Shown here: positions 1 to 64,000 of the stretch, piece after piece | How the letters are laid out: every line of letters starts with the position of its first letter | Numbering within the stretch: position 1 is the stretch's first letter | Assembly: GCA_965219955.1 (NCBI GenBank) | Contig: OZ244799.1 | Span: 800,001-864,000 of the forward strand | DNA: 64,000 nucleotides | Direction of reading: 5' to 3' | Source: a bacterium | GTDB lineage: Bacteria; UBA8248 | Translations under genes and position numbers: made by a program | Notes under the pieces: model-generated | Databases searched by the model: none | Told to the model about the DNA's origin: nothing | Seen by the model: only the letters and a program-made list of their open reading frames with translations

Positions 1-1
1 C

Positions 2-874
2 ATCGCCATCATCAGTCCCGGAGAGTTGGGAAGCGCCGTAGGCGGCGTTCTGAAAGAACACGGATTGGGCGCCGTCGCCTGCCTCTCGGGACGCAGCGCG
101 CTCACGCGGGAGCGGGCCCTGGCGGCGGGATTCCGGGATGTTCCGACGCTGGAAGTTTTATTGGAAGAAGCGGACCTCGTGCTCTCCATCATGCCGCCCG
201 CCGACGCGGTGGAGATGGCCAGGGAGGTCGCGGCGGCCATGGAAGCCACCGGCCACCGTCCGGTTTATGTCGATTGCAACGCCATATCGCCCGACTCCAG
301 CCGCCGGGCCGGGAAAATCATCACGGGAGCCGGGGGGGTGTATATCGACGGCGGGATCATCGTCGGTCCGCCGCCCTGGGAGGGGAGGGTTCCGGTTTTC
401 TATGTCAGCGGCGAATGCACCGACCCGATGACGCAACTGGAGGGGAAAGGGATCTCCGTGCGCGTGGTCGGGAGCGAGATCGGCCGCGCATCGGGCCTCA
501 AGATGTGCTCCGCCGCGCTGAGAAAAGGGACACTCGCGCTGCAAACCGCCGTTCTGATCGCCGCCGAGGCGATGGGACTGACCGAGGAATTCGAAAAAGA
601 GATGCTCGGCAGCCGCGAGGCCCTTTACCGCCAGATGGAATCGGGAACGCGGCGCCTCCCCTCCGTGGCGGCGAGGTACGTCGGCGAGATGGAGGAGATT
701 GCCGCGGCCTTCTCGTCCGTGGGCGTCACGCCGAAGTTTCATCAAGGCGCGTATGAGGTCTACCGGCTCCTCGCCGGGACGCCGTACGCCTGCGAGACCC
801 CGGAAACGATAGACGGCGGACGAACCCTGAAGCAGGCGGCGCAGACCTATGCGAATCATTTGCCGATGAAATGA
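2..874 (+). CDS. NAD(P)-dependent oxidoreductase, 6-phosphogluconate/3-hydroxyisobutyrate dehydrogenase-like with DUF1932-type C-terminus (5'-truncated)
   Basis: The frame is open from base 2 (IAIISPGELGSAVG, a Rossmann-type start), so the true start lies upstream of the window. Motifs VDCNAISP, DGGI and ASGLKMC are present. Confidence 0.8.
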   Translation: MAIISPGELGSAVGGVLKEHGLGAVACLSGRSALTRERALAAGFRDVPTLEVLLEEADLVLSIMPPADAVEMAREVAAAMEATGHRPVYVDCNAISPDSSRRAGKIITGAGGVYIDGGIIVGPPPWEGRVPVFYVSGECTDPMTQLEGKGISVRVVGSEIGRASGLKMCSAALRKGTLALQTAVLIAAEAMGLTEEFEKEMLGSREALYRQMESGTRRLPSVAARYVGEMEEIAAAFSSVGVTPKFHQGAYEVYRLLAGTPYACETPETIDGGRTLKQAAQTYANHLPMK

Positions 875-1049
875 TGGTGGCTGGGCGCAGGAGGGCCATT
901 CCTGTCGGCGCTCCCGTCCCGGATGAGCATCCTTTGTCGATCGCTCGCGTCAACTCCTCGCCGGGCGGCATCGCTTTTGCCCCCCTGTCATGGAGGGCAA
1001 GCCGGGGGAGGGCGAGTGAAGTATGGTTCCCTCCGACCCCCCTGGTAAA

Positions 1050-1494
1050 GGGCTGTTGAAAAAGTCATCCTTCGTCGGAATGACGATCAAGAACAAAGGG
1101 AGGAAACCGAGCGGGCGGACACGCAGGTCCGCCCCTGCGCGTCAAACCCTCGTTCATCAGGGCTTTCTCAAGGGGTAGAGGAGACACCCCTCCCCGACTG
1201 GAAAACCAACCCCCCTACTCCCCCTTGTCAGGGGAGTAAAAAAGGCGATGCGCCCCCGCCGGGCTGAGGAGGGTTTTGATTTTTCTTGCCCCCCTGACAA
1301 GGGGGGGTAGGGGGGGTGCCTTTCAACAAATGAGAGGGCAATCGAACCGGCCGAGGAGGCGCCGTTCCGTAGGGACAGGCCTCCGTGCCTGTCCTGATTC
1401 GAGCCATCCTGCAAAAGGACAACCACGGAGGGCAGGACAACCCCAAACCTACTACAACCGCAACACCGACTGGCGAGGGCTTTTCCAACAGCCC
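1050..1494. mobile_element. Non-autonomous MITE-like/REP mosaic element
   Basis: Terminal inverted repeats GGGCTGTTGAAAAAG (1050-1064) and CTTTTCCAACAGCCC (1480-1494), 1 mismatch. Interior has a ~35-bp inverted repeat (1209-1243/1281-1317) and GTAG-type REP-like hairpins (1113-1138, 1369-1394). No credible CDS. Confidence 0.6.
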
Positions 1495-1702
1495 CTTGCT
1501 GGCCGGATCTGGTTCCGCGCATTTGCCCGCATTTGCCGTGAGAGGTTTTTGGGGGCGCGGGCGTATGGTGCGGCTGCCTCCCGGCGCCCCGGGCGGAGGC
1601 GTCGCCCGGAAGACCTCCGGCGGGCCGGGCGGGCGATGGCCGTGTTCGCGGGCCGGCCATCCGGGGCATGCAGAACCTCCCTGCGGAATTTCCGAAAAAT
1701 TC

Positions 1703-1764
1703 GATAAAATCAGATAAAATCAGATAAATTCACGGGGTATTTCGATAAATTGACGGGGTATTTC
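1703..1764. repeat. Phased AT-rich tandem and direct repeats
   Basis: GATAAAATCA x2 plus GATAAATTCA (10-bp period). The third unit also begins a 21-bp direct repeat GATAAATT[C/G]ACGGGGTATTTC at 1723-1743 and 1744-1764. Confidence 0.8.
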
Positions 1765-1969
1765 CGGCAAGTAAATGAATGCCCGCATGTCCTCGAAAAA
1801 ACATCATATATCCATTTCAATAAATTGTTTTATAAGGGGATACGAAGTTATGTCATGAGCCGTAAGCGCAAGGCTGGCCCGGAGGGCCTCTCTCGCGTAT
1901 GATGTCTCGCGCAGGGCTTTTGATCAGGCGTAACATATTGAATAATCAATCTTTGGGGGATTTCAGGCC

Positions 1970-2776
1970 ATGCTCGAGGGCAAGAAGATCATCGTAACGG
2001 GAGGGGGAAGCGGCATCGGCCGCGCCACGTGCGTTCTCGCCGCCGCCGAGGGCGCCGACGTCGCCGTGGCCGACATCAACTCCGAAACCGCCGCCGAGAC
2101 GGTCTCGATGGTTGAAAAACAAGGGGGTAGGGCGATCCTGATCGAGATGGACACCTCGAAAAAAGCGGATGCCGAGCGCATGACGGCCGAAGCCCTGGAC
2201 GCCTTCGGGACGATAGACGGCCTCGTCTGCTGCGCGATCAAGCTCGTGCCCGGAAAGCTCGAAGACCTGCCCGAGGCCGACTGGGACATGGTGATGGACA
2301 TCGGGCTCAAGGGCTATTTCCTCTGCGCGCAGGCGGCGGGAAGGGTAATGCTCGAGAAGGGCGCCGGTTCCATCGTCTTCGTCTCCTCCATCGGCGGGAT
2401 GCAGACCTACCCCCTCGCGGGCGCCTACAGCGTATGCAAGGCGGGGGCCATCATGCTCAGCAAGCTGTTCGGCGTGGAGTGGGGCGATCGCGGCGTTCGC
2501 GCGAACACCGTCTCCCCGGGCCAGGTGCGCACCCCGATGACCGAAGCCATGTTCCAGGACCCCGAAATCGCGGCGGGCCGCGCCGCCGTGGTGCCGATGG
2601 GCCGCGTGGCCACGCCCGAGGATATCGCGGAAGGATGCGTGTTCCTGCTCTCGGATCGGGCGAGGTACGTCACCGCGGCGAACCTGCCCATCGACGGCGG
2701 GCAGGTGGAGAGCAAGATGATTCATACGCCCGGCAGGAACTGGGGCGGCAGGAAAATAGCGTATAAAACGAATTGA
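1970..2776 (+). CDS. SDR family NAD(P)-dependent oxidoreductase
   Basis: TGGGSGIG, SS, YSVCK, VSPG and IDGG motifs. Confidence 0.93.
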   Translation: MLEGKKIIVTGGGSGIGRATCVLAAAEGADVAVADINSETAAETVSMVEKQGGRAILIEMDTSKKADAERMTAEALDAFGTIDGLVCCAIKLVPGKLEDLPEADWDMVMDIGLKGYFLCAQAAGRVMLEKGAGSIVFVSSIGGMQTYPLAGAYSVCKAGAIMLSKLFGVEWGDRGVRANTVSPGQVRTPMTEAMFQDPEIAAGRAAVVPMGRVATPEDIAEGCVFLLSDRARYVTAANLPIDGGQVESKMIHTPGRNWGGRKIAYKTN

Positions 2777-2791
2777 GAGAGGAGGTTCCAG

Positions 2792-3571
2792 ATGGGCCGT
2801 TTCGATGGAAATGTGTGCATCGTCGCCGGGGGCGCCCGGGGCATCGGCGAAAAGACGTGTGAGATGTATGTGGAACAGGGCGGCCGCGTGCTCATCGGCG
2901 ACGTGAACGAGGAGTTGGGCCTCGAACTCGAGGGCAGGCTCGGCAAGGATAAGGCGGTGTTTCAGCGGCTCGACGTGTCGGATGAGGGCTCCTGCCAGGC
3001 GGCTGTTGAGCGTGCGGTGGGCGAGTTCGGCGGCCTGGACCACCTCGTGAACTGCGCCATCAGGATGGACCCCGCCCCGCTGGTCGATCTGCCTCTGGCG
3101 AGCTGGAAAATGGTGGTGGACGTGGGCCTTACGGGCATGTTCCTGATGTGCCAGGCGGCTGGCCGCTGGCTGATCGAGAACGAAAGGCCGGGCGTCATGG
3201 TGAATCTGTCGTCGAACGCCGGGATTCAGCCTTACGGGATGTCGGGTGCTTACAGCACGGTGAAGGCGGGCATCATCATGCTCTCCAAGCAATTGGGCAT
3301 CGAATGGGCGCGCAAGGGAATTCGCGTGAACGCCGTATGCCCCGGCCATACGGAAACGCCGCTGACTGCTTACTTACAAGACCCCGAGATCAAAAAGGGC
3401 AGAAGCGACGTGACGCCGCTCGGCCGCGTGGGCCAGCCGGTGGATATCGCACACGGCATCTTGTTCCTGCTGTCCGAGGAATCAGACTGGATCACGGCTT
3501 CGCGCCTCGACATCGACGGCGGCATACTGAACAGCGTCTACAACCACATGCCGGGCAGGAAATGGGACTGA
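2792..3571 (+). CDS. SDR family NAD(P)-dependent oxidoreductase (paralog of the upstream gene)
   Basis: AGGARGIG, SS, YSTVK, VCPG and IDGG motifs; RBS GGAGG. Confidence 0.93.
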   Translation: MGRFDGNVCIVAGGARGIGEKTCEMYVEQGGRVLIGDVNEELGLELEGRLGKDKAVFQRLDVSDEGSCQAAVERAVGEFGGLDHLVNCAIRMDPAPLVDLPLASWKMVVDVGLTGMFLMCQAAGRWLIENERPGVMVNLSSNAGIQPYGMSGAYSTVKAGIIMLSKQLGIEWARKGIRVNAVCPGHTETPLTAYLQDPEIKKGRSDVTPLGRVGQPVDIAHGILFLLSEESDWITASRLDIDGGILNSVYNHMPGRKWD

Positions 3572-3648
3572 AAACGGGTGATTGAGAAATTGAACACGCC
3601 CTGCTAGGCTATTCCCGTTGTTTCGACCGCCCCTGCTTCGAGGCCGCA

Positions 3649-4080
3649 TTGAAAACAGCGCCATACTTGTTTCGTCCCGTCTATTGTCTCTCGGTCGTCG
3701 TTGCGGGCGCATTCATTGCGCTTGCCCCCGCTTCGTTTACGCCCGTCGCCCGTGGCGCGGTGGGAGTCTCCGCCGTCACCGCCGCCCTCGTTTTGAGTCC
3801 AACCATTGCGGAAGCCAGACGTTTCGGCGGGGGCCGTTCGTTCGGCGGATTCGGGCGGATGCGTTCTTTCGGCGCGCGTTCATTTTCGAGACAAAGCTAT
3901 GGACGGGGCTACAGCCGGGGGTTCGCCGGTCGGCGCGGTTTGGGCGGTTTCGGCATGGGCATGGGTTTGGGCATGCTGGGAGGATGGGGATTCGGCGGGC
4001 TGGGTCTTTTCGGTCTGGGCCGGATGCTCCTCTTTCCTCTCATTTTGATTTTCATCATGAGAATGATGTCTCGACGTTGA
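3649..4080 (+). CDS. Gly/Arg-rich low-complexity membrane protein
   Basis: Hydrophobic N-terminus ending in AEA, then RRFGGGRSFGG, a Gly-rich tract and a C-terminal TM helix. Start codon uncertain. Confidence 0.65.
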   Translation: MKTAPYLFRPVYCLSVVVAGAFIALAPASFTPVARGAVGVSAVTAALVLSPTIAEARRFGGGRSFGGFGRMRSFGARSFSRQSYGRGYSRGFAGRRGLGGFGMGMGLGMLGGWGFGGLGLFGLGRMLLFPLILIFIMRMMSRR

Positions 4081-4112
4081 AATTTTCCTTCACTGAACAA
4101 GGAGTTTCCCGC

Positions 4113-4394
4113 ATGAAAAAGATCGCGATTGCAGCAGCATTGAGCCTGATGACGCCCACTGTGGCCCTCGCCCAGGGGATGCCTCGTATGGGGATCGGCA
4201 CGGGTCTGTTTCTCTCGATCGTATATGGCCTGGTCGGTATCGCTTTGCTGATGATCGGGTACAAGATTTTCGAGTGGATCACGCCATTCTCGGTAAACGA
4301 TGCGCTATCGAAAGATCAAAACAGGGCTGTCGGTATCGTCGTGGGTGCGATATTCGTCGGCGTGGCGCTCATCGTGGCGGCGGCGTTGGGATAG
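4113..4394 (+). CDS. DUF350-like small membrane protein
   Basis: RBS AAGGAG then ATG at 4113. YGLVG...KIFEWITP...NRAVGIVVGAIFVGVALIVAAA is the DUF350 pattern. Confidence 0.8.
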   Translation: MKKIAIAAALSLMTPTVALAQGMPRMGIGTGLFLSIVYGLVGIALLMIGYKIFEWITPFSVNDALSKDQNRAVGIVVGAIFVGVALIVAAALG

Positions 4395-4460
4395 TCGGGG
4401 ATAAGTATTTCGGCCTTTGCGTCGAGAGCCTGAGGCCATGCGTGAAGAAACGGGCCTGAC

Positions 4461-5165
4461 GTGATGATTCCACTCAAGGAAAAAGCGGATTTCAAGGTAT
4501 CACTCGCGGATCCGCTTTTTTTCTCTTTGCAGGGAGAGGGCGCGACCATCGGACGCCCCTCAATCTTCATTCGCTTGATGGGCTGCTCGGTGGGCTGCGT
4601 TTGGTGTGATACGAAGTATTCCTGGTCCGGGCCTCCGGTGGAAGAAGTTACGATCGCGGAAATTCTGGATTTTTGTCGGGGACACGAAGATGCCCAGGTG
4701 GTGGTGACGGGGGGAGAGCCCCTCGAATCCCCGCAATTCCCAACGCTTATCGAGGCGCTTCATAATGCGGGTTTGAGGGTGGAGGTGGAAACGGCGGGCC
4801 ATGTTCCGCCGTCTGAAGACGTTCTCGAACGGGTGGATCAGTGGAATGTCTCGCCCAAGTTGAAATCGGCCCAAATCTCAGAGGAAAAACAGCCTGAAAC
4901 CCTGGACTGGCTGCGCCGAGCAAAGGAACCCTACCTCAAATTCGTGGTTCACCGCGCGGATGAACTCGATGAGGTCGAGAATGTCCTCGATAAGTATGGC
5001 CTTGGTGATTTCCCGCGAAGCCGCATCATCATCTCACCTGGGGGCAAGACGCGCGAGCAGATGGGACACAGATTGCTCCCTCTGGCGGAGGTTTCCATGG
5101 AGCGCGGCTATCGATTCACCCCCAGGCTTCACGTCATGCTGTGGGGGGACAAGCGCGGGGTCTAA
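4461..5165 (+). CDS. queE: 7-carboxy-7-deazaguanine synthase (radical SAM)
   Basis: FFSLQGEG, FIRLMGCSVGCVWCDT, TGGEP, VETAG, SPKL and RLHV motifs. Confidence 0.88.
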   Translation: MMIPLKEKADFKVSLADPLFFSLQGEGATIGRPSIFIRLMGCSVGCVWCDTKYSWSGPPVEEVTIAEILDFCRGHEDAQVVVTGGEPLESPQFPTLIEALHNAGLRVEVETAGHVPPSEDVLERVDQWNVSPKLKSAQISEEKQPETLDWLRRAKEPYLKFVVHRADELDEVENVLDKYGLGDFPRSRIIISPGGKTREQMGHRLLPLAEVSMERGYRFTPRLHVMLWGDKRGV

Positions 5166-5201
5166 CTACAGGCAACAGAGAATTCGATAGTATTCAGTGA
5201 C

Positions 5202-5240
5202 AAGAAAACGCCCCCCGGCGGCACCCGGAGGGCGTTCTTG
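5202..5240. terminator. Probable bidirectional intrinsic terminator
   Basis: Stem AACGCCCCCCGG / CCGGAGGGCGTT between convergent queE and AOR genes. Confidence 0.6.
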
Positions 5241-5255
5241 ATTTAGTTCAGGAAC

Positions 5256-7124
5256 TTAGGCGGGAAGGGCGATTCCTTCCTCCTCGGTGAGCCTGTCCCA
5301 ATTCGCTTCGGTTCGTTTTTTCAGCTCGTCCATGAACTCGCGCGTCATGAAACTGGGCATTTTGACGTTTTCATTCGCCCCTTCGTACACGCGGGAGGGC
5401 ACGTCGTATTCCTCATCGGTATAGCCCACTTTTTTCTCCAGCAAGCGCCCTCTGAGGTAAGAACGCCTGATAGCCTGGTTCACGTCTTCTTCGGTCAGCG
5501 AGACGCCGAACATGTCGTTCAGGCTGTCGACGATATTCTCGTTGGGCGCGCCTGCGAATTTGCAGGTGCCGATGAGGTCATCCCTCGTATAGTAGATGCC
5601 GTTCAGGATGGCGTTTTCCCAGTAATCGATGTCCGTTTGCTGACCATCGAGGATGAGGAGCAAGAACGTGCGCATGCTCATGTGGCCGCCTGCCAGCGCC
5701 CAGGGGTAGCCCGGGTTGGTTTCGGGCAGATAAGCGGGGTATTCAAGTCCCTTGCCCTGCATGGCGAAAGAGAGGTCGCCGCATTGCTGGGCCAGACGCA
5801 TGGTGCCTTGCGCCAGTTCTTCGCACTCGCCCGCCGCCGCTTTGCGGATCAATTCATCCATCTTTTTGGCGTCGCCGAAACGGATGTCATCGAGTACGGG
5901 TTTGTCCGGGTTTCGCTCGTTCCACTCCATGGCGTAGCTGATGGTGGCGCCCAGGCTGATGGCGTCGTAGCCCATGCGATCACCCAACTCCACGAGGTCC
6001 AGGGATTCTTCAGCATCATAGACGCCGCAGTTCGCCGTGATGAGGTCGAGCGGCTCATAGTCGAATTTGACCCTGAATTTCCCTTTCTTCGCCTTTCTTC
6101 CCTCGGCCGTTTCTCCCTCGGGCCTGTCGTATATGTTTTTGTGGCACGCGATGCCGCATTTGAAGCAGGACTCGTCCTTGATGACGTAGGGTTCTTCAAA
6201 GCTGCCGCGGTATAGCTGAACGGCGTCATCATTCCCCGGCGCCCAGAAGTTCCTCTCGGGCAGACAGCCCATGGGATGCAAACCAGCGATGTTTCGCCAG
6301 GTACCGCCGCCGCCATCGGCCTTATGGGCATCGCGGTAGTTTTTAGAGCCGGCGCCCCGGGAGATGACCTTGTTCGCCTCTTTGACGACGTTCGTGACGG
6401 CAGATTTGTCATCTGGAGCCTGCGCGACGATGGCGATGAGGTTCTTGGAACCCATCACGCCGCCGAAACCGCCGCGCCCGCAGAACCTCGGTTTGCATTC
6501 CCTCGTTTTGAGCTGGTTTTCCGTACTCAGGACGATGGACGCCATGCGGTTCGTCTCAAAGTTCTCCCCCGGAGGGCCGATGACGGCAAAGTGTGCGTCG
6601 TCGTATTCATCGGCAAGCGCCATCATCTTCTCGTGCGAATCCTGACCCAGAAGAGGCGAAGCGTCCACGAGTTCCAGGCTCGGCGGGCCGCCAAGGGTAT
6701 CGCTCTTGATCACCAGCGTGACGGGCTTCTCACTTCTTCCTGTGAAGATGATTTCGTCTATGCCCGCACAGGCCACCTTGGTTCCGAATTTACCGGAGCC
6801 TGCCGAATACATGGCCGAAGGCGCACCGGCGAGCGTGCTCTTGAGCGGGCTGTAGCCGCCAAAGAACGTCCTCAGCCCCGTCATGAGGTTCGTCCCAGAG
6901 AAACAGCCCAGCTCCATGACGAGAGGGGAGGAGGGGGCATAGGGGTCGGTTACGTCGTGGTGGGAGAGAATTTTGAAAATCCTGCCGATCCCGCCCAGAA
7001 AATCCTCCAAATCCTCGCAGGGTTTCTCTTCCACCGTGATGCTTCCACTGCTTAGATCAACGGTAGCGCTTCTGTACTTGTAATCGGTTGCAGAGTTGTT
7101 CCCGTTTTTGGCGTCTGTCCACAT
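5256..7124 (-). CDS. Aldehyde:ferredoxin oxidoreductase family protein (AOR family, usually tungstopterin)
   Basis: GRGGFGGVMGSKNL, CFKCGIAC, DYEP, GYDAISLG and KGLEYPAY motifs; 622 aa. Confidence 0.9.
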   Translation of the reverse strand: MWTDAKNGNNSATDYKYRSATVDLSSGSITVEEKPCEDLEDFLGGIGRIFKILSHHDVTDPYAPSSPLVMELGCFSGTNLMTGLRTFFGGYSPLKSTLAGAPSAMYSAGSGKFGTKVACAGIDEIIFTGRSEKPVTLVIKSDTLGGPPSLELVDASPLLGQDSHEKMMALADEYDDAHFAVIGPPGENFETNRMASIVLSTENQLKTRECKPRFCGRGGFGGVMGSKNLIAIVAQAPDDKSAVTNVVKEANKVISRGAGSKNYRDAHKADGGGGTWRNIAGLHPMGCLPERNFWAPGNDDAVQLYRGSFEEPYVIKDESCFKCGIACHKNIYDRPEGETAEGRKAKKGKFRVKFDYEPLDLITANCGVYDAEESLDLVELGDRMGYDAISLGATISYAMEWNERNPDKPVLDDIRFGDAKKMDELIRKAAAGECEELAQGTMRLAQQCGDLSFAMQGKGLEYPAYLPETNPGYPWALAGGHMSMRTFLLLILDGQQTDIDYWENAILNGIYYTRDDLIGTCKFAGAPNENIVDSLNDMFGVSLTEEDVNQAIRRSYLRGRLLEKKVGYTDEEYDVPSRVYEGANENVKMPSFMTREFMDELKKRTEANWDRLTEEEGIALPA

Positions 7125-7259
7125 TTTTTCAGCCTACCTCCGATGAAAATGCCACATGGGATTCTAAGGTCACATTATTTGCAAATGATTGTTTTTCTCA
7201 GTCCGTGATTATTCCGTGTTTTACCTGGTTGGGCAAGCGGACGGGCGTTGTGAAACTGT

Positions 7260-8846
7260 TTAGAAAGCCACGGGTTCTTGAAATTCTCCAAAAACGCCGC
7301 GCAGCACATCCGTTATCTCCCCGATGGTGGCATATGCTTCTGCCGCCTCGGAAATTGGCTCCATGAGGTTCTCATTGCCCCTGGCGGCATCTTCGAGGCG
7401 CTCAAGACTCAGTTCCACCTGTGATGCGTCTCGCTCTTTCTTCAGCTTTTTCAGTTGTTCCTTCTGGCGCTCTTCAAGTTCTGAGTCAATTGTGAATATC
7501 TCTTGGGCGGGAGGCTCCTCACGCGCATATTTGTTCACGCCGACGATGGTCTGTTCTTGTGCATCCACAGCCTTTTGCCAGCGGAACGCGCTCTCTGCCA
7601 CCCACTTTTGCACTACGCCCCGTTGAATACACTCGACCATACCGCCGCGCTCTTCCACGTTTTCGATAATCTGCGCCATCCCGTCTTCCATGCGGCCAGT
7701 CAAATTTTCCAGGTAATATGAACCACCAAAAGGGTCCGCCACGTCGGGTACGCCGCTTTCATGAGCGATGATCTGCTGGGTGCGCAGGGCAAGCAGGGCG
7801 CTTTCCTCGGTTGGCAACGCAAGCGCTTCGTCGTAAGCGCAAGTGAAGATGGTTTGAGCGCCTCCGAGTACTGCGGACAGCGCCTCATAGGTGACACGGA
7901 CGATATTGTTTTCGGGTTCCTGCGCGGTGAGCGTGCTGCCGCCGCAAACGACGCCGAAACGAAATAGCCAGCTTCTCTCGTTTTTGGCGCCAAAGCGCTC
8001 GCGCATGAGTTTGGCCCAAAGCGTCCGCATGGCTCTGTATTTGGCGATTTCTTCGAAAAAATCCATGTGGGTGTAAAAATAAAAACTGAGCCGGGGGGCA
8101 AACTCGTCGATATCAAGACCGCGCTCCAGGCATCTTTCCACGTAGACGACAGCGTCCGCGAGGGTAAGGCCGCCTTCCTGGACGGCGGTTGCGCCGGCAT
8201 CCCTGAAATGAGCGCCCGCAGCGCTGATGGTGTTGAACCTGGGCGTGTTTTTCACGCCATATTCGACAGTATCGACGATCAGCCTCAGGGATGGCTCAGG
8301 CGGGAAAATCCAAGTACCGCGGGAAACGTATTCTTTCAGGATGTCGTTCTGGATGGTGCCGGTCAGTTGAGCGGGTGGAACGCCTTGTTTTTTCCCCACC
8401 GCAACGTACATGGCATAGAGGATGGCGGCGGTTGAGTTGATGGTGAAGGACGTGCTGATCTTATCAAGCGGGATGCCTTGAAAGATGGTTTCCATGTCCG
8501 CCAGTGAGTCGATGGCTACGCCGACTTTGCCGACTTCACCGGCTGATTTTTCATTGTCGCTGTCGAGTCCAAGTTGCGTCGGGAGGTCGAGAGCGACGGA
8601 AAGCCCGGTGTTTCCCTCGTCAAGCAGAAAGCGGTATCGCTGGTTCGTTTCTTCGGCGGTCCCGAAACCCGAATACTGGCGCATCGTCCACAAACGTTTT
8701 CTGTACATCTCGGGGTGAATGCCGCGCGTGAGAGGGTATTCGCCTGGTTTCCCAGGGTCATAGTTCCGAGGCATATCTCCCGGGCCGTAGGTGCTTTCAA
8801 CGGCGAGGCCTGAGCGTGTTTTCAACTGTGGATGTTCATTAGTCAT
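7260..8846 (-). CDS. B12-dependent acyl-CoA mutase, large (substrate-binding) subunit, divergent
   Basis: [44 protein letters not shown] and DPFGGSY motifs. No C-terminal DxHxxG B12 domain. Start taken at MTNEHPQ. Confidence 0.9.
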
Positions 8847-8853
8847 TTCGCGG

Positions 8854-9633
8854 TTACCTCCCCTTGAAAACGGGGCTTCGCTTCTCAAAAAACGCTTTTA
8901 CCGCCTCATCATGATCCTCTGACACCCAGAGATCCGCAAATAGCGACGATTCGAGACTCGTCGTTTCATCCAGTGTATTTTCTAATCCGAATAAGAGCAA
9001 TTCCTTCAAACAGCGAATCGCTCCTGGAGCGCTTTTGGAAATTTCTTCCACCATTGCCTTGGCGACGTGAAGACCGTCTCCTTTGGGCGCTACGGCGTTT
9101 GCGAGTCCCATCTTCAGCGCATCTTCGGGGCTCAGCTCTTTGCATGTGGTTAAAAGTTCCAGCGCCCGCCCATAGCCGATTGTGCGGAGAAGTCGTCCCC
9201 CGCCTCCCCAGCCCGTCATGAGGCCGACGCGGGCTTGCTTGAAGCTCATGTAAGCGTGCTCTTCGATGATCCGTATGTCGCAGGCCATGGCGATTTCGGT
9301 CCCGCCCCCCAGAGCGTATCCGTTCAATACGGCAATGACAGGCACCGGTAACGCAGAAAGACGCCCCAGGATTCCCTGCATCCGCCGGCTCATGCCCAAC
9401 CCGGCCTCGTGAGATTCAAAAGACTGTAGCCATTTCAAGTCGCCGCCCGAGCAGAACGCCTCCTCACCCGCGCCCGTGAGGATGACAGCTCTCAGTTCGC
9501 GAGATGCTTCGAGGGTGTCGAGAGCGTCGGTGAGCCCCTGCATGATGTCTTCGTTGATGGCGTTTCGAACGTCTTTTCTGTTGAACTTCAGGGTGGAGAG
9601 TGCGCCCTCGGCTTCATGGATAAAATCTGGCAT
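8854..9633 (-). CDS. Crotonase (enoyl-CoA hydratase/decarboxylase) family protein
   Basis: FCSGGDL, GYALGGGTEIAMACD and AFFEKRSPVFKGR motifs. Confidence 0.9.
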   Translation of the reverse strand: MPDFIHEAEGALSTLKFNRKDVRNAINEDIMQGLTDALDTLEASRELRAVILTGAGEEAFCSGGDLKWLQSFESHEAGLGMSRRMQGILGRLSALPVPVIAVLNGYALGGGTEIAMACDIRIIEEHAYMSFKQARVGLMTGWGGGGRLLRTIGYGRALELLTTCKELSPEDALKMGLANAVAPKGDGLHVAKAMVEEISKSAPGAIRCLKELLLFGLENTLDETTSLESSLFADLWVSEDHDEAVKAFFEKRSPVFKGR

Positions 9634-9689
9634 GGTTACCCCTAGAGATTTTGTCTACGAGAACCGAGGTGATTTGTGAGACGTAGGTC

Positions 9690-10634
9690 TTACCAGTATT
9701 TCTCGTAATGGATGTTTCCCTTTGTTCGGCCATAGTCCATCGTGAAGCCGCGATCTTCCATAATCTGAATGACGCCCGGTGAGCCTTCGGGCCATATCTT
9801 CTCGCCTTCACGAACTTTCGGGATGCCGATCATGGCGGGGTTCCCGCACAAGAACAGATGCGTGTTTGCAGGGTCCATCTTGCGGCCGAGGTTTTCCTCG
9901 AACATGCCCGTGGCCAGATAGTCCTGCACATATACCTTGTTGTTGATGGTATCTGCCTCGCGTGTGGTGAGCGCGTGATATGTGAGTTGGGGGTATTTCT
10001 TCTCAAGTTCTCTATAGAGGGGTTCGTATGCGAGGTCGTTTTTGTATCGAACCACGTTGATGCTGGCGATTTGGCCTTTGTAGCCCGTGCGAAGAAGCTC
10101 CCAAATCATGTGGTTGTGCGGGCCTTCTCCCGTCCCCGTGCCTGCGAAGACGACGAGAGAGTTGTCGTTATCCCGAATATCGTTCATGCAGTCGAGCGTG
10201 TATTCACCAGTAAATTTTTGACCCATGTGTATGCGATCACCAGATTTCAAGAGAAACAGCCTGGGGGTGAGCAGGGGCGCAGGCTCGCCTTGCTCGCCGA
10301 TGACCAAGACGATGTAGAATTCCAGGAAATCCAGGTCGTCTGGTGGAAATAGTTCTCCTGCTCCGTTTACCACCGGATGAGAGACGGAATAGGCGCGCCT
10401 GCCCAATCGCCGAATTCTTTTCTCGTCGAGTTCCTTCTCTTTGACGGCGTCTTCGTGGCGAGGTTCCCAGTTGCCCAGACCCAGCGTCGTGTATTGACCC
10501 GATCTGTATTCGGGGAAATCGAAATCGGGTTTTACCCGAAAACATGCGAGCATCTCATGCTGCCAGACGATATCCGCAACAGTGGCGTTGTAATGTTTTT
10601 CCCTTAATTCTTGTTTTGTTGCCTCATCAAGCAT
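9690..10634 (-). CDS. Ferredoxin--NADP+ reductase
   Basis: GQYTTLG, RRAYS, GTGTGEGP, LCGNPAMI and terminal EKYW motifs. Confidence 0.9.
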   Translation of the reverse strand: MLDEATKQELREKHYNATVADIVWQHEMLACFRVKPDFDFPEYRSGQYTTLGLGNWEPRHEDAVKEKELDEKRIRRLGRRAYSVSHPVVNGAGELFPPDDLDFLEFYIVLVIGEQGEPAPLLTPRLFLLKSGDRIHMGQKFTGEYTLDCMNDIRDNDNSLVVFAGTGTGEGPHNHMIWELLRTGYKGQIASINVVRYKNDLAYEPLYRELEKKYPQLTYHALTTREADTINNKVYVQDYLATGMFEENLGRKMDPANTHLFLCGNPAMIGIPKVREGEKIWPEGSPGVIQIMEDRGFTMDYGRTKGNIHYEKYW

Positions 10635-10753
10635 TCAGTCCCTCATCGGATATTTGAATCAATATAACAAAATGCGTTACGTCCAAACCGCAGGCGAATA
10701 CTACCCAATTCGCTTGGGAAGATATAGCCTTGAGCGACATTTTTTTCAGATAT

Positions 10754-11479
10754 TTATATCGAGATCGCCTCGAATGACACCGCATGTTCAAATCCGGCGA
10801 GTTTGCCCGTTTCGACGGCCGCTTGGGTGAGGAAACCGACGGGGTCGAACCCTTGCGCGAGATTGTCGATATAGAGTTGATGCGCTTGCAAAGATTCAAT
10901 TCCTTTCTTGAGGTATCCGCTGACGTCAACGGCATATGTAGGTTCTGGAGAGCCGCTGAGCAACACCATGCGCACGCCTGCCCAGGGGTTCAGACCTTCA
11001 TCCAACAATTCCGGGAAAATCCAGCGATTCCCTGCATCACGGCTCGCATCCATCACGCCATAAGCGAGCCATCGGTGGTCCGCCATGTTCAAAGGACCCC
11101 CCGGCCAGGTGAGATGGTGGGAAAGGGTAATCACGATTTCAGGACGATAAGCTCTGATTCTCCGGGTGAGGTCGCGTCTTAAGTCCAGATTGTACTCAAT
11201 CACCCCATCTGTATAGCCCAGGAATTCCACCTTCTCAACGCCGACGATGGCGGCGCTTTTTATTTCTTCCTCTTCTCGCACGGGGCCAGTCTCTTCCGGG
11301 GACATGCCATCGATGCCCGCTTCGCCGCTCGTCATTAGGATATAGGAGACTTCCTTGCCTTGAGCCGTCCACCTCGCGACTGCGCTTGACGCGCCGAATT
11401 CCATGTCGTCAGGGTGCGCCACGATGGCAAGCGCACGCTGCCAATCTTCATCGAGAGTGGGTAATTTGTCCGTCGTCAT
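10754..11479 (-). CDS. PIG-L/LmbE family deacetylase
   Basis: AHPDD, TSGEAG, REEE and ADH motifs. Confidence 0.9.
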   Translation of the reverse strand: MTTDKLPTLDEDWQRALAIVAHPDDMEFGASSAVARWTAQGKEVSYILMTSGEAGIDGMSPEETGPVREEEEIKSAAIVGVEKVEFLGYTDGVIEYNLDLRRDLTRRIRAYRPEIVITLSHHLTWPGGPLNMADHRWLAYGVMDASRDAGNRWIFPELLDEGLNPWAGVRMVLLSGSPEPTYAVDVSGYLKKGIESLQAHQLYIDNLAQGFDPVGFLTQAAVETGKLAGFEHAVSFEAISI

Positions 11480-13710
11480 TTTTTCACCCTTTTTATAAAA
11501 ATAGGACTGCTCCAGGCCAATGCACCGTCTTCTTGCATCAACCTGATGAAATAGGGGTTCCAGCCATCGTGAAAATCGATTTCATCGATATCGAACGTGA
11601 CGTTCGCGTAAGGGTTCCCCGGTGCCGGGCTGATGCGCTGCACTTCCACCTGTTGACGAACGCCGCCCGCTTCTATCACGAACGGAACGGCGCCGATATC
11701 ATCGAGTTTTACCTCAAAGGAAACGACGTCGGTTTCAAAGAACAGCGTCGCTCCTTCTCCGCCTGAAAGGCGGAATTCGACGCCGTCCGCATCCCCGGTC
11801 GTGCGGCTCAACCACCGGATTCTCTGCTCATCGGCCGACTGTATGCCTTCTTCGAGGTTGTCCACCTGCCAGTTTCTCGGTTCTTCAATTCTTCCTTTAT
11901 CGACCATGAGGCCGCCGTGCCAGTGGGTTTGCCGGTTGCGTTGGTGTATGCGGGCGCCGCTCCAAGAGAGCCGGAACCAGTCTGAATTTTGGGCGGTTGC
12001 ATCTTGGGGGCGATAGGAGCAGATGGTTCGCGAGGCGCGCTTCAATTCTATCGACTCGATGCCGCATTCGCCCATGGCCCGGACCTTGAACACAGGGGGG
12101 TCGGCAGCTTCAAATTCCTCGCCCATGAAATGGTTTCCAGCCGAGAAGGAGAGATGAATCTTCTTTCCGGTAGTTGCATAGACGCGCCTAGCCTGAATCG
12201 CTTCCCACAGGCTTTCGCGCGTGAGTTCTTTTGCATAAATGCAGGCGTAACCGCCATAGACTCCGAAAATAGCGGCGCCAGGGTAGCTGGCCCCCGGTCG
12301 TCCCTTGTGTCCATCGCTTCCCGCCGTGATACCCACGCGCCAGCCCTTTTCCAGGGCTTCTTCCACGAACCACTCGAAACGTCCCCATGAGGAATATATC
12401 TCCATGACACGCTCGAGTTCCGCGTGGTGATAATCCAGGCTCGCTCGCCTGCCCCCGATGTGAGGGACTAATGTGACGTCCCGGCGTCCTCCCATTGCGT
12501 CGTAGAGGGCGTCGAGGGGGTATCTGTCCGTTTCCTGATCAGTCCAGTCCTCCAGTTGCCAGTGACTGGTCCGGTGCAAGGGGCCATCGTCGCCAAGATA
12601 CATGACGTTCCTGTCCCCGCCCATTCCCGTCACGGCGGACCATTCGACTCCCAGAAACGTGACGAAGCGACCCGGATCGTTGTATCTCTTCGTGGCCGCT
12701 CGAATGGCGTTCCAGGTATCTTTCGTGACCTGAAAATCATTCCCCTGGTGGCAGGAAAATTGCGCTCCGGCCATGTCGCGGGCGAAAGCAAAGTAGTCAT
12801 CCGCTGTGTTTGTGCCCACTGTCTCTTCGCTCTGGCCGTGCAGGTCGCCCCAGAATGGTCGCCATAGGTGGTTTTTCTCCATGGCGTGCACATAATTGCT
12901 GAATGCAGGAGGGATGTCGCCCCCGGCGTCGCCTCGTATGCGCCCCCATTTCCCCGATTCCCAGCGCAAATTTTCCAGGCGGGCAACAGCAGGCTTGTCA
13001 CGTTTGAACAGAACGGTTCCGGGCAGCCCTTCGCAGATTCCTCCCTCGGGAGTGAGCGAGATTTCCGCATCTATGCCGTAACATGGATTCCCCCAGATGT
13101 CCTCGAGTTTCACCTGCACCCAGGATGTTTCATCTAGTGTCTGTTCGGTCGAACCATGGATCACGAGGCGGGCGGGTTTTCCCGGGATGATGGAGAAGGT
13201 AGGAGTATCGGCTGCCTCGATGAAGCGATTCGAGCCGAAGCAATCGACGAAGAGCCGGAAGCGGAAATTTTTTTCGCAAAAGGTCTGGGCGCGGGTTCCC
13301 GCGCCGTCCCCGCTTCTGTCTCCCTGAACGATGGTTACCGTATCGCCTTCCGCCAGGTAGCTGTCGAACACGTCGATGGCCAGCCCTTGCTGCCAGGGTC
13401 TGATGTTCGATTTCGGGTCCCATCTTACCCTGAGGGTGGCGCTTCCACTCGTGGTTACGCTCGCATAGTGAGCCTCAGCAGGCGCGTCGGTTTGCGGCCT
13501 GGCCCAGTCGCTGGCAAAGCGGCGAGAGAGGACGATTGTTCCGCCATCATCCACGCCGTATCTGCCAACGTGATAGGTGAGCTCCCAAGTACCCCATGCG
13601 CCCGCTTCCACGTTCCCGGCGGGAGTGAGTTCACTCCAGCCTACCCATTCGCGTACCCAGGATTCGCTCTTGCCGTGTCTGCCGTCTGGCGTCGTATCCA
13701 TTGTCGTCAA
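11476..13710 (-). CDS. DUF3604-like PHP-fold metallohydrolase
   Basis: FWGDLHGQS, HQGND, GVEWS, AGSDGH, YATTG and C-terminal AWSSPI motifs. 4-bp overlaps with both neighbours. Confidence 0.75.
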   Translation of the reverse strand: MTTMDTTPDGRHGKSESWVREWVGWSELTPAGNVEAGAWGTWELTYHVGRYGVDDGGTIVLSRRFASDWARPQTDAPAEAHYASVTTSGSATLRVRWDPKSNIRPWQQGLAIDVFDSYLAEGDTVTIVQGDRSGDGAGTRAQTFCEKNFRFRLFVDCFGSNRFIEAADTPTFSIIPGKPARLVIHGSTEQTLDETSWVQVKLEDIWGNPCYGIDAEISLTPEGGICEGLPGTVLFKRDKPAVARLENLRWESGKWGRIRGDAGGDIPPAFSNYVHAMEKNHLWRPFWGDLHGQSEETVGTNTADDYFAFARDMAGAQFSCHQGNDFQVTKDTWNAIRAATKRYNDPGRFVTFLGVEWSAVTGMGGDRNVMYLGDDGPLHRTSHWQLEDWTDQETDRYPLDALYDAMGGRRDVTLVPHIGGRRASLDYHHAELERVMEIYSSWGRFEWFVEEALEKGWRVGITAGSDGHKGRPGASYPGAAIFGVYGGYACIYAKELTRESLWEAIQARRVYATTGKKIHLSFSAGNHFMGEEFEAADPPVFKVRAMGECGIESIELKRASRTICSYRPQDATAQNSDWFRLSWSGARIHQRNRQTHWHGGLMVDKGRIEEPRNWQVDNLEEGIQSADEQRIRWLSRTTGDADGVEFRLSGGEGATLFFETDVVSFEVKLDDIGAVPFVIEAGGVRQQVEVQRISPAPGNPYANVTFDIDEIDFHDGWNPYFIRLMQEDGALAWSSPIFIKRVKK

Positions 13711-14717
13711 CTACCTTGCTGGTTGTTCGCGGGATGAAGGCCGGCTCGTTTTTCGCTCTCACCTTGCGCCTTGGACGGTTCTCTGGTCTGGCGCAAATGG
13801 TTTTTGAGGAAAATCAAGGCGAGCCGAATCGAGTCTTCTCTTTCCCGAGGAGTTCTCCTCCTGAGAACGAAATTGTGGCCGGTGCCTTCGTAAAGTTTCA
13901 ATTGAGCGTAGCCTGATCCCCTCGCTCGCAATTTTCTCATCATCGTGAATGATTGCTGGACAGGGATTATACCGTCCGCCACGCCATGAAACATCAAGGT
14001 GGAAGCTTTCGTGTTCAGTATCTTGTTGGCGGGACTGTGAAGTTCCAGATATTCTTTCCAGCGCAGCAGATCCTTGGTCGCCAGAGCGAGCACCACGGAG
14101 TTGATGCGCTTTTTGATGAGAGCCTCATAATCATAGGGGCCATAATAGGCGACTATGGCCTTCACGACCGGAAGCGACGCGGCTGCGCGAAACGCCTTGT
14201 CCGCGCCGAGCGAGAATCCGATGAGACCGACCTTGTTTTGTATGCAATGCGCGCTTTTCGCAAAGGCGGAAACGGCTCGGTTGATGTCTTCATTCTGGCG
14301 CTCGAAATTCGATTTGCGTTGGACGAAAGGTGTTCTGAGACCCTCGAGGTCCACCTGGTGCACCGAGTAATAATTGATGACCAAGGATGAGAATCCATGG
14401 CTCGCGAGTTTTCGAGCGTAGCGGATGTATGCCCGCCACCAACCGCCTTTCCCGTGCAGCAATACGACGCAAGGGTATTTCCCGTCTTTTGATGGACGCA
14501 CCAGGTATCCTGTCATCGAGGCGTTTTCGATGCTCGATGGCAATTCGACGTAGCTCTCCTGGTGGTCGTAGTTTCCATCAGGAGCAGGAGCCAGATTCAA
14601 GGTACGGGGCCGGGCGCAGCTTGTCACCATCAGCATGGCGAAGATGAAAACCAAGAGGGATCTTATGCGGATGATCTTGAAGAAGCGATGAATTATGCTA
14701 AAAACGGATCGAATCAT
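13707..14717 (-). CDS. Dienelactone hydrolase-like alpha/beta hydrolase, probable lipoprotein
   Basis: Lipobox-like VTSC, LLHG, nucleophile motif GFSLG, HGVAD and GHNF. Confidence 0.8.
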   Translation of the reverse strand: MIRSVFSIIHRFFKIIRIRSLLVFIFAMLMVTSCARPRTLNLAPAPDGNYDHQESYVELPSSIENASMTGYLVRPSKDGKYPCVVLLHGKGGWWRAYIRYARKLASHGFSSLVINYYSVHQVDLEGLRTPFVQRKSNFERQNEDINRAVSAFAKSAHCIQNKVGLIGFSLGADKAFRAAASLPVVKAIVAYYGPYDYEALIKKRINSVVLALATKDLLRWKEYLELHSPANKILNTKASTLMFHGVADGIIPVQQSFTMMRKLRARGSGYAQLKLYEGTGHNFVLRRRTPREREDSIRLALIFLKNHLRQTREPSKAQGESEKRAGLHPANNQQGS

Positions 14718-14839
14718 TCAAAATCCAATTTTTGCTCGGCGGCAAAAGAATTGGCAGGCTCATACCACCTCTGAGAATAATCCGGGGAAACGATTTCGGC
14801 AACATCTCGGCGAATATGGCCCATGTGAAGGAGAACGGA

Positions 14840-16180
14840 ATGTCGGCGGTGATTGATTTTCTGCAATCGAGAAGAGAACAGAGCCTTGTGGAACTCATCG
14901 AATATCTCAAAATTCCCTCCATCAGCACTTTGGGGGTCGGTGTCGAGGAAGCGGCGGCGCATCTGGTGGGATTGATGGACGTTGCGGGCATTGAGGCGCA
15001 AATTCTTCCGACCGAGGGCATTTCGCTCGTATACGGCGAAGTGAAGGGACCCCCGGATGCTCCGACCATGCTGATCTATGGCCACTACGACGTTCAGCCG
15101 GCTGATATTTCCGAGGGCTGGAGTTCAGAGCCATTTAAGCCCCAGGTGCGAGATGGCCGCATCTACGCTCGTGGGTCGGGAGACAACAAGGGCCAGCATT
15201 TCGCGCAAATCAAGGCGGTCGAGGCCTACCACCAGACAAACACGAAAATGCCCATCAACCTCAAGTTTTTGATAGAGGGAGAGGAGGAGATGGGTTCGCC
15301 AAATTTGAGGAAATTTATCCAGGCGAACAATGAGTTGTTGAAAGCCGATATCGCCTGTTCATCCGATGGCTCCATACACCCCTCGGGCAGGCCGACGCTC
15401 TCTTTGGGGTGCAGGGGATTGCTCTATATCGAACTTGTCTCGCACGGCGTCGGGAAAGACCTTCATTCCGGGTCTTACGGCGGAGCGGCCCCGAATCCGT
15501 TCTGGCGACTTATGGAAGCCGTGCAATGTCTGCGCGACGATGAGGGAAGGGTGCGGGTGCCGGGATTTTACGAGTCCGTGCTCCCTGTAGGGGATGCGGA
15601 TCAAGCTGCCCTTGAGGGAATTCCCAACCCGGAGGCGGAACTCAGGGCCGTCATCGGAGACGGGGCGGACCGGATTCCTGATCTTTCTTCCTTTTATGCA
15701 AAGACGCTCACCCAGCCGAACCTGAACATCTGTGGATTCCAGGGGGGATATTCCAACGATGGCATGAAAACAGTTTTGCCGGGTTCCGCAAGCGCCAAGC
15801 TGGATTTCCGCCTCGTAGTGGAGCAGGACCCGGACAAGCTGTTTGATGATGTGTGTTCGTTTTTGAGCGGAGAGGGTTTCGATGACATCGAGGTACGCAA
15901 GATGGCCACGTTCGATGCCAGCAAAACGCCGGCGGACAACCCCTATGTGCAAAAGGTGATCAAGGCCGTGGGCGGTTACGGGGTTGAACCCGTCATCTAT
16001 CCGAACTTCGGCGGCAGCGTTCCCGACAGCATGTTCACGATAGACTTAAGGATCCCGTCCGTCTGGTTCCCCCTCGCCAATGCCGATTCGAACGCCCATG
16101 CCCCGGATGAGAACATCGATGTGGAGATTTTTCATCGTGGATGCGAGATTGCGGCGACTCTCATGGGGGGTCTCGCTTGA
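14840..16180 (+). CDS. M20 family metallo-dipeptidase/deacylase
   Basis: YGHYDVQP, RGSGDNKG, GEEEMGS, DLHSG and HAPDE motifs. RBS AAGGAG before ATG 14840. Confidence 0.9.
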   Translation: MSAVIDFLQSRREQSLVELIEYLKIPSISTLGVGVEEAAAHLVGLMDVAGIEAQILPTEGISLVYGEVKGPPDAPTMLIYGHYDVQPADISEGWSSEPFKPQVRDGRIYARGSGDNKGQHFAQIKAVEAYHQTNTKMPINLKFLIEGEEEMGSPNLRKFIQANNELLKADIACSSDGSIHPSGRPTLSLGCRGLLYIELVSHGVGKDLHSGSYGGAAPNPFWRLMEAVQCLRDDEGRVRVPGFYESVLPVGDADQAALEGIPNPEAELRAVIGDGADRIPDLSSFYAKTLTQPNLNICGFQGGYSNDGMKTVLPGSASAKLDFRLVVEQDPDKLFDDVCSFLSGEGFDDIEVRKMATFDASKTPADNPYVQKVIKAVGGYGVEPVIYPNFGGSVPDSMFTIDLRIPSVWFPLANADSNAHAPDENIDVEIFHRGCEIAATLMGGLA

Positions 16181-16680
16181 AGCACCCGCTCTGGACGATA
16201 GGCCACAGCAACCACAGCGCGGAGAAATTCCTAAACCTGCTGAGCCACCACGGCATCGCATGCGTGGTGGACGTGCGCAGCATCCCCTACAGCAGAAGGA
16301 ATCCACAGTTCAACAGAGAAAGAATGAGCCAGAATCTTTCATCGCAAAATATCGCATACGTCTGGGAAGGGGAGGCGTTGGGCGGAAAACGCGACCCTAG
16401 AGTCAATCCTGAACTTTTTGACACCAAGGGATACATCGACTGGATGAAAGTAAGGGGCAGAGAAGATTTTATTCTTGCGATGGAGCGCTTGAGAACCCAA
16501 GTGGGAAAGGAACCCACGGCCGTTCTTTGCGCTGAGGAGAACCCGAGAAACTGTCATCGTCTGCATCTGATATCCGCGGCCTGGGCAGCGAGTTGCGATG
16601 AAAACATATCGCATATTCGCGGCGACGGGCGTGTAGAGACGCATACGCAAATCGTTCCCCAGCCTGAATTGTTTTGTTGA
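16177..16680 (+). CDS. DUF488 family protein
   Basis: TIGHS, VDVRS.P.SR, LGG and CAE...CHR motifs. TTG start overlaps the upstream stop. Confidence 0.85.
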
Positions 16681-16753
16681 TCATTCTCCCATACCCTGTC
16701 GACAGGCATTTTTTCGTGGCCTACGGACTTGCATCCACTCATATGAGGAATTC

Positions 16754-18826
16754 ATGAATCAGCCCCGGCAGAAAAACCGCCTCGCGCAGGAGACGAGCCC
16801 CTATCTCTTGCAGCATCAATACAATCCGGTGCAGTGGTACCCCTGGGGCGAGGACGCGCTCCGCAAATCAAGAGAAGAGAACAAGCCCATTTTCTTGTCC
16901 GTCGGCTATTCTGCCTGCCATTGGTGCCATGTGATGGAGCATGAGAGCTTCGAGGATGAGGAGATCGCCGAAATCCTGAACGAGCATTTCGTCTCCATCA
17001 AAGTGGATCGCGAAGAGCGCCCCGATATCGACGGCATCTACATGGAGGCGGTGCAGATGATGACGGGTCAGGGAGGCTGGCCCATGAGCGTTTTCCTGCT
17101 CCCGGATTTGAGGCCCTTCTTCGGAGGAACGTATTTTCCGCCGCATGACAAATGGGGGAGGCCCGGCTTCAAGAACGTACTCTTGAGGCTGGCCGAAGTT
17201 TACCGGACGAGACAGGACGATTTGCACGATAACGCGGAGAGCATCACGGCGAATCTGCAGCAAATGGGAGTCGTCACGGCCACAAAGGGTGATTTGAAAA
17301 CAGAGTGGATTGACCAGGCCGCAAAGGAACTGAAAGAGCGGTTCGACTCTACCTGGGGCGGTTTCGGAAGCGCTCCGAAATTTCCACCCTCCATGGCGCT
17401 GATGCTGCTTTTGAGAAAATGGAAGCGTTCCCGGGATCAGGAATTGCTTAAAATGGTCGAGGTGACGCTGCAAAGAATGGCGCTGGGCGGGATGTATGAT
17501 CAACTCGGTGGAGGCTTTCACCGCTACAGCGTTGATAATTATTGGCTCATCCCGCACTTCGAGAAAATGCTTTATGACAACGCTCTTCTGTCCAGAGTCT
17601 ATCTCGAGGCCTACCAGGCGACGGGTAGCGCGTTTTACCGCTCCGTGGTGGCGGATACACTCGATTACGTTTTGAGGGAGATGACCAGCCCGGGAGGAGG
17701 ATTTTATTCCGCGCAGGACGCTGACAGCGAGGGGGAGGAGGGCAAGTTCTTCGTTTGGCGTCCTGAGGAGATAGAAGAGGTTCTCGGCAAAGAAGAAGCC
17801 GACATATTCTGCCGGTTCTACAGCGTGACGGAGGAGGGGAACTTCGAGGGCAACACCTCCGCCTTGTTCATTCAGAAACCGCCCCGCGTTTTCGCCGAAG
17901 AATTGGGAATCACCGAAGAAAAGCTCTTTGAAGTATTGCAGAGGGGCCGGGCAAAACTTTTTGCCGAGCGCGAGCGGCGCGTGAAACCGGGGCTGGATGA
18001 TAAAATTCTCACGAGTTGGAACGGGCTCATGATCGGCTCGATGGCTTTGGCGGGCAGGATTCTGGAGCACCGCCCTTACGTGGAAGAAGCGGGCAAGGCG
18101 GCGGATTTTATTTTGAATAACATGCGCGATGAGCGCGGTTTGCTGAGAAGCCACCGGGAAGGCGTGAGCAAGTTCAACGCGTATCTGGATGATTACGCTT
18201 TTCTGATCGTGGGTCTGGTGGATTTGTACGAGGCGAGCTTCGAGCCCCGGTGGATTCGAGCGGCCTCGGATTTGGCGCAAGAGATGATTTCTCGCTATTG
18301 GGATGATGGAGGCGGCGCATTTTTCTTTACGGCCCACGACCATGAACAACTCATCGTGCGGAAGAAGATGACGCAAGACGGCGCCGTTCCGAGCGGGAAC
18401 TCGATGGCGGCGCTGGGTTTATTGAAACTGGCGAAACTCTCGGGTGAGGCGGAATTCGCAGAACGCGGCGAGGGCGTTTTGCGCTCGTTCAGCGACTATC
18501 TGGGGCGTGTGCCGGCCGCATTCCACATGATGCTCGTGGCGCTGGACTTTCATCTCGACTCCCCGGTGGAGGTGGCGATTGTCGGTGAGGGAAACGCAGA
18601 AGATACGCGCGCGGCTCTTCGGGCTGTAGATTCCCGCTTCATTCCCAACAAGGTTTTGGCTTACAAGTCCGAATCATCAGGCGAAGAAGCAGGCGTTACA
18701 GTGCCTCTGCTCGACGGGAAGTCCATGGTGGATGGGCAAGCCACTGTGTATCTTTGCGAAAATTTCACATGCAAGGAGCCGCTCACGAATTTGGAAAAGA
18801 TTGGAAAAGGGCTCGATAGTAGTTAA
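16754..18826 (+). CDS. YyaL/SSP411 thioredoxin-domain protein (DUF255)
   Basis: [33 protein letters not shown] and [11 protein letters not shown] motifs. Confidence 0.93.
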
Positions 18827-18831
18827 GTCGT

Positions 18832-19494
18832 TTATTTCGCCCGCACGATGAACGCGCCGTAGCCGTTGCGCTGCAGCCTTTCCGCTAATCGCTTTGCTTT
18901 ACGCTCGCCGGTCAGGCCTTTGATCTGCACGTGGTAGTGTTCGTAGTTTCCGTGCCAACCGGGCCGGATCTCCGAAGTCGTTCCGTTTCTAGAAAAGTAA
19001 TCGGCGAATTCTTGCGCCTCTGGTTTTCCCATGAACCCGCCAACCAGGATCATCCATCTCGGGTTCGGCTCCCGGGGGGTGTAGAGGGGCTCGACGGAAA
19101 CCTCGGTGGTGCCCTTGCGCAGCATGCCGATTCTTCGGGCCGCCTCCCGGGAGAGATCGATGACGCGGTTGATGAAAAAGGGGCCGCGGTCGTTGATTCT
19201 CACTTGCACTTCCCGCCCGTCGTCACTTCTGCGCACCCGTACTATTGAACCAAACGGCAGGGTGCGGTGCGCGGCGGTGAGCGCGTGCATATCGTAAGTT
19301 TCGCCATTCGCCGTCTTGCGCCCATGGTAGGGATTTCCATACCAGGAGGCGATGCCGTGTAAATCGTCACCCTGGATGTCGTAACTCCTCGGCGCAGGCA
19401 GAAAGCCGCATCCACTCAGGAGAATGGAAAAAGCGAGACAAATGATGAGACCACGCAAGGGGACTACATATAAAGGATTGTTTTTCGCGTTCAT
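18832..19494 (-). CDS. rlpA: Septal ring lytic transglycosylase RlpA family lipoprotein with SPOR-like domain
   Basis: Lipobox [33 protein letters not shown] and IDLS motifs. Confidence 0.9.
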
Positions 19495-19597
19495 CGGGAT
19501 ATATCGGGGCGGATATCGGAATAGACGATGTAATTATATCAGTTTCATCCGGCGCCGCCAGATGGATATAAAATTTAAGTGGCTATCGTGCTCTTGC

Positions 19598-20239
19598 CTA
19601 GCCTCGATACTTGGCGAATGTCTCGCCGATGCTCGCGCCTTTTTCCAGCTCCGCGGTGATTTTTTCTTCGATTTTCGCAAGTTCATCCATCTTGTCGATG
19701 ACATCCCCGAGCCTTTCCCTGGGGATGACGACCACGCCGTTGACGTCACCGAGAATGATGTCTCCCTGCCTCACCGTGACGCCCCCGCAATTGATCGGCT
19801 CTCCCACGCTGATGGGAAGCGTATACCCGCCGCTGCCGTGAACCGATACCCCTCTGGCGAACACGGGAAATCCCATCTGGCGGTGTTCTTCGATATCCCT
19901 GGCTCTGCCGTCGAGGACGACTCCGCCCAGATTCATCACTTTCGCCCGCGTACTCATCATCCCGCCCCAGTTGGCCGTCGTGACTCCTGGCGGGATGCTG
20001 ATGACGACGATGCTCCCTTCGGGCGCCGCGTCGATGTGGTGCACCTCGCGCTTGGGCAGGGGGCCGCCACCGGCCGGAACCATTCGAACGGTGTGGGCCT
20101 CTCCCACCATCCGATAATCCGGGTCGGGCGACAACAGGATGATGTCGGGCATGTGGCCTCTGATTTTCAATTTATCGAAAGCGTCCGCCGCCTGACAGGT
20201 CGAATAGCTTCCCAAACGATTCAACAATTCGTTGCTCAT
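19598..20239 (-). CDS. RraA family / HMG-CHA aldolase-like protein
   Basis: ANWGGMM, DGRARD, FPVFARG and GDIILGDVNGVVVIP motifs. Confidence 0.88.
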   Translation of the reverse strand: MSNELLNRLGSYSTCQAADAFDKLKIRGHMPDIILLSPDPDYRMVGEAHTVRMVPAGGGPLPKREVHHIDAAPEGSIVVISIPPGVTTANWGGMMSTRAKVMNLGGVVLDGRARDIEEHRQMGFPVFARGVSVHGSGGYTLPISVGEPINCGGVTVRQGDIILGDVNGVVVIPRERLGDVIDKMDELAKIEEKITAELEKGASIGETFAKYRG

Positions 20240-20324
20240 GAAATTCTCCGTAATCCGTTGTCTCCGAATAGGTCGGCGTCATGTGGCGAATGGAGTGCTC
20301 AGATTCTCTTTGAAGGCCTGCGAT

Positions 20325-21077
20325 TTATACACGAAATTCCGAAAATCGCACACCATCCGGATCGAGTTCCTCCAGGGCGCTCAGTTCTCCGGCGTCTGGC
20401 GCGGGAGTTTGCGCCACCATGCTCGGGCGCTTCAGGTCGAAGCCTGTTTTCTCGATCACTTCATCCAACGAGTGGCCAGGGTGAACGCTGGCGATCTCGA
20501 GCCCGGTGGGTTTTTTCTCGAACAAGGCGATGGGTGTCACGACGTGGCTCAGATTGCCCGATTGCGTCGAGAAATCGACTTTGGGTACGAGAAACCGCTT
20601 GTCGTGCACCGTTCGCCATATGACGGTTCGTTTCACCTGGGGCATGATAACGGCGCCTCCCCCGCCGCCAGGGAGTCTCACTTTCGGGTGGAAGGGATCG
20701 CCGATGTAGCTCAAGTTGGCTCGTCCCTGCTTGTCGAGTTGGGCGGCTCCCAGAAAAGCCATGTCCACCCCGCCGCGCGCAAAGAGATCGTACATATCCG
20801 GGTTGTAGAACATAGAAGCGGCACCATGGCAGAGTTCAGGGTCGGCCGTGCTGTTCGGCATAAAGCGCGGTTTCGGGTCCACCGAACCCGCGACTTCTAT
20901 GAGCGAGCAGTTGGGGGCATGTCGTTTCTTGGCCAGGAAGATCGCGACCATGGGAAGCGGGGAGTTGACCCCGTGAAACACGTTCTCGCCGTCTTCGATA
21001 AGGCGCGACAGCGTTACGGCCATCTGGTTTCCGGCGCGGCTCACATGTTCGGGCAACGAAGCCAGGCGGTTGCCCAT
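20325..21077 (-). CDS. CoA-transferase-fold beta subunit (GctB/IpdB-like)
   Basis: [37 protein letters not shown] and TGF motifs. Confidence 0.9.
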   Translation of the reverse strand: MGNRLASLPEHVSRAGNQMAVTLSRLIEDGENVFHGVNSPLPMVAIFLAKKRHAPNCSLIEVAGSVDPKPRFMPNSTADPELCHGAASMFYNPDMYDLFARGGVDMAFLGAAQLDKQGRANLSYIGDPFHPKVRLPGGGGGAVIMPQVKRTVIWRTVHDKRFLVPKVDFSTQSGNLSHVVTPIALFEKKPTGLEIASVHPGHSLDEVIEKTGFDLKRPSMVAQTPAPDAGELSALEELDPDGVRFSEFRV

Positions 21078-21079
21078 CG

Positions 21080-21907
21080 TTATTTCGTCACCGCGTCTTG
21101 CGCGTGTGTTTCATCGGTGCTTGCCAGATAATCCCGAAGCCCGTCCTGGCTTTGGGTCAAAGTCATGTAGCGCCTCATCTCGGTTTTGTCGACTCCATAA
21201 TATGGATGGCAACTGCATGGGGACGCCCCGCCCGGCGTTTCCACGACAGCTTTGACGAGAAAGCCTGGAATCGTGGTTCTCTCCGGCTCCGCAGCGATTT
21301 CTTCGGGGTCTACGATTTTCTCGGTCGTGAGAATGACCCCTTTTTGCGCCGCGCGCGTCATTTCAACGTCGAATTGCTGGTTGCCCAGGATTTGTGCGTT
21401 ACCCTGTGGGTCTGTTTTCTGGACGTGGATCAACGCCCAGTCCGGCTTGAGGGCGGGAATCGCATAGAGTTCCTCTTTCGTGTAGGGGTCTTCAATTGTG
21501 AAGATGCCGCTTTGCTCCGGAATGTCGCTCCCGTCGAATCCGCGAATGGGTTGGAAGGGAACGCCGTAGGCTGCGGCCCGCAGCCCAGCAAGTACGGTGG
21601 CTCAGGCGTGTTCGGTCAGGCCGGTCAACCCTTTTTCAATCGCCTTTCGATAGTGAGGCGCCAATCCGAATTCTGCCTCGAATGTAACAATGCCGCTGAT
21701 GATTTTCTTCACGGCGCCTGCGGCGCAAAGGAGATCGGCGTCGTAACCGGGAGAGGGCTTGATGAGCGTGAGGTCCCGAAGACCCACGCGCGCAATTTCG
21801 CGGACGAGCGCGGCGGGCGTTCTGTGTAAAAGCGTTCCCCCGGGGCTGATCGCGTCTCCTTGGCGGATGAGAGAAGCGGCTTCTCGTAAGGAAATTTGCT
21901 TGCTCAT
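21080..21907 (-). CDS. CoA-transferase-fold alpha subunit (GctA/IpdA-like), probable selenoprotein (TGA at 21604-21602 = Sec102), 275 aa
   Basis: ORFs 21602-21907 and 21080-21433 share one frame. Reading through a single TGA gives ...TEHA-U-ATVLAGLRAAAYGVPFQPIRGFDGSD...DPYTKEE...PALKPDWALIHVQKTDPQGN..., an uninterrupted full-length alpha subunit. A hairpin follows the TGA. Confidence 0.85.
21567..21587 (-). promoter_or_regulatory. Candidate bacterial SECIS element for the CoA-transferase alpha subunit
   Basis: mRNA +15..+35 after UGA: UGGGCUGCG-GGC-CGCAGCCUA, a 9-bp stem (one G-U) with a G-initiated apical loop at +24. Confidence 0.65.
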
Positions 21908-22141
21908 GGGCAGTTTTCATCCCTTTGTTTAGGGCGTATGCAACAGGAACAAGAAACCATGCGGCATAGTTTAGCAAAAGTAGATGTCTTGTGCTTGCTC
22001 CCATACGCCTTTTTGCTGGCAGAGAGGTGATTTCGACGCATTCATTGACCAACGGCCTCGGTGTGGCGTAAATATCGGTGAAATGACACTTTCTATCATG
22101 TGCCGGCATACATCCAGACGAATCAATTAAAGGAGCATGGA

Positions 22142-22654
22142 ATGCCACGAATTTCCTTGTTAGAACCCGAGCAGGCGGAAGCGTCCGCGAAACGCATCAT
22201 GGAGAATTTGCAAAAACAGTTCGGTGTCGTGATTCCGCCGGTGAAGGCCCTGGCCCACAAACCGGATTTCTTGCGCTCCTTGCTGAGTCTGACCACGGTG
22301 GCGGATGGCCCGGGGGAAATCGACGTCGGCTTCAAGGAAATCCTGAACATTCGAGCATCGGTGCTCAACGGGTGTCATTTTTGCGCCAACATGCATTCGA
22401 ACATGGCGCGCATGCACAAGGTGGGGGATGAGAAAACGAAAGCTGCGCAAGAGGGTTCCTCGAGCGACGTTTTTGATGAAAAGGAAAAGGCGGCGCTTCG
22501 CCTTTGTGAGGAAAGCACGCAGGGGGTGAGCGTTTCAGACGAAACATTCGAAGCGCTGAAGGCGCACTACTCGGAAGCGCAGATTGTGGAGCTCCTCGGC
22601 GCCATCGCGCTCATCAACACCTGGAATCGGCTCATCGTGGGAATGGGATTTTAA
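22142..22654 (+). CDS. AhpD/carboxymuconolactone decarboxylase family protein
   Basis: KE...IRASVLNGCHFCANMH (CxxC...H) and EKEKAAL motifs; RBS AAGGAG. Confidence 0.88.
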   Translation: MPRISLLEPEQAEASAKRIMENLQKQFGVVIPPVKALAHKPDFLRSLLSLTTVADGPGEIDVGFKEILNIRASVLNGCHFCANMHSNMARMHKVGDEKTKAAQEGSSSDVFDEKEKAALRLCEESTQGVSVSDETFEALKAHYSEAQIVELLGAIALINTWNRLIVGMGF

Positions 22655-22704
22655 TACGAGGGCTTACTTCTTCGCGGCCGGGTCCGCTGAGAAGGGAGGA
22701 TTTA

Positions 22705-23883
22705 TTAGAGGCTCAGTGCAGCCCGGCTGACCGTAAGTTCGGTTTCTCCCAATAGCTCCGATGTCGTGAGTTTTCCGCTCATCACGGAGATCAGTTCGTT
22801 TTCGAGCAAATCCCTCGCCTCGTCGATGCGCATCGTTCCTTCCATAACGCCGCTGATATCCACGTCGATGTTCTCGGCCATCGTCCGCGCGGTTCGGGGA
22901 TTTCCCGTCACCTTGATGGTGGGAGAGACAGGGTGCCCGATGGGGTTGCCGATTCCGGTCGAGAAAACAATCGCCTGCGCCCCGCTGGCCGCCAGGGAGG
23001 ATATGTTCTCCACGCCTGCGCAGGGCGCGTCGGCGAAGATGGCGCCTTTTTTCTTGGGGCGCTCACCCACGCCGACGACTTCGACGATGGGGTGGCTTCC
23101 CGCTTTTTTGATGGCTCCCAAGCTTTTCTCCTCGATGGAGGAAAGTCCGCCCCGGATGTTATCGGGCGCCGGGTTCGAGCCGATGAAATCGACGCCGATG
23201 CTTTCGGCATAATCGACAGCGCGCTTTGCGGAATCGATGATTCTCCGCCCCGTCTTCCTGTCCGCGGCCCGGCGGGCGAGCAAATGCTCGGCTCCGACGA
23301 TTTCCAGCGTTTCGGAAAAGATGACAGACCCACCCGCTTCCACGACCCTGTCGGCGACCATTCCCGTCACGGGGTTTGAGATGACGCCGCTGGTCGTATC
23401 CGAGCCTCCGCATTCGGCCCCGATGGTGAGTTCGCCCAATTCACAGCGGACGCGCCTGGCGGATGCGAGGTGGTCGGAAAGTTTCGTGGCGAGCTCCACG
23501 ACGTGCGAAGTGGTGCTGAGTGTGCCTCCGATCTCCTGGATGTTCACGGCTTCTATGGGCATCCAGGGAGACGTTCTCGCGGCTACTTCCGCGATGGCGT
23601 TGGCGCTCTTGGGTTCGAGGCTCACGATGATGGCGGCTCCTACGTTCGGGTGAGCAGCCGTGTGTCCCATGACCCGCCAATGTTGCGCTTCGTCCTCACC
23701 CATCAGGGCGCGTCCGAACGAGGTGTTGACGGGCGTGGCGTCTCGCACCAGGGAGCCGATTCTGCGGACGATGGGGTTGGAATTGTCCATTCCGCTGACG
23801 ATGGCGAGATGATTCCGGCCGCCCGGAGGGCCTTCGGGTCTCCTGTAGCCCCAGAAGGTGGGAGTGGCTTTTTTTCGGGCCAT
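22705..23883 (-). CDS. UxaA/GarD/SuyB-family dehydratase, catalytic subunit
   Basis: FWGYRR, HPNVG, ECGGSD, SNP, NPAPDNIRGGLSSIEEKSLG and FSTG motifs. Confidence 0.9.
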   Translation of the reverse strand: MARKKATPTFWGYRRPEGPPGGRNHLAIVSGMDNSNPIVRRIGSLVRDATPVNTSFGRALMGEDEAQHWRVMGHTAAHPNVGAAIIVSLEPKSANAIAEVAARTSPWMPIEAVNIQEIGGTLSTTSHVVELATKLSDHLASARRVRCELGELTIGAECGGSDTTSGVISNPVTGMVADRVVEAGGSVIFSETLEIVGAEHLLARRAADRKTGRRIIDSAKRAVDYAESIGVDFIGSNPAPDNIRGGLSSIEEKSLGAIKKAGSHPIVEVVGVGERPKKKGAIFADAPCAGVENISSLAASGAQAIVFSTGIGNPIGHPVSPTIKVTGNPRTARTMAENIDVDISGVMEGTMRIDEARDLLENELISVMSGKLTTSELLGETELTVSRAALSL

Positions 23884-23885
23884 AT

Positions 23886-24158
23886 CTAGCCTCTGGTGCT
23901 TTTGATGTTGTGGACGTGGACGTGGCTTCCGGTGGATATGTTTTGCGTGGCGGTGCCGATCACCTCGCCGTATTTGAGCACTTTTGCGCTCGGGCGGATC
24001 TTTCGCAGCGCGATTTTATGGCCGAAAGGAATTGCTTCCGTCGCGGTAATCGTCGAAGTTTCCTCGTTGCCTTCGACTTCCACATTCTGCTCGGGTGCGA
24101 TGTCCTCCAGCACGGTGGCCACATTGTCTTTCGGGTGCATCACCAGCGCTCTGCTCAT
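23886..24158 (-). CDS. SAF-domain subunit of a split UxaA/SuyA-type dehydratase
   Basis: DNVATV, IPFGHKIAL, KYGEVIG and HVHVHN motifs. Confidence 0.9.
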   Translation of the reverse strand: MSRALVMHPKDNVATVLEDIAPEQNVEVEGNEETSTITATEAIPFGHKIALRKIRPSAKVLKYGEVIGTATQNISTGSHVHVHNIKSTRG

Positions 24159-24179
24159 CGGGTGCTCTCCTCGGCGAGT

Positions 24180-24521
24180 CTAGTCGTCGCTTCCGACATT
24201 CCCGGGCAGCCTCAAGCGAAGCCTTTCGACGGGACGGCCGTTTTTCAGGTGTTCCTCGATGAGTTCCGGAACGTCCTCCACCTTTACGCCCGTGTACCAG
24301 ACCCCCTCCGGATAGACGACCAGGGTGGGACCCATCGTGCACGGACCCAGACAAGTGGCGCCGGCCATGGCCGTATCCGCAGCGAGTTCATCGTTCGAGC
24401 CAATCGCTTCCGTGATCGCTTGCGCCACTTCGATGCTGCCCTTGCTCTGACAACAGCCCATGGGATGAGTAGGCGGGCGTTGATTGATGCAGACGAAAAC
24501 GTGTCTTTTGATGTGTTCCAC
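24180..24521 (-). CDS. Thioredoxin-like [2Fe-2S] ferredoxin
   Basis: HVFVC...CC...CLGPC..GP..VVYPEGVWY motif; GTG start. Confidence 0.9.
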   Translation of the reverse strand: MEHIKRHVFVCINQRPPTHPMGCCQSKGSIEVAQAITEAIGSNDELAADTAMAGATCLGPCTMGPTLVVYPEGVWYTGVKVEDVPELIEEHLKNGRPVERLRLRLPGNVGSDD

Positions 24522-24623
24522 GGTTATCCTCTTTTCAAATGATGGGTGAACTCTTGTGGAATTTTCCCGAGCGAGGTTTCAAAGTCTATCGGCTTCTACC
24601 CTGAATGACTTTGCCAGAAGGGG

Positions 24624-24651
24624 ATGATACGCTCCGTTCACTAGAAGTCAA
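24624..24651 (-). promoter_or_regulatory. Putative sigma70 promoter for the ferredoxin-SAF-UxaA genes
   Basis: TTGACT-16 bp-TATCAT on the minus strand. Confidence 0.4.
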
Positions 24652-24721
24652 GGGATTCGCCGCTTTTGGATTCAGGGTAGGCGGGTCGGTCGCCATGGCC
24701 TGAGGTGAGTCTGTCTCTATA

Positions 24722-27469
24722 ATGTTCAAGAAATTTCCAAACGACGTGAACGAAGCGTTCTTAGAAGATCAACAACCTGTCGTCTACCGGATGAAGGGTG
24801 GTCCCACCTGTCTTTTCCTGCAGGACTCCAACGCTCCTGCCGTGAGCGTGCAGGCATGGTTTCTCGTCGGCAGTCTTACGGAAACGGACCGGCTCGCGGG
24901 CGTCTCCCATTTCCTCGAACACATGATATTCAAGGGTTCGGAAAATCTGGAAGTAGGAGAACTCGCCTCTCTGGCCGAGTCTTCCGGCGGGGACATCAAC
25001 GCCTATACGACGAACGAATCCACCCATTACGATCTGATATCGATGCCGGATGAGTTCGAAGGGTGCCTGCACGCGCTCCTCGATGCGCTTTGGTGGCCCC
25101 GGTTTGAGGATAGCGAAGTTCGCCAGGAAAGACAGGTCATTCTTTCCGAATGGAACCGCACCTATGAACAACCCGACCAAGTGCTTCAATATCACCTTTA
25201 TCGCGAGGCATACGGCCCCCGGCATCCATACGGGCGCGCCATTCTAGGCACTCGACGGACGCTGAAGAGCATAGGTGCGGGGGAGTTGAAGAAATATCAC
25301 GCAAAATTCTATGAGCCCTCATCCGCCGTGCTGGTGTTTGCCGGAGATTTTGACATCTCCAGGGTGAAATCCATTTTGAGAAAAGGACAAAAAAGCTTTC
25401 TCAACAGATGGCCGAAACTACAGCGGCGGAAAATGCCGAACGTTCCCCGGCCGGCTCCTCTCAATGCAGGGCCGCGCATCTTTGTGCGGCGTGGCCGCGC
25501 GGGTACGGCGCACTTGGAATTCGCCTTTGAAATTCCTCCCCTGACGCACCGGGATGCTCCCGCACTGGAAGTGCTCGGTATCGTCCTGGGGTCGGGCGAA
25601 AGCTCACGCCTGTATGAGCAGCTTTGCATGAACACTTCGCTGATGTTCGACGTTTCCGCTGATGTCTATCTCTCCAGCGGGCCGGGGCTGTTTTTCCTGG
25701 GCGGATATACCGCGCCGGAAAGCGTCGAGATGGCCGCCGAGCAAATCCTCCAGGTGGCGAAACAAATCATTGAAAACATGCCGCTCACTCCGGGTGAGTT
25801 GGATAAAGTGCGCATGAATTATCTGGCGGGCCTGGAGTTTCGGCGTGAGAGTATGACGGGCCGGGCCCGTGTAGCGGGCTATTCCGAGCTGATTACCCGA
25901 GACCCGAATTATCATTTGAAGTACATGAAAATGGTGATGAAAGTAAACGCGGATGACGTCTCGGATGTGGCGAGGCGATATTTGACGCCTTCGCGAATGA
26001 CCGCGGGTGTGTTTTTCCCCAAGGGGGAGGCGCCGCGAGTCGGCGTGCGAAGAATTCGCAAGGCGATATGGAAGGGATTCGAAAACAAGCTTGAGCAAAA
26101 ACGAAACGACATGCATCGAAGCCAGGGCGTGGCGGAAAAATCAACCGTATCCGGACATGCCCGGTCCGTTTCACAAAAAAGAGGCCATGTTAAAAAACGA
26201 GGGCGCACGGGGGCGAAGAGTAAACCTGTAGAGACAAAACTTCCGGGCGGAGGACGGCTGGTTATGCTTCCTGATGGCGGCCCGCGCGTTTTCTCTTTAC
26301 GAGCTGTATTCCTGGGGGGACAAAGAAATGAATCCGCCCGCCAGTCCGGGCTGCATGCCCTGATGATGTCCGTAGTCCCCATGGCGACCAGGAGATGTCC
26401 ATCGTTTGTTCATACCAAGGAAGTAGAGGGTTTGGGTGCGAGTATCGATGGGTTCTCGGGGAGGAATTCGTTCGGGCTGACGGCTTCCGGCCTCAGCGCG
26501 GTATTGCCGGAAGTCATGGATAGATTCGTGGAAGTCATGTCGGAGCCCGCTTTCGACGAGAATGATGTCGAGTTCGTCAGGGAAGAACTAAAAGCGGAAC
26601 GTGAAAGTGAGTTGGACGATTTGGGCCGATACTGTCGATTCAAGGGTCATCAGCTTTTGTATGGAAAGCATCCATTGGGGCGCCACCCACTTGGAAATCA
26701 AAAAACGATGGCCGCCTTCAATCGGAGGGTTTTGAAGCGGGAATGGCGCAAAAGGACATCGCCTGCGGATTTGGTTGTCGCGGCGGCCGGCAATTTCGAT
26801 GTCTCTCGTCTCGAAGAGCGTCTATCGAAAATGCTGAAGCCTTGGGCCGGGAGCGCTCCCCGGCAAACGCCGGTCCTTCAGCCTCCTCCTCCCGGAAGCC
26901 TCTCAAGGAGGCGGTTTCGCTCATATGAACTTGATGGAGTGACGCAAAGCCATATTCATATGTCGTTTTTGGGAGCGACGTTTCATGAGCCGGTCAGACA
27001 TGCGCTTGCGATTATCGCTGCTGCATTGGGCAGTCAGGGCGGCGGACTCTTCCTGGAACTGAGAGAAAAGCGCGGCCTTGCCTACGATGTGAACGTTTCC
27101 TCTTACGAATCTCTGGACCCGGGCCCCATTTCTATTTATGCGGCTACTCCCTTGGGGAAGGAAAAACTGGTCATCGACCTGATGCGGCAAGAAATTGCGC
27201 GGGTAATTTTACATGGACTTGATGATGAGGAATTCCAGCGAGCCAAGTCTTATCTCATTGGAGGATTGTCTCGCGCTCATCAACGCGCCTTTGCGAGAGC
27301 GGCCGACCTGGCGGGCAGATTCGTCCATGGTTTGGGATGGGAAACGCTTGAAGAAACGAAGCGGCAAATTGAAGAGGTGGACATGGATTCCGTCAGAGAA
27401 GCCGCGCGTCATTTTATGAAGCCGAGCAAAGAATGCCTGGTGACTGTATCGGGCAAGACGTTGAAATAA
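24722..27469 (+). CDS. M16 family zinc protease (insulinase/PqqL-like)
   Basis: HFLEH zinc motif, INAYT and HPYGRAILG; two-module architecture with RE..GLAY. Confidence 0.9.
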   Translation: MFKKFPNDVNEAFLEDQQPVVYRMKGGPTCLFLQDSNAPAVSVQAWFLVGSLTETDRLAGVSHFLEHMIFKGSENLEVGELASLAESSGGDINAYTTNESTHYDLISMPDEFEGCLHALLDALWWPRFEDSEVRQERQVILSEWNRTYEQPDQVLQYHLYREAYGPRHPYGRAILGTRRTLKSIGAGELKKYHAKFYEPSSAVLVFAGDFDISRVKSILRKGQKSFLNRWPKLQRRKMPNVPRPAPLNAGPRIFVRRGRAGTAHLEFAFEIPPLTHRDAPALEVLGIVLGSGESSRLYEQLCMNTSLMFDVSADVYLSSGPGLFFLGGYTAPESVEMAAEQILQVAKQIIENMPLTPGELDKVRMNYLAGLEFRRESMTGRARVAGYSELITRDPNYHLKYMKMVMKVNADDVSDVARRYLTPSRMTAGVFFPKGEAPRVGVRRIRKAIWKGFENKLEQKRNDMHRSQGVAEKSTVSGHARSVSQKRGHVKKRGRTGAKSKPVETKLPGGGRLVMLPDGGPRVFSLRAVFLGGQRNESARQSGLHALMMSVVPMATRRCPSFVHTKEVEGLGASIDGFSGRNSFGLTASGLSAVLPEVMDRFVEVMSEPAFDENDVEFVREELKAERESELDDLGRYCRFKGHQLLYGKHPLGRHPLGNQKTMAAFNRRVLKREWRKRTSPADLVVAAAGNFDVSRLEERLSKMLKPWAGSAPRQTPVLQPPPPGSLSRRRFRSYELDGVTQSHIHMSFLGATFHEPVRHALAIIAAALGSQGGGLFLELREKRGLAYDVNVSSYESLDPGPISIYAATPLGKEKLVIDLMRQEIARVILHGLDDEEFQRAKSYLIGGLSRAHQRAFARAADLAGRFVHGLGWETLEETKRQIEEVDMDSVREAARHFMKPSKECLVTVSGKTLK

Positions 27470-27478
27470 CCCGGCTAT

Positions 27479-28162
27479 CTAGCGTTCGGGTTGTTGAATC
27501 TCGCTCAAATCTTCTTGTAGTTTCCTCAACCGGCGACGCAATTGCGTCATTTCCTCGATGATGTTTTCTTCTTTCTGGTATGTGAGCAGCATTCGCTCCA
27601 ATTCCCTGAGTTCAGCAGCCAGTCTGCGCCTTTCGGCGGGATTTCTCGATCGAATTCGTTCTTGTTCGATATCTTGAATGCGTTGTCGCAATTCTTCGAG
27701 AGTCATCGTCGTACGTGGCGTCAAAGGGATTTCTTTTGAGGTTTCATCTCGCGTGATTGCTTTGGGCCTTTGCCGGGCATGGCCGGGCCTCAGATTTTCC
27801 TCCACTTCAGCAGGAGTTCTGGATGGGAACCGATCGTGCATGCGGGGCGTTTCGGCAGAGGGGGTCGCAGGGATTCTATTGCTTTTATCGTTTGCGGGTT
27901 TTGTTTCTCCGGTGTCTTTTCGCCCGTATGCGTGGTCTCTCTGATATTTCCCGATGGAGATCAGCGTATTCGTAACGGCTTTCTGGGTCTTGAAGTATGC
28001 GGACTGCACGGTGGATTTCGTTCTCTCCCAAACGTTTTTTGACGAAACGTTGCTTCCGGTACAACCCCCGGCCAGAATGCTGAACAACATGGCGGATAAA
28101 AGAAGAAGTTTTTTGTCAGAATAGAAATTAGTTTGCGATTTGCTCGTATTCTTGTGTCTCAT
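27479..28162 (-). CDS. Hypothetical lipoprotein with C-terminal coiled coil
   Basis: Signal peptide KKLLLLSAMLFSILAGGC and an E/R/L heptad-rich C-terminus; overlaps the hflX 3' end. Confidence 0.6.
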   Translation of the reverse strand: MRHKNTSKSQTNFYSDKKLLLLSAMLFSILAGGCTGSNVSSKNVWERTKSTVQSAYFKTQKAVTNTLISIGKYQRDHAYGRKDTGETKPANDKSNRIPATPSAETPRMHDRFPSRTPAEVEENLRPGHARQRPKAITRDETSKEIPLTPRTTMTLEELRQRIQDIEQERIRSRNPAERRRLAAELRELERMLLTYQKEENIIEEMTQLRRRLRKLQEDLSEIQQPER

Positions 28163-29843
28163 TCTGTCTATCCATGCTCATCAGGCTGCGGGCGGCTTCT
28201 TCCACGAGAGGAACAAGGCTTTCGTGGTCTATGCCGCTTACGGCGATGCCGTTGAATCGACGACATAGATTGGCTAGACGGATATCGTCTGTCTGGTCCA
28301 TTTTGTTGAAAACCCGAATCAGGGGCGTGTTTTTCAGCCCGATTTCATCCAGAATCTTCTCCACGGAAAAAAGGTTTTCCTCGCAATGCGGGGATGAGGC
28401 GTCAATCACATGAAGGAGAAGGTCCGCTTCACTCAGTTCCTCCAGCGTGGAGCGGAATGCCCCTATCAGCTCCTGGGGGAGGTCGTGAATGAAGCCGACG
28501 GTATCCGTAATGATGACTTCCTGCTCGCGCGGGAGCCTGAGTCTCCGGCTCGATGTGTCCAGGGTGGCGAAAAGCCGATCCTCGGCCATGACCTCGCTGT
28601 TCGTCAAAGCGTTCAATAATGTGGATTTCCCCGCGTTGGTGTAGCCCACCAGGGAGAGAACCGGCACTTCACGGCGCTGGCGGAGCCGTCTGCCCTGAGA
28701 GCGTTTTTTCTGCAAGTTTCCGAGCTCTTTCTCCACCCTGCGAATGCGCTCGAATGCGCGGCGACGGTGAATCTCAAGCTTCGTTTCACCCGGACCCCTG
28801 CCGCCGATGCCGCCGGTGAGCCTGCTCAAGGCCGTGTGATGGGAGGAGATGCGGGGCAGCGTATATCGCAGGAGCGCCAGTTCCACCTGAAGCTTCCCCA
28901 CGCGGCTCTTGGCCCTTTGAGCGAAAATATCGAGTATGATTTGCGTCCGGTCGAGGATTTTCAGATCGGTGAATTCGGATAAATTCTTGATTTGCGAGGG
29001 TGTCAACTCATTGGAGAAGAACAGGGCTTCGGCTCCCACCTGCATCGAATTCATCAGGACATCCGCCAGACGGCCCTTACCGATGACGAAACGAGGATCC
29101 GGCCTCTTTCGGCGTTGGAGAATCTGTCCGCAGGGGATGAAGCCGGCCTCGCGCGTGAGGAGAGACAATTCCTCGAATTCGGTCTCGGGGGAGCGGTTCG
29201 AGTTCTGCCCGGTATCGAGATGCACCAATAAGGCGCGCTCCCCCTCTTCGAGTTGAATGGATGATTTTTGCAGGCGGACGAACTCACTCTCGAGAGAATT
29301 GACAAGCGTTTCGATGTCGACCCGGTTCGATTCGAGATTAGGGAACGACTGGATTTCCCAGGGAGATCGATTCTCCACGAGCGTCGAGTGGCTGTTGGCT
29401 TGCCCGCTCTCATCAGGAGGCCTGGGCGTGATGTGGGCGAAGTGGAAGCGGCCCGCGCTCCCGTCTTCCAGAACCTGGATGACCCCCATGGCGTCAAGGC
29501 GCAAGAGAGCCATGTCCGTCAGGTCTTCCTGGGATAGCGGAGAAGCGTTCAAGTGGGTGTGCACGCACCGGAGACCTCTGAGTCTCGCCATTCCGGCGCG
29601 TGCGCGGCCGAGCTCCGGTATTTCGATCCCCCGCGCATCACCGATGGTCACGTAGCGCACGACGCCGAGTCGATCGATGAGCAGCCCGATCTGGCGTGAG
29701 ATTTCGTGAGACAGAAATGCCAGTTCGCGACCAAGTTCCAGATGAATGAATTGACTGGGTGGAATTTTGCGGCGGTAAAGCCTTTCCAAAACTTTCATTT
29801 GCTTAGGCTTCAGCCCGGTGAGGCGACCATGAAGTCTAGCGAT
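28128..29843 (-). CDS. hflX: GTPase HflX, long form; probable non-canonical ATC start
   Basis: GYTNAGKS, LFATLD, DTVGF, NKMD and GRGPGETKLE motifs. The family-like N-terminus begins IARLHGRLTGLK, preceded by GGGAG. Start codon inferred. Confidence 0.92.
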   Translation of the reverse strand: MARLHGRLTGLKPKQMKVLERLYRRKIPPSQFIHLELGRELAFLSHEISRQIGLLIDRLGVVRYVTIGDARGIEIPELGRARAGMARLRGLRCVHTHLNASPLSQEDLTDMALLRLDAMGVIQVLEDGSAGRFHFAHITPRPPDESGQANSHSTLVENRSPWEIQSFPNLESNRVDIETLVNSLESEFVRLQKSSIQLEEGERALLVHLDTGQNSNRSPETEFEELSLLTREAGFIPCGQILQRRKRPDPRFVIGKGRLADVLMNSMQVGAEALFFSNELTPSQIKNLSEFTDLKILDRTQIILDIFAQRAKSRVGKLQVELALLRYTLPRISSHHTALSRLTGGIGGRGPGETKLEIHRRRAFERIRRVEKELGNLQKKRSQGRRLRQRREVPVLSLVGYTNAGKSTLLNALTNSEVMAEDRLFATLDTSSRRLRLPREQEVIITDTVGFIHDLPQELIGAFRSTLEELSEADLLLHVIDASSPHCEENLFSVEKILDEIGLKNTPLIRVFNKMDQTDDIRLANLCRRFNGIAVSGIDHESLVPLVEEAARSLMSMDRQNETQEYEQIAN

Positions 29844-29965
29844 GGTAAGGCACTCCCAAAAGCAAACGGACACAAGATGTCGAAGGCTGCGCCAGTGGAT
29901 ATCTCCGCAGCGTGAACAACAATCTGCATTCAAGATATGCTAAGTTTGCCCGTAACACAAGATGA

Positions 29966-29994
29966 TTGACACTACCCATGCTGTTCAATAGACT
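29966..29994 (+). promoter_or_regulatory. Putative sigma70 promoter for mgtE (and downstream thioesterase/leuS)
   Basis: TTGACA-17 bp-TAGACT. Confidence 0.6.
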
Positions 29995-30045
29995 CTACGC
30001 CCTTTGGACACCGTGTTTACATGCTTGATGATTTGGGGATCAGCC

Positions 30046-31413
30046 ATGGTGAACGAGCGTGATCCGAGACTACTTCGGGTAGAAGACATGGTGCGTCGGC
30101 TTTTGAGGCATAAAGCCGACGCCAATCTTTCCAATGCGCTGGAGAAAATGCACGCAGCCGAAGTGGCGCAGATTTTTCAGCATTTCCTGCCCGAAGAACG
30201 CCAGGAAGCGTTTTCCCTCGTCCGAAACCGGGAGCACCGCGCCTCCATTCTGACGGAATCGGACTCCCACATCGTTCGGGAACTCCTCGAACCGGTGCCG
30301 AATGATGACGTCGTCCCGCTGATCAAGGAATTGGACAGCGACGACGCGAGGTATATTCTCGAAACCCTGCCCGATGAGCGTTCCCAGGAAATCGTTGCGC
30401 TCCTCGATGCGCCGGAAACCGAGGCGATGCAGGACATGATGGCGTATTTGCCGGAAACGGCAGGCGCCATCATGACGGATTCTTACGTGGCCCTTCCCGA
30501 GGAACTCACGGTGAATGAAGCCATCTCCCAGGTGCGAAAAGCCAGCGAGGTGGACTACATTTTCTATGTGTACGTCATAGACTCCAATGGTTGCCTGAGA
30601 GGTGTGATTACGCTGCGGCAACTCCTGCTGGCGGACCCATCCAAGACTTTGTCTGAAATCATGACCACCAATGTCTGGAGCGAAAACGTACATGCCGACC
30701 AGGAGCACGTCGCACGCGTCGTCTCCCGCTACAACATTTTGGCCATTCCAGTAGTGGATGACGACAACGTCCTGATCGGAATCATCACGGTGGATGACGT
30801 TCTCGACGTCATCAGGGAAGAAGCGACCGAGGACATCCTGAAAATGGCGGGAACGCACTCCTATCAGGATGAGGTAACGTCATTATCCGCAAGGCGCCTC
30901 GCGTGGATACGTTTGCCCTGGCTGTTTTTCAGTTGGCTGGGGGGCATTATCGCCGCTCAGTTGATCCATCAATACTCCGACCAATTGAGCAAAATTGTGG
31001 CTCTCGCCGCCTTCATGCCGGTAATTATTGGTATGGCGGGCAACGTGGGCACACAGAGCGCGACCATCGTGGTGCGTGGCTTGGCGACGGGACGCATCGA
31101 TCCCAAGTCATGGATTCGCGTCATCTCGAAAGAGGTGGCCGTAGGCACGCTTCTGGGCATTTGTTATGGCCTGTTGTTGGGATTGTTGGCGACGTATCAG
31201 TTCTCCTCAGTCGCCTGGTTGGGTTTCGTCGTGGGTCTTGCGATATGTGTGGTGATGATGTTCTCTGCCCTTCTGGCATCGTTTTTGCCGTTGCTGCTTC
31301 ATCGTTTTCGGGTGGACCCCGCCGTGGCGACGGGACCTTTCGTCACGACCGGAGTCGATGTCCTGGGACTTTTGATTTACTTTAACATCGCTCGTTTGTT
31401 TCTTTTTTCATAA
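30046..31413 (+). CDS. mgtE: Magnesium transporter MgtE
   Basis: N-domain, CBS pair (TAGAIMT; GIITVDDV), RLPWL, GNVGTQS and DPAVATGPFVTT..D motifs. Confidence 0.95.
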   Translation: MVNERDPRLLRVEDMVRRLLRHKADANLSNALEKMHAAEVAQIFQHFLPEERQEAFSLVRNREHRASILTESDSHIVRELLEPVPNDDVVPLIKELDSDDARYILETLPDERSQEIVALLDAPETEAMQDMMAYLPETAGAIMTDSYVALPEELTVNEAISQVRKASEVDYIFYVYVIDSNGCLRGVITLRQLLLADPSKTLSEIMTTNVWSENVHADQEHVARVVSRYNILAIPVVDDDNVLIGIITVDDVLDVIREEATEDILKMAGTHSYQDEVTSLSARRLAWIRLPWLFFSWLGGIIAAQLIHQYSDQLSKIVALAAFMPVIIGMAGNVGTQSATIVVRGLATGRIDPKSWIRVISKEVAVGTLLGICYGLLLGLLATYQFSSVAWLGFVVGLAICVVMMFSALLASFLPLLLHRFRVDPAVATGPFVTTGVDVLGLLIYFNIARLFLFS

Positions 31414-31434
31414 CCGCCCATAGGTTTATCCGGC

Positions 31435-31860
31435 TTGGTTCTTTCCATTGATTTCCGTGTAAGGTATGCCGAAACCGACCAGATGGGCGTGGTGCACCAC
31501 TCGGTCTATTATGTATGGTTCGAGCAGCTCAGAACGGAGTATTTTCGTAATATCGGATTTCCCTACGGGCAACTCGAAGAAAAGGGCGTCTTCTTTCCCG
31601 TCGTAGAGAGCCGTTGCGTGTATAAGGAAGGCGCCCGGTATGATGGCGAAGTAAGGGTCACCGGCTGGTTCAGAGAACCCGAAGGCATCCGGGTCCGGAT
31701 CGACTATCTGGTGGAGCAGGAGGGGCGAGTTTTGGTGAAAGGCTATACGCTTCATGCGAGAACCGATGCGGGTGGAAAACCAAGACGCATTCCTCCTGAA
31801 ATTCTCAAGAAGATCAGGGAGGAGGCCGCACCCGTCACGGAAGGACCGCATCTGGAATAG
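31435..31860 (+). CDS. YbgC/FadM-family acyl-CoA thioesterase
   Basis: RVRYAETDQMGVVHHSVY.WFE motif. Confidence 0.9.
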   Translation: MVLSIDFRVRYAETDQMGVVHHSVYYVWFEQLRTEYFRNIGFPYGQLEEKGVFFPVVESRCVYKEGARYDGEVRVTGWFREPEGIRVRIDYLVEQEGRVLVKGYTLHARTDAGGKPRRIPPEILKKIREEAAPVTEGPHLE

Positions 31861-31934
31861 CGCTAATCATTCGAGGCGGGCGGAGCGCCTGCGGAGGAAT
31901 TTCAGGAACATATACCGAATAATTGAGGAAATTC

Positions 31935-34547
31935 ATGCTCGGCGAATATAGTCCATCAAGTTACGAGGAAAAATGGCAGAACCATTGGGCGGAGGAGAAG
32001 ATATTCGAGACCTCCGATCATCCCGGCGATAAGCCTACCTATTATTCCCTGATGATGTTTCCCTACCCATCGGGCGATCTGCACATGGGCCACGCCTGTA
32101 ACTACACGATGGGCGACGCCATCAGCCGCTACCGGAAGATGCGCGGCTTCGAGGTCTTGCACCCGATGGGCTGGGACGCCCTGGGGCTGCCGGCTGAGAA
32201 CGCGGCCATCAATGCCGGCGCGCATCCCGCCGCATGGACCCAAAAAAACATCGACAACATGAGGCGCCAGCTTCGCATGGCGGGCCTCGCCTATGACTGG
32301 CCGCGAGAGATTTCCACCGCGCATCCGGGCTATTACAAGTGGACGCAGTGGATTTTCCTCAAAATGCTTGAGAACGGCTTGGCGTATAAGCGAGAAGCCC
32401 TCGTCAATTGGGACCCGGTGGATGGCACGGTTCTCGCGAACGAACAGATCCACGACGGTATCGCCTGGCGCAGCGGGGCCAAGGTGGAAAAACGCTGGCT
32501 CAGCCAGTGGTTCCTGAAGATTACGGATTATGCGCAGCGCTTGCTCGACGATCTCGATGGCCTCGTCGGGTGGCCCGAGCACGTCAAGCAGCAACAAAGA
32601 AACTGGCTGGGACGCAGCGAGGGCGCGCGAATCGATTTCAAACTCGAATCGACAGGCGAGACGCTCTCCGTGTTCACCACCAGGCCGGATACGGTATACG
32701 GCGTCACCTTCATGGTCTGCGCGCCCGAGCATCCCCTGATCGATCAGTTGCTGGAGGGGAATTCGCGCGCGGATTCCATCCGCGAGGCCGTGGAAGTCAT
32801 GCAGGCCCAAAGCGCCGCGGAACGCATGAGCGAGGAGAGTGAGAAGACGGGCATCGACACGGGTCATTTTATCATCAACCCTGTCAACGGAGACCGCGTA
32901 CCCCTGCTCGTGGCCGATTACGCGCTGATGGAATACGGCACGGGCATCGTCATGGGCGTGCCCGCGCACGATCAGCGCGATTTCCTCTTTGCCAGGAAAT
33001 ACGGCATCCCCGTCAAGGTGGTCATCCAGCATCCCGAGGGGGGGCTGGATGGAGACACGATGGAGGAGGCATACATCGAAGACGGTGTGATGGAGAACTC
33101 CGGCCCATTCGACGGCCAGCCGAACCGCGAAGCGTATCCGAAGATGACCGATTATTTTGCAGATAATGGTTTTGGGGATAAGACCATCAACTGGCGGCTG
33201 AGAGACTGGCTCATTTCGCGTCAGCGTTATTGGGGAGTGCCTATTCCCGTTATTTATGAAGATGACGGCAGCATCACCCCGGTGCCGGACGAACATCTGC
33301 CCGTCATGCACCCGCGCGACGTCGAGTTCACGGGCCGGGGAGGAAACCCCCTGGACCAAAGCGAGGATTTCGTGAACGTCATCAGCCCGAAAACCGGCAG
33401 GCCCGCGCGCCGGGAGACGGACACGATGGACACTTTTGTGGACTCGTCCTGGTATTACCTGCGCTACGTCAGCCCCCGTGATGATGACGCCGTATTCAAG
33501 TCGGAGAACGTGAATCGCTGGCTGCCGGTGACGCAGTACATCGGGGGGGCGGAACACGCCGTCATGCACCTGCTGTACTCGCGGTTTTTCACAAAAGTGC
33601 TCTACGACCTGGGCCTCGTCTCCTTCGAGGAGCCGTTCGAGAATCTCTTCACCCAGGGAATGGTATGCAGGATGGCCTACTATGTGGCCGATGCGCGTGG
33701 CCGAGTCTGGGTGCCTTATCAGGATGTGGACGAGGAATCTCTGGTCGTTACGGCGGACGGCCCGAGCGGCAGCGGTTACGAGGCCGGACAGAAAGTGCTC
33801 CCCGAGATGGCCTCGATGAGCAAATCGAAGATGAACGGAGTCTCGATTGAAGAATGCACGGGAAAATACGGGGCGGATGCGGGCAGGCTCTATACGCTGT
33901 TCATCGGCCCTCCCGAACGCTCGAAGGAATGGCGCGACGACGGCCTGATCGGCGTGCACCGCTTCCTGCAAAGGCTTTGGGTCACGTTCTCCGAGCGGCT
34001 CGAGGGCTGGAGGGAAACGGAGGCCTATTCAGGGGATGGGGATGGACTGTCCGCTTCAGGGAGAAAACTCAGGCGCGACGCCCACGCCACTTTGAAGGCT
34101 GTGACGGAAGTTTATGAGCACTCCTTCTCTTTCAACACGGCGGTGGCGCGCATCATGGAGCTGGCCACGTCGCTTCGCGCAGAGGCCGATGCCGAAAATG
34201 CGGTGCAGCGCGAAGCGGCCGAGATTCTTCTTAGCTGCATGGCGCCCATGGCGCCCCACGTGACGGAGGAGCTCTGGGAGGCCCTGGGCACGAGTGGGGG
34301 AGAGGTGAGTATCTTCCGTGAAGCATGGCCTGAGGTGGACGAAGCGGCCATAGCCGCCGAGGAGAAGGAATTCGCCGTTCAGGTGAACGGAAAGACGAGG
34401 CGCACGTTCATGGCGCTGCCGGATGCGTCCGAGGAGGAATTGAGGGAAAAAGCGGAAGCCGTAACGGCCAGTTATATAGGCGATAAGGAGATCGTGAAGC
34501 ACATCGTCGTCCCCGGTCGTCTGGTGAACATCATTGTGAAGGGGTAG
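31935..34547 (+). CDS. leuS: Leucine--tRNA ligase
   Basis: MFPYPSG.LHMGH, FTTRPDT editing domain, GVPAHDQRD, SRQRYWG, MSKS and VQVNGK motifs. Confidence 0.98.
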   Translation: MLGEYSPSSYEEKWQNHWAEEKIFETSDHPGDKPTYYSLMMFPYPSGDLHMGHACNYTMGDAISRYRKMRGFEVLHPMGWDALGLPAENAAINAGAHPAAWTQKNIDNMRRQLRMAGLAYDWPREISTAHPGYYKWTQWIFLKMLENGLAYKREALVNWDPVDGTVLANEQIHDGIAWRSGAKVEKRWLSQWFLKITDYAQRLLDDLDGLVGWPEHVKQQQRNWLGRSEGARIDFKLESTGETLSVFTTRPDTVYGVTFMVCAPEHPLIDQLLEGNSRADSIREAVEVMQAQSAAERMSEESEKTGIDTGHFIINPVNGDRVPLLVADYALMEYGTGIVMGVPAHDQRDFLFARKYGIPVKVVIQHPEGGLDGDTMEEAYIEDGVMENSGPFDGQPNREAYPKMTDYFADNGFGDKTINWRLRDWLISRQRYWGVPIPVIYEDDGSITPVPDEHLPVMHPRDVEFTGRGGNPLDQSEDFVNVISPKTGRPARRETDTMDTFVDSSWYYLRYVSPRDDDAVFKSENVNRWLPVTQYIGGAEHAVMHLLYSRFFTKVLYDLGLVSFEEPFENLFTQGMVCRMAYYVADARGRVWVPYQDVDEESLVVTADGPSGSGYEAGQKVLPEMASMSKSKMNGVSIEECTGKYGADAGRLYTLFIGPPERSKEWRDDGLIGVHRFLQRLWVTFSERLEGWRETEAYSGDGDGLSASGRKLRRDAHATLKAVTEVYEHSFSFNTAVARIMELATSLRAEADAENAVQREAAEILLSCMAPMAPHVTEELWEALGTSGGEVSIFREAWPEVDEAAIAAEEKEFAVQVNGKTRRTFMALPDASEEELREKAEAVTASYIGDKEIVKHIVVPGRLVNIIVKG

Positions 34548-34624
34548 ATGACTCCGGTATCATTTTTGGAGCGATATAACGGGAATGATTCATAATGTCA
34601 TGACTTCTGGAGAGGAGATGGAAA

Positions 34625-35077
34625 ATGGCCGAGCGCCCGAAAGAGATGGATGAATTTTTACAAGAACCACATATGGCGAGAATCGCCACTACCAATGCGG
34701 ATGGCTCGCCGCACGTCATCCCGCTTTTGTATCTGTTCAATCCCGAGGATGCGAGTTTCTTCATCAGCACCGGTGAAGATTCGGTCTCGGTGAAAAACCT
34801 GAAGCGCAATCCGGCCTTTGCCATTTGTATCGATGATGAAAAAGCTCCATTCCGCGCCGTTGTCGTGGAGGGTGAGGCGCAGGTTTCCGAGACGATGGGA
34901 ACGGACCACGAGGGGCTGAAAAGCGTGGTGGATCATTTCTTCGGGCCCGATATGTGGGCCAACTATGTCAATACGCCCATTGCGCAAAAAATACGCGTGC
35001 GTATCACCATGGTGCCCAAGAAGTGGAAATGGTGGGATTACCGCAGGATGTTGATGGGTTCGGTGACGGTAGACTAG
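34625..35077 (+). CDS. Pyridoxamine 5'-phosphate oxidase-like (split beta-barrel flavin/F420-binding) protein
   Basis: ARIATTNADGSPHV and KNLKRNP...DD..PFRAVVVEG motifs. Confidence 0.85.
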   Translation: MAERPKEMDEFLQEPHMARIATTNADGSPHVIPLLYLFNPEDASFFISTGEDSVSVKNLKRNPAFAICIDDEKAPFRAVVVEGEAQVSETMGTDHEGLKSVVDHFFGPDMWANYVNTPIAQKIRVRITMVPKKWKWWDYRRMLMGSVTVD

Positions 35078-35093
35078 ATTAGCTGGCGACAGG

Positions 35094-35127
35094 AAAGCCC
35101 CGGAGAGTTATCTCCGGGGCTTTTTTT
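35094..35127. terminator. Bidirectional intrinsic terminator
   Basis: Stem AAAGCCCCGGAGA / TCTCCGGGGCTTT plus a T-run, between convergent genes. Confidence 0.85.
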
Positions 35128-35131
35128 CGGT

Positions 35132-35959
35132 TTATTTCCTTCTCGCCTGTTGAATCATTCGGGTGAGTTGTGCCGAGGTGAGCGCGCCCGGGAACATTTG
35201 ATCGCCGACAACAAAGGCGGGTGTGCCGCGTATTCCTAGAGAACGCGCCAAAGCGTGGTTCTTGGTAACCTGAGCCTGGATGCCGGGCGCTTGCATGTCT
35301 TTTTTCAGACGGGCCGTGTCGATGCCCACGGTGGCGGCGATTTTCATGATGCTCGCTTCATCATAAGAGATTTTGGCCTTCATAAGAGCCTTGTGAAAAA
35401 CCAGATATTTGCCCTGCGCGCGCGAGGCGAGCGCCGCCCGGGCCGCCAATACGGAATTGGGCCCCAGGACAGGGAATTCCTTGTAGACGAGGCGGATTTT
35501 CTTGTCCTTCGCGAGCGCAGCCTCCACAACAGGGGCCACCCGCTTGCAATACCCGCACCGGTAATCGAAAAACTCCACAATCGTCACGTCCCCGTTGGGG
35601 TTCCCGCCCACGGGGTCTTCGGGGTCCGCATAGATTTGTTTCCTGTTTTTCTGAATGGAAGTCCGGGCCGCAGCCAGGCGCATTGCTTCCCGCTTTGCCT
35701 GTAGGGCTCGTATGGCTTCTTCGAGCACTTCGGGGTTGTTGATGAGATATTCTCTGATAATTTTCTCGATGCGCTTTTTCTCGAGGCTTTGCGCCACGAG
35801 GGTGGGGGCGGGCGCTGCTTTCGGTTTCGCTTCCGGGGGGGTGAGTGCGACTGCGTGGTTTTTATCTTTTTGGCTGTTCGCGGATGGAAGCAGGAAAACG
35901 CCTGAGAAGATCATGGCGCCCGCAAGCAATATGGCGATGAAACCCGGTTTTTTCGACAT
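35132..35959 (-). CDS. DsbA/Com1-family thiol:disulfide oxidoreductase
   Basis: Signal peptide, YLINNPEVL, EFFDYRCGYCK and GTPAF motifs. Confidence 0.92.
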   Translation of the reverse strand: MSKKPGFIAILLAGAMIFSGVFLLPSANSQKDKNHAVALTPPEAKPKAAPAPTLVAQSLEKKRIEKIIREYLINNPEVLEEAIRALQAKREAMRLAAARTSIQKNRKQIYADPEDPVGGNPNGDVTIVEFFDYRCGYCKRVAPVVEAALAKDKKIRLVYKEFPVLGPNSVLAARAALASRAQGKYLVFHKALMKAKISYDEASIMKIAATVGIDTARLKKDMQAPGIQAQVTKNHALARSLGIRGTPAFVVGDQMFPGALTSAQLTRMIQQARRK

Positions 35960-36104
35960 TCGAAAGTCCTTTCACTGGGGTATAAGCGGCTGAAGTGCAA
36001 ACGTGGACTCGCGTGCGCCAACCACGAGCGCGCATGTTATGATGGCGTTCCATTTAAGGCAAACGGATTATTTCTGCTCTGCATTCGCTTTTGGAGGGAT
36101 AGGA

Positions 36105-36614
36105 ATGGGTTGTAATGTCGCGCGGCTTGGTCACATGGGAATCCACGTGAGTGACGTGGAGCGATCCATCAGGTTTTACCGGGATGTGGTGGGTCTCAAG
36201 CTGACAGGAAAGTGGGGTCCGCCGGATTTCTTTCGTCCGATCTGTTTTATGCGCTGCGCGGAAAAACACCACACCCTGGTCCTTTTCGAGTTGCCCGAAG
36301 ACGCCGTGAAAGCGGGCCTGACGACAGGCGACTCCGAGCACCGAACGGATGTGGGTTTGCACCATATCGCTTTTGAAGTGGATGACCGTGAAAATTGGCT
36401 TCTCGCCCAGGAACACGTGAAATCCTGTGGCGTCGAGTTCGTCTCGGGCCCATACGTTCACGCGCATGAGGGCTTGGATGAGAACGGATTCATCGGTGGA
36501 AGCGGAAGCCATGCGTTCTACTTTCTGGACCCCGACGGCAACCGGATAGAAATCTATTGCTGGATGATGCGCGTCACCAAGCCGAGCGTTTCTGCTCCCA
36601 ACCCCGATCTTTAG
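36105..36614 (+). CDS. VOC (glyoxalase/extradiol dioxygenase) family protein
   Basis: LGHMGI, HHTL, GLHHIAF and FYFLDPDGNRIE motifs; RBS GGAGG. Confidence 0.88.
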   Translation: MGCNVARLGHMGIHVSDVERSIRFYRDVVGLKLTGKWGPPDFFRPICFMRCAEKHHTLVLFELPEDAVKAGLTTGDSEHRTDVGLHHIAFEVDDRENWLLAQEHVKSCGVEFVSGPYVHAHEGLDENGFIGGSGSHAFYFLDPDGNRIEIYCWMMRVTKPSVSAPNPDL

Positions 36615-36636
36615 GAACAGAAAGGTTTTTTCGCAC

Positions 36637-37689
36637 ATGAGTCAAAATGATGAGCGCATCGTCAACGCGGACGCTCTGCGCGATTTGATGGAGCGCATCC
36701 TGACGGCCGTGGGATGTTCGCACGAGCAATCGATGGCGACGGCCGACGTATTGATAGAAGCCGATCTCAGGGGGTATTCCACCCACGGCCTGATCCGCCT
36801 GCCCAATATGATCAGAAGAATCCAGAGCGGGATGATCAACGCCGAGGCCAAGCCTTATGTCATCCATGAGCGGGAGGGGTCCGCGCTGGTGGAGGGCGAC
36901 CGCGCCATGGGGCCCGTGGGCGCGACTTATGGCGCAAGCCTTGCGGCCAGGAAGGCGGAAAAGGCCGGCTCCTGCACCGTGGGAGTCGTGAACAGCGACC
37001 ATATCTGCATGACGGGCTATTACGCCGAGCGCATCGCCCGGGCCGGCTGCGTGGGAATCGTCGCTGGCGTCACGCAGCCGCTGGTCCATCCTTTCGGGGG
37101 CGTGGAGCGCCTGATGGGCACGAACCCTTTTTCAATTGCCGTTCCAAAGAGCGGAGATGAACCCGTACTCCTCGATTTTGCGACGAGCGCGATTCCTTAT
37201 GGGATGATCTTGAAGGCGAGCGTCACGGGTGAGCCGATTCCAGAAGGCGTGGCGGTGGGGCCGGATGGCGAACCGACGACGGACGCTAAAACGGCCGCCT
37301 CGGGTGCGGTCGCGCCTTTCGGGGGGCACAAAGGCTATGGTCTTTGCCTGTTGATTGGTCTTCTGGCGGGGCCTTTGCTCGGGGCCAAGGTGGGCAAGCC
37401 GCTCAGCCAGTCGGTGCATGAGGGACATTACGACAAGGGGGATTTGTTCATCGCCATCGACCCCTCCGCTTTCGGGGATCCGAAAGTATTCAGGGAGATG
37501 GTCGATTTCCACGTCGCCGAGGTTAAAAATATACGCAGGGCGCCCGGCGTAGAGGAGATTCGCGTGCCGGGGGAACGCAGCTTCAGGGAGAAGGAAAGAA
37601 GGCTGCGGGAAGGAATCCCGGTGGAAGATGGCGTGTGGAAGCAGGTGACGGAAATCTCGGATGAACTCAAAGTGGCGATGCCCGTCTGA
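36637..37689 (+). CDS. Ldh_2 family (malate/L-lactate/L-sulfolactate/ureidoglycolate) dehydrogenase
   Basis: ADLRGYSTHG, GTNP, DFATS, GGHKGYGL and RVPGE motifs. Confidence 0.92.
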   Translation: MSQNDERIVNADALRDLMERILTAVGCSHEQSMATADVLIEADLRGYSTHGLIRLPNMIRRIQSGMINAEAKPYVIHEREGSALVEGDRAMGPVGATYGASLAARKAEKAGSCTVGVVNSDHICMTGYYAERIARAGCVGIVAGVTQPLVHPFGGVERLMGTNPFSIAVPKSGDEPVLLDFATSAIPYGMILKASVTGEPIPEGVAVGPDGEPTTDAKTAASGAVAPFGGHKGYGLCLLIGLLAGPLLGAKVGKPLSQSVHEGHYDKGDLFIAIDPSAFGDPKVFREMVDFHVAEVKNIRRAPGVEEIRVPGERSFREKERRLREGIPVEDGVWKQVTEISDELKVAMPV

Positions 37690-37840
37690 TGCCGATGCCG
37701 ACTTCATGCCCCTGAAGACTCAACTCAGGAGCACATCGTTTCATTCTGAGGACCGGTGTCTACCGAAGATATTTTTCATCGCTCGCGCTTTTGCGTGGAG
37801 GCTTGGAGTCTCACATCACCAGGCATAAGGGCGGATTTTC

Positions 37841-38665
37841 GTGATGGCTGATTTTTTTGATCGCGCCGTATCGTGGGTGGAAAAGGAAAACCACAGGTTC
37901 ATCGGGATATTGCGAGGCTTGAGCGAGCAGGAGTGGCGCGCACCCACCTTTTGTCCGGATTGGTGTGTGGCCGACGTGGTGGCGCACATGACGCTGGGCG
38001 CGCGTTTTTATGCGCACGTCATACCCGCAGGCGCCGCAGGGCGCCTGGACATGCCATTCGGCGCGGCGGATCTGGAATCGTTCTGGGCGTATCGTAAAAA
38101 AGTGGGGGACGAACTCGTCGCGCTCTCTGGCGATGAGCGGATAGACGCCTTCGCCGAAGCTGTATGGCGGCTGCAGGAAGTCTTCGAGGGGGTTCAGCCC
38201 GACGCTTTGGATAAAAAAGCCTGGCATTGGCTCGCACCGTGTCCGATACGCACGTTTCCCGGACAAAGGCTCTATGAACTGATCCTCCACGACTGGGACA
38301 TCCGAAATCAGCCCGATGGCGATTTGCATGCCTCGTCCCTGCCCGTGGCGGTGGATTGTCTCCCCGAACGATTCCCCATCTTCTTCGGTGCGCGGGGAGA
38401 TAAGGATTTCAGCGGAACGGTCTGCTTCGAGACGATGGAACCCGAGCGGAAATGGGCGCTGCGCATCGAAAAAAGCGAGTCCGAAATCTTGTTTGCCGAT
38501 GATGGGGTTTGCGACGCGCGCGTCATATGCGGCGGGAGCGACCTGGTTTTACTCACCACGGGTCGGGCTATGCTGGAGGAGAAGGAAGGAGGTGGTCGCC
38601 TGCGCATCGAGGGCGACAGGGCGATGGCTGTCAAGGTGCTCGAGGTACTGAGCCGTCCCTTTTAA
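37841..38665 (+). CDS. Maleylpyruvate isomerase (MDMPI/DinB-like) family protein with SCP2-like C-domain
   Basis: PTFCPDW.VADVVAH and ELILHDWDI motifs; C-terminal L.IEGD. Confidence 0.8.
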   Translation: MMADFFDRAVSWVEKENHRFIGILRGLSEQEWRAPTFCPDWCVADVVAHMTLGARFYAHVIPAGAAGRLDMPFGAADLESFWAYRKKVGDELVALSGDERIDAFAEAVWRLQEVFEGVQPDALDKKAWHWLAPCPIRTFPGQRLYELILHDWDIRNQPDGDLHASSLPVAVDCLPERFPIFFGARGDKDFSGTVCFETMEPERKWALRIEKSESEILFADDGVCDARVICGGSDLVLLTTGRAMLEEKEGGGRLRIEGDRAMAVKVLEVLSRPF

Positions 38666-38671
38666 CAACCG

Positions 38672-39955
38672 CTATGCTTCAGAGGTTCCTCGTGGCGTTT
38701 CATAGACGAACAGGCACAAGAAGATGCAGAACACCAGGCCGACCGCTATCCCGACGAAGGGGATCACGTAGCTTCCCGTGTAGTCGAAAATAAAACCCGC
38801 CAAAGGTGGGCCGATGAACCCCCCCAGCCCAAAGAAAATTTCGAGCAGTCCGATGGTGGCGCCGAACGAGGGGCCTTTGAACGCATCCGCGGACATGGAT
38901 GAGTAGCATACGCTCATTCCGCCGAGGCCCATACCGTAGACGAATATGAAGACCCATCCCATCAGAAATTTCAACGATATATGAGGGATGGAAAGCAAAA
39001 TAACGATTCCGCAAATTGTCATTAAAGACGAAAGCGCCTGGGCGCGCTGCCGACCGATGATATCGCTCAGCCAGCCCATCGAAAACGTGGCGAGCATCCG
39101 GATCGCGCCCAGCATCCCGAAGAAAAAAGCCGCCAGAGCCGTGCTGTATTCGGCATCGACCAGAAAAAGCTGGAGCTGGCTCAATATGGAGTTGTTGTTC
39201 AGCCCCATGAAGAAGACGACGATGAGGAGCGTCCAGAAGTTCTTTTTCCGGCAGACCTGCCGAAACACCTTGAGCAAGGAAGGGCTGGGCGATTTTTCGC
39301 TTGCTCCGGACGGTGAATGGGCGGGAGGCCCGGGTTCTCCGTCAAGGTATTGCCCCACTTCCTCGGGGCTTCTTCGAAGCAGCAATGCAGTCAGGGGGAC
39401 GACGATGAAAAGGATGGCCAGACCAAAAATCAAATAGGTCAGGCGCCAGCCCTGGGAGGAGATGAGCCTTTCGATAAGGGGGATGAATAGCAGGATTCCC
39501 GTCCCGCTGCCCGAGAGGGCCAACCCCGTGGCGAGTCCGCGCTTTTTCTGAAACCACCGAGGCATGAGGGCGCTGTGCATCGCAAAGCCGCTCAGCGCCA
39601 TTCCGATTCCCACGAACAGACAAGGAACCAGGTAGACGTGCCATAGGTCGCTGATGAAATAGGCCAGCGTGAAGCCTACGCCTACAAACACCGAACCCCA
39701 GGGCATGACCGCCCGCGCGCCTTTTTTGTCGAACAGGTTTCCCGCGATGGGGCTCAATAGCGCGTAGCTGCCCAGCATCAGAGCGTATGCCCCGCCCAGG
39801 GCGCCGCGCCCCCAGCCGAACTCCTGGATCAGCGGAACCTGAAAGATGGAAAAAGAAAAGCGCGCCATCTGATGAAACGCCATGGCGGTGAAGGACGTGC
39901 CGACGATTACCCAACCGTAATAAATCCAGGGGCGGGTGGCTTTTCCTCCTCCCAT
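38672..39955 (-). CDS. MFS transporter (OFA/MCT-like)
   Basis: YYGW, WF.KKRGLATG and GFIFD.TGSY motifs; many TM segments. Confidence 0.9.
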   Translation of the reverse strand: MGGGKATRPWIYYGWVIVGTSFTAMAFHQMARFSFSIFQVPLIQEFGWGRGALGGAYALMLGSYALLSPIAGNLFDKKGARAVMPWGSVFVGVGFTLAYFISDLWHVYLVPCLFVGIGMALSGFAMHSALMPRWFQKKRGLATGLALSGSGTGILLFIPLIERLISSQGWRLTYLIFGLAILFIVVPLTALLLRRSPEEVGQYLDGEPGPPAHSPSGASEKSPSPSLLKVFRQVCRKKNFWTLLIVVFFMGLNNNSILSQLQLFLVDAEYSTALAAFFFGMLGAIRMLATFSMGWLSDIIGRQRAQALSSLMTICGIVILLSIPHISLKFLMGWVFIFVYGMGLGGMSVCYSSMSADAFKGPSFGATIGLLEIFFGLGGFIGPPLAGFIFDYTGSYVIPFVGIAVGLVFCIFLCLFVYETPRGTSEA

Positions 39956-39961
39956 GGTGGT

Positions 39962-41263
39962 CTATTTCTCGGTGCTGTAGACGAACTGACAGACGAGGAG
40001 CGCAACCGCCTGGAAAATGATCACGATGCAGAAGGGCAGAACATAGCTTCCCGTGTAGTCGAACATGAAGCCCGCCATCGGGGGGCCGACGAATCCTCCG
40101 AGACCGAAAGCAATTTCCAGCAACCCCATGATAACGGCGAACGAGCGTCCGGCGTAGGCGTCCGCGCACATGGCCGCATAGCAGGCCGACATGCCGCCGA
40201 CGCCGAAGCCGTAGATGGCGGCGAACATGAACGCGAGAACGACGCCATTGCTGAAATGTGGGACGGAAAGCAAGACGAGGACACCGAGTCCCGACAGGAA
40301 GAGGGCGATGGCCTGAGCCATTTTGCGCGCGATCCGATCGCTTGCCCAACCAAGAACTATGCTGCCCAGGATTCGGATGGCGCCGGTAAGCCCGAAAACG
40401 AAAGCACCGAACGCGGTGCTGAAATTCGCATCGACGAAGAATATCTGGAGCTGGCTCCAGATAGAATTGTTGTTCAGGCCGATGACAAAAGCGATGATCA
40501 TCAATGCCCAGAAGTTTCTCTCCCGATTTGCCGACCGGAATACCTCTCCCACTCTTTGGGAGTTGGAGGCGGGTGGTTTTGGAAACCCGGCGGCTTCTTC
40601 GTCCGTTACGCCGTCGATATTCTGCCCGACGTCGGCGGGAGCGTTTCTGATCAGGAGCAGTTTGAGTGGAAGGATGATGAGGAGTATCGAAGCGCCGAAA
40701 ATCAGGTAGGCGTAACGCCAGCCGAAGACGGCGATGAGTCTCTCGATGGTGGGCATCAGGATGAAAGAGCCGATGCCGATGCCGGAAATGGCGATGCCCG
40801 CCGCCAGCCCACGGTTTCTGAAAAACCATCGCGGCATGAGCGCGTTGAGCGTTACGAACCCGCTCAATGCAAGCCCCACGCCGATCATGACGCCGATGAA
40901 TATATACGCGTGCCAGAGAGAAGAGATGAAAAAGCCCAGCATGAGCCCTGTCCCAATCGAGACGGAGCCCCAGGGGAGCAGGGCTCTCGGGCCTTTTCTC
41001 TCTAAAATAGATCCTGCCGCGGGGCTGCAGATTGCGTAGAGACTCATGCTCAAGGCGAATGCGCCGCCCAGGGCGCCTCTGCTCCAGCCGAATTCTTCAA
41101 TGAGTGGAACTTGAAACAGGGAAAAGGAAAAGGTGGCCGCCATGTGGAAGCCCATAGTGATGAACGATACGCCTACGATCACCCATCCATAATACAAGCC
41201 GCCTGTTCGCCCGCGGCTGGCGGAGTGGCCCGAAGCCGGAGTGGAACCACCGGATTTGCTCAA
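39962..41263 (-). CDS. MFS transporter (OFA/MCT-like), tandem paralog
   Basis: Same motif set as the neighbour (YYGW, FQVPLI.EFGW.RGALGGA, LNNNSI..QLQ). Confidence 0.9.
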   Translation of the reverse strand: MSKSGGSTPASGHSASRGRTGGLYYGWVIVGVSFITMGFHMAATFSFSLFQVPLIEEFGWSRGALGGAFALSMSLYAICSPAAGSILERKGPRALLPWGSVSIGTGLMLGFFISSLWHAYIFIGVMIGVGLALSGFVTLNALMPRWFFRNRGLAAGIAISGIGIGSFILMPTIERLIAVFGWRYAYLIFGASILLIILPLKLLLIRNAPADVGQNIDGVTDEEAAGFPKPPASNSQRVGEVFRSANRERNFWALMIIAFVIGLNNNSIWSQLQIFFVDANFSTAFGAFVFGLTGAIRILGSIVLGWASDRIARKMAQAIALFLSGLGVLVLLSVPHFSNGVVLAFMFAAIYGFGVGGMSACYAAMCADAYAGRSFAVIMGLLEIAFGLGGFVGPPMAGFMFDYTGSYVLPFCIVIIFQAVALLVCQFVYSTEK

Positions 41264-41363
41264 GAAGTCGCCTTTCTCTTCGTTTTTTTCCGAAGCGTGG
41301 GTATAATGTGGGCGTACTCTAAAGGGTTTTCACTCATTCAGAAAGCGTCGTGAGGGTTTTCAG

Positions 41364-42809
41364 GTGGACAGCGCTGGATTCATTCAAAAGCTGACGGATG
41401 CGGTGGGGGAGGAATTTATCCATACCGATCCGGTGGCGCTCAGGACGTATGATTGCGACGGCCTCACGATTTACAAGGGCATCCCCTCGGCCGTCGTTTT
41501 GCCGGAAACCACCGAAGAAGTCAGCCAAATCGTGGGAATCTGCCGCGAGTATCGCGTACCCCTGATTGCCAGAGGAGCGGGAACGGGCCTCTCCGGTGGC
41601 GCGACGCCCCTGCCGGGCGGTGTGCTCATCGTCTTCACGCGGATGAACAAGATTCTGGAACTCGACTACGTGAACCGCCTCGCGCGCGTGCAGCCGGGGG
41701 TAGTGAACCTCCACCTCTCCCACGAGACGCTGCCGCATGGCTTTCATTACGCGCCCGATCCTTCCAGCCAGGCGGCCTGCACCATCGGCGGCAACACGGC
41801 GGAAAATGCCGGCGGCGCGCATTGCCTGAAATACGGAATGACGACGAACCACATCCTGGAAATGACCGTCGTCTTGCCGACGGGTGAGGTGGTGCACCTG
41901 GGCGCGGACGGGGAGGATTCACCGGGTCTGGATCTGCGCGGTTTCTTCGTTGGTTCGGAGGGCACCTTTGCCGTCATCACGGAACTCATCGTGCGGCTCA
42001 CGCCGAATCCCGAGAGCGTGCGCACCATGCTCGCGTGTTTCGCCCAGGTGGGGGATGCCTGCCGGACGGTGAGCGACGTCATAGCGGCAGGCGCCGTGCC
42101 CGCCGCAATGGAGTTGATGGATCGCTACACCATCGAGGCGGTCGAGACTGTGGTTCAGGCGGGTTACCCCAAAGACGCCGAGGCCGTCTTGCTGATCGAA
42201 CTCGACGGCCTGCCGTCTTCCATTAAACCGCTCGAGACTCTCATTCGCGATATAAGCGAGAAGAACAATTGTTCCTCGTTCCGGATCGCGCAGACGGAAG
42301 AAGAGCGCGAGGGCCTTTGGATGGGCCGGAAAAAGGCGTTCGGAGCCTTCGGGGTAATCGCGCCTACCTACTACTGTCTCGACGGCACGGTTCCCCGCTC
42401 GAAGCTGGCGCAGGTGCTCGAGGAGTTCGACGAGATATCCGCCCGCTATAATTTGCGCATCACCAACGTGTTTCATGCCGGAGACGGGAGCCTGCATCCC
42501 AACGTCTTGTTCGACGATCGAGTGCCCGGAGAAACGGAGCGGGCAATTGAATGCGGCTCGGAGGTGCTTCGCGCTTGCATCCGGGCCGGGGGCGTTCTTT
42601 CCGGCGAGCACGGCATCGGCATCGAGAAGATCAGAGAGATGAAGGACCAGTTCGACGAACCCACGCTCGAGATCATGGAGCGCGTGCGTGACGCCATCGA
42701 CGAAGATGGCTTGATGAACCCCGGCAAACTCATACCCGATGAGGAAAACGTGTTCCCCGTCGCTCTCGGCGGCGCCGTCGCCCGGATGGGCGGGGGAATG
42801 ACGAAGTAG
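41364..42809 (+). CDS. glcD: Glycolate oxidase FAD-linked subunit
   Basis: RGAGTGLSGG, PDPSSQ.ACTIGGN, HCLKYG, HAGDG.LHP and GEHGIG motifs. Confidence 0.9.
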   Translation: MDSAGFIQKLTDAVGEEFIHTDPVALRTYDCDGLTIYKGIPSAVVLPETTEEVSQIVGICREYRVPLIARGAGTGLSGGATPLPGGVLIVFTRMNKILELDYVNRLARVQPGVVNLHLSHETLPHGFHYAPDPSSQAACTIGGNTAENAGGAHCLKYGMTTNHILEMTVVLPTGEVVHLGADGEDSPGLDLRGFFVGSEGTFAVITELIVRLTPNPESVRTMLACFAQVGDACRTVSDVIAAGAVPAAMELMDRYTIEAVETVVQAGYPKDAEAVLLIELDGLPSSIKPLETLIRDISEKNNCSSFRIAQTEEEREGLWMGRKKAFGAFGVIAPTYYCLDGTVPRSKLAQVLEEFDEISARYNLRITNVFHAGDGSLHPNVLFDDRVPGETERAIECGSEVLRACIRAGGVLSGEHGIGIEKIREMKDQFDEPTLEIMERVRDAIDEDGLMNPGKLIPDEENVFPVALGGAVARMGGGMTK

Positions 42810-42816
42810 GAAAGCC

Positions 42817-44196
42817 ATGGCCCTCAAACTCGATTCTTTCGCCCAATCCATAGAAACAGATTTTGGCGATTCCGTTCTGTGGTCGGATGAGAGGGCGGAG
42901 TCTTTCAGGCTGGGGGGTAAAGCGCCCTCGGTCGTGGTGAGCCCCGCCGACCACGAAACCTTATGCCGCGTACTCTCGCGCGCGAATGAAGCGGGTCTGG
43001 CCGTATTCCCCTGGGGGGGAGGCACAGGCAGCGGGACGGGATATGTGCCCGAGAGGTACGACGTGGTGCTCTCTCTGGAGCGTATGTCGAAGGCGGTGGA
43101 GTTTTTGAAAGACGATCTCACCGCCGTCGTCGAGGCGGGAATGAGCGTCGAGGACCTCGATAGGTTGACGGGCGCCGAGGGCCAGACGGCGGGTCTCGAC
43201 CCCCCGCATCCAGGAACCTCCACGGTGGGGGGAACCATCATCGCGGATCGTTCAGGCCCCATGCGGGTGCGCTGGGGCAAGGCGCGCGACCGCGTGATGC
43301 GCATGAAGGTGGCGCTGGCCGATGGCGCGACTCACACCTATGGCGCGCTGGTGGTGAAAAACGTCACCGGCTACGACATGAACCGCCTCCTGTCGGGAAG
43401 CTGGGGGACGTTGGCCGTCGTTACCGAGTTGGCGATTCGTCTCTACAAGGCTCCCGAGCACATTGGAGCGAGAGCGGCTTCTTTTCCATCCACAGACGCA
43501 GCGTTCAAAGCGGCCAGGGCGCTGATGGCCTCGCCCCTCATGCCCATTTGGGCGGAAGTGCTGGACGATGCGCGCATCGCCTCGCCGGCATCGGGCGGCG
43601 ACATCGCCTTGCCCGGCCCCGTCAGCCTGGTGGCTTCTTTCGGGGATTTTGAGGAAGGGCTGAAAGATCAACTGGCCCGCTTCGAGGAAATCCTCGCGAA
43701 AGAGGGCGGAGACAATATCTTGCGCCTCGACGATGAGACAACTTCGCGCCTGGGCCGCACCCTGGCCGATCCGCCAGGAGGAGATTTCTCCGGTCCCGAA
43801 GTGCTCACTCTCAGAGCCGCGGGCCGTCTCGATCAGTTGCCCCGTTTCGCTGAGGCGGCGAGGCGCGCCGCCGAATCGGGGAAATACTGTTTCGCCATTT
43901 CAGCGCACGCGGGAAGCGGCGTTTTGCGTTGCTGGCTCGCGCCGGAGGATGAAGAATGCTCACCACTCGAGGCGTGGCGCGTTTTCAATTCTCTTTGCAG
44001 GGAAGGCAGGGATGAATCGCAAGCCCGCTCTGTTCACCTGCGCCTAGATTCCGGGCCGCACTCGCTCAAAGAGCAGATTTCCGTATGGGGTGAAGACGTG
44101 CTCGAACCCGGGGCGCTCCAGGTGATGCGCAACATCAAGAAAACCTATGACCCCAAAGGGATTTTGAGTCCCGGCCGCTTCGTGGACCGGATGTAG
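42817..44196 (+). CDS. glcE: Glycolate oxidase FAD-binding subunit
   Basis: TVGG, VVKNVTGYD, GSWGTL and DP.GILSPGR motifs; lies between glcD and glcF. Confidence 0.85.
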   Translation: MALKLDSFAQSIETDFGDSVLWSDERAESFRLGGKAPSVVVSPADHETLCRVLSRANEAGLAVFPWGGGTGSGTGYVPERYDVVLSLERMSKAVEFLKDDLTAVVEAGMSVEDLDRLTGAEGQTAGLDPPHPGTSTVGGTIIADRSGPMRVRWGKARDRVMRMKVALADGATHTYGALVVKNVTGYDMNRLLSGSWGTLAVVTELAIRLYKAPEHIGARAASFPSTDAAFKAARALMASPLMPIWAEVLDDARIASPASGGDIALPGPVSLVASFGDFEEGLKDQLARFEEILAKEGGDNILRLDDETTSRLGRTLADPPGGDFSGPEVLTLRAAGRLDQLPRFAEAARRAAESGKYCFAISAHAGSGVLRCWLAPEDEECSPLEAWRVFNSLCREGRDESQARSVHLRLDSGPHSLKEQISVWGEDVLEPGALQVMRNIKKTYDPKGILSPGRFVDRM

Positions 44197-44210
44197 GAGG
44201 AAAGCCCTAA

Positions 44211-45566
44211 GTGGCCACGGATCAAAAAGCAGGTTTCGCGCAGGTTTTTCCCGAATACGAAAACCCCTTCGTCGGCCCGGACGCTCCCGACAGGGAGATG
44301 ATTCAGCGTTGTATCCATTGCGGGTTCTGCGGCACGAGTTGCCCCACCTTCACGCTGCTCGGCAACGAGATGGACTCCCCGCGCGGGAGAATCTATCTCA
44401 TGCGCATGGTGACGGACGGCGAGATGGCCCCGAACGAGACGGTGATGAAACACCTCGATCGCTGCCTGGACTGCCGCGCCTGCGAGACGGCGTGCCCATC
44501 GGGCGTACCCTATGGCTCCTTGATCGAGGCGGCGCGCGAAGGACTCGAAAAAGTGCGAAAACGTCCCCTATCGGTTCGGATTTTGAGGAGAATCCTCTTC
44601 CGCTGGCTGTTGCCGAACAGGGTGTTGCTCAACCTGGCGGGCGTAGCCACCCGGCTGTACCAGACCACGTTTTTGAAAAGCATGGTGAGGGGCCTGGGTC
44701 TTTTGCCCAAAAAGCTGGCCGAACTCGAACCCATGATGCCCGAAGCCCCGCCCGTATCCTCGATGAGGGCTCTTCCTGCGGAAGTAGCGGCCATTGGCGA
44801 GGAAAAATACCGCGTCGCCTTCTTCGGCGGCTGCATTCAATCCACCCTGTTCGGCGACGTGAACAGGGCCGCCATACGCGCGTTGGCGGCGAACGGGGTG
44901 CGCGTCGTGTTTCCCGCCTCGCAGACCTGCTGCGGCGCGTTGCAGGCCCATGCCGGAGACAGGGAGGCGGCGAGAATCCTCGCGCGCGAGAACATAGACG
45001 CCATCGACGCGGGCGGGTTCGACGCCGTCGTCCTGGCCGTCTCCGGTTGCGGGGCGATGCTGCATGAATATAAGGATTTGCTCGCGGAGGATCCCGTCTA
45101 CGCGAGCCGGGCCGAGGCGTTCAGTGAGAAGGCGATGGACGTCACCGTGTTTCTCTCCAGAATCGGGGTCCGGGAAGCTGCGCACCCCGAGCCCCGGAAA
45201 ATCGCGTATCACCATCCCTGCCATCTTTTCCACGCGCTCAAGGTCCGCAAGGAGCCGCTCGAGGTTCTTTCCGCTATCCGCAACGTCGAGTCGGTGCCTC
45301 TCAAGGAGAGCGATTGGTGCTGCGGCTCCGCCGGCAGCTACAACCTCACGCAGACGGAGATTTCCATGCAGCTTCTCGACAGGAAAATGGGGCACGTGAA
45401 GGACTCCGAAGCGCCCGTAGTCTGCACGGGCAATCCTGGTTGTCAGATTCAAATCGCGTTCGGCGCTCGCGAGCGGGGCATGGACCTTCGGGTGGTGCAT
45501 CCCGTCGTCCTGCTCGACGAGGCGTATGAGGCGGAAGGCGTGTACCGGAACGCGACCCTTCCATAA
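44211..45566 (+). CDS. glcF: Glycolate oxidase Fe-S subunit
   Basis: CIHCGFC...CPT, SPRGR, CLDCRACETACPSG and two CCG domains. Confidence 0.9.
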   Translation: MATDQKAGFAQVFPEYENPFVGPDAPDREMIQRCIHCGFCGTSCPTFTLLGNEMDSPRGRIYLMRMVTDGEMAPNETVMKHLDRCLDCRACETACPSGVPYGSLIEAAREGLEKVRKRPLSVRILRRILFRWLLPNRVLLNLAGVATRLYQTTFLKSMVRGLGLLPKKLAELEPMMPEAPPVSSMRALPAEVAAIGEEKYRVAFFGGCIQSTLFGDVNRAAIRALAANGVRVVFPASQTCCGALQAHAGDREAARILARENIDAIDAGGFDAVVLAVSGCGAMLHEYKDLLAEDPVYASRAEAFSEKAMDVTVFLSRIGVREAAHPEPRKIAYHHPCHLFHALKVRKEPLEVLSAIRNVESVPLKESDWCCGSAGSYNLTQTEISMQLLDRKMGHVKDSEAPVVCTGNPGCQIQIAFGARERGMDLRVVHPVVLLDEAYEAEGVYRNATLP

Positions 45567-45591
45567 CCTGATACCGGCGAGGTGCTTGAAG

Positions 45592-46539
45592 ATGACCACA
45601 CATACTTCCAGAGCCGTACCCACCACTATCGTCCGTTTTGCGGAAATCATGCCCGATTGGGATTCATCGCCCGACGCCCGGGAAGAGGGGCGCCACCGGG
45701 CCGTTTATCGCTATATCGGGGGCCCTCGCGACAAGGAGCCCAAAGCGGCTCTCCCCGGCTGGGAGTTCGCCAACGGGATCGTGATGGCGCCTCCCGGAAA
45801 CGGCGCCCCGATGCACAGCCACGGGTTCGAGGAGGTTTTCATGGTGTGGCATGGCGGGTTCGAAGTTTCGTGGGTCGATCCGCGCGATGGAGAGATAAAA
45901 AACGTCGAACTCGGGCTTTACGACGCCATCCGGATGCCGCCGGGCGTCATGCGCAGTTACAGGAACTCGGGCGATGAGGATGGGTTTCTCTACTACATTC
46001 ACGGGCGAGGCGTGTACGAGCCGCCCGTGTTTCAGGGAGAAGGGGAGGGCGCGGCGAGCGAGAGTGCTTCTTTCGTCGATCCCTTTACCCAGGTGGTGCG
46101 TTATGATGACTGCCCCAAGAATTATCAGGTCTATCATGAAACCTCGCTACCGGAGGGCGTTCGGGGGATTCGCCGCTATATAGGACACGTGGGCGGTGAA
46201 CTCGAGGGCGTTGGTCCGCCTCCGTCTTTATCGGAAGGAGAGTTCTCCTTCGTCATCAACGAAAACCGGGTGGGTTCGGGCGCACCGCTGCACGATCACC
46301 CCGACCTGGAGGAGGCCTTCATTTCTCTCGAGAGCGACTGGACGGTGTTCTGGACCGATGAGAGGGGAGATTCGCATCAGGCAGTTCTCGGCCCATGGGA
46401 TATGTGCTGGGCGCCGGCGGGCGTGCAGCGCGGATTTCGCAATTCGGGCCGGGGGTGGGGCAAGCTCCACGTCATCCAGGGTCAAGGGGGCGCGCTGCCG
46501 CCCGCGTATGACCAGGATTATTCGCACCTGAAAAATTAA
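45592..46539 (+). CDS. Bicupin protein
   Basis: Two cupin repeats: GAPMHSH..EEVF and GAPLHDH...EEAF, each followed by P.GV.R..RNSG. Confidence 0.8.
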   Translation: MTTHTSRAVPTTIVRFAEIMPDWDSSPDAREEGRHRAVYRYIGGPRDKEPKAALPGWEFANGIVMAPPGNGAPMHSHGFEEVFMVWHGGFEVSWVDPRDGEIKNVELGLYDAIRMPPGVMRSYRNSGDEDGFLYYIHGRGVYEPPVFQGEGEGAASESASFVDPFTQVVRYDDCPKNYQVYHETSLPEGVRGIRRYIGHVGGELEGVGPPPSLSEGEFSFVINENRVGSGAPLHDHPDLEEAFISLESDWTVFWTDERGDSHQAVLGPWDMCWAPAGVQRGFRNSGRGWGKLHVIQGQGGALPPAYDQDYSHLKN

Positions 46540-46551
46540 GGGTATCTGGAT

Positions 46552-47565
46552 TTGAGCGCTGCCCCACGGAAGAATGTGACTCAGAAAGGAGTGGAGCGAA
46601 TCGATCACTACATCGATTCGCTCGACCCCGGCATCACTTTGCATCTGAGAGAAAAACGCCCCGAGGGCAAGAAGAAATTCGAGGATGCGGCCACGCTCCT
46701 CATGGTGCACGGGCGAATGGCGCCCGGCCCCGTGGCCTACGATCTCCCGGTTCCCGGCTATTCATGGATGGATTATATCGCTTCCCGCGGGTTCGACGTC
46801 TTCGCGCTCTCGATTCGGGGCTTTGGGGAATCGACCTGGCCGCAGGAGATGCGCGAAAGCCCCAGGGGAAAGCTTCCCGCGATACCCGGCAAGGTAGCCG
46901 TGAGGGACATCAGGGCGGCGGTTGATTATATCTGTGATCAGCGGGGAGTAAACAAGCTCAGCATCCTGGGCCGTTCCTGGGGGACGACGACGAGCCCGGC
47001 GTATGCCGCCGACAACATGAAGCAGGTGCATAAGCTCGTTCTTTATGCGCCTTATTACGCTTATGACGACCCCCGGCGTGCGAAGCAAATGGAAGACCCC
47101 CGAAAGCCCGGCGAATTCGACGAGAGGCGAGGCGCCTGGTCCTGGTGTACGGAAAAAGACGTGCACCATCGCTGGTGGGGCCATATTCCGGGGGATGCCC
47201 ATCATAAATGGCGAGAACCCAGGGTGCTCGAGACGTATTTTCAGGAACTGCTTCGCTACGATCCGGAAGGCGCCAGGCGCAAGACGCCCGCGTTCCGGCT
47301 GGCGAACGGCTCCCTGGCGGATCTGTACGACAGGGCGAGGAACATACCGCTTTATGACGCGAGCAAGATCACGTGTCCCGTTTTGCTCATCCGGGGTGAT
47401 CAGGACGGCGCCTCGGCCGACCCGGAAGCCTGGGGGCTTTACAAAGCGCTCCGCAACAGCCGGGGCAAGCGCTACGTCATCATCGACGACGGCACGCATT
47501 TCATGGAACTGGAAAAGCGCAGGATGGAGCTCTTGAGCGAGGTGCAGCTTTTCCTGGAAGGGTGA
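46552..47565 (+). CDS. Alpha/beta fold hydrolase
   Basis: VHG, RGFGES, nucleophile elbow GRSWG, RGDQD and GTHF motifs. Confidence 0.88.
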   Translation: MSAAPRKNVTQKGVERIDHYIDSLDPGITLHLREKRPEGKKKFEDAATLLMVHGRMAPGPVAYDLPVPGYSWMDYIASRGFDVFALSIRGFGESTWPQEMRESPRGKLPAIPGKVAVRDIRAAVDYICDQRGVNKLSILGRSWGTTTSPAYAADNMKQVHKLVLYAPYYAYDDPRRAKQMEDPRKPGEFDERRGAWSWCTEKDVHHRWWGHIPGDAHHKWREPRVLETYFQELLRYDPEGARRKTPAFRLANGSLADLYDRARNIPLYDASKITCPVLLIRGDQDGASADPEAWGLYKALRNSRGKRYVIIDDGTHFMELEKRRMELLSEVQLFLEG

Positions 47566-47675
47566 ATTCTCGCCTGCGTCGGCTCCGCTCTTGCGCTCTG
47601 GGAAGTGAACGACTAGATTAGGCACCTTCGAGAGAACGGGCAATTTCATATCGTTTCCAATTCAAAGGAGCATCC

Positions 47676-48128
47676 ATGTCAGCCATATCCGCACCCACGA
47701 AACAGCGCTGGTGTCTCATCGATTCGACGGCCATCGGCGTGGACAAGAAATACGAACCGCCCCTCATCATCGCGTGGGGCGTGGACAGCAATGCCACCGG
47801 CACTCAGACCATCACGATGGGGCGCACCATCATTCCCCCCAAGGGCCGCAACCAGAGGCACTACCACGTCTGCGATGCGACGTTCTACATCGTCAAGGGC
47901 CCGATTATCGTCTGGATGGGGGAGGACAGGGAAGAGCATACGGTGCCATCGGGTACGTTCGTCTATTGCGCGGCGGGCGAGATTCACGGTCTCTACAACC
48001 CGAGCGAAACCGAGGACGCCGAACTCGTCTTCACCTATGGCAATTGCCCCAACCGGGACGCAGCCAAAACCATCTATGTGGAAAACGAGTGGATGGAAGA
48101 GGACACCAGGGACAAGATTCCCGGCTAG
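47676..48128 (+). CDS. Cupin domain protein
   Basis: HYH...GEIHGLYN motif; RBS AAGGAG. Confidence 0.85.
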   Translation: MSAISAPTKQRWCLIDSTAIGVDKKYEPPLIIAWGVDSNATGTQTITMGRTIIPPKGRNQRHYHVCDATFYIVKGPIIVWMGEDREEHTVPSGTFVYCAAGEIHGLYNPSETEDAELVFTYGNCPNRDAAKTIYVENEWMEEDTRDKIPG

Positions 48129-48140
48129 GTCCCAAGCGCG

Positions 48141-48175
48141 AAAAAGAAAAGCCGGCCCACGTGGCCGGCTTTTTT
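48141..48175. terminator. Bidirectional intrinsic terminator
   Basis: AAAAGCCGGCC / GGCCGGCTTTT stem with A- and T-runs, between convergent genes. Confidence 0.85.
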
Positions 48176-48188
48176 CGTGGGTTGATTT

Positions 48189-48725
48189 CTAGTTAAGCAT
48201 CGACACCAGTTCGAGAAAATTCTTTTTCAGACCATCCACTTCGGGGGCGCGCCTGATGGCTTCGTAAATTTCGCCTTGCGCCTTGCCGTATTCTTTTTTC
48301 TGAAGGTAGATGCGTCCCAGGTTCATGTAGGGGAAATGACGCGGCTCGTACCTCGGTGCGGACTTCGCTTTTTCGAGCCATCCGGCCGCTTCGTCGAGTT
48401 CGCCCAACTGCATGAGATAACAGCCGATATCGTTGTAGGGGTTTCCGAACTCATCATCGACCTCGATGGCCATGTGGCACTCCTCAATCGCCTCCTCGAG
48501 TCGGCCCTGCTTGCTGTACATCCAGCCCAGATAGGTGTGCGCGTCCGCCGTGGGGTAGTAGGCGATGGAATCCCGGTACAACTCGATGGCCTTGTCGAGG
48601 TCTCCTTTCGCGTGGGCGGTACCGCCCTGGTTCAAAAGATCCAGGGCGCGCTTGAGGTCGGAGTTGACCTTGGATTCTTCTTTGTATTTTTCGTCGAAAC
48701 TCACGTCTTCGTTTTCTTCCGTCAT
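48189..48725 (-). CDS. Tetratricopeptide repeat protein
   Basis: AHTYLGW, GNPYNDIG and PYMNLGRIY TPR units. Confidence 0.85.
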   Translation of the reverse strand: MTEENEDVSFDEKYKEESKVNSDLKRALDLLNQGGTAHAKGDLDKAIELYRDSIAYYPTADAHTYLGWMYSKQGRLEEAIEECHMAIEVDDEFGNPYNDIGCYLMQLGELDEAAGWLEKAKSAPRYEPRHFPYMNLGRIYLQKKEYGKAQGEIYEAIRRAPEVDGLKKNFLELVSMLN

Positions 48726-48968
48726 TCGTCATCCCCCCTGCGATCAAACATCACGAGCGATTAAATTATGCCACTTTTCGTCGTCGGTTTGTCAAGGAAA
48801 TATCGGCTTTGGGCTATGGCGATGCCGCCGGATGATGTGAAAGAATAGAGGGTGGTTGCTTTGAGATGAGGACGGCGGATAAGTTCTTTTATATCAAGGC
48901 GAAGATTCGGTTCGGTGAGAATGGAAATCATCGTTTGAATTATCCTTATTTCCGGGAAGAATGGACGC

Positions 48969-49844
48969 ATGGCCGATTCGGTGCGAAAAAAATTCAGAAA
49001 AATTCTTGAACGGCCGGGGGCGACGATCATCCCCGGAGCGCATGACGCGCTGACGGCCAGGCTCATCGCCTCCAAGGGATTCGAGGCCGTGTATATGTCC
49101 GGGGCGGGCGTGGTGAACGCCCTCGCGGGGTTGCCCGACAACGGCTTGGCGTCATTCAGCGAAGTGCTCATGAACGCGAGGTATATGGCCGACGCCGTGG
49201 ACATCCCGCTTGTGGTGGACGTGGATACCGGCTACGGCAACGCGGTGAACGTCGTGCGCACGGTGCGTGATTTCGAGAGGGCGGGCGTTGCGTGCATCCA
49301 AATTGAAGATCAGGCGCTGCCGAAACGCTGCGGCCATCTGGACGGCAAGCAGGTGGTGAGCCGTGAGGAGTTTATTGGGAAAATCCGCGCCGCCGTGGAT
49401 CATCGAACGGATCCGGATTTCGCTATCATGGCTCGAATCGACGCCAAATATGTCTACGGGATGGATGAGGCCGTCGAAAGAGGCAATGCAGCGCTGGAAG
49501 CCGGAGCGGACGTCATATTCATCGAGGCGCTCGAAACGCGCGATGAGTTCACCGAGTACGCCGAGCGCTGCCCGGGTCCTCTGCTCGCCAACATGACGGA
49601 GTTCGGCAAGACGCCTCATGTCTCAAAAGCGGATTTCGGGGAGATGGGTTACAAACTCGTCCTGTTTCCGGTGAGCATCATGCGCGCGATGCTCAAGGCG
49701 GGCGAATTGCTGCTCGACGAATTAAAGGCCAAGGGCACGATGGCGGATTATCTGGGCAACATGATGACGCGCAAAGAACTTTACCGGCTCCTCGATTATG
49801 ACGCCTATCACGCGATAGAAGCAGAATATCTGCCCAGGGAATGA
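48969..49844 (+). CDS. prpB: Isocitrate lyase/PEP mutase family lyase (2-methylisocitrate lyase-like)
   Basis: YMSGAG, DVDTGYG, IEDQ..PKRCGH and ANMTEFGKTP motifs. The family is certain; the exact substrate is not. Confidence 0.75.
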   Translation: MADSVRKKFRKILERPGATIIPGAHDALTARLIASKGFEAVYMSGAGVVNALAGLPDNGLASFSEVLMNARYMADAVDIPLVVDVDTGYGNAVNVVRTVRDFERAGVACIQIEDQALPKRCGHLDGKQVVSREEFIGKIRAAVDHRTDPDFAIMARIDAKYVYGMDEAVERGNAALEAGADVIFIEALETRDEFTEYAERCPGPLLANMTEFGKTPHVSKADFGEMGYKLVLFPVSIMRAMLKAGELLLDELKAKGTMADYLGNMMTRKELYRLLDYDAYHAIEAEYLPRE

Positions 49845-49851
49845 GGTCAGA

Positions 49852-51216
49852 ATGAACGGCCACACGCGCGAACTCGCACGATTCATCAGCGAGACGTCCT
49901 ATGGTGATTTATCCGAGAACCTGCGCGCCTGCATGCGCAAGTATTTCCTGGACGCCGTCGGTTGCGGACTCTACGGCACGACCACCGAATCGGGACGCAT
50001 ACTGTCACGCTTCATCCAGGAACAAGGCGGAAGCGCGGAGGCCACCCTTTGGAAAAACGCCTGGCGCGGGCCGGTGGGGCCCGTGGCGCTTTGTCTGGGC
50101 ACCTGGATGCACGCGTTCGAACTCGATGATTACCACAGCGGCGCCAAGCTCCACCCGGGCGCAGTGGTCTTCGCCGCCGCATATCCGCTCGCCGAGAAGA
50201 TGAAGGTCGATGGCAGGACGTTTATTACCGCCTGCGTCGTCGGCTATGAAACGATGATCCGCGCGAGCATCGCCGCGGACTGTCTCGAGGTCCGCAGGCG
50301 GGGCTTTCATCTCACGGGCCTGTGCGGTCCCTTTGGAGCCGCTGCCGCCGCGGCGCACCTGATGAAATTAACCCCCGAGCTGACGGCCAACGCATTGGGT
50401 TTAGCGGGAACCCAGGGGGCGGGCACATGGGCCTTTCAGTGCGATGGTTCCGAGACGAAGCGTTTTCACGCGGGCCGCGCGGCCCAAAGCGGCCTCCTGG
50501 CCGCCGCTTTGGCGGAGGGGGGCTATACGGGCCCCAAGGAGATTTTCGAGTACGAAGACGGCGGGTTCATCCGGGCGTTCAGCGGCTGCGGAGACCCTGA
50601 GCCGCTGACGAGAGGCTTGGGTGATCATTGGGAGACGGAGGGTGTCTCCTTCAAGCCCTATTGCTGCTGCGGCAGCACCCACTCGACCATCGACGCCGTT
50701 CTCGCCCTGCGCAGGGAGCATGGCGTCGCGCCCGATGACGTACAGGAAATGGAGATCATGAACCACAGCGTGGTGAAACAGCAGTGTTCCTGGCGTTATG
50801 AGCCGGTGAGTTCGCTGCGCGCGCAGATGAACATCGAGTATTGCGCCGCGGTCGCGCTCACCGACGGGAAGGCGGGACCCGGGCAGTTCACGCCAGAGCG
50901 CATCGCCGACCCGGAGCTCGTAGCGCTGGCGCGCCGGGCGCGCTTCACGGTGGACCCTGAAATCGAGAAACTCTACCCCAAAACTTTTCCGGCGAAAGTA
51001 GCGATCCGAACCCATGATGGCCGTGAGTTCAATAGCCGCGTCGCCGGCCCCAAGGGCTCGCCCCAGAACCCGATGGATTTCGACATGGTGGCGGGGAAAT
51101 TCAGACAGATTACGGGCGGCGTGATTTCGTCCGCTTCTCAAGACGCTTTGGTGGAGGTTGCTTCGGGTCTCGATGATATCGAGGCGATGGGCGCCCTGGT
51201 GGCGCATCTCGCCTAG
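49852..51216 (+). CDS. MmgE/PrpD family protein
   Basis: HAFELDDYH, HPG, GFH, KRFHAG and FKPYCCC motifs. Confidence 0.9.
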   Translation: MNGHTRELARFISETSYGDLSENLRACMRKYFLDAVGCGLYGTTTESGRILSRFIQEQGGSAEATLWKNAWRGPVGPVALCLGTWMHAFELDDYHSGAKLHPGAVVFAAAYPLAEKMKVDGRTFITACVVGYETMIRASIAADCLEVRRRGFHLTGLCGPFGAAAAAAHLMKLTPELTANALGLAGTQGAGTWAFQCDGSETKRFHAGRAAQSGLLAAALAEGGYTGPKEIFEYEDGGFIRAFSGCGDPEPLTRGLGDHWETEGVSFKPYCCCGSTHSTIDAVLALRREHGVAPDDVQEMEIMNHSVVKQQCSWRYEPVSSLRAQMNIEYCAAVALTDGKAGPGQFTPERIADPELVALARRARFTVDPEIEKLYPKTFPAKVAIRTHDGREFNSRVAGPKGSPQNPMDFDMVAGKFRQITGGVISSASQDALVEVASGLDDIEAMGALVAHLA

Positions 51217-51248
51217 GGCCGGGCCGGATTCTGGATCAGGAGAAGAAG

Positions 51249-52625
51249 ATGGAAACGATGAGCGACAAACTGGCGCGTTTCGCCGCCGGCTTATCTTACG
51301 AGGATATTCCCGGACAGGTGATCGAAAAGGCGAAGCTCCATCTTTTGGACGCCCTGGGGATAGGCCTTGCCGCAACGAGGGAGGCCTACGCCGATGCGGT
51401 GACGAAAACGGCGCGCGATTGGGGCGGCAATCCCCAGGCCACCGTATGGCGCTACGGTGACAGGCTCCCCGTCGCTCACGCCGCCATGGTGAACGGCAGC
51501 TACGTGCACGGGCTTGATTTCGACGATACGCATACGGATTCCATCACCCACATGAGCGCCTGCGTGGTGCCGACGGCGCTGGCCGCGGGCGAGGCCGCCA
51601 GCGCGAGCGGGCGGGATATCCTCGCGGCCATGGTGGCGGGCTATGAGGTCATCGCCAGAATCGGGGGCGCGGTGCCGGGTGCGTTTCACGCCGAGGGCTA
51701 TCACGCCACCCCGATATGCGGCGCCTTTGGCGCGGCGGCCATCATGGGGCGTCTGATGAACCACTCGCCCGAAGCCATCGCCAACGCCTTCGGCGTGTGC
51801 GGGAGCCAGGCGGCGGGGATTCAGGAGTTCTTGGACGATGGAAGCTGGGTGAAGCGCTTTCACCCGGGCTGGGCTTCCCATGCGGGCGTTACCGCCGCGC
51901 AGATGGCGGGCCACGGGTTCATGGGCCCCCGAAAAGTCCTGGAGGGCAGGTTCGGTCTATATGCGACGCACTTGAGCGACCCGGCCTACGACGCGGAAAT
52001 CCTGGCGGGCGGACTCGGCGAGCGCTGGGAGACGCTGCGGATTTCGTTCAAGCCCTATCCTTGCTGCCATTTCAATCACGCGGCGATGGATGCGGCGAAA
52101 AACCTGGTGCGCGAGGCGGGCATATCCATTGATGAGATCGATGAGATCGAGACCATCACGCCCGAGCCGATCCTCCACATCGTGTGCGAGCCCATCGAGC
52201 ACAAGCGAAGGCCCAACACGCAGTATGCGGCCTTGTTCAGTCTGCCCTATTGTCTGGCCGTCAACGTGGTGAAGGGCCGAGCCACGCTCGATGATTTCGA
52301 GGAAAAACATCTGGGCGACGCTCAGGTGCTCGAACTGGCCGGTAAGGTGAGGTGCACGGGCGTGGAATCGGACAGGTTCCCCAAATACCTGCATGGCGGC
52401 GTGAGGATGGCGCTCAAGGACGGCCGCGTCCTGGAGCGCGATGAGCCCGTCAACTGGGGCAATCCCGAAAACCCGATGGAATGGGCGGACGTCGAGGCGA
52501 AGTTCCGGGGGAACGCGGGCCGCGTCCTGCCGGAGCGCAAGGTCGTTTCCGCCGTGGAGGCCGTCATGGGGTTCGAGAAGGCGCCCGGCGCAGACGCCTT
52601 GATGAACGCTTGCAAGGCGGCCTGA
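51249..52625 (+). CDS. MmgE/PrpD family protein
   Basis: HGLDFDDTH, GYH, KRFHPG and FKPYPCC motifs. Confidence 0.9.
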   Translation: METMSDKLARFAAGLSYEDIPGQVIEKAKLHLLDALGIGLAATREAYADAVTKTARDWGGNPQATVWRYGDRLPVAHAAMVNGSYVHGLDFDDTHTDSITHMSACVVPTALAAGEAASASGRDILAAMVAGYEVIARIGGAVPGAFHAEGYHATPICGAFGAAAIMGRLMNHSPEAIANAFGVCGSQAAGIQEFLDDGSWVKRFHPGWASHAGVTAAQMAGHGFMGPRKVLEGRFGLYATHLSDPAYDAEILAGGLGERWETLRISFKPYPCCHFNHAAMDAAKNLVREAGISIDEIDEIETITPEPILHIVCEPIEHKRRPNTQYAALFSLPYCLAVNVVKGRATLDDFEEKHLGDAQVLELAGKVRCTGVESDRFPKYLHGGVRMALKDGRVLERDEPVNWGNPENPMEWADVEAKFRGNAGRVLPERKVVSAVEAVMGFEKAPGADALMNACKAA

Positions 52626-53320
52626 TGACGAAAGACGCCTGGGGGGCTGAGGAGTTCGCCAAAAGCTGGGACGCGGTGAACGCCGCGCGGGACAACCCCG
52701 ACCGGGCGAATCAACTCGATATGCTCATCTCCCTCCTCGAGGGTGTAAAGCCGGACGATGGCTGGATGCTGGATTTGGGTTCAGGCTCCGGCCAGGTGGA
52801 AGCCCTTATTTTCGAACGCATACCCCATGCAAAGGTTGTGTGTCTCGACAGTTCCGGGGAGATGCTCAAACTCGCTTCAGAACGCCTGAGTGTTTATGAG
52901 GGCAGATATCAGCCGATTCTCTGCGACATGAACGACCTGAAAGAGGTCGAATTTCCCCGTGCGCCTTATGCGGCGGTATTCAGCAGCCAGGCCCTGCATG
53001 AGATTCCCCACGCGAGCAAACAAGCGGTCTACGAGAAAGTGTACGGGCTCCTGCGTCCGGGAGGCGCTTTCTATATCCTGGATCGGATCGAGCCGCGCTT
53101 CGACGACCTGCCCGATGATTATGAGCGCGTGTGGAATCGCCTGAACCGGCGAATGGATGCGCCGATGACTTTTCACGAGTATCGAGAACGCTACGGGGGG
53201 AAAGACGATTACCCCGCAAAACTGGATGAGCAACTCGGGTGGCTGGTGGCCGCAGGCTTTGCCGCCGCGCCCCTTTATCTGCACTACAACCGCGCGCTCA
53301 TCGCGGCGCGTAAGGCCTAA
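52625..53320 (+). CDS. Class I SAM-dependent methyltransferase
   Basis: LDLGSGSG, LDSS.EML, ALHE and LRPGG motifs. ATG overlaps the upstream TGA. Confidence 0.88.
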   Translation: MTKDAWGAEEFAKSWDAVNAARDNPDRANQLDMLISLLEGVKPDDGWMLDLGSGSGQVEALIFERIPHAKVVCLDSSGEMLKLASERLSVYEGRYQPILCDMNDLKEVEFPRAPYAAVFSSQALHEIPHASKQAVYEKVYGLLRPGGAFYILDRIEPRFDDLPDDYERVWNRLNRRMDAPMTFHEYRERYGGKDDYPAKLDEQLGWLVAAGFAAAPLYLHYNRALIAARKA

Positions 53321-53745
53321 CCCCCTTTTCTCAGGAGGAATTCTTCCAGGACGCTCCTGAGCGTGTGTCCGGAAATGGTCTCCAGGGCGTCCTCGGGGGA
53401 GAGCCAGACGCGCCTTCGCTCGTGGCTCTCGGGCCAGTCGTCCTCTACGACTTCGACCTCGATTTCGAAGATGTCGACTTTGCACCTGCCCGCGCCGATA
53501 TCGTATTCATAACGCGCGATGGGCTCCTCCGACGCCACGCCGCGAACACCGCTTTCCTCCCAGGTTTCGACAATGGCGGCCTCCTGGGCGGTCTGCCCCG
53601 GCTCCACGCCGCCCTGGGGCACTATCCACCAGGGATGCTCATGGTCCAGGGGTTTGTCGCGCGTGGTGATGAGGAGGATTTCCAGCCCATTCTCGGTTTT
53701 GCGCCAGGGCACGGCCCCGGCCAGGTTGAATCTGTTTCGTTTCAT
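53317..53745 (-). CDS. NUDIX hydrolase
   Basis: Variant Nudix box GGVEPGQTAQEAAIVETWEESG and WPE..ERRR.W motif. Confidence 0.88.
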   Translation of the reverse strand: MKRNRFNLAGAVPWRKTENGLEILLITTRDKPLDHEHPWWIVPQGGVEPGQTAQEAAIVETWEESGVRGVASEEPIARYEYDIGAGRCKVDIFEIEVEVVEDDWPESHERRRVWLSPEDALETISGHTLRSVLEEFLLRKGG

Positions 53746-53764
53746 GGTGGTGTCCCTATATCAA

Positions 53765-54847
53765 TCAAGCTGCCTGAACCCGCGCCCAGGTCTCCTCGAT
53801 CAGGCGTTCGTAATCCTCGCCCAGATACAACGGAAACTCCGACGCTTTGGTTACTTCAGGAGGCGGAAATATGGCCGGGTTGTTCCGGTACGGAGCAGAC
53901 ATTCTGGCCTTCGCCGCCGCGTTGGGGGTGGCGTACTGGATGAAATCCGCAATCGCAGCGCCGACGTCGGCCCTCAGCAGAAAATCGATGAACTTGTGCG
54001 CGTTTTCGGGGTGCGGCGCGCCTTTGGGAATACACAGGCAATCCTGCCACAAGAGTCCGCCTTCCCTGGGCACGACGTAGCCGATGTCGGCGTCTTTCTT
54101 CATGACCTGGAGAATGTCGCCGTTCCATTCCATGGCCAGATCGACTTCTCCTTTGAGCAGCAAATCCTGTCCGTTATCGTCTGCGAATACCTTGACGTGG
54201 GGCTTCTGGCGGATGAGCATCTCCTCCACCTGCTTTATCAGGGCGGGGTCTGTAGCGTTCAGGGAGTGCCCCAACAGCTTGAGGCCCATCTGAATCGCAG
54301 TGCCCTTATCGCCCATGAGTGCGATGCGGCCCGTGAATTTATCCGAGGCGAGGAGCCACTTCCAACTGTCGGGAACACCCTCGACGCGCGATTTGCGATA
54401 GCCGACGCCGGCCGTGCCCCACATGTAGGGTTGGGAATACTTGCGGCCCGGATCATAGGCGGCGTCCTGAAAAGCCGGGTCGATGTTCGCCTTGTTGGGG
54501 ATCAGGGAATGATCGAGCGGCATGAGCATCCCGGCGGCGATCATGCGCTCGACGTAGTTGTTGGTCGGCACGATCACGTCATAGCCCGGGTTGCCTTTCT
54601 GGAGTTTGGCGAACAGTTCATCGTTGTCGGCGAACTGGTCCATCTTCACGTCGATTCCGCTCGCGGCCTTGAAATCGGCCAGCGTGGTTTCGCCGATGTA
54701 GGTGTCCCAGTTGTAGAAATTCAGTTTTTTGTCTTCGGCGCTCCAGGCGCCAGGAGATGAAAACCTCAGGGCCGCCGCTGCAGCGCCTAGACTGAAGAGA
54801 AAGGTTCGGCGGGATAAGCCGGACAAAAGATTATCTTGTTTTGGCAT
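53765..54847 (-). CDS. Polyamine ABC transporter substrate-binding protein (PotD/PotF family), Tat-exported
   Basis: Tat motif SRRTFL, YNWDTYI, GYDVIVP, PYMWG, WNGD and P.EG..LWQD motifs. Confidence 0.9.
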   Translation of the reverse strand: MPKQDNLLSGLSRRTFLFSLGAAAAALRFSSPGAWSAEDKKLNFYNWDTYIGETTLADFKAASGIDVKMDQFADNDELFAKLQKGNPGYDVIVPTNNYVERMIAAGMLMPLDHSLIPNKANIDPAFQDAAYDPGRKYSQPYMWGTAGVGYRKSRVEGVPDSWKWLLASDKFTGRIALMGDKGTAIQMGLKLLGHSLNATDPALIKQVEEMLIRQKPHVKVFADDNGQDLLLKGEVDLAMEWNGDILQVMKKDADIGYVVPREGGLLWQDCLCIPKGAPHPENAHKFIDFLLRADVGAAIADFIQYATPNAAAKARMSAPYRNNPAIFPPPEVTKASEFPLYLGEDYERLIEETWARVQAA

Positions 54848-54871
54848 CGAAGAAATTACTCGTGATTTCCA

Positions 54872-55255
54872 TCAAGAATCTTCCAGTGTGCAGAACACCT
54901 CCACGAGGTTGTCCGAGGGGTCTCTGAAGAAAAGTTGCCGTAGTCCCAGCCCGGCGTTGACGCCGTCTTTCACGTCCACGCCCGCGATTTCGAGCCTACG
55001 CTTCACGGGTTCCAGGTCCGACGCTGCGAAAGCGAAATGCGTTTCACCGGCCCCGGTGCCCGGGATGGTCGTTTGGCTCGCGCGGTCCCGGCTCCCCGTG
55101 AGATGAAGCTGGCAGGCGCCCGCCTGGAACCAGTAGCCTGGATTCGGCAGATCCGGGCGGTCGATTTCCGCGAGTTCCAGCAGGCCGGCGTAGAAATCGC
55201 GCGCTTCTTCCAGGTCATCGACGCTGATGGATATGTGGTGCATTCCCTCCAGCAT
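54872..55255 (-). CDS. VOC/glyoxalase family protein
   Basis: HHISISV, QLHL, HFAF and FFRDPSDNLVE motifs. Confidence 0.85.
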   Translation of the reverse strand: MLEGMHHISISVDDLEEARDFYAGLLELAEIDRPDLPNPGYWFQAGACQLHLTGSRDRASQTTIPGTGAGETHFAFAASDLEPVKRRLEIAGVDVKDGVNAGLGLRQLFFRDPSDNLVEVFCTLEDS

Positions 55256-55272
55256 GAATCCGCCTCCGCTTT

Positions 55273-56124
55273 TCAGTCGGTGGATGTGGCTACGAACTCC
55301 GGCTTGATTTTTTCGGGTATGATGCCCGCCTCCGCGGCGCGGTTCAACAACGTGGAGACGGCCTTTCGCCCGGCGTCGCCGTACGAGCGCGTCCATTCGT
55401 TCACGTACATGCCGACGAAAACGTCCGCCTTGTCACGCGGCAAATCCCTGGCGTAGGCCATGGCGTGGTCGAGCGCCTCGTCCCGGTTCTCGAGCGCGTA
55501 GACGATGCTCTGGTGAAGCAGGCGGCTCACTTCGCCCACGACCTCGGGGCCCAAATCTTTTCGGATGACGTTGCAGCCCAGGGGCAGGGGGCCTCCGGTT
55601 TCTCGCATCCACCATTTGCCGAGGTCTTCCACGAGATGAAAGCCCTCCTCCTCATAGGTGAGCTGGCCCTCGTGGATGAGAAGACCCGCCGGGGAGTTTC
55701 CGTTTTTCACCTCGTCCATGATGTGGTCGAAATGCACCACGCGGTGTTTCGGTTCCTCGCCCCCCATATACAGCCGGAGCGTGAGATAGGCCGTCGTCAG
55801 CAGGCCGGGGATGGCGACTTCCACGTCCCGGAGCGCATCGGGCGTCATCGGCTCGCGCGAGATGATGACGGGGCCGTAATTCTCCCCGAAACTCGCCCCG
55901 TGCGGCAAGATGGCGTAGCGATCGGCCAGATGGCAGTACGCGTGAAAGCTGATGGCGCTCACCTCGTACTTGCCCTCGAAAGCGGCCTGGTTCAGCGTCT
56001 CGATGTCGTGGAGTTCATGGATGAATTCATACGCTCCCTGGGCGATCTTCCCGTTCGCCAGGGCGTGAAACATGAAGGCATCGTCCGAATCGGGGCTATG
56101 GGCGACGCGAATTACTTTCGACAC
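55273..56124 (-). CDS. mqnD: 1,4-dihydroxy-6-naphthoate synthase (futalosine pathway), MqnD family
   Basis: HSPDSDDAFMF, DIETLN, GYGP-like NYGP, PG..TTA, LIHEGQ and LPLG motifs. Confidence 0.8.
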   Translation of the reverse strand: MSKVIRVAHSPDSDDAFMFHALANGKIAQGAYEFIHELHDIETLNQAAFEGKYEVSAISFHAYCHLADRYAILPHGASFGENYGPVIISREPMTPDALRDVEVAIPGLLTTAYLTLRLYMGGEEPKHRVVHFDHIMDEVKNGNSPAGLLIHEGQLTYEEEGFHLVEDLGKWWMRETGGPLPLGCNVIRKDLGPEVVGEVSRLLHQSIVYALENRDEALDHAMAYARDLPRDKADVFVGMYVNEWTRSYGDAGRKAVSTLLNRAAEAGIIPEKIKPEFVATSTD

Positions 56125-56162
56125 GGGTTTCGTTTCTCCAAAAGTGCGGTTTTCGTGAGATT

Positions 56163-57290
56163 TCAGGCATCAGAGGGCGATAGATAATCCCGCCTCAAAT
56201 CCGGCGCCCCTCCCTCGGCTGCGGAGCGCAAAAGAGCGCCGATGAGCGCCGCCATGGCTTCGAGGTCTGACTCCATGAACGTTTCCACCGGGCTGTGGGA
56301 ATAGCGCCTGGGCATATTGATCGGCACGGTGGGCAATCCGCCCGGCCGGGATTTGCTCAAGGTGGCGGAATCGAGAAACGTGCCCACGAAAACGTCTTCC
56401 TGCAAGGGGACATGGGCGTCGCTCGCCACGTCCTTCACCCACTGGATCAGCTCGGGCGGGGTGATGTAGCCGTAAAGACTCATGGGTTGGTGGTCGTACC
56501 TGCGCAATACGGGCCCGGCTCCGATTTTCGACCCACGGGCGTCGGAGCGGCCCGGGCCGTCCGAGGGCACGTTGTCGAGCACGATGGCGAGAGAGGGCGG
56601 GTCGGCTCCTTTCTCATCCACCGATAGTACCGAAGCGCCGCGCCCGCCGATTTCCTCCTGGGCGCAAAAGGCGGCGCTCAGGCGAAGCCTGTCCGAGAGG
56701 GAGCCTGCCGTGTTGATGAACGCCTCCACGCACAGGGCGCAGCCCGAGCGGTTGTCCACCGCCTTCGATTTCCAGGCTCCTCCTGGAAGCTGGATGAAGG
56801 GGCTGTGGAATACGCCAGGCGTGCCCGCCTCGATGCCGAGGGCGCGAATCGGCGCATCGTCCGAAGCGCCTAAATCTATCCACATCTCATCGACGCCGGG
56901 GTGCTCCTGGCCTTGTAAGGACTGGAGATGTCCGCTGCGCACGTTGACGACGCCCCGGTGGAGATTCCCGTCCAGCGTCAGGAGGGCGACCTCGCGGCCC
57001 GGGAAAATCGCATCAGCCACGAGCCCCACTTTTTCAAAGCGAATCGCGCCGCCCGCCTCCACGTTCGTGACGATGAGGCCGACCTCGTCCATGTGGCATT
57101 CCAGAACGATGTGAGGCGCTGACTCGTTCGCCTCGTGCCGGGCGATGAGGTTCCCGATATCGTCGCGCCGCAACTCGCTCGCGCTGTCCTTTACCATCTC
57201 CGCGATGGCGTCGCGCACGGCGCCCTCATGACCCGGCGGGCCGGGCAGGGAGCACAGCGTCTTCATTCTATCGAGCAGGACCGATGGCAT
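56163..57290 (-). CDS. M42 family aminopeptidase
   Basis: PGHE, HMDEVG, IDLG, DNR.G, QEEIG.RGA and RYSHS motifs. Confidence 0.88.
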   Translation of the reverse strand: MPSVLLDRMKTLCSLPGPPGHEGAVRDAIAEMVKDSASELRRDDIGNLIARHEANESAPHIVLECHMDEVGLIVTNVEAGGAIRFEKVGLVADAIFPGREVALLTLDGNLHRGVVNVRSGHLQSLQGQEHPGVDEMWIDLGASDDAPIRALGIEAGTPGVFHSPFIQLPGGAWKSKAVDNRSGCALCVEAFINTAGSLSDRLRLSAAFCAQEEIGGRGASVLSVDEKGADPPSLAIVLDNVPSDGPGRSDARGSKIGAGPVLRRYDHQPMSLYGYITPPELIQWVKDVASDAHVPLQEDVFVGTFLDSATLSKSRPGGLPTVPINMPRRYSHSPVETFMESDLEAMAALIGALLRSAAEGGAPDLRRDYLSPSDA

Positions 57291-57399
57291 TTGATAATCC
57301 CGAAACTGTGAGCATTTCCGATGAAATCCCGAGCGCGGCAATACTCTCACGGAGGGCAACACTTGCCAAGCCTGAGCGCCTTTGGCGCTGAAAAACAAA

Positions 57400-57428
57400 T
57401 TGACCGTACAGGGGTGAGGATGTAGGCT
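57400..57428 (+). promoter_or_regulatory. Putative sigma70 promoter for the GT2 gene
   Basis: TTGACC-17 bp-TAGGCT. Confidence 0.4.
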
Positions 57429-57472
57429 TTGGCGCGATACCCTCGTAAACGAATGATGCGCCCGGCCCCCGG

Positions 57473-58192
57473 ATGGAGAGAACTGCGGTGAGCGATGACG
57501 GCCAGATGACGGATTTACTGAGCGTGGTGATGCCGTGCTACAACGAGCTGGACACGATTCGCGAAATCGTCGCCAGAGTCCAGGCGGTGGCGATGAACAT
57601 CGAGCTCATCATCGTGGACGACGGCAGCACGGACGGCACCCGGGACATCCTGGCCGAGATCGAACAAAACGGCGCGCGCGTCATCTACCGCGAGAAGAAC
57701 GAGGGCAAGGGGGCCGCCTTGTGTGACGGCTTCGCGGCGGCGAACGGGGACGTGATCGTCGTGCAGGATGCGGACCTGGAGTACGACCCCGCCGAATACG
57801 CCGATCTCTATGACCCGATACGTCGGGGGGAGGCCGACGTGGTCTACGGCACGCGCTTCGGCGGAAAACCCCAGCGCGTGCACATGTTCTGGCACAAGGT
57901 GGGAAATTGGATGCTGACCACGCTGGCGAATCTGCTTTTCAACTGCACGCTCACCGACATGGAAACCTGCTACAAGATGTTCCGCCGCGAGGTGGTGAAG
58001 GACATGAAAATCCGCGCCAGGGGGTTCGATTTCGAGCCGGAATTCACCGCGAAAATCCTGAAGCCCGCGAAATGGCGCATCTACGAGGTGCCGATATCCT
58101 ACTACGGGCGCACCTATGCGGAGGGCAAGAAGATAACGTGGCGAGACGGTTTCATCGCCGTGTGGACCCTCCTGCGCGAGCGGTTTTCCTGA
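57473..58192 (+). CDS. Glycosyltransferase family 2 (DPM1-like polyprenol-phosphate glycosyltransferase)
   Basis: VMPCYNE, VDDGSTDGT, GKG, QDADLEY, TDMETCYK and EGKKI.W.DG motifs. Confidence 0.92.
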   Translation: MERTAVSDDGQMTDLLSVVMPCYNELDTIREIVARVQAVAMNIELIIVDDGSTDGTRDILAEIEQNGARVIYREKNEGKGAALCDGFAAANGDVIVVQDADLEYDPAEYADLYDPIRRGEADVVYGTRFGGKPQRVHMFWHKVGNWMLTTLANLLFNCTLTDMETCYKMFRREVVKDMKIRARGFDFEPEFTAKILKPAKWRIYEVPISYYGRTYAEGKKITWRDGFIAVWTLLRERFS

Positions 58193-58193
58193 A

Positions 58194-59267
58194 TCATCCC
58201 CTCACGCGGGCGCACACTGCCTCGGTGATGGCCTTGGAGCCGTCGACGGCGCGCCCTTTGTTGTCCAGGCGAATCTCCCCGGCTTCGAGTGCTCCCCAGA
58301 CGCTGGTTTCTATCTGATTCGCGGCCTCGCTCTCCCCGATGTGGGCGAGCATGAGAGCAGCGGAGAGGATGAGGCTCAAGGGGTTGGCGATTCCCTGCCC
58401 GGCGATGTCGGGGGCCGAGCCGTGAACCGCCTCGAAAAAGGCGAATTTCTCCCCGATGTTCCCCGAAGGACACATGCCGAGGCCTCCCGCCGTGGCGCCG
58501 CCCAAATCGCTCAGCAAATCGCCCAGCATGTTCTCCATCACCAGCACGTCGTAATGTTCGGGGCGGATCACCAGGTTGTAGGCGCAAGCGTCCGAATACA
58601 GGGTTTCCGCCTCGATATCGGGGTAATCGGCGGCGACTTCCAAGACAATTTCCCGGAAAAACGCCAGCGAGCGAAGGACGTTGCCCTTGTCCACGCAGGT
58701 GACGCGCCGCACGCCGTCTTCGGGCGCGCCGTTTCTCTTGCGCGCGAGTTCAAAGGCGAAACGGGCGACGCGCTCCGCCCCTTTTCGGGTGATGATCAGG
58801 GTGTCGGCCACGGCTTCGGAGCCGCCGACCCCCTTGTCGCGCGAGGCGTAGAGTCCCTCGGTGTTCTCGCGGATGACGACGTAGTCGATGTCGCCGGGCT
58901 TATAGTCCGCAAGCGGACTCCGGATGCCCGGGTAGAGCTTGACGGGCCGCATGTTGGCGAAGACGTCGAGCCCCGTTCTGAGCACGCCGCCGAGAAGCCC
59001 GCCCTCGGTGCCCTCCGGCGTTCGGACAGCCGGGTCCCCCACGGGCGATTTGAGGATGCCGTCCGCCTCGCGGCAGGCCTGCATGGTTTCATCGCTGATG
59101 CGCTTTCCGTACTTGGCGTAGCGGCCCGCCCCCGCCTCGTGCTCCTCGAGGTTGAGTTTCAACGTCTCGTTCACCTCCTGTACGGCTTCGAGCACGGCGA
59201 TGGTGGATTCCATGAGTTCGGGGCCGATTCCGTCCCCCGGGATGGTGATGATTCGATATGCCATCAT
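58194..59267 (-). CDS. Isocitrate/isopropylmalate/tartrate dehydrogenase family protein
   Basis: PGDGIGPE, ANMRP, RENTEGLY, DK.NV, GDLLSD and EAVHGSAPDIAG motifs. Confidence 0.92.
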   Translation of the reverse strand: MMAYRIITIPGDGIGPELMESTIAVLEAVQEVNETLKLNLEEHEAGAGRYAKYGKRISDETMQACREADGILKSPVGDPAVRTPEGTEGGLLGGVLRTGLDVFANMRPVKLYPGIRSPLADYKPGDIDYVVIRENTEGLYASRDKGVGGSEAVADTLIITRKGAERVARFAFELARKRNGAPEDGVRRVTCVDKGNVLRSLAFFREIVLEVAADYPDIEAETLYSDACAYNLVIRPEHYDVLVMENMLGDLLSDLGGATAGGLGMCPSGNIGEKFAFFEAVHGSAPDIAGQGIANPLSLILSAALMLAHIGESEAANQIETSVWGALEAGEIRLDNKGRAVDGSKAITEAVCARVRG

Positions 59268-59383
59268 GCTCTCTCCTGTGGTGGTGTATTTTAGGCGGCT
59301 CGCCTCTTCATTCGAGCAGGTGAGCGGGTATAATCACCTCTCAAGGGGAGCGCGTTTACATCAATATGGGAGTGTAGCGAAAA

Positions 59384-60151
59384 TTGTTTCGGTTGGAGAA
59401 CCCTCAGAGCGAATCTTTCCAGAAATTCCTGCGCGAACAGGGGCTGCTGCGGTTGCGCTTCACCGAAGCCACAGCCGAGGGGGGAGAGTCCCTCGCCATT
59501 TGGGTGGACGACCTCACTGCGCCCAAGGTGGCGGTGAGCACAGGGCGCGGCTGGCTCGCGCCGCTCGGACGTCCCGAGGCGATACTCGCAAAACTGGGAG
59601 ACATGGAGCGCCTCTCCGCGCAGATGGAAGAGAGCGACGGGTATCTCAAGTTCTCCTCCATTCCATTCGAGGTTCAAAAGGCGCTCGAGAGGCGAAGAAA
59701 ACTCATCCGGGGCTCTCCCGTGGGCATGTTCATTTTGGAGAAAAAAGATTTCAGGCCCGTCTTCAGCACCCACCAGATTGAGAGCCTGAAAACCGAAGAT
59801 GCGAAGACGCTGGCCGAGAATTCACCCTACGACCAGGGGGAGGAATACGCCCTGGCGAGAATCCGAAACACTCCCACCGCGGCGATACGCATCGAGGGCG
59901 AACTCGCCTCCTACATTGTCGTTCATGCGAACGGCTCAATCGGCATGCTGCACACGATGGATCGATTCCGGGGACAGGGGCTTGCGCGCGTGGTGGTGTC
60001 GGCCCTGGTCGAGGCGCAATTCGACAGGGGACGCGAGGTGTATTGCTATATCGTGGAAGGAAACGAGGCGTCCGAGCGCGTGTTCGAAAGCGTGGGCTTC
60101 AAGAGGGTGATGGACGTCTACTGGAGTGCTTTCGAAAGGCGCGAGGCCTGA
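59384..60151 (+). CDS. GNAT family N-acetyltransferase (FR47-like C-terminus)
   Basis: IGMLHT..RFRGQGLA and N.AS..VFE.VGF motifs. Confidence 0.82.
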   Translation: MFRLENPQSESFQKFLREQGLLRLRFTEATAEGGESLAIWVDDLTAPKVAVSTGRGWLAPLGRPEAILAKLGDMERLSAQMEESDGYLKFSSIPFEVQKALERRRKLIRGSPVGMFILEKKDFRPVFSTHQIESLKTEDAKTLAENSPYDQGEEYALARIRNTPTAAIRIEGELASYIVVHANGSIGMLHTMDRFRGQGLARVVVSALVEAQFDRGREVYCYIVEGNEASERVFESVGFKRVMDVYWSAFERREA

Positions 60152-60267
60152 GCCTGACTCACCAGGCGCTCGCGGCGCGAGGTGGTTCTCCTCCACAGAA
60201 TCGACAAAATTATGAAAATGGATTAGCTTTCCTTCTCGTCATTCATCTTTTCACAGGAGGTTGATAG

Positions 60268-60906
60268 ATGCAGAAAGAAGACTATATCGACAGGCCGCCT
60301 GGCCCTCTCGGGGGTTTGTGGAGCATGTGGTACCTGGACCCGTTTCTGATGATCAAGCGCGAGTTGAGCGGGTTCAGAAAGGTCCGCCACAAGGCGTTCG
60401 AGGATCAGCTGAAACCCGGCCAGCCCGCGCCTCCGGTGAAACTCCAGAGCACGTCTGGAGAAACCGTGGACCTGGCCGATTTTCGCGGGAAGAAGAACGT
60501 GGTCCTGGAGTTCGGCGCCATTACGTGACCGCCCTTCCGCCGGCAGGTGCCGGGCATGGACGAACTGCATGAGCGCTACAAGGACAAGGACGTCGAGTTC
60601 TTCGTCGTCTATTCCAAGGAACCTCACGCGCAGGAGCGCAAGTATTTCAAAAAATACACCCAGCACACCTCCTTCGAGCACAAGATGGGCTACGCAAAGG
60701 AATTGGTGGCCGAATTCGGCATGAAAATCCCCGTTCTGGTGGACGACGTCGACGAGGCGGTGGTGAACGCCTACGGGCGCATGCCGAACATGGTCTTCGT
60801 CATCGACAAGGAGGGGAACATCGCCTACAAGGCGAGCTGGACGGAGCAGCCCCGGGTCGACCGGGTGATCGATGAACTACTCGCCGAGCAGGCCGTTTCG
60901 GCTTAA
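60268..60906 (+). CDS. Deiodinase-like thioredoxin-fold selenoprotein (TGA 60526-60528 = Sec87), 212 aa
   Basis: ORFs 60268-60528 and 60547-60906 share one frame. The joined sequence GQPAP...VVLEFGAIT-U-PPF...FFVVYSKEPH...PVLVDD...YG..PN matches the iodothyronine-deiodinase signature (FGSxTUPPF...VYxxEAH). Confidence 0.92.
60540..60553 (+). promoter_or_regulatory. Candidate bacterial SECIS element for the deiodinase-like gene
   Basis: CCGGC-AGGU-GCCGG hairpin at +12..+25 after the UGA, with GG in the apical loop. Confidence 0.7.
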
Positions 60907-60918
60907 GCGAAGCGGAAG

Positions 60919-60952
60919 AAAAAAGGCGGCTCCTCGGGGCCGTCTTTTTTTT
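60919..60952. terminator. Bidirectional intrinsic terminator
   Basis: AAAAAAGGCGGCTC / GGGCCGTCTTTTTT stem with A- and T-runs, between convergent genes. Confidence 0.8.
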
Positions 60953-60963
60953 ATGGGCGCGAA

Positions 60964-62166
60964 TCAGCGGACTCTCGGCAGGAAGAGCGCGAACGCGCAG
61001 GCGGCGATGAAAAAGCCGGGCAGCGCCCAGAAGGCGTTGGCCAGGCCGTACCACTCGCCGAGAACGGACATCGGGTAGACCGAAAGGCTCGCGATGAACC
61101 ACGAGAGGCCGAGCGTGATGGAACTGGCCAGCCCCCGGTTGTGGGGCATGAGTTGCTGGGCGAAGGCCATCGTCACCCCCATCGGGAGGTAGGTGGCGAC
61201 CCCCAGCAAGGCCAGGAGCACGAAGCCCCACTCGGGCGGCGCAATCAAAAACGCGCAGACGCACAGAGCGCCCAGGCCGATGCCGCCGACGATAAGCTCT
61301 TTTTTTCCGAATCGGTCTCCCAAAAAGCCGCCCGCCAGAACACCCACCGCACCCGAGGTGAGCATGATGGCGCTGGCCGCCCCGCCGCTCCAGATGCTCA
61401 TGCCGTGTTCGGCGTAGAGCGAGGGTATGAGGCTGATGAAGTTGATGTTCACGACGGCCCGGCAAATCGTGACGCCCGAGAGCAGAAGCAGCGGCGTGCC
61501 CGCTGTACGCAGCGCTGTTACGAAATCCCAGATAGAGGCTTTCTTGTCGCCGATCGTGGGGGGCGATTGAGGTTTCGGCAGCCCGTATCTCACCGCCAGG
61601 GCCATCGCGACCGCGACCAGGGTGAACGAGCTGAGCCATTTCATGTCCCCGAGCGAGACGATGCCGATGGCGATGACGGGCCCAAGGCCGTGGCCCACGC
61701 GCCCTCCGGCGATGAAGACGCTCACCACCAGCCCCTTCCGGTTTTCCGAGAGCGCGCCCGCGCGCGACGCCATGTCCGGATGGCACAGGCCGACCATCGA
61801 ACCGCCGACGGCGGCCATGACGGTGAGGGCCGTGAAGTTGGGCGCCCAGCCGATGGAGGTGATGAAGAGCGCGCTGCCCACCATCCCCACGGCGAGCCAG
61901 GGGAGAGTGGGCCAGCGGTCCACGAGAATCGCCGTCACGGGTTGTGAGAGCGCAGCACTCATCGATACGAACGTGAGGAGCAGGCCGCCTGTTGAGAGGG
62001 AGACCTGGAACTGCTCCCGAATCAGGGGCAGGAGCGGGGCGATGAAATTCACCGTGCCGTCCACCACGAAGTGAGCGGTGAACAGGATGGCGAGCGCCCC
62101 CCAGGGGATATCCTGCGCCGGGTCTTGCGCAGCCATTCCCGTTTTGATTTCTTCCGCCCGGCTCAT
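60964..62166 (-). CDS. MFS transporter (Fsr-like)
   Basis: AHFVVD, PLLPLI, SQP, HP and GG.LGDRFG motifs; start MSRAEEIK overlaps the upstream stop. Confidence 0.88.
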   Translation of the reverse strand: MSRAEEIKTGMAAQDPAQDIPWGALAILFTAHFVVDGTVNFIAPLLPLIREQFQVSLSTGGLLLTFVSMSAALSQPVTAILVDRWPTLPWLAVGMVGSALFITSIGWAPNFTALTVMAAVGGSMVGLCHPDMASRAGALSENRKGLVVSVFIAGGRVGHGLGPVIAIGIVSLGDMKWLSSFTLVAVAMALAVRYGLPKPQSPPTIGDKKASIWDFVTALRTAGTPLLLLSGVTICRAVVNINFISLIPSLYAEHGMSIWSGGAASAIMLTSGAVGVLAGGFLGDRFGKKELIVGGIGLGALCVCAFLIAPPEWGFVLLALLGVATYLPMGVTMAFAQQLMPHNRGLASSITLGLSWFIASLSVYPMSVLGEWYGLANAFWALPGFFIAACAFALFLPRVR

Positions 62167-63359
62167 GGCTTGCCCCCTTGCATCTGGGGTTGAAGGGCGC
62201 TTTCTCTGTGCAGGAAGATGGCGATGAACCCGCCGATAACGAACATCGAGGCGTAGAAGGTGAACGCCATTTGAAGCCCCATCGCTTCGGCCACGAGGCC
62301 GCCGACGAGCGGTGAGAGCGCGCTGGCCGCCTCGTTGAAGCCATAGATCATCCCCACCGAACTCGAGCGCACCCGCTCGTCCACGAGTTCCGTGCCGACG
62401 GCCAGCACCAGGGTGGGCACCGGCGTGAGGATGCAGGCGACGGCGAAAAGCGCGAGAAGCAGCGTCGTGAGGCTCGCGACCCAGGTGAGCGATGCCATCG
62501 CGGCGGCGCACATGAAGGTGAGCACGACGATGAGCCTGGTCCTGCCCGCGTAGTCCGACCACCTGCCGATGATGATGGACGTGGTCGAACCGATGAGAAA
62601 ATAGATGCTGAGCAGCCAGCCCACCCCCTTGGTGTCGAAACCGAACTGTTCCGCCAGCAGGAGCGGCAAAAAGGCCATGAACCCGCGAAAGCCCATGATC
62701 CGGAACGAGGAAAGGGTGATGAGGAGCATCAATGATTTATTACGGAACAAGGCGCCGAAAGTGGACCTCGCCGCCTGGCGGAAGGGGAGGCGCTCTCCGA
62801 GTTGATCCTGAAACCGGAACCAGATGAGCGCCGCCCAGATGACGCCTGGTATGACGTAGAACTGCGCGGCCATGCGCCAACTCGCCAGATAGACGGCGAG
62901 CCAGCCTACGATGGCGGGCGAGATGATGTTCCCCATTTCGCCCCCGCCGTTGAACAGGCCCGTGCAGAAACCGCGTCTGTCGGGCAGTTCGCGCGTGATG
63001 AGCGCAACGGCCGGCGGGTGGTAGGCCGCGCTCCCGATGCCGCCGATGAAGACGAACAGCAGCAGCAGGGAGTAGTTCGCCGCGTAGCCGTAGAGCAGAA
63101 CGGGCAGCGCCTGTGTGAGCAAAGAGAGCGCCAGTACGGTCCGCCATCTACGGGTGTAGTCCGATATGAAGGAAAGGGGGAACTGAAAGACGCTGTTCGC
63201 CACCGAGTAGGTCGTCACGATGAGGCCCGCCTGCACGTAGTTGAGTTCGAATTCCGCGACGATGAGCGGGAGTACGGGGATGAGAAGCTGCGTGTAGAAG
63301 GCGTTGACGGCGTGGCTGCCCGCAATCGCGAAAAGGTTGAATATCTTCGATGGGGACAT
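62163..63359 (-). CDS. MFS transporter (Fsr-like)
   Basis: SHAVN, PVLPLI, GSAAYHP and GRWSD..GR motifs. The start could alternatively be 63374. Confidence 0.88.
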   Translation of the reverse strand: MSPSKIFNLFAIAGSHAVNAFYTQLLIPVLPLIVAEFELNYVQAGLIVTTYSVANSVFQFPLSFISDYTRRWRTVLALSLLTQALPVLLYGYAANYSLLLLFVFIGGIGSAAYHPPAVALITRELPDRRGFCTGLFNGGGEMGNIISPAIVGWLAVYLASWRMAAQFYVIPGVIWAALIWFRFQDQLGERLPFRQAARSTFGALFRNKSLMLLITLSSFRIMGFRGFMAFLPLLLAEQFGFDTKGVGWLLSIYFLIGSTTSIIIGRWSDYAGRTRLIVVLTFMCAAAMASLTWVASLTTLLLALFAVACILTPVPTLVLAVGTELVDERVRSSSVGMIYGFNEAASALSPLVGGLVAEAMGLQMAFTFYASMFVIGGFIAIFLHRESALQPQMQGGKP

Positions 63360-63529
63360 GGGTGGTCCATTCATGATGGGAACGCAAAAAATGCTTTCAT
63401 TAGGCTTATAGGTTCTGGAGAAAACGCGCGTCAATGGCGAAGGGCCTATACTGGAGGAAACCGGCGGGTCGCATCTATGCGTTCGGTGCGGGAAGACTGT
63501 GGGCGGTGCTGTTTGCAGGGGACGCATAC

Positions 63530-63801
63530 GGGGCTGTTGAAAAATCCCCTTTGCCCCGAGCAGCAGCTCCGTTCGCCTCACCCTGAGTAGCGGCCCCTCG
63601 ACTTCGCTCGGGGCAAGCTCCGCCGTTCCCCGACACCCCTCACCCTGAGTAGCGGCGGAGCCGCGTATCGAAGGGCGAAGTTCGCGCCTGCTGGAGAGAT
63701 ACACCCCCATCCTTCGATACGGCGCTTACGCGCCTACTCAGGATGAGGGTGTCAGGGCTTCTGCGAAGCCCGCTGCCGCAACCGGGTTCTTCAACAACCC
63801 C
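63530..63801. mobile_element. MITE-like/REP mosaic element with ends related to the 1050-1494 element
   Basis: Ends GGGGCTGTTGAAAAATCC (63530-63547) and GGGTTCTTCAACAACCCC (63784-63801). Internal direct repeat CCTCACCCTGAGTAGCGGC (63576-63594, 63638-63656), an inverted copy near 63734-63753, and the pair CGTATCGAAGG / CCTTCGATACG. Confidence 0.6.
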
Positions 63802-63907
63802 ACAATGCGTCCTCTACACCGGACATCCCGTCCTTTTTTATGTTAAGAACAAATTGAATTTCATCGATTTCGACAAAAAAGGAATGCGAGGATAAAGGAA
63901 GGCGAGT

Positions 63908-64000
63908 ATGAGCCAGCCCCCCGGTTTTGATGAGAAGGCGGCCCGGCGCGTCGAGGCCGTCTACACGACGGCGGACGTGGCCGCGCAGCGCGACGCTCTC
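63908..64000 (+). CDS. 5' fragment of a probable SAM-dependent methyltransferase (runs off the window)
   Basis: ATG after AAAGGAAGG; MSQPPGFDEKAARRVEAVYTTADVAAQRDAL resembles N-termini of UbiE-like methyltransferases. Only 31 codons are visible. Confidence 0.45.
   Translation, partial: MSQPPGFDEKAARRVEAVYTTADVAAQRDAL

Follow-up and report, generated by a model that had tools for sequence, protein, structure and literature searches.

We describe an alpha/beta heterodimer of the CoA-transferase fold whose alpha-subunit gene carries an in-frame TGA at codon 102. On the sequence evidence, this TGA is a selenocysteine (Sec) codon and the alpha gene encodes a genuine selenoprotein. Probably, the product is not a transferase and would act on an acyl-CoA or a related acid, with the Sec of alpha, or the Cys that stands in its place in homologs, as the catalytic residue. 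The gene lies in the window, the 64,000-nucleotide stretch of DNA that was analyzed, where the features first needed are the following.

21080..21907, reverse strand: alpha-subunit gene of the CoA-transferase-fold heterodimer, 275 codons, with Sec (UGA) predicted at codon 102
21602..21604, reverse strand: putative Sec codon UGA (codon 102), assigned from the TGA/Cys comparison and the alignment with the Glu of IpdA

An alpha-subunit gene with one in-frame TGA

Translation from 21907 to 21080 yields one 275-residue frame, interrupted only by the TGA at codon 102 in the context TEHA-U-ATVLAGLRAAAYGVPFQPIR, as the preliminary description had reported. Under translation table 11 the gene is split into a 101-aa open reading frame (ORF; 21602 to 21907) and a 117-aa ORF, in which the first start codon comes 57 codons past the TGA, so a two-gene reading would drop the most conserved block. 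The Pfam domain CoA_trans (PF01144) extends across the TGA, from residue 6 to residue 223 (4e-21), and both halves are conserved in relatives, which bears out the earlier view that both are intact.

The in-frame TGA is kept at this one codon in relatives down to about 35% identity, again with both halves conserved. The codon was inspected in 22 related genome loci and is TGA at the aligned position; TGA was found in 20 of the 22 genomes of the same genus, plus one from a different genus. Metagenome loci (n = 76) comprise 53 with TGA, 22 with TGC or TGT, and one without the region. Genome-contig loci (n = 69) comprise 46 with TGA, 22 with TGC or TGT, and one without the motif; several of them probably represent the same genomes as the related-genome set, such that these sets overlap and are not independent. 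Loci L093 and L151, which lack the motif region, were left out. Among the loci that hold the motif, every one without TGA encodes Cys, the residue expected in homologs (22 of 22 metagenome and 22 of 22 genome loci). The recurrence of TGA in independent genomes had also been anticipated, and TGA is indeed found across many assemblies and lineages. Contigs of three other studies span the site, with TGA and downstream hairpin unchanged. Contigs from RNA libraries (one run) are short and 90 to 99% alike, the nearest ending at 21611 and leaving the TGA unbridged.

In the protein alignment, column 102 holds Sec in 60/60 Sec rows, Cys in 35/35 Cys rows, and Glu in all six rows from more distant, IpdA-like relatives. 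These Glu-type sequences branch outside the Cys/Sec clade (support of 89 in a quick IQ-TREE tree), and the Sec and Cys forms are patchily distributed. A third paralog in the same genome (L192) has His in alpha and has kept the beta Glu.

All of the Sec machinery named in the preliminary description is present in the genome: selA (578 bits), selB (390 bits), selD (333 bits), and the tRNA-Sec gene, selC (75.9 bits), each above its curated cutoff. The selD gene carries one TGA of its own. We found selB in four of the five other genomes with the Sec form.

A conserved hairpin downstream of the TGA

21568..21586, reverse strand: candidate Sec insertion sequence (SECIS) hairpin GGGCUGCG-GGC-CGCAGCCU, with an 8-bp stem, a GGC apical loop, and a 15-nt spacer after the UGA

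The preliminary description had placed a 9-bp hairpin with a G-led loop 15 nt after the UGA. The hairpin stands, with a GGC loop and a 15-nt spacer; the stem has 8 bp, not 9, and its lowest pair is G-U. The loop lies 23 nt from the UGA, and the folding energy is −12.9 kcal/mol (z = −2.25). In stem, loop, distance, and energy, the hairpin agrees with the bacterial SECIS constraints of PMC13188914, namely, a stem of 4 to 16 bp, a loop of 3 to 9 nt with G in the first two loop positions, a distance of 16 to 37 nt from the UGA, and a minimum free energy (MFE) of −7.5 or lower. Fold energy in the G+C-rich alpha gene is, by itself, no evidence. A 71-nt stretch around the TGA folds no better than its shuffles (z = +0.87; 161 of 200 shuffles were as good), and the support for the hairpin is thus comparative, not thermodynamic. 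A lower stem in the MFE fold was dropped, as it is absent in relatives.

Identical sequences were merged before the hairpin comparison, as they were before the tree and the beta-partner count described below. Across 57 distinct Sec sequences, 97.4% of the hairpin cells are paired, and three pairs covary (25 cells with changes on both sides). None of 500 shuffles of the Sec set reached this level, and slid windows gave 35 to 50%. The same cells in 20 Cys sequences are 63.8% paired, with no covarying pairs. A scan of synonymous sites, which used 22 orthologs less one dropped as out of frame, found synonymous diversity in all of the 264 six-codon windows except that of the hairpin, where it was zero. 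Rfam returned no match within positions 21400 to 21750. Together with SelB, this 8-bp GGC-loop hairpin, which begins 16 nt downstream, would allow UGA-102 to be decoded as selenocysteine.

We consider it very improbable that the TGA is instead a real stop (in a pseudogene, through an assembly error, or between two polypeptides) or has been reassigned to encode a different residue. Gene callers do split alpha, and database entries of 161 to 170 aa start just past the site. Against this reading stand the retention of one codon, with conservation of both halves, in lineages as distant as about 35% identity, the distant first start codon in the window, the Cys at this position in homologs, the covariation of the hairpin, and the agreement among the contigs of the three other studies. 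Against it, too, stand the other genes of the window, which are normally delimited under table 11.

Loss of the beta Glu and the position of residue 102

20325..21077, reverse strand: beta-subunit gene, 250 aa (PF01144, 2.6e-19), with Val in LIEVAG at the canonical Glu position

The beta gene follows alpha in every locus long enough to tell. Its product reads ...HAPNCSLIEVAGSVDP..., and the Val aligns with Cys56 of AibB, which is the counterpart of the catalytic Glu of glutaconate CoA-transferase (PMC7756340); the earlier assignment of this Val to the Glu54 position was therefore sound. Glu occurs at the canonical catalytic position in 0 of 112 unique partner betas, among which 13 rows from one lineage are gapped at that position. 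The most divergent Sec lineage has a shorter beta loop with a Glu three residues later. Thus, of the features that define a family I CoA-transferase, CoA_trans domains are present in both alpha and beta, and the catalytic Glu of beta is missing.

Three characterized enzymes offer points of comparison. IpdAB, the COCHEA-CoA ring-opening hydrolase of steroid catabolism (PDB 6co6, 6co9, 6coj, and 6con), is an alpha/beta heterodimer of the same family I CoA-transferase fold. Its alpha subunit matches the Sec alpha over its full length (about 1e-30), although the two beta subunits share little similarity (3e-4). HMMER places residue 102 on the Glu of the MDEGM motif of IpdA, which is intact in 6co6_A and 6con_A and mutated to Ala in 6coj_A, confirming the proposed mapping of E-H-A-U onto E-M-D-E. 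In work by Crowe et al. in 2018, IpdA Glu105 was reportedly the key residue of IpdAB. Like the Sec enzyme, IpdAB lacks the beta catalytic Glu, with Gly57-beta in the Rhodococcus enzyme (PMC5380842), and has its key residue in alpha, aligned with Sec102. The two differ in that IpdA has Glu at the MDE position and the Sec/Cys clade has Sec or Cys. None of the steroid-catabolic genes sought (crotonase EchA20, thiolase FadA6, and IpdC) is among the window neighbors.

The best beta match (about 1e-34) is AibB of AibA/AibB, the 3-methylglutaconyl-CoA decarboxylase of Myxococcus xanthus (PDB 5mzw-5n03), whose alpha subunit matches at 4e-32. AibAB is likewise a nontransferase in which the beta Glu has been replaced (PMC7756340), but at the former Glu site AibB carries Cys56 and the Sec enzyme Val, and AibA has Gly (EHDG) where the Sec alpha has Sec (EHAU). 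Glutaconate CoA-transferase, GctAB (PDB 1poi), has the same fold and gives the best alpha match (1.4e-32; beta, 1.3e-23). GctB uses Glu54-beta, which is absent from the Sec-enzyme beta, and GctA has Gln at the Sec102 position.

Given the loss of the beta Glu and the presence of Cys or Sec at the position of the IpdA Glu, we read the Sec enzyme as a nontransferase like IpdAB and AibAB. It belongs to a large clade of alpha/beta heterodimers that lost the beta catalytic Glu, with the alpha Sec or Cys predicted to do the catalysis, either as a nucleophile or through acid/base chemistry. The placement of residue 102 in the active site rests on the sequence alignment with IpdA, and from it we infer both the catalytic role and the type of chemistry.

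The family I ping-pong mechanism requires a carboxylate for its anhydride and its enzyme-CoA thioester. In the canonical enzymes it is Glu54-beta that forms the anhydride (PMC5380842). We judge it improbable that the Sec enzyme truly transfers CoA, with the selenolate or thiolate of alpha standing in for the beta Glu as covalent carrier (through an acyl-selenoester, a route raised in the preliminary description, or an Se-CoA adduct). CoA_trans matches in both subunits, the location of residue 102 at an aligned active-site position, and the missing beta Glu are all compatible with such an enzyme. However, a thiol or selenol is unable to carry CoA as a carboxylate does, neither IpdAB nor AibAB, the two characterized relatives without the beta Glu, is a transferase, and Cys-type loci already hold a family III CoA-transferase and an acyl-CoA ligase.

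Genomic context, redox chemistry, and significance

19598..20239, reverse strand: RraA-like/HMG-aldolase-family gene directly downstream (PF03737, 3.2e-33)
22100..22654, forward strand: divergently transcribed CMD/AhpD-like gene (PF02627, 2.8e-14) that encodes a CHFC motif and lacks an in-frame TGA
22705..24158, reverse strand: split UxaA/GarD-like dehydratase (SAF, 24158..23886; GD_AH, 23883..22705; PF08666, PF04295, and PF20629)

The neighbors of the heterodimer in the window include RraA-like, CMD, and UxaA-like genes, together with RlpA, DUF255, and a peptidase. The RraA-like gene sits beside beta in loci at 65 to 100% identity and is coconserved in the closest lineages only. The UxaA/GarD-like dehydratase upstream is kept with the operon only within the genus (L023-L044 and L050-L051, not L046-L049). 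Six divergent Sec lineages have unrelated neighbors: CLC channel, DinB, amidase, DUF1684, AA_synth, amidohydrolase, MFS transporter, aminotransferase, Liv-type ABC transporter, and MsrA. Because the neighborhoods differ between Sec lineages, no substrate can be named from context. The neighbors of Cys-type loci (family III CoA-transferase, crotonase, acyl-CoA ligase, and thioesterase) suggest acyl-CoA substrates and a separate enzyme for CoA activation. Cultured carriers of the Cys-type form include Achromobacter and Methylobacterium species. In the closest lineages, the CxxC of the AhpD-like neighbor hints at redox chemistry instead.

A redox role, in which Sec would cycle through a selenenylsulfide formed either with an enzyme Cys or with the neighboring AhpD-like CxxC protein, appears unlikely to us, if somewhat less so than a true transferase. 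The divergent CMD/AhpD-like gene with its CHFC motif lies upstream of alpha in 38/38 loci at ≥80% identity and in 9 of 15 at 60 to 79%, but it is missing from all 43 of the more distant Sec loci whose upstream sequence is long enough to judge, as well as from 46/46 Cys loci. Similarly, Cys233 of alpha, a possible partner present in 57 of 60 Sec rows, also occurs in four of six Glu-type rows and is absent from 11 of 35 Cys-type rows, a spread that argues against a clade-specific partner; the alignment rows contain no second conserved Cys specific to the Sec/Cys clade. Most known prokaryotic selenoproteins, according to PMC13188914, are redox proteins. The Sec alpha resembles known bacterial selenoproteins in its UGA/Cys pairing, its SECIS in the coding region, and its patchy Sec and Cys forms. 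Unlike theirs, however, Sec102 stands outside any UxxC or CxxU motif, and both the fold and the three characterized relatives are those of nonredox enzymes.

The family is absent from the 2022 and 2026 catalogue tables and from NCBIfam, in which no model matched alpha at cutoff. The preliminary description had not placed the protein among the classic prokaryotic selenoprotein families, while allowing that recent catalogues may list it. The tables of families in the reviews of 2022 and 2026 list no PF01144 or CoA-transferase entry, although Table S2 of BSepDB and the deep-Sep supplements might name the family. We propose, tentatively and at somewhat less than even confidence, that the Sec nontransferase represents a widespread and uncatalogued group of selenoenzymes in which Sec or Cys may have replaced a carboxylate in its catalytic role within the CoA-transferase fold. 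Such enzymes could use a selenolate, as nucleophile or base, for nonredox reactions of CoA esters (cleavage of C-C bonds, decarboxylation, or acyl chemistry), with at least four Sec/Cys exchanges across phyla.

Public databases carry alpha as two fragments, which implies that the locus is misannotated in genomes of the Nitrospinota, Tectomicrobia, Methylomirabilota, Chloroflexota, Acidobacteriota, and Deferrimicrobiaceae type; this annotation would be mended by a family model that flags the Sec. Nearly all bacterial selenoproteins in the catalogues are redox enzymes. Here, Sec is predicted at the aligned catalytic position of a nonredox fold, in a clade without the usual nucleophile of that fold. 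If the residue is catalytic, the Sec enzyme would represent a new chemical solution inside a well-studied enzyme superfamily, and the natural series of Sec, Cys, Glu, and His at one position would provide a probe of what selenium adds.

Selenocysteine at codon 102 of alpha

That UGA-102 is read as selenocysteine (Sec) in alpha, a CoA-transferase-fold subunit, is well supported. The gene is a single frame broken only at this codon, as the preliminary description had claimed, and the Pfam CoA_trans domain (PF01144) spans the TGA (residues 6-223 of alpha, 4e-21).

Features of the alpha-beta pair
21907..21080, minus strand: alpha gene, single 275-codon frame, sole interruption a TGA at codon 102
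21604..21602, minus strand: Sec codon TGA (codon 102), context TEHA-U-ATVLAGLRAAAYGVPFQPIR
21586..21568, minus strand: SECIS hairpin GGGCUGCG-GGC-CGCAGCCU, 8-bp stem, GGC loop, 15-nt spacer after the TGA
21077..20325, minus strand: beta-subunit gene, the next gene after alpha (PF01144, 2.6e-19)

Under the standard table, alpha is split into ORFs of 101 and 117 aa, the first possible start of the latter lying 57 codons past the TGA, so that two separate polypeptides would be without the best-conserved block. The Sec forms held in public databases are fragments of 161 to 170 aa, and no NCBIfam model reached its cut-off for either alpha or beta. The source genome (4.28 Mb) carries the Sec machinery whose presence had been named as a check: selB (390 bits) adjoins selA (578 bits), and selD (333 bits) and tRNA-Sec (75.9 bits) are also found, all four exceeding curated thresholds. 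The selD match (locus L011, G000:C1:2942487-2943449) has one in-frame TGA of its own, and the selenophosphate synthetase of this genome is therefore probably a selenoprotein.

The hairpin 3' of the UGA was present with the G-led loop and 15-nt spacer first described, and it covaries, but its stem is 8 bp rather than 9. It satisfies the bacterial SECIS constraints given in a 2026 review (stem 4-16 bp, loop 3-9 nt, G in the first two loop positions, 16-37 nt from the UGA, MFE of -7.5 or lower; PMC13188914). The fold energy (dG -12.9 kcal/mol, z -2.25) is by itself weak evidence, because the gene is G+C-rich, and the case for the hairpin is comparative. Across 21 in-frame orthologs, synonymous variation fell to zero in only 1 of 264 six-codon windows, that of the six hairpin codons. 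Hairpin cells were 97.4% paired in 57 distinct TGA-bearing segments, and three pairs had changed on both sides: C-G to A-U (15 sequences), G-C to C-G (5), and G-C to A-U (5). None of 500 shuffles reached the covariation score or the paired-cell percentage of this set, for which slid controls were 35-50% paired; the same columns in 20 Cys-coding segments were 63.8% paired and held no compensatory change. Some of these two-sided changes are amino-acid changes as well (Leu to Met with Ala to Ser), so that peptide and RNA co-vary.

Distribution of Sec and Cys forms

A read-through search of 40 relatives recovered a single-TGA ortholog in 20 of the 22 same-genus genomes (81-97% identity) and in one genome of another genus of the same family (66% identity). 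No ortholog was found in the same-genus genomes G015 or G017, the latter 79% complete. The TGA occupied the identical codon in 22 of 22 loci examined. With the truncated database forms as queries, a metagenome scan yielded 76 loci (TGA, 53; TGC, 14; TGT, 8; region missing, 1). Codon 102 was TGA in 46 and TGC or TGT in 22 of 69 loci from species-representative genomes, with one lacking the motif; this set overlaps the first search, as some of its genome-contig loci are probably genomes already among the 40 relatives. The preliminary description had anticipated Cys in homologs and TGA in several independent genomes, and both were observed: every non-TGA locus with the motif had TGC or TGT, and the TGA recurred in genome and metagenome loci, while contigs of three other studies covered the window's own site with TGA and hairpin unchanged. 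Within the clade, no residue other than Sec or Cys was found at position 102, and the corresponding column of a 102-sequence alpha alignment held Sec (60/60), Cys (35/35), or Glu (6/6) in the respective groups.

The TGA forms comprise about nine sequence types, labelled Nitrospinota/Nitrospinaceae, Tectomicrobia, Methylomirabilia/Rokuibacteriota, Thermomicrobiaceae/Chloroflexota/Limnocylindria, Sulfotelmatobacter, 'Bacillati ANGP1', and Deferrimicrobiaceae/Deltaproteobacteria. Cys forms were seen, among others, in cultured Achromobacter (11 loci), Methylobacterium, Cupriavidus, Halomonas, and Bacillus. In a quick IQ-TREE phylogeny (102 rows, midpoint-rooted for drawing only, with no direction of change claimed), Glu-type sequences fell outside the Cys/Sec clade (support 89) and Sec and Cys forms were interleaved; the Sec label required six changes, with well-supported branches forcing at least four. 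Because selB was above cut-off in four of five other genomes with the Sec form and in four of five with the Cys form, possession of the machinery does not determine whether Sec or Cys is used.

In one lineage (loci L043, in genome G023, and L052-L054), a Sec alpha and its beta are directly followed by a second, Cys-type alpha (~50% identity), an apparent tandem of Sec and Cys paralogs. At L079, L082, and L083, a Sec-type alpha-beta pair is convergent with a Cys-type pair on one contig.

Residue 102 in the fold and the beta subunit

Full-length HMMER matches of alpha included GctA of glutaconate CoA-transferase (1poi_A, 1.4e-32), AibA of the decarboxylase AibAB (5mzw_A, 4e-32), and IpdA of the ring-opening hydrolase IpdAB (6con_A, 6coj_A, and 6co6_A, ~1e-30). 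In wild-type IpdA (6co6_A, 6con_A) the counterpart of residue 102 was the E of 'MDEGM', and in 6coj_A, which reads 'MDAGM', it was the A; the proposed mapping of Sec onto the catalytic Glu of IpdA was thereby borne out, residue 102 aligning with the IpdA residue changed by the depositors. We take this residue to be Glu105-alpha, reportedly the catalytic base proposed by Crowe and colleagues in 2018. At this position, GctA carries Gln and AibA carries Gly.

For beta, the closest solved relative was AibB (~1e-34), and the Val of LIEVAG aligned with AibB Cys56, in agreement with the Val first placed at the GctB Glu54 position. According to the AibAB paper, AibB Cys56 stands in for the glutamate that is conserved and catalytic in glutaconate CoA-transferases (PMC7756340). 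A second paper describes this Glu, Glu54-beta of GCT, as essential and gives Gly57-beta as its equivalent in IpdAB, for which no transferase activity was seen (mBio 2017, PMC5380842). None of 112 unique betas paired with Sec or Cys alphas had Glu at the canonical position, which held V, I, or F instead, with the caveat that 13 Deferrimicrobiaceae-type rows have a shorter loop and a Glu three residues later. In other lineages, N, T, or S takes the place of the Glu that directly precedes this position in the window. The source genome also has a Cys-type alpha-beta paralog pair (L191) and a third pair (L192, G000:C1:2384408-2385190), probably an ordinary CoA-transferase, with His in alpha at the Sec position and a beta that keeps the canonical Glu (LFEGG); one genome therefore contains both canonical and altered forms.

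Given where residue 102 aligns and that beta has lost its Glu, a classical CoA-transferase is unlikely, and these sequence features point to an IpdAB/AibAB-like enzyme whose substrate would be a CoA ester or related acid and whose putative catalytic residue is the alpha Sec/Cys. This residue could be a nucleophile that adds covalently to a carbonyl or activated double bond (a thio- or seleno-adduct), or could act in acid/base catalysis. A review gives a selenol pKa of 5.2, which by our own comparison would be close to that of a carboxylate.

Gene neighbourhood and prior description

Beta follows alpha wherever the contig permits.

Neighbours of the pair in the window
22100..22654, plus strand: CMD/AhpD-like gene, CHFC motif, no in-frame TGA, divergent from alpha
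20239..19598, minus strand: RraA-like aldolase-family gene, other flank of the pair
22705-24158, minus strand: split UxaA/GarD-like dehydratase (90-aa SAF protein and 392-aa catalytic protein), further upstream
16754-18826, plus strand: DUF255/thioredoxin-domain protein, 690 aa (Thioredox_DsbH, 1.6e-78), a few genes from the Sec operon

The split dehydratase has the architecture of sulfolactate sulfo-lyase SuyAB. A redox role of Sec with the AhpD-like partner is possible in the closest lineages: the CMD gene was present at 38 of 38 loci of at least 80% identity and at 9 of 15 of 60-79%, and at none of 43 more distant Sec loci or 46 Cys loci. CMD-like proteins are themselves among the selenoprotein families that the 2026 review lists (CxxU; PMC13188914). 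The neighbours of other Sec lineages are unrelated. Two Cys-type loci lie among acyl-CoA genes, one with a family III CoA-transferase, crotonase, AMP-forming ligase, and GntR regulator, the other with an SDR and a 4HBT thioesterase. One Sec-type pair adjoins the gene of an LVIVD-repeat protein (L065:1500-2672, plus strand), which matched the 56-kDa selenium-binding protein family weakly and below the cut-off (E 1.7e-4).

A full-text literature search, judged by title and abstract, returned no relevant account of a selenoprotein with CoA-transferase or glutaconate CoA-transferase. The family tables of the 2026 (PMC13188914) and 2022 (PMC9312934) reviews contain no CoA-transferase entry, the former also lacking PF01144, and no CoA-transferase selenoprotein is mentioned in the main text of deep-Sep or of BSepDB. 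We conclude that alpha, absent from these catalogue tables and main texts, represents a genuine, widespread selenoprotein family within the CoA-transferase fold, whose Sec is, by alignment, at the catalytic position of IpdA.
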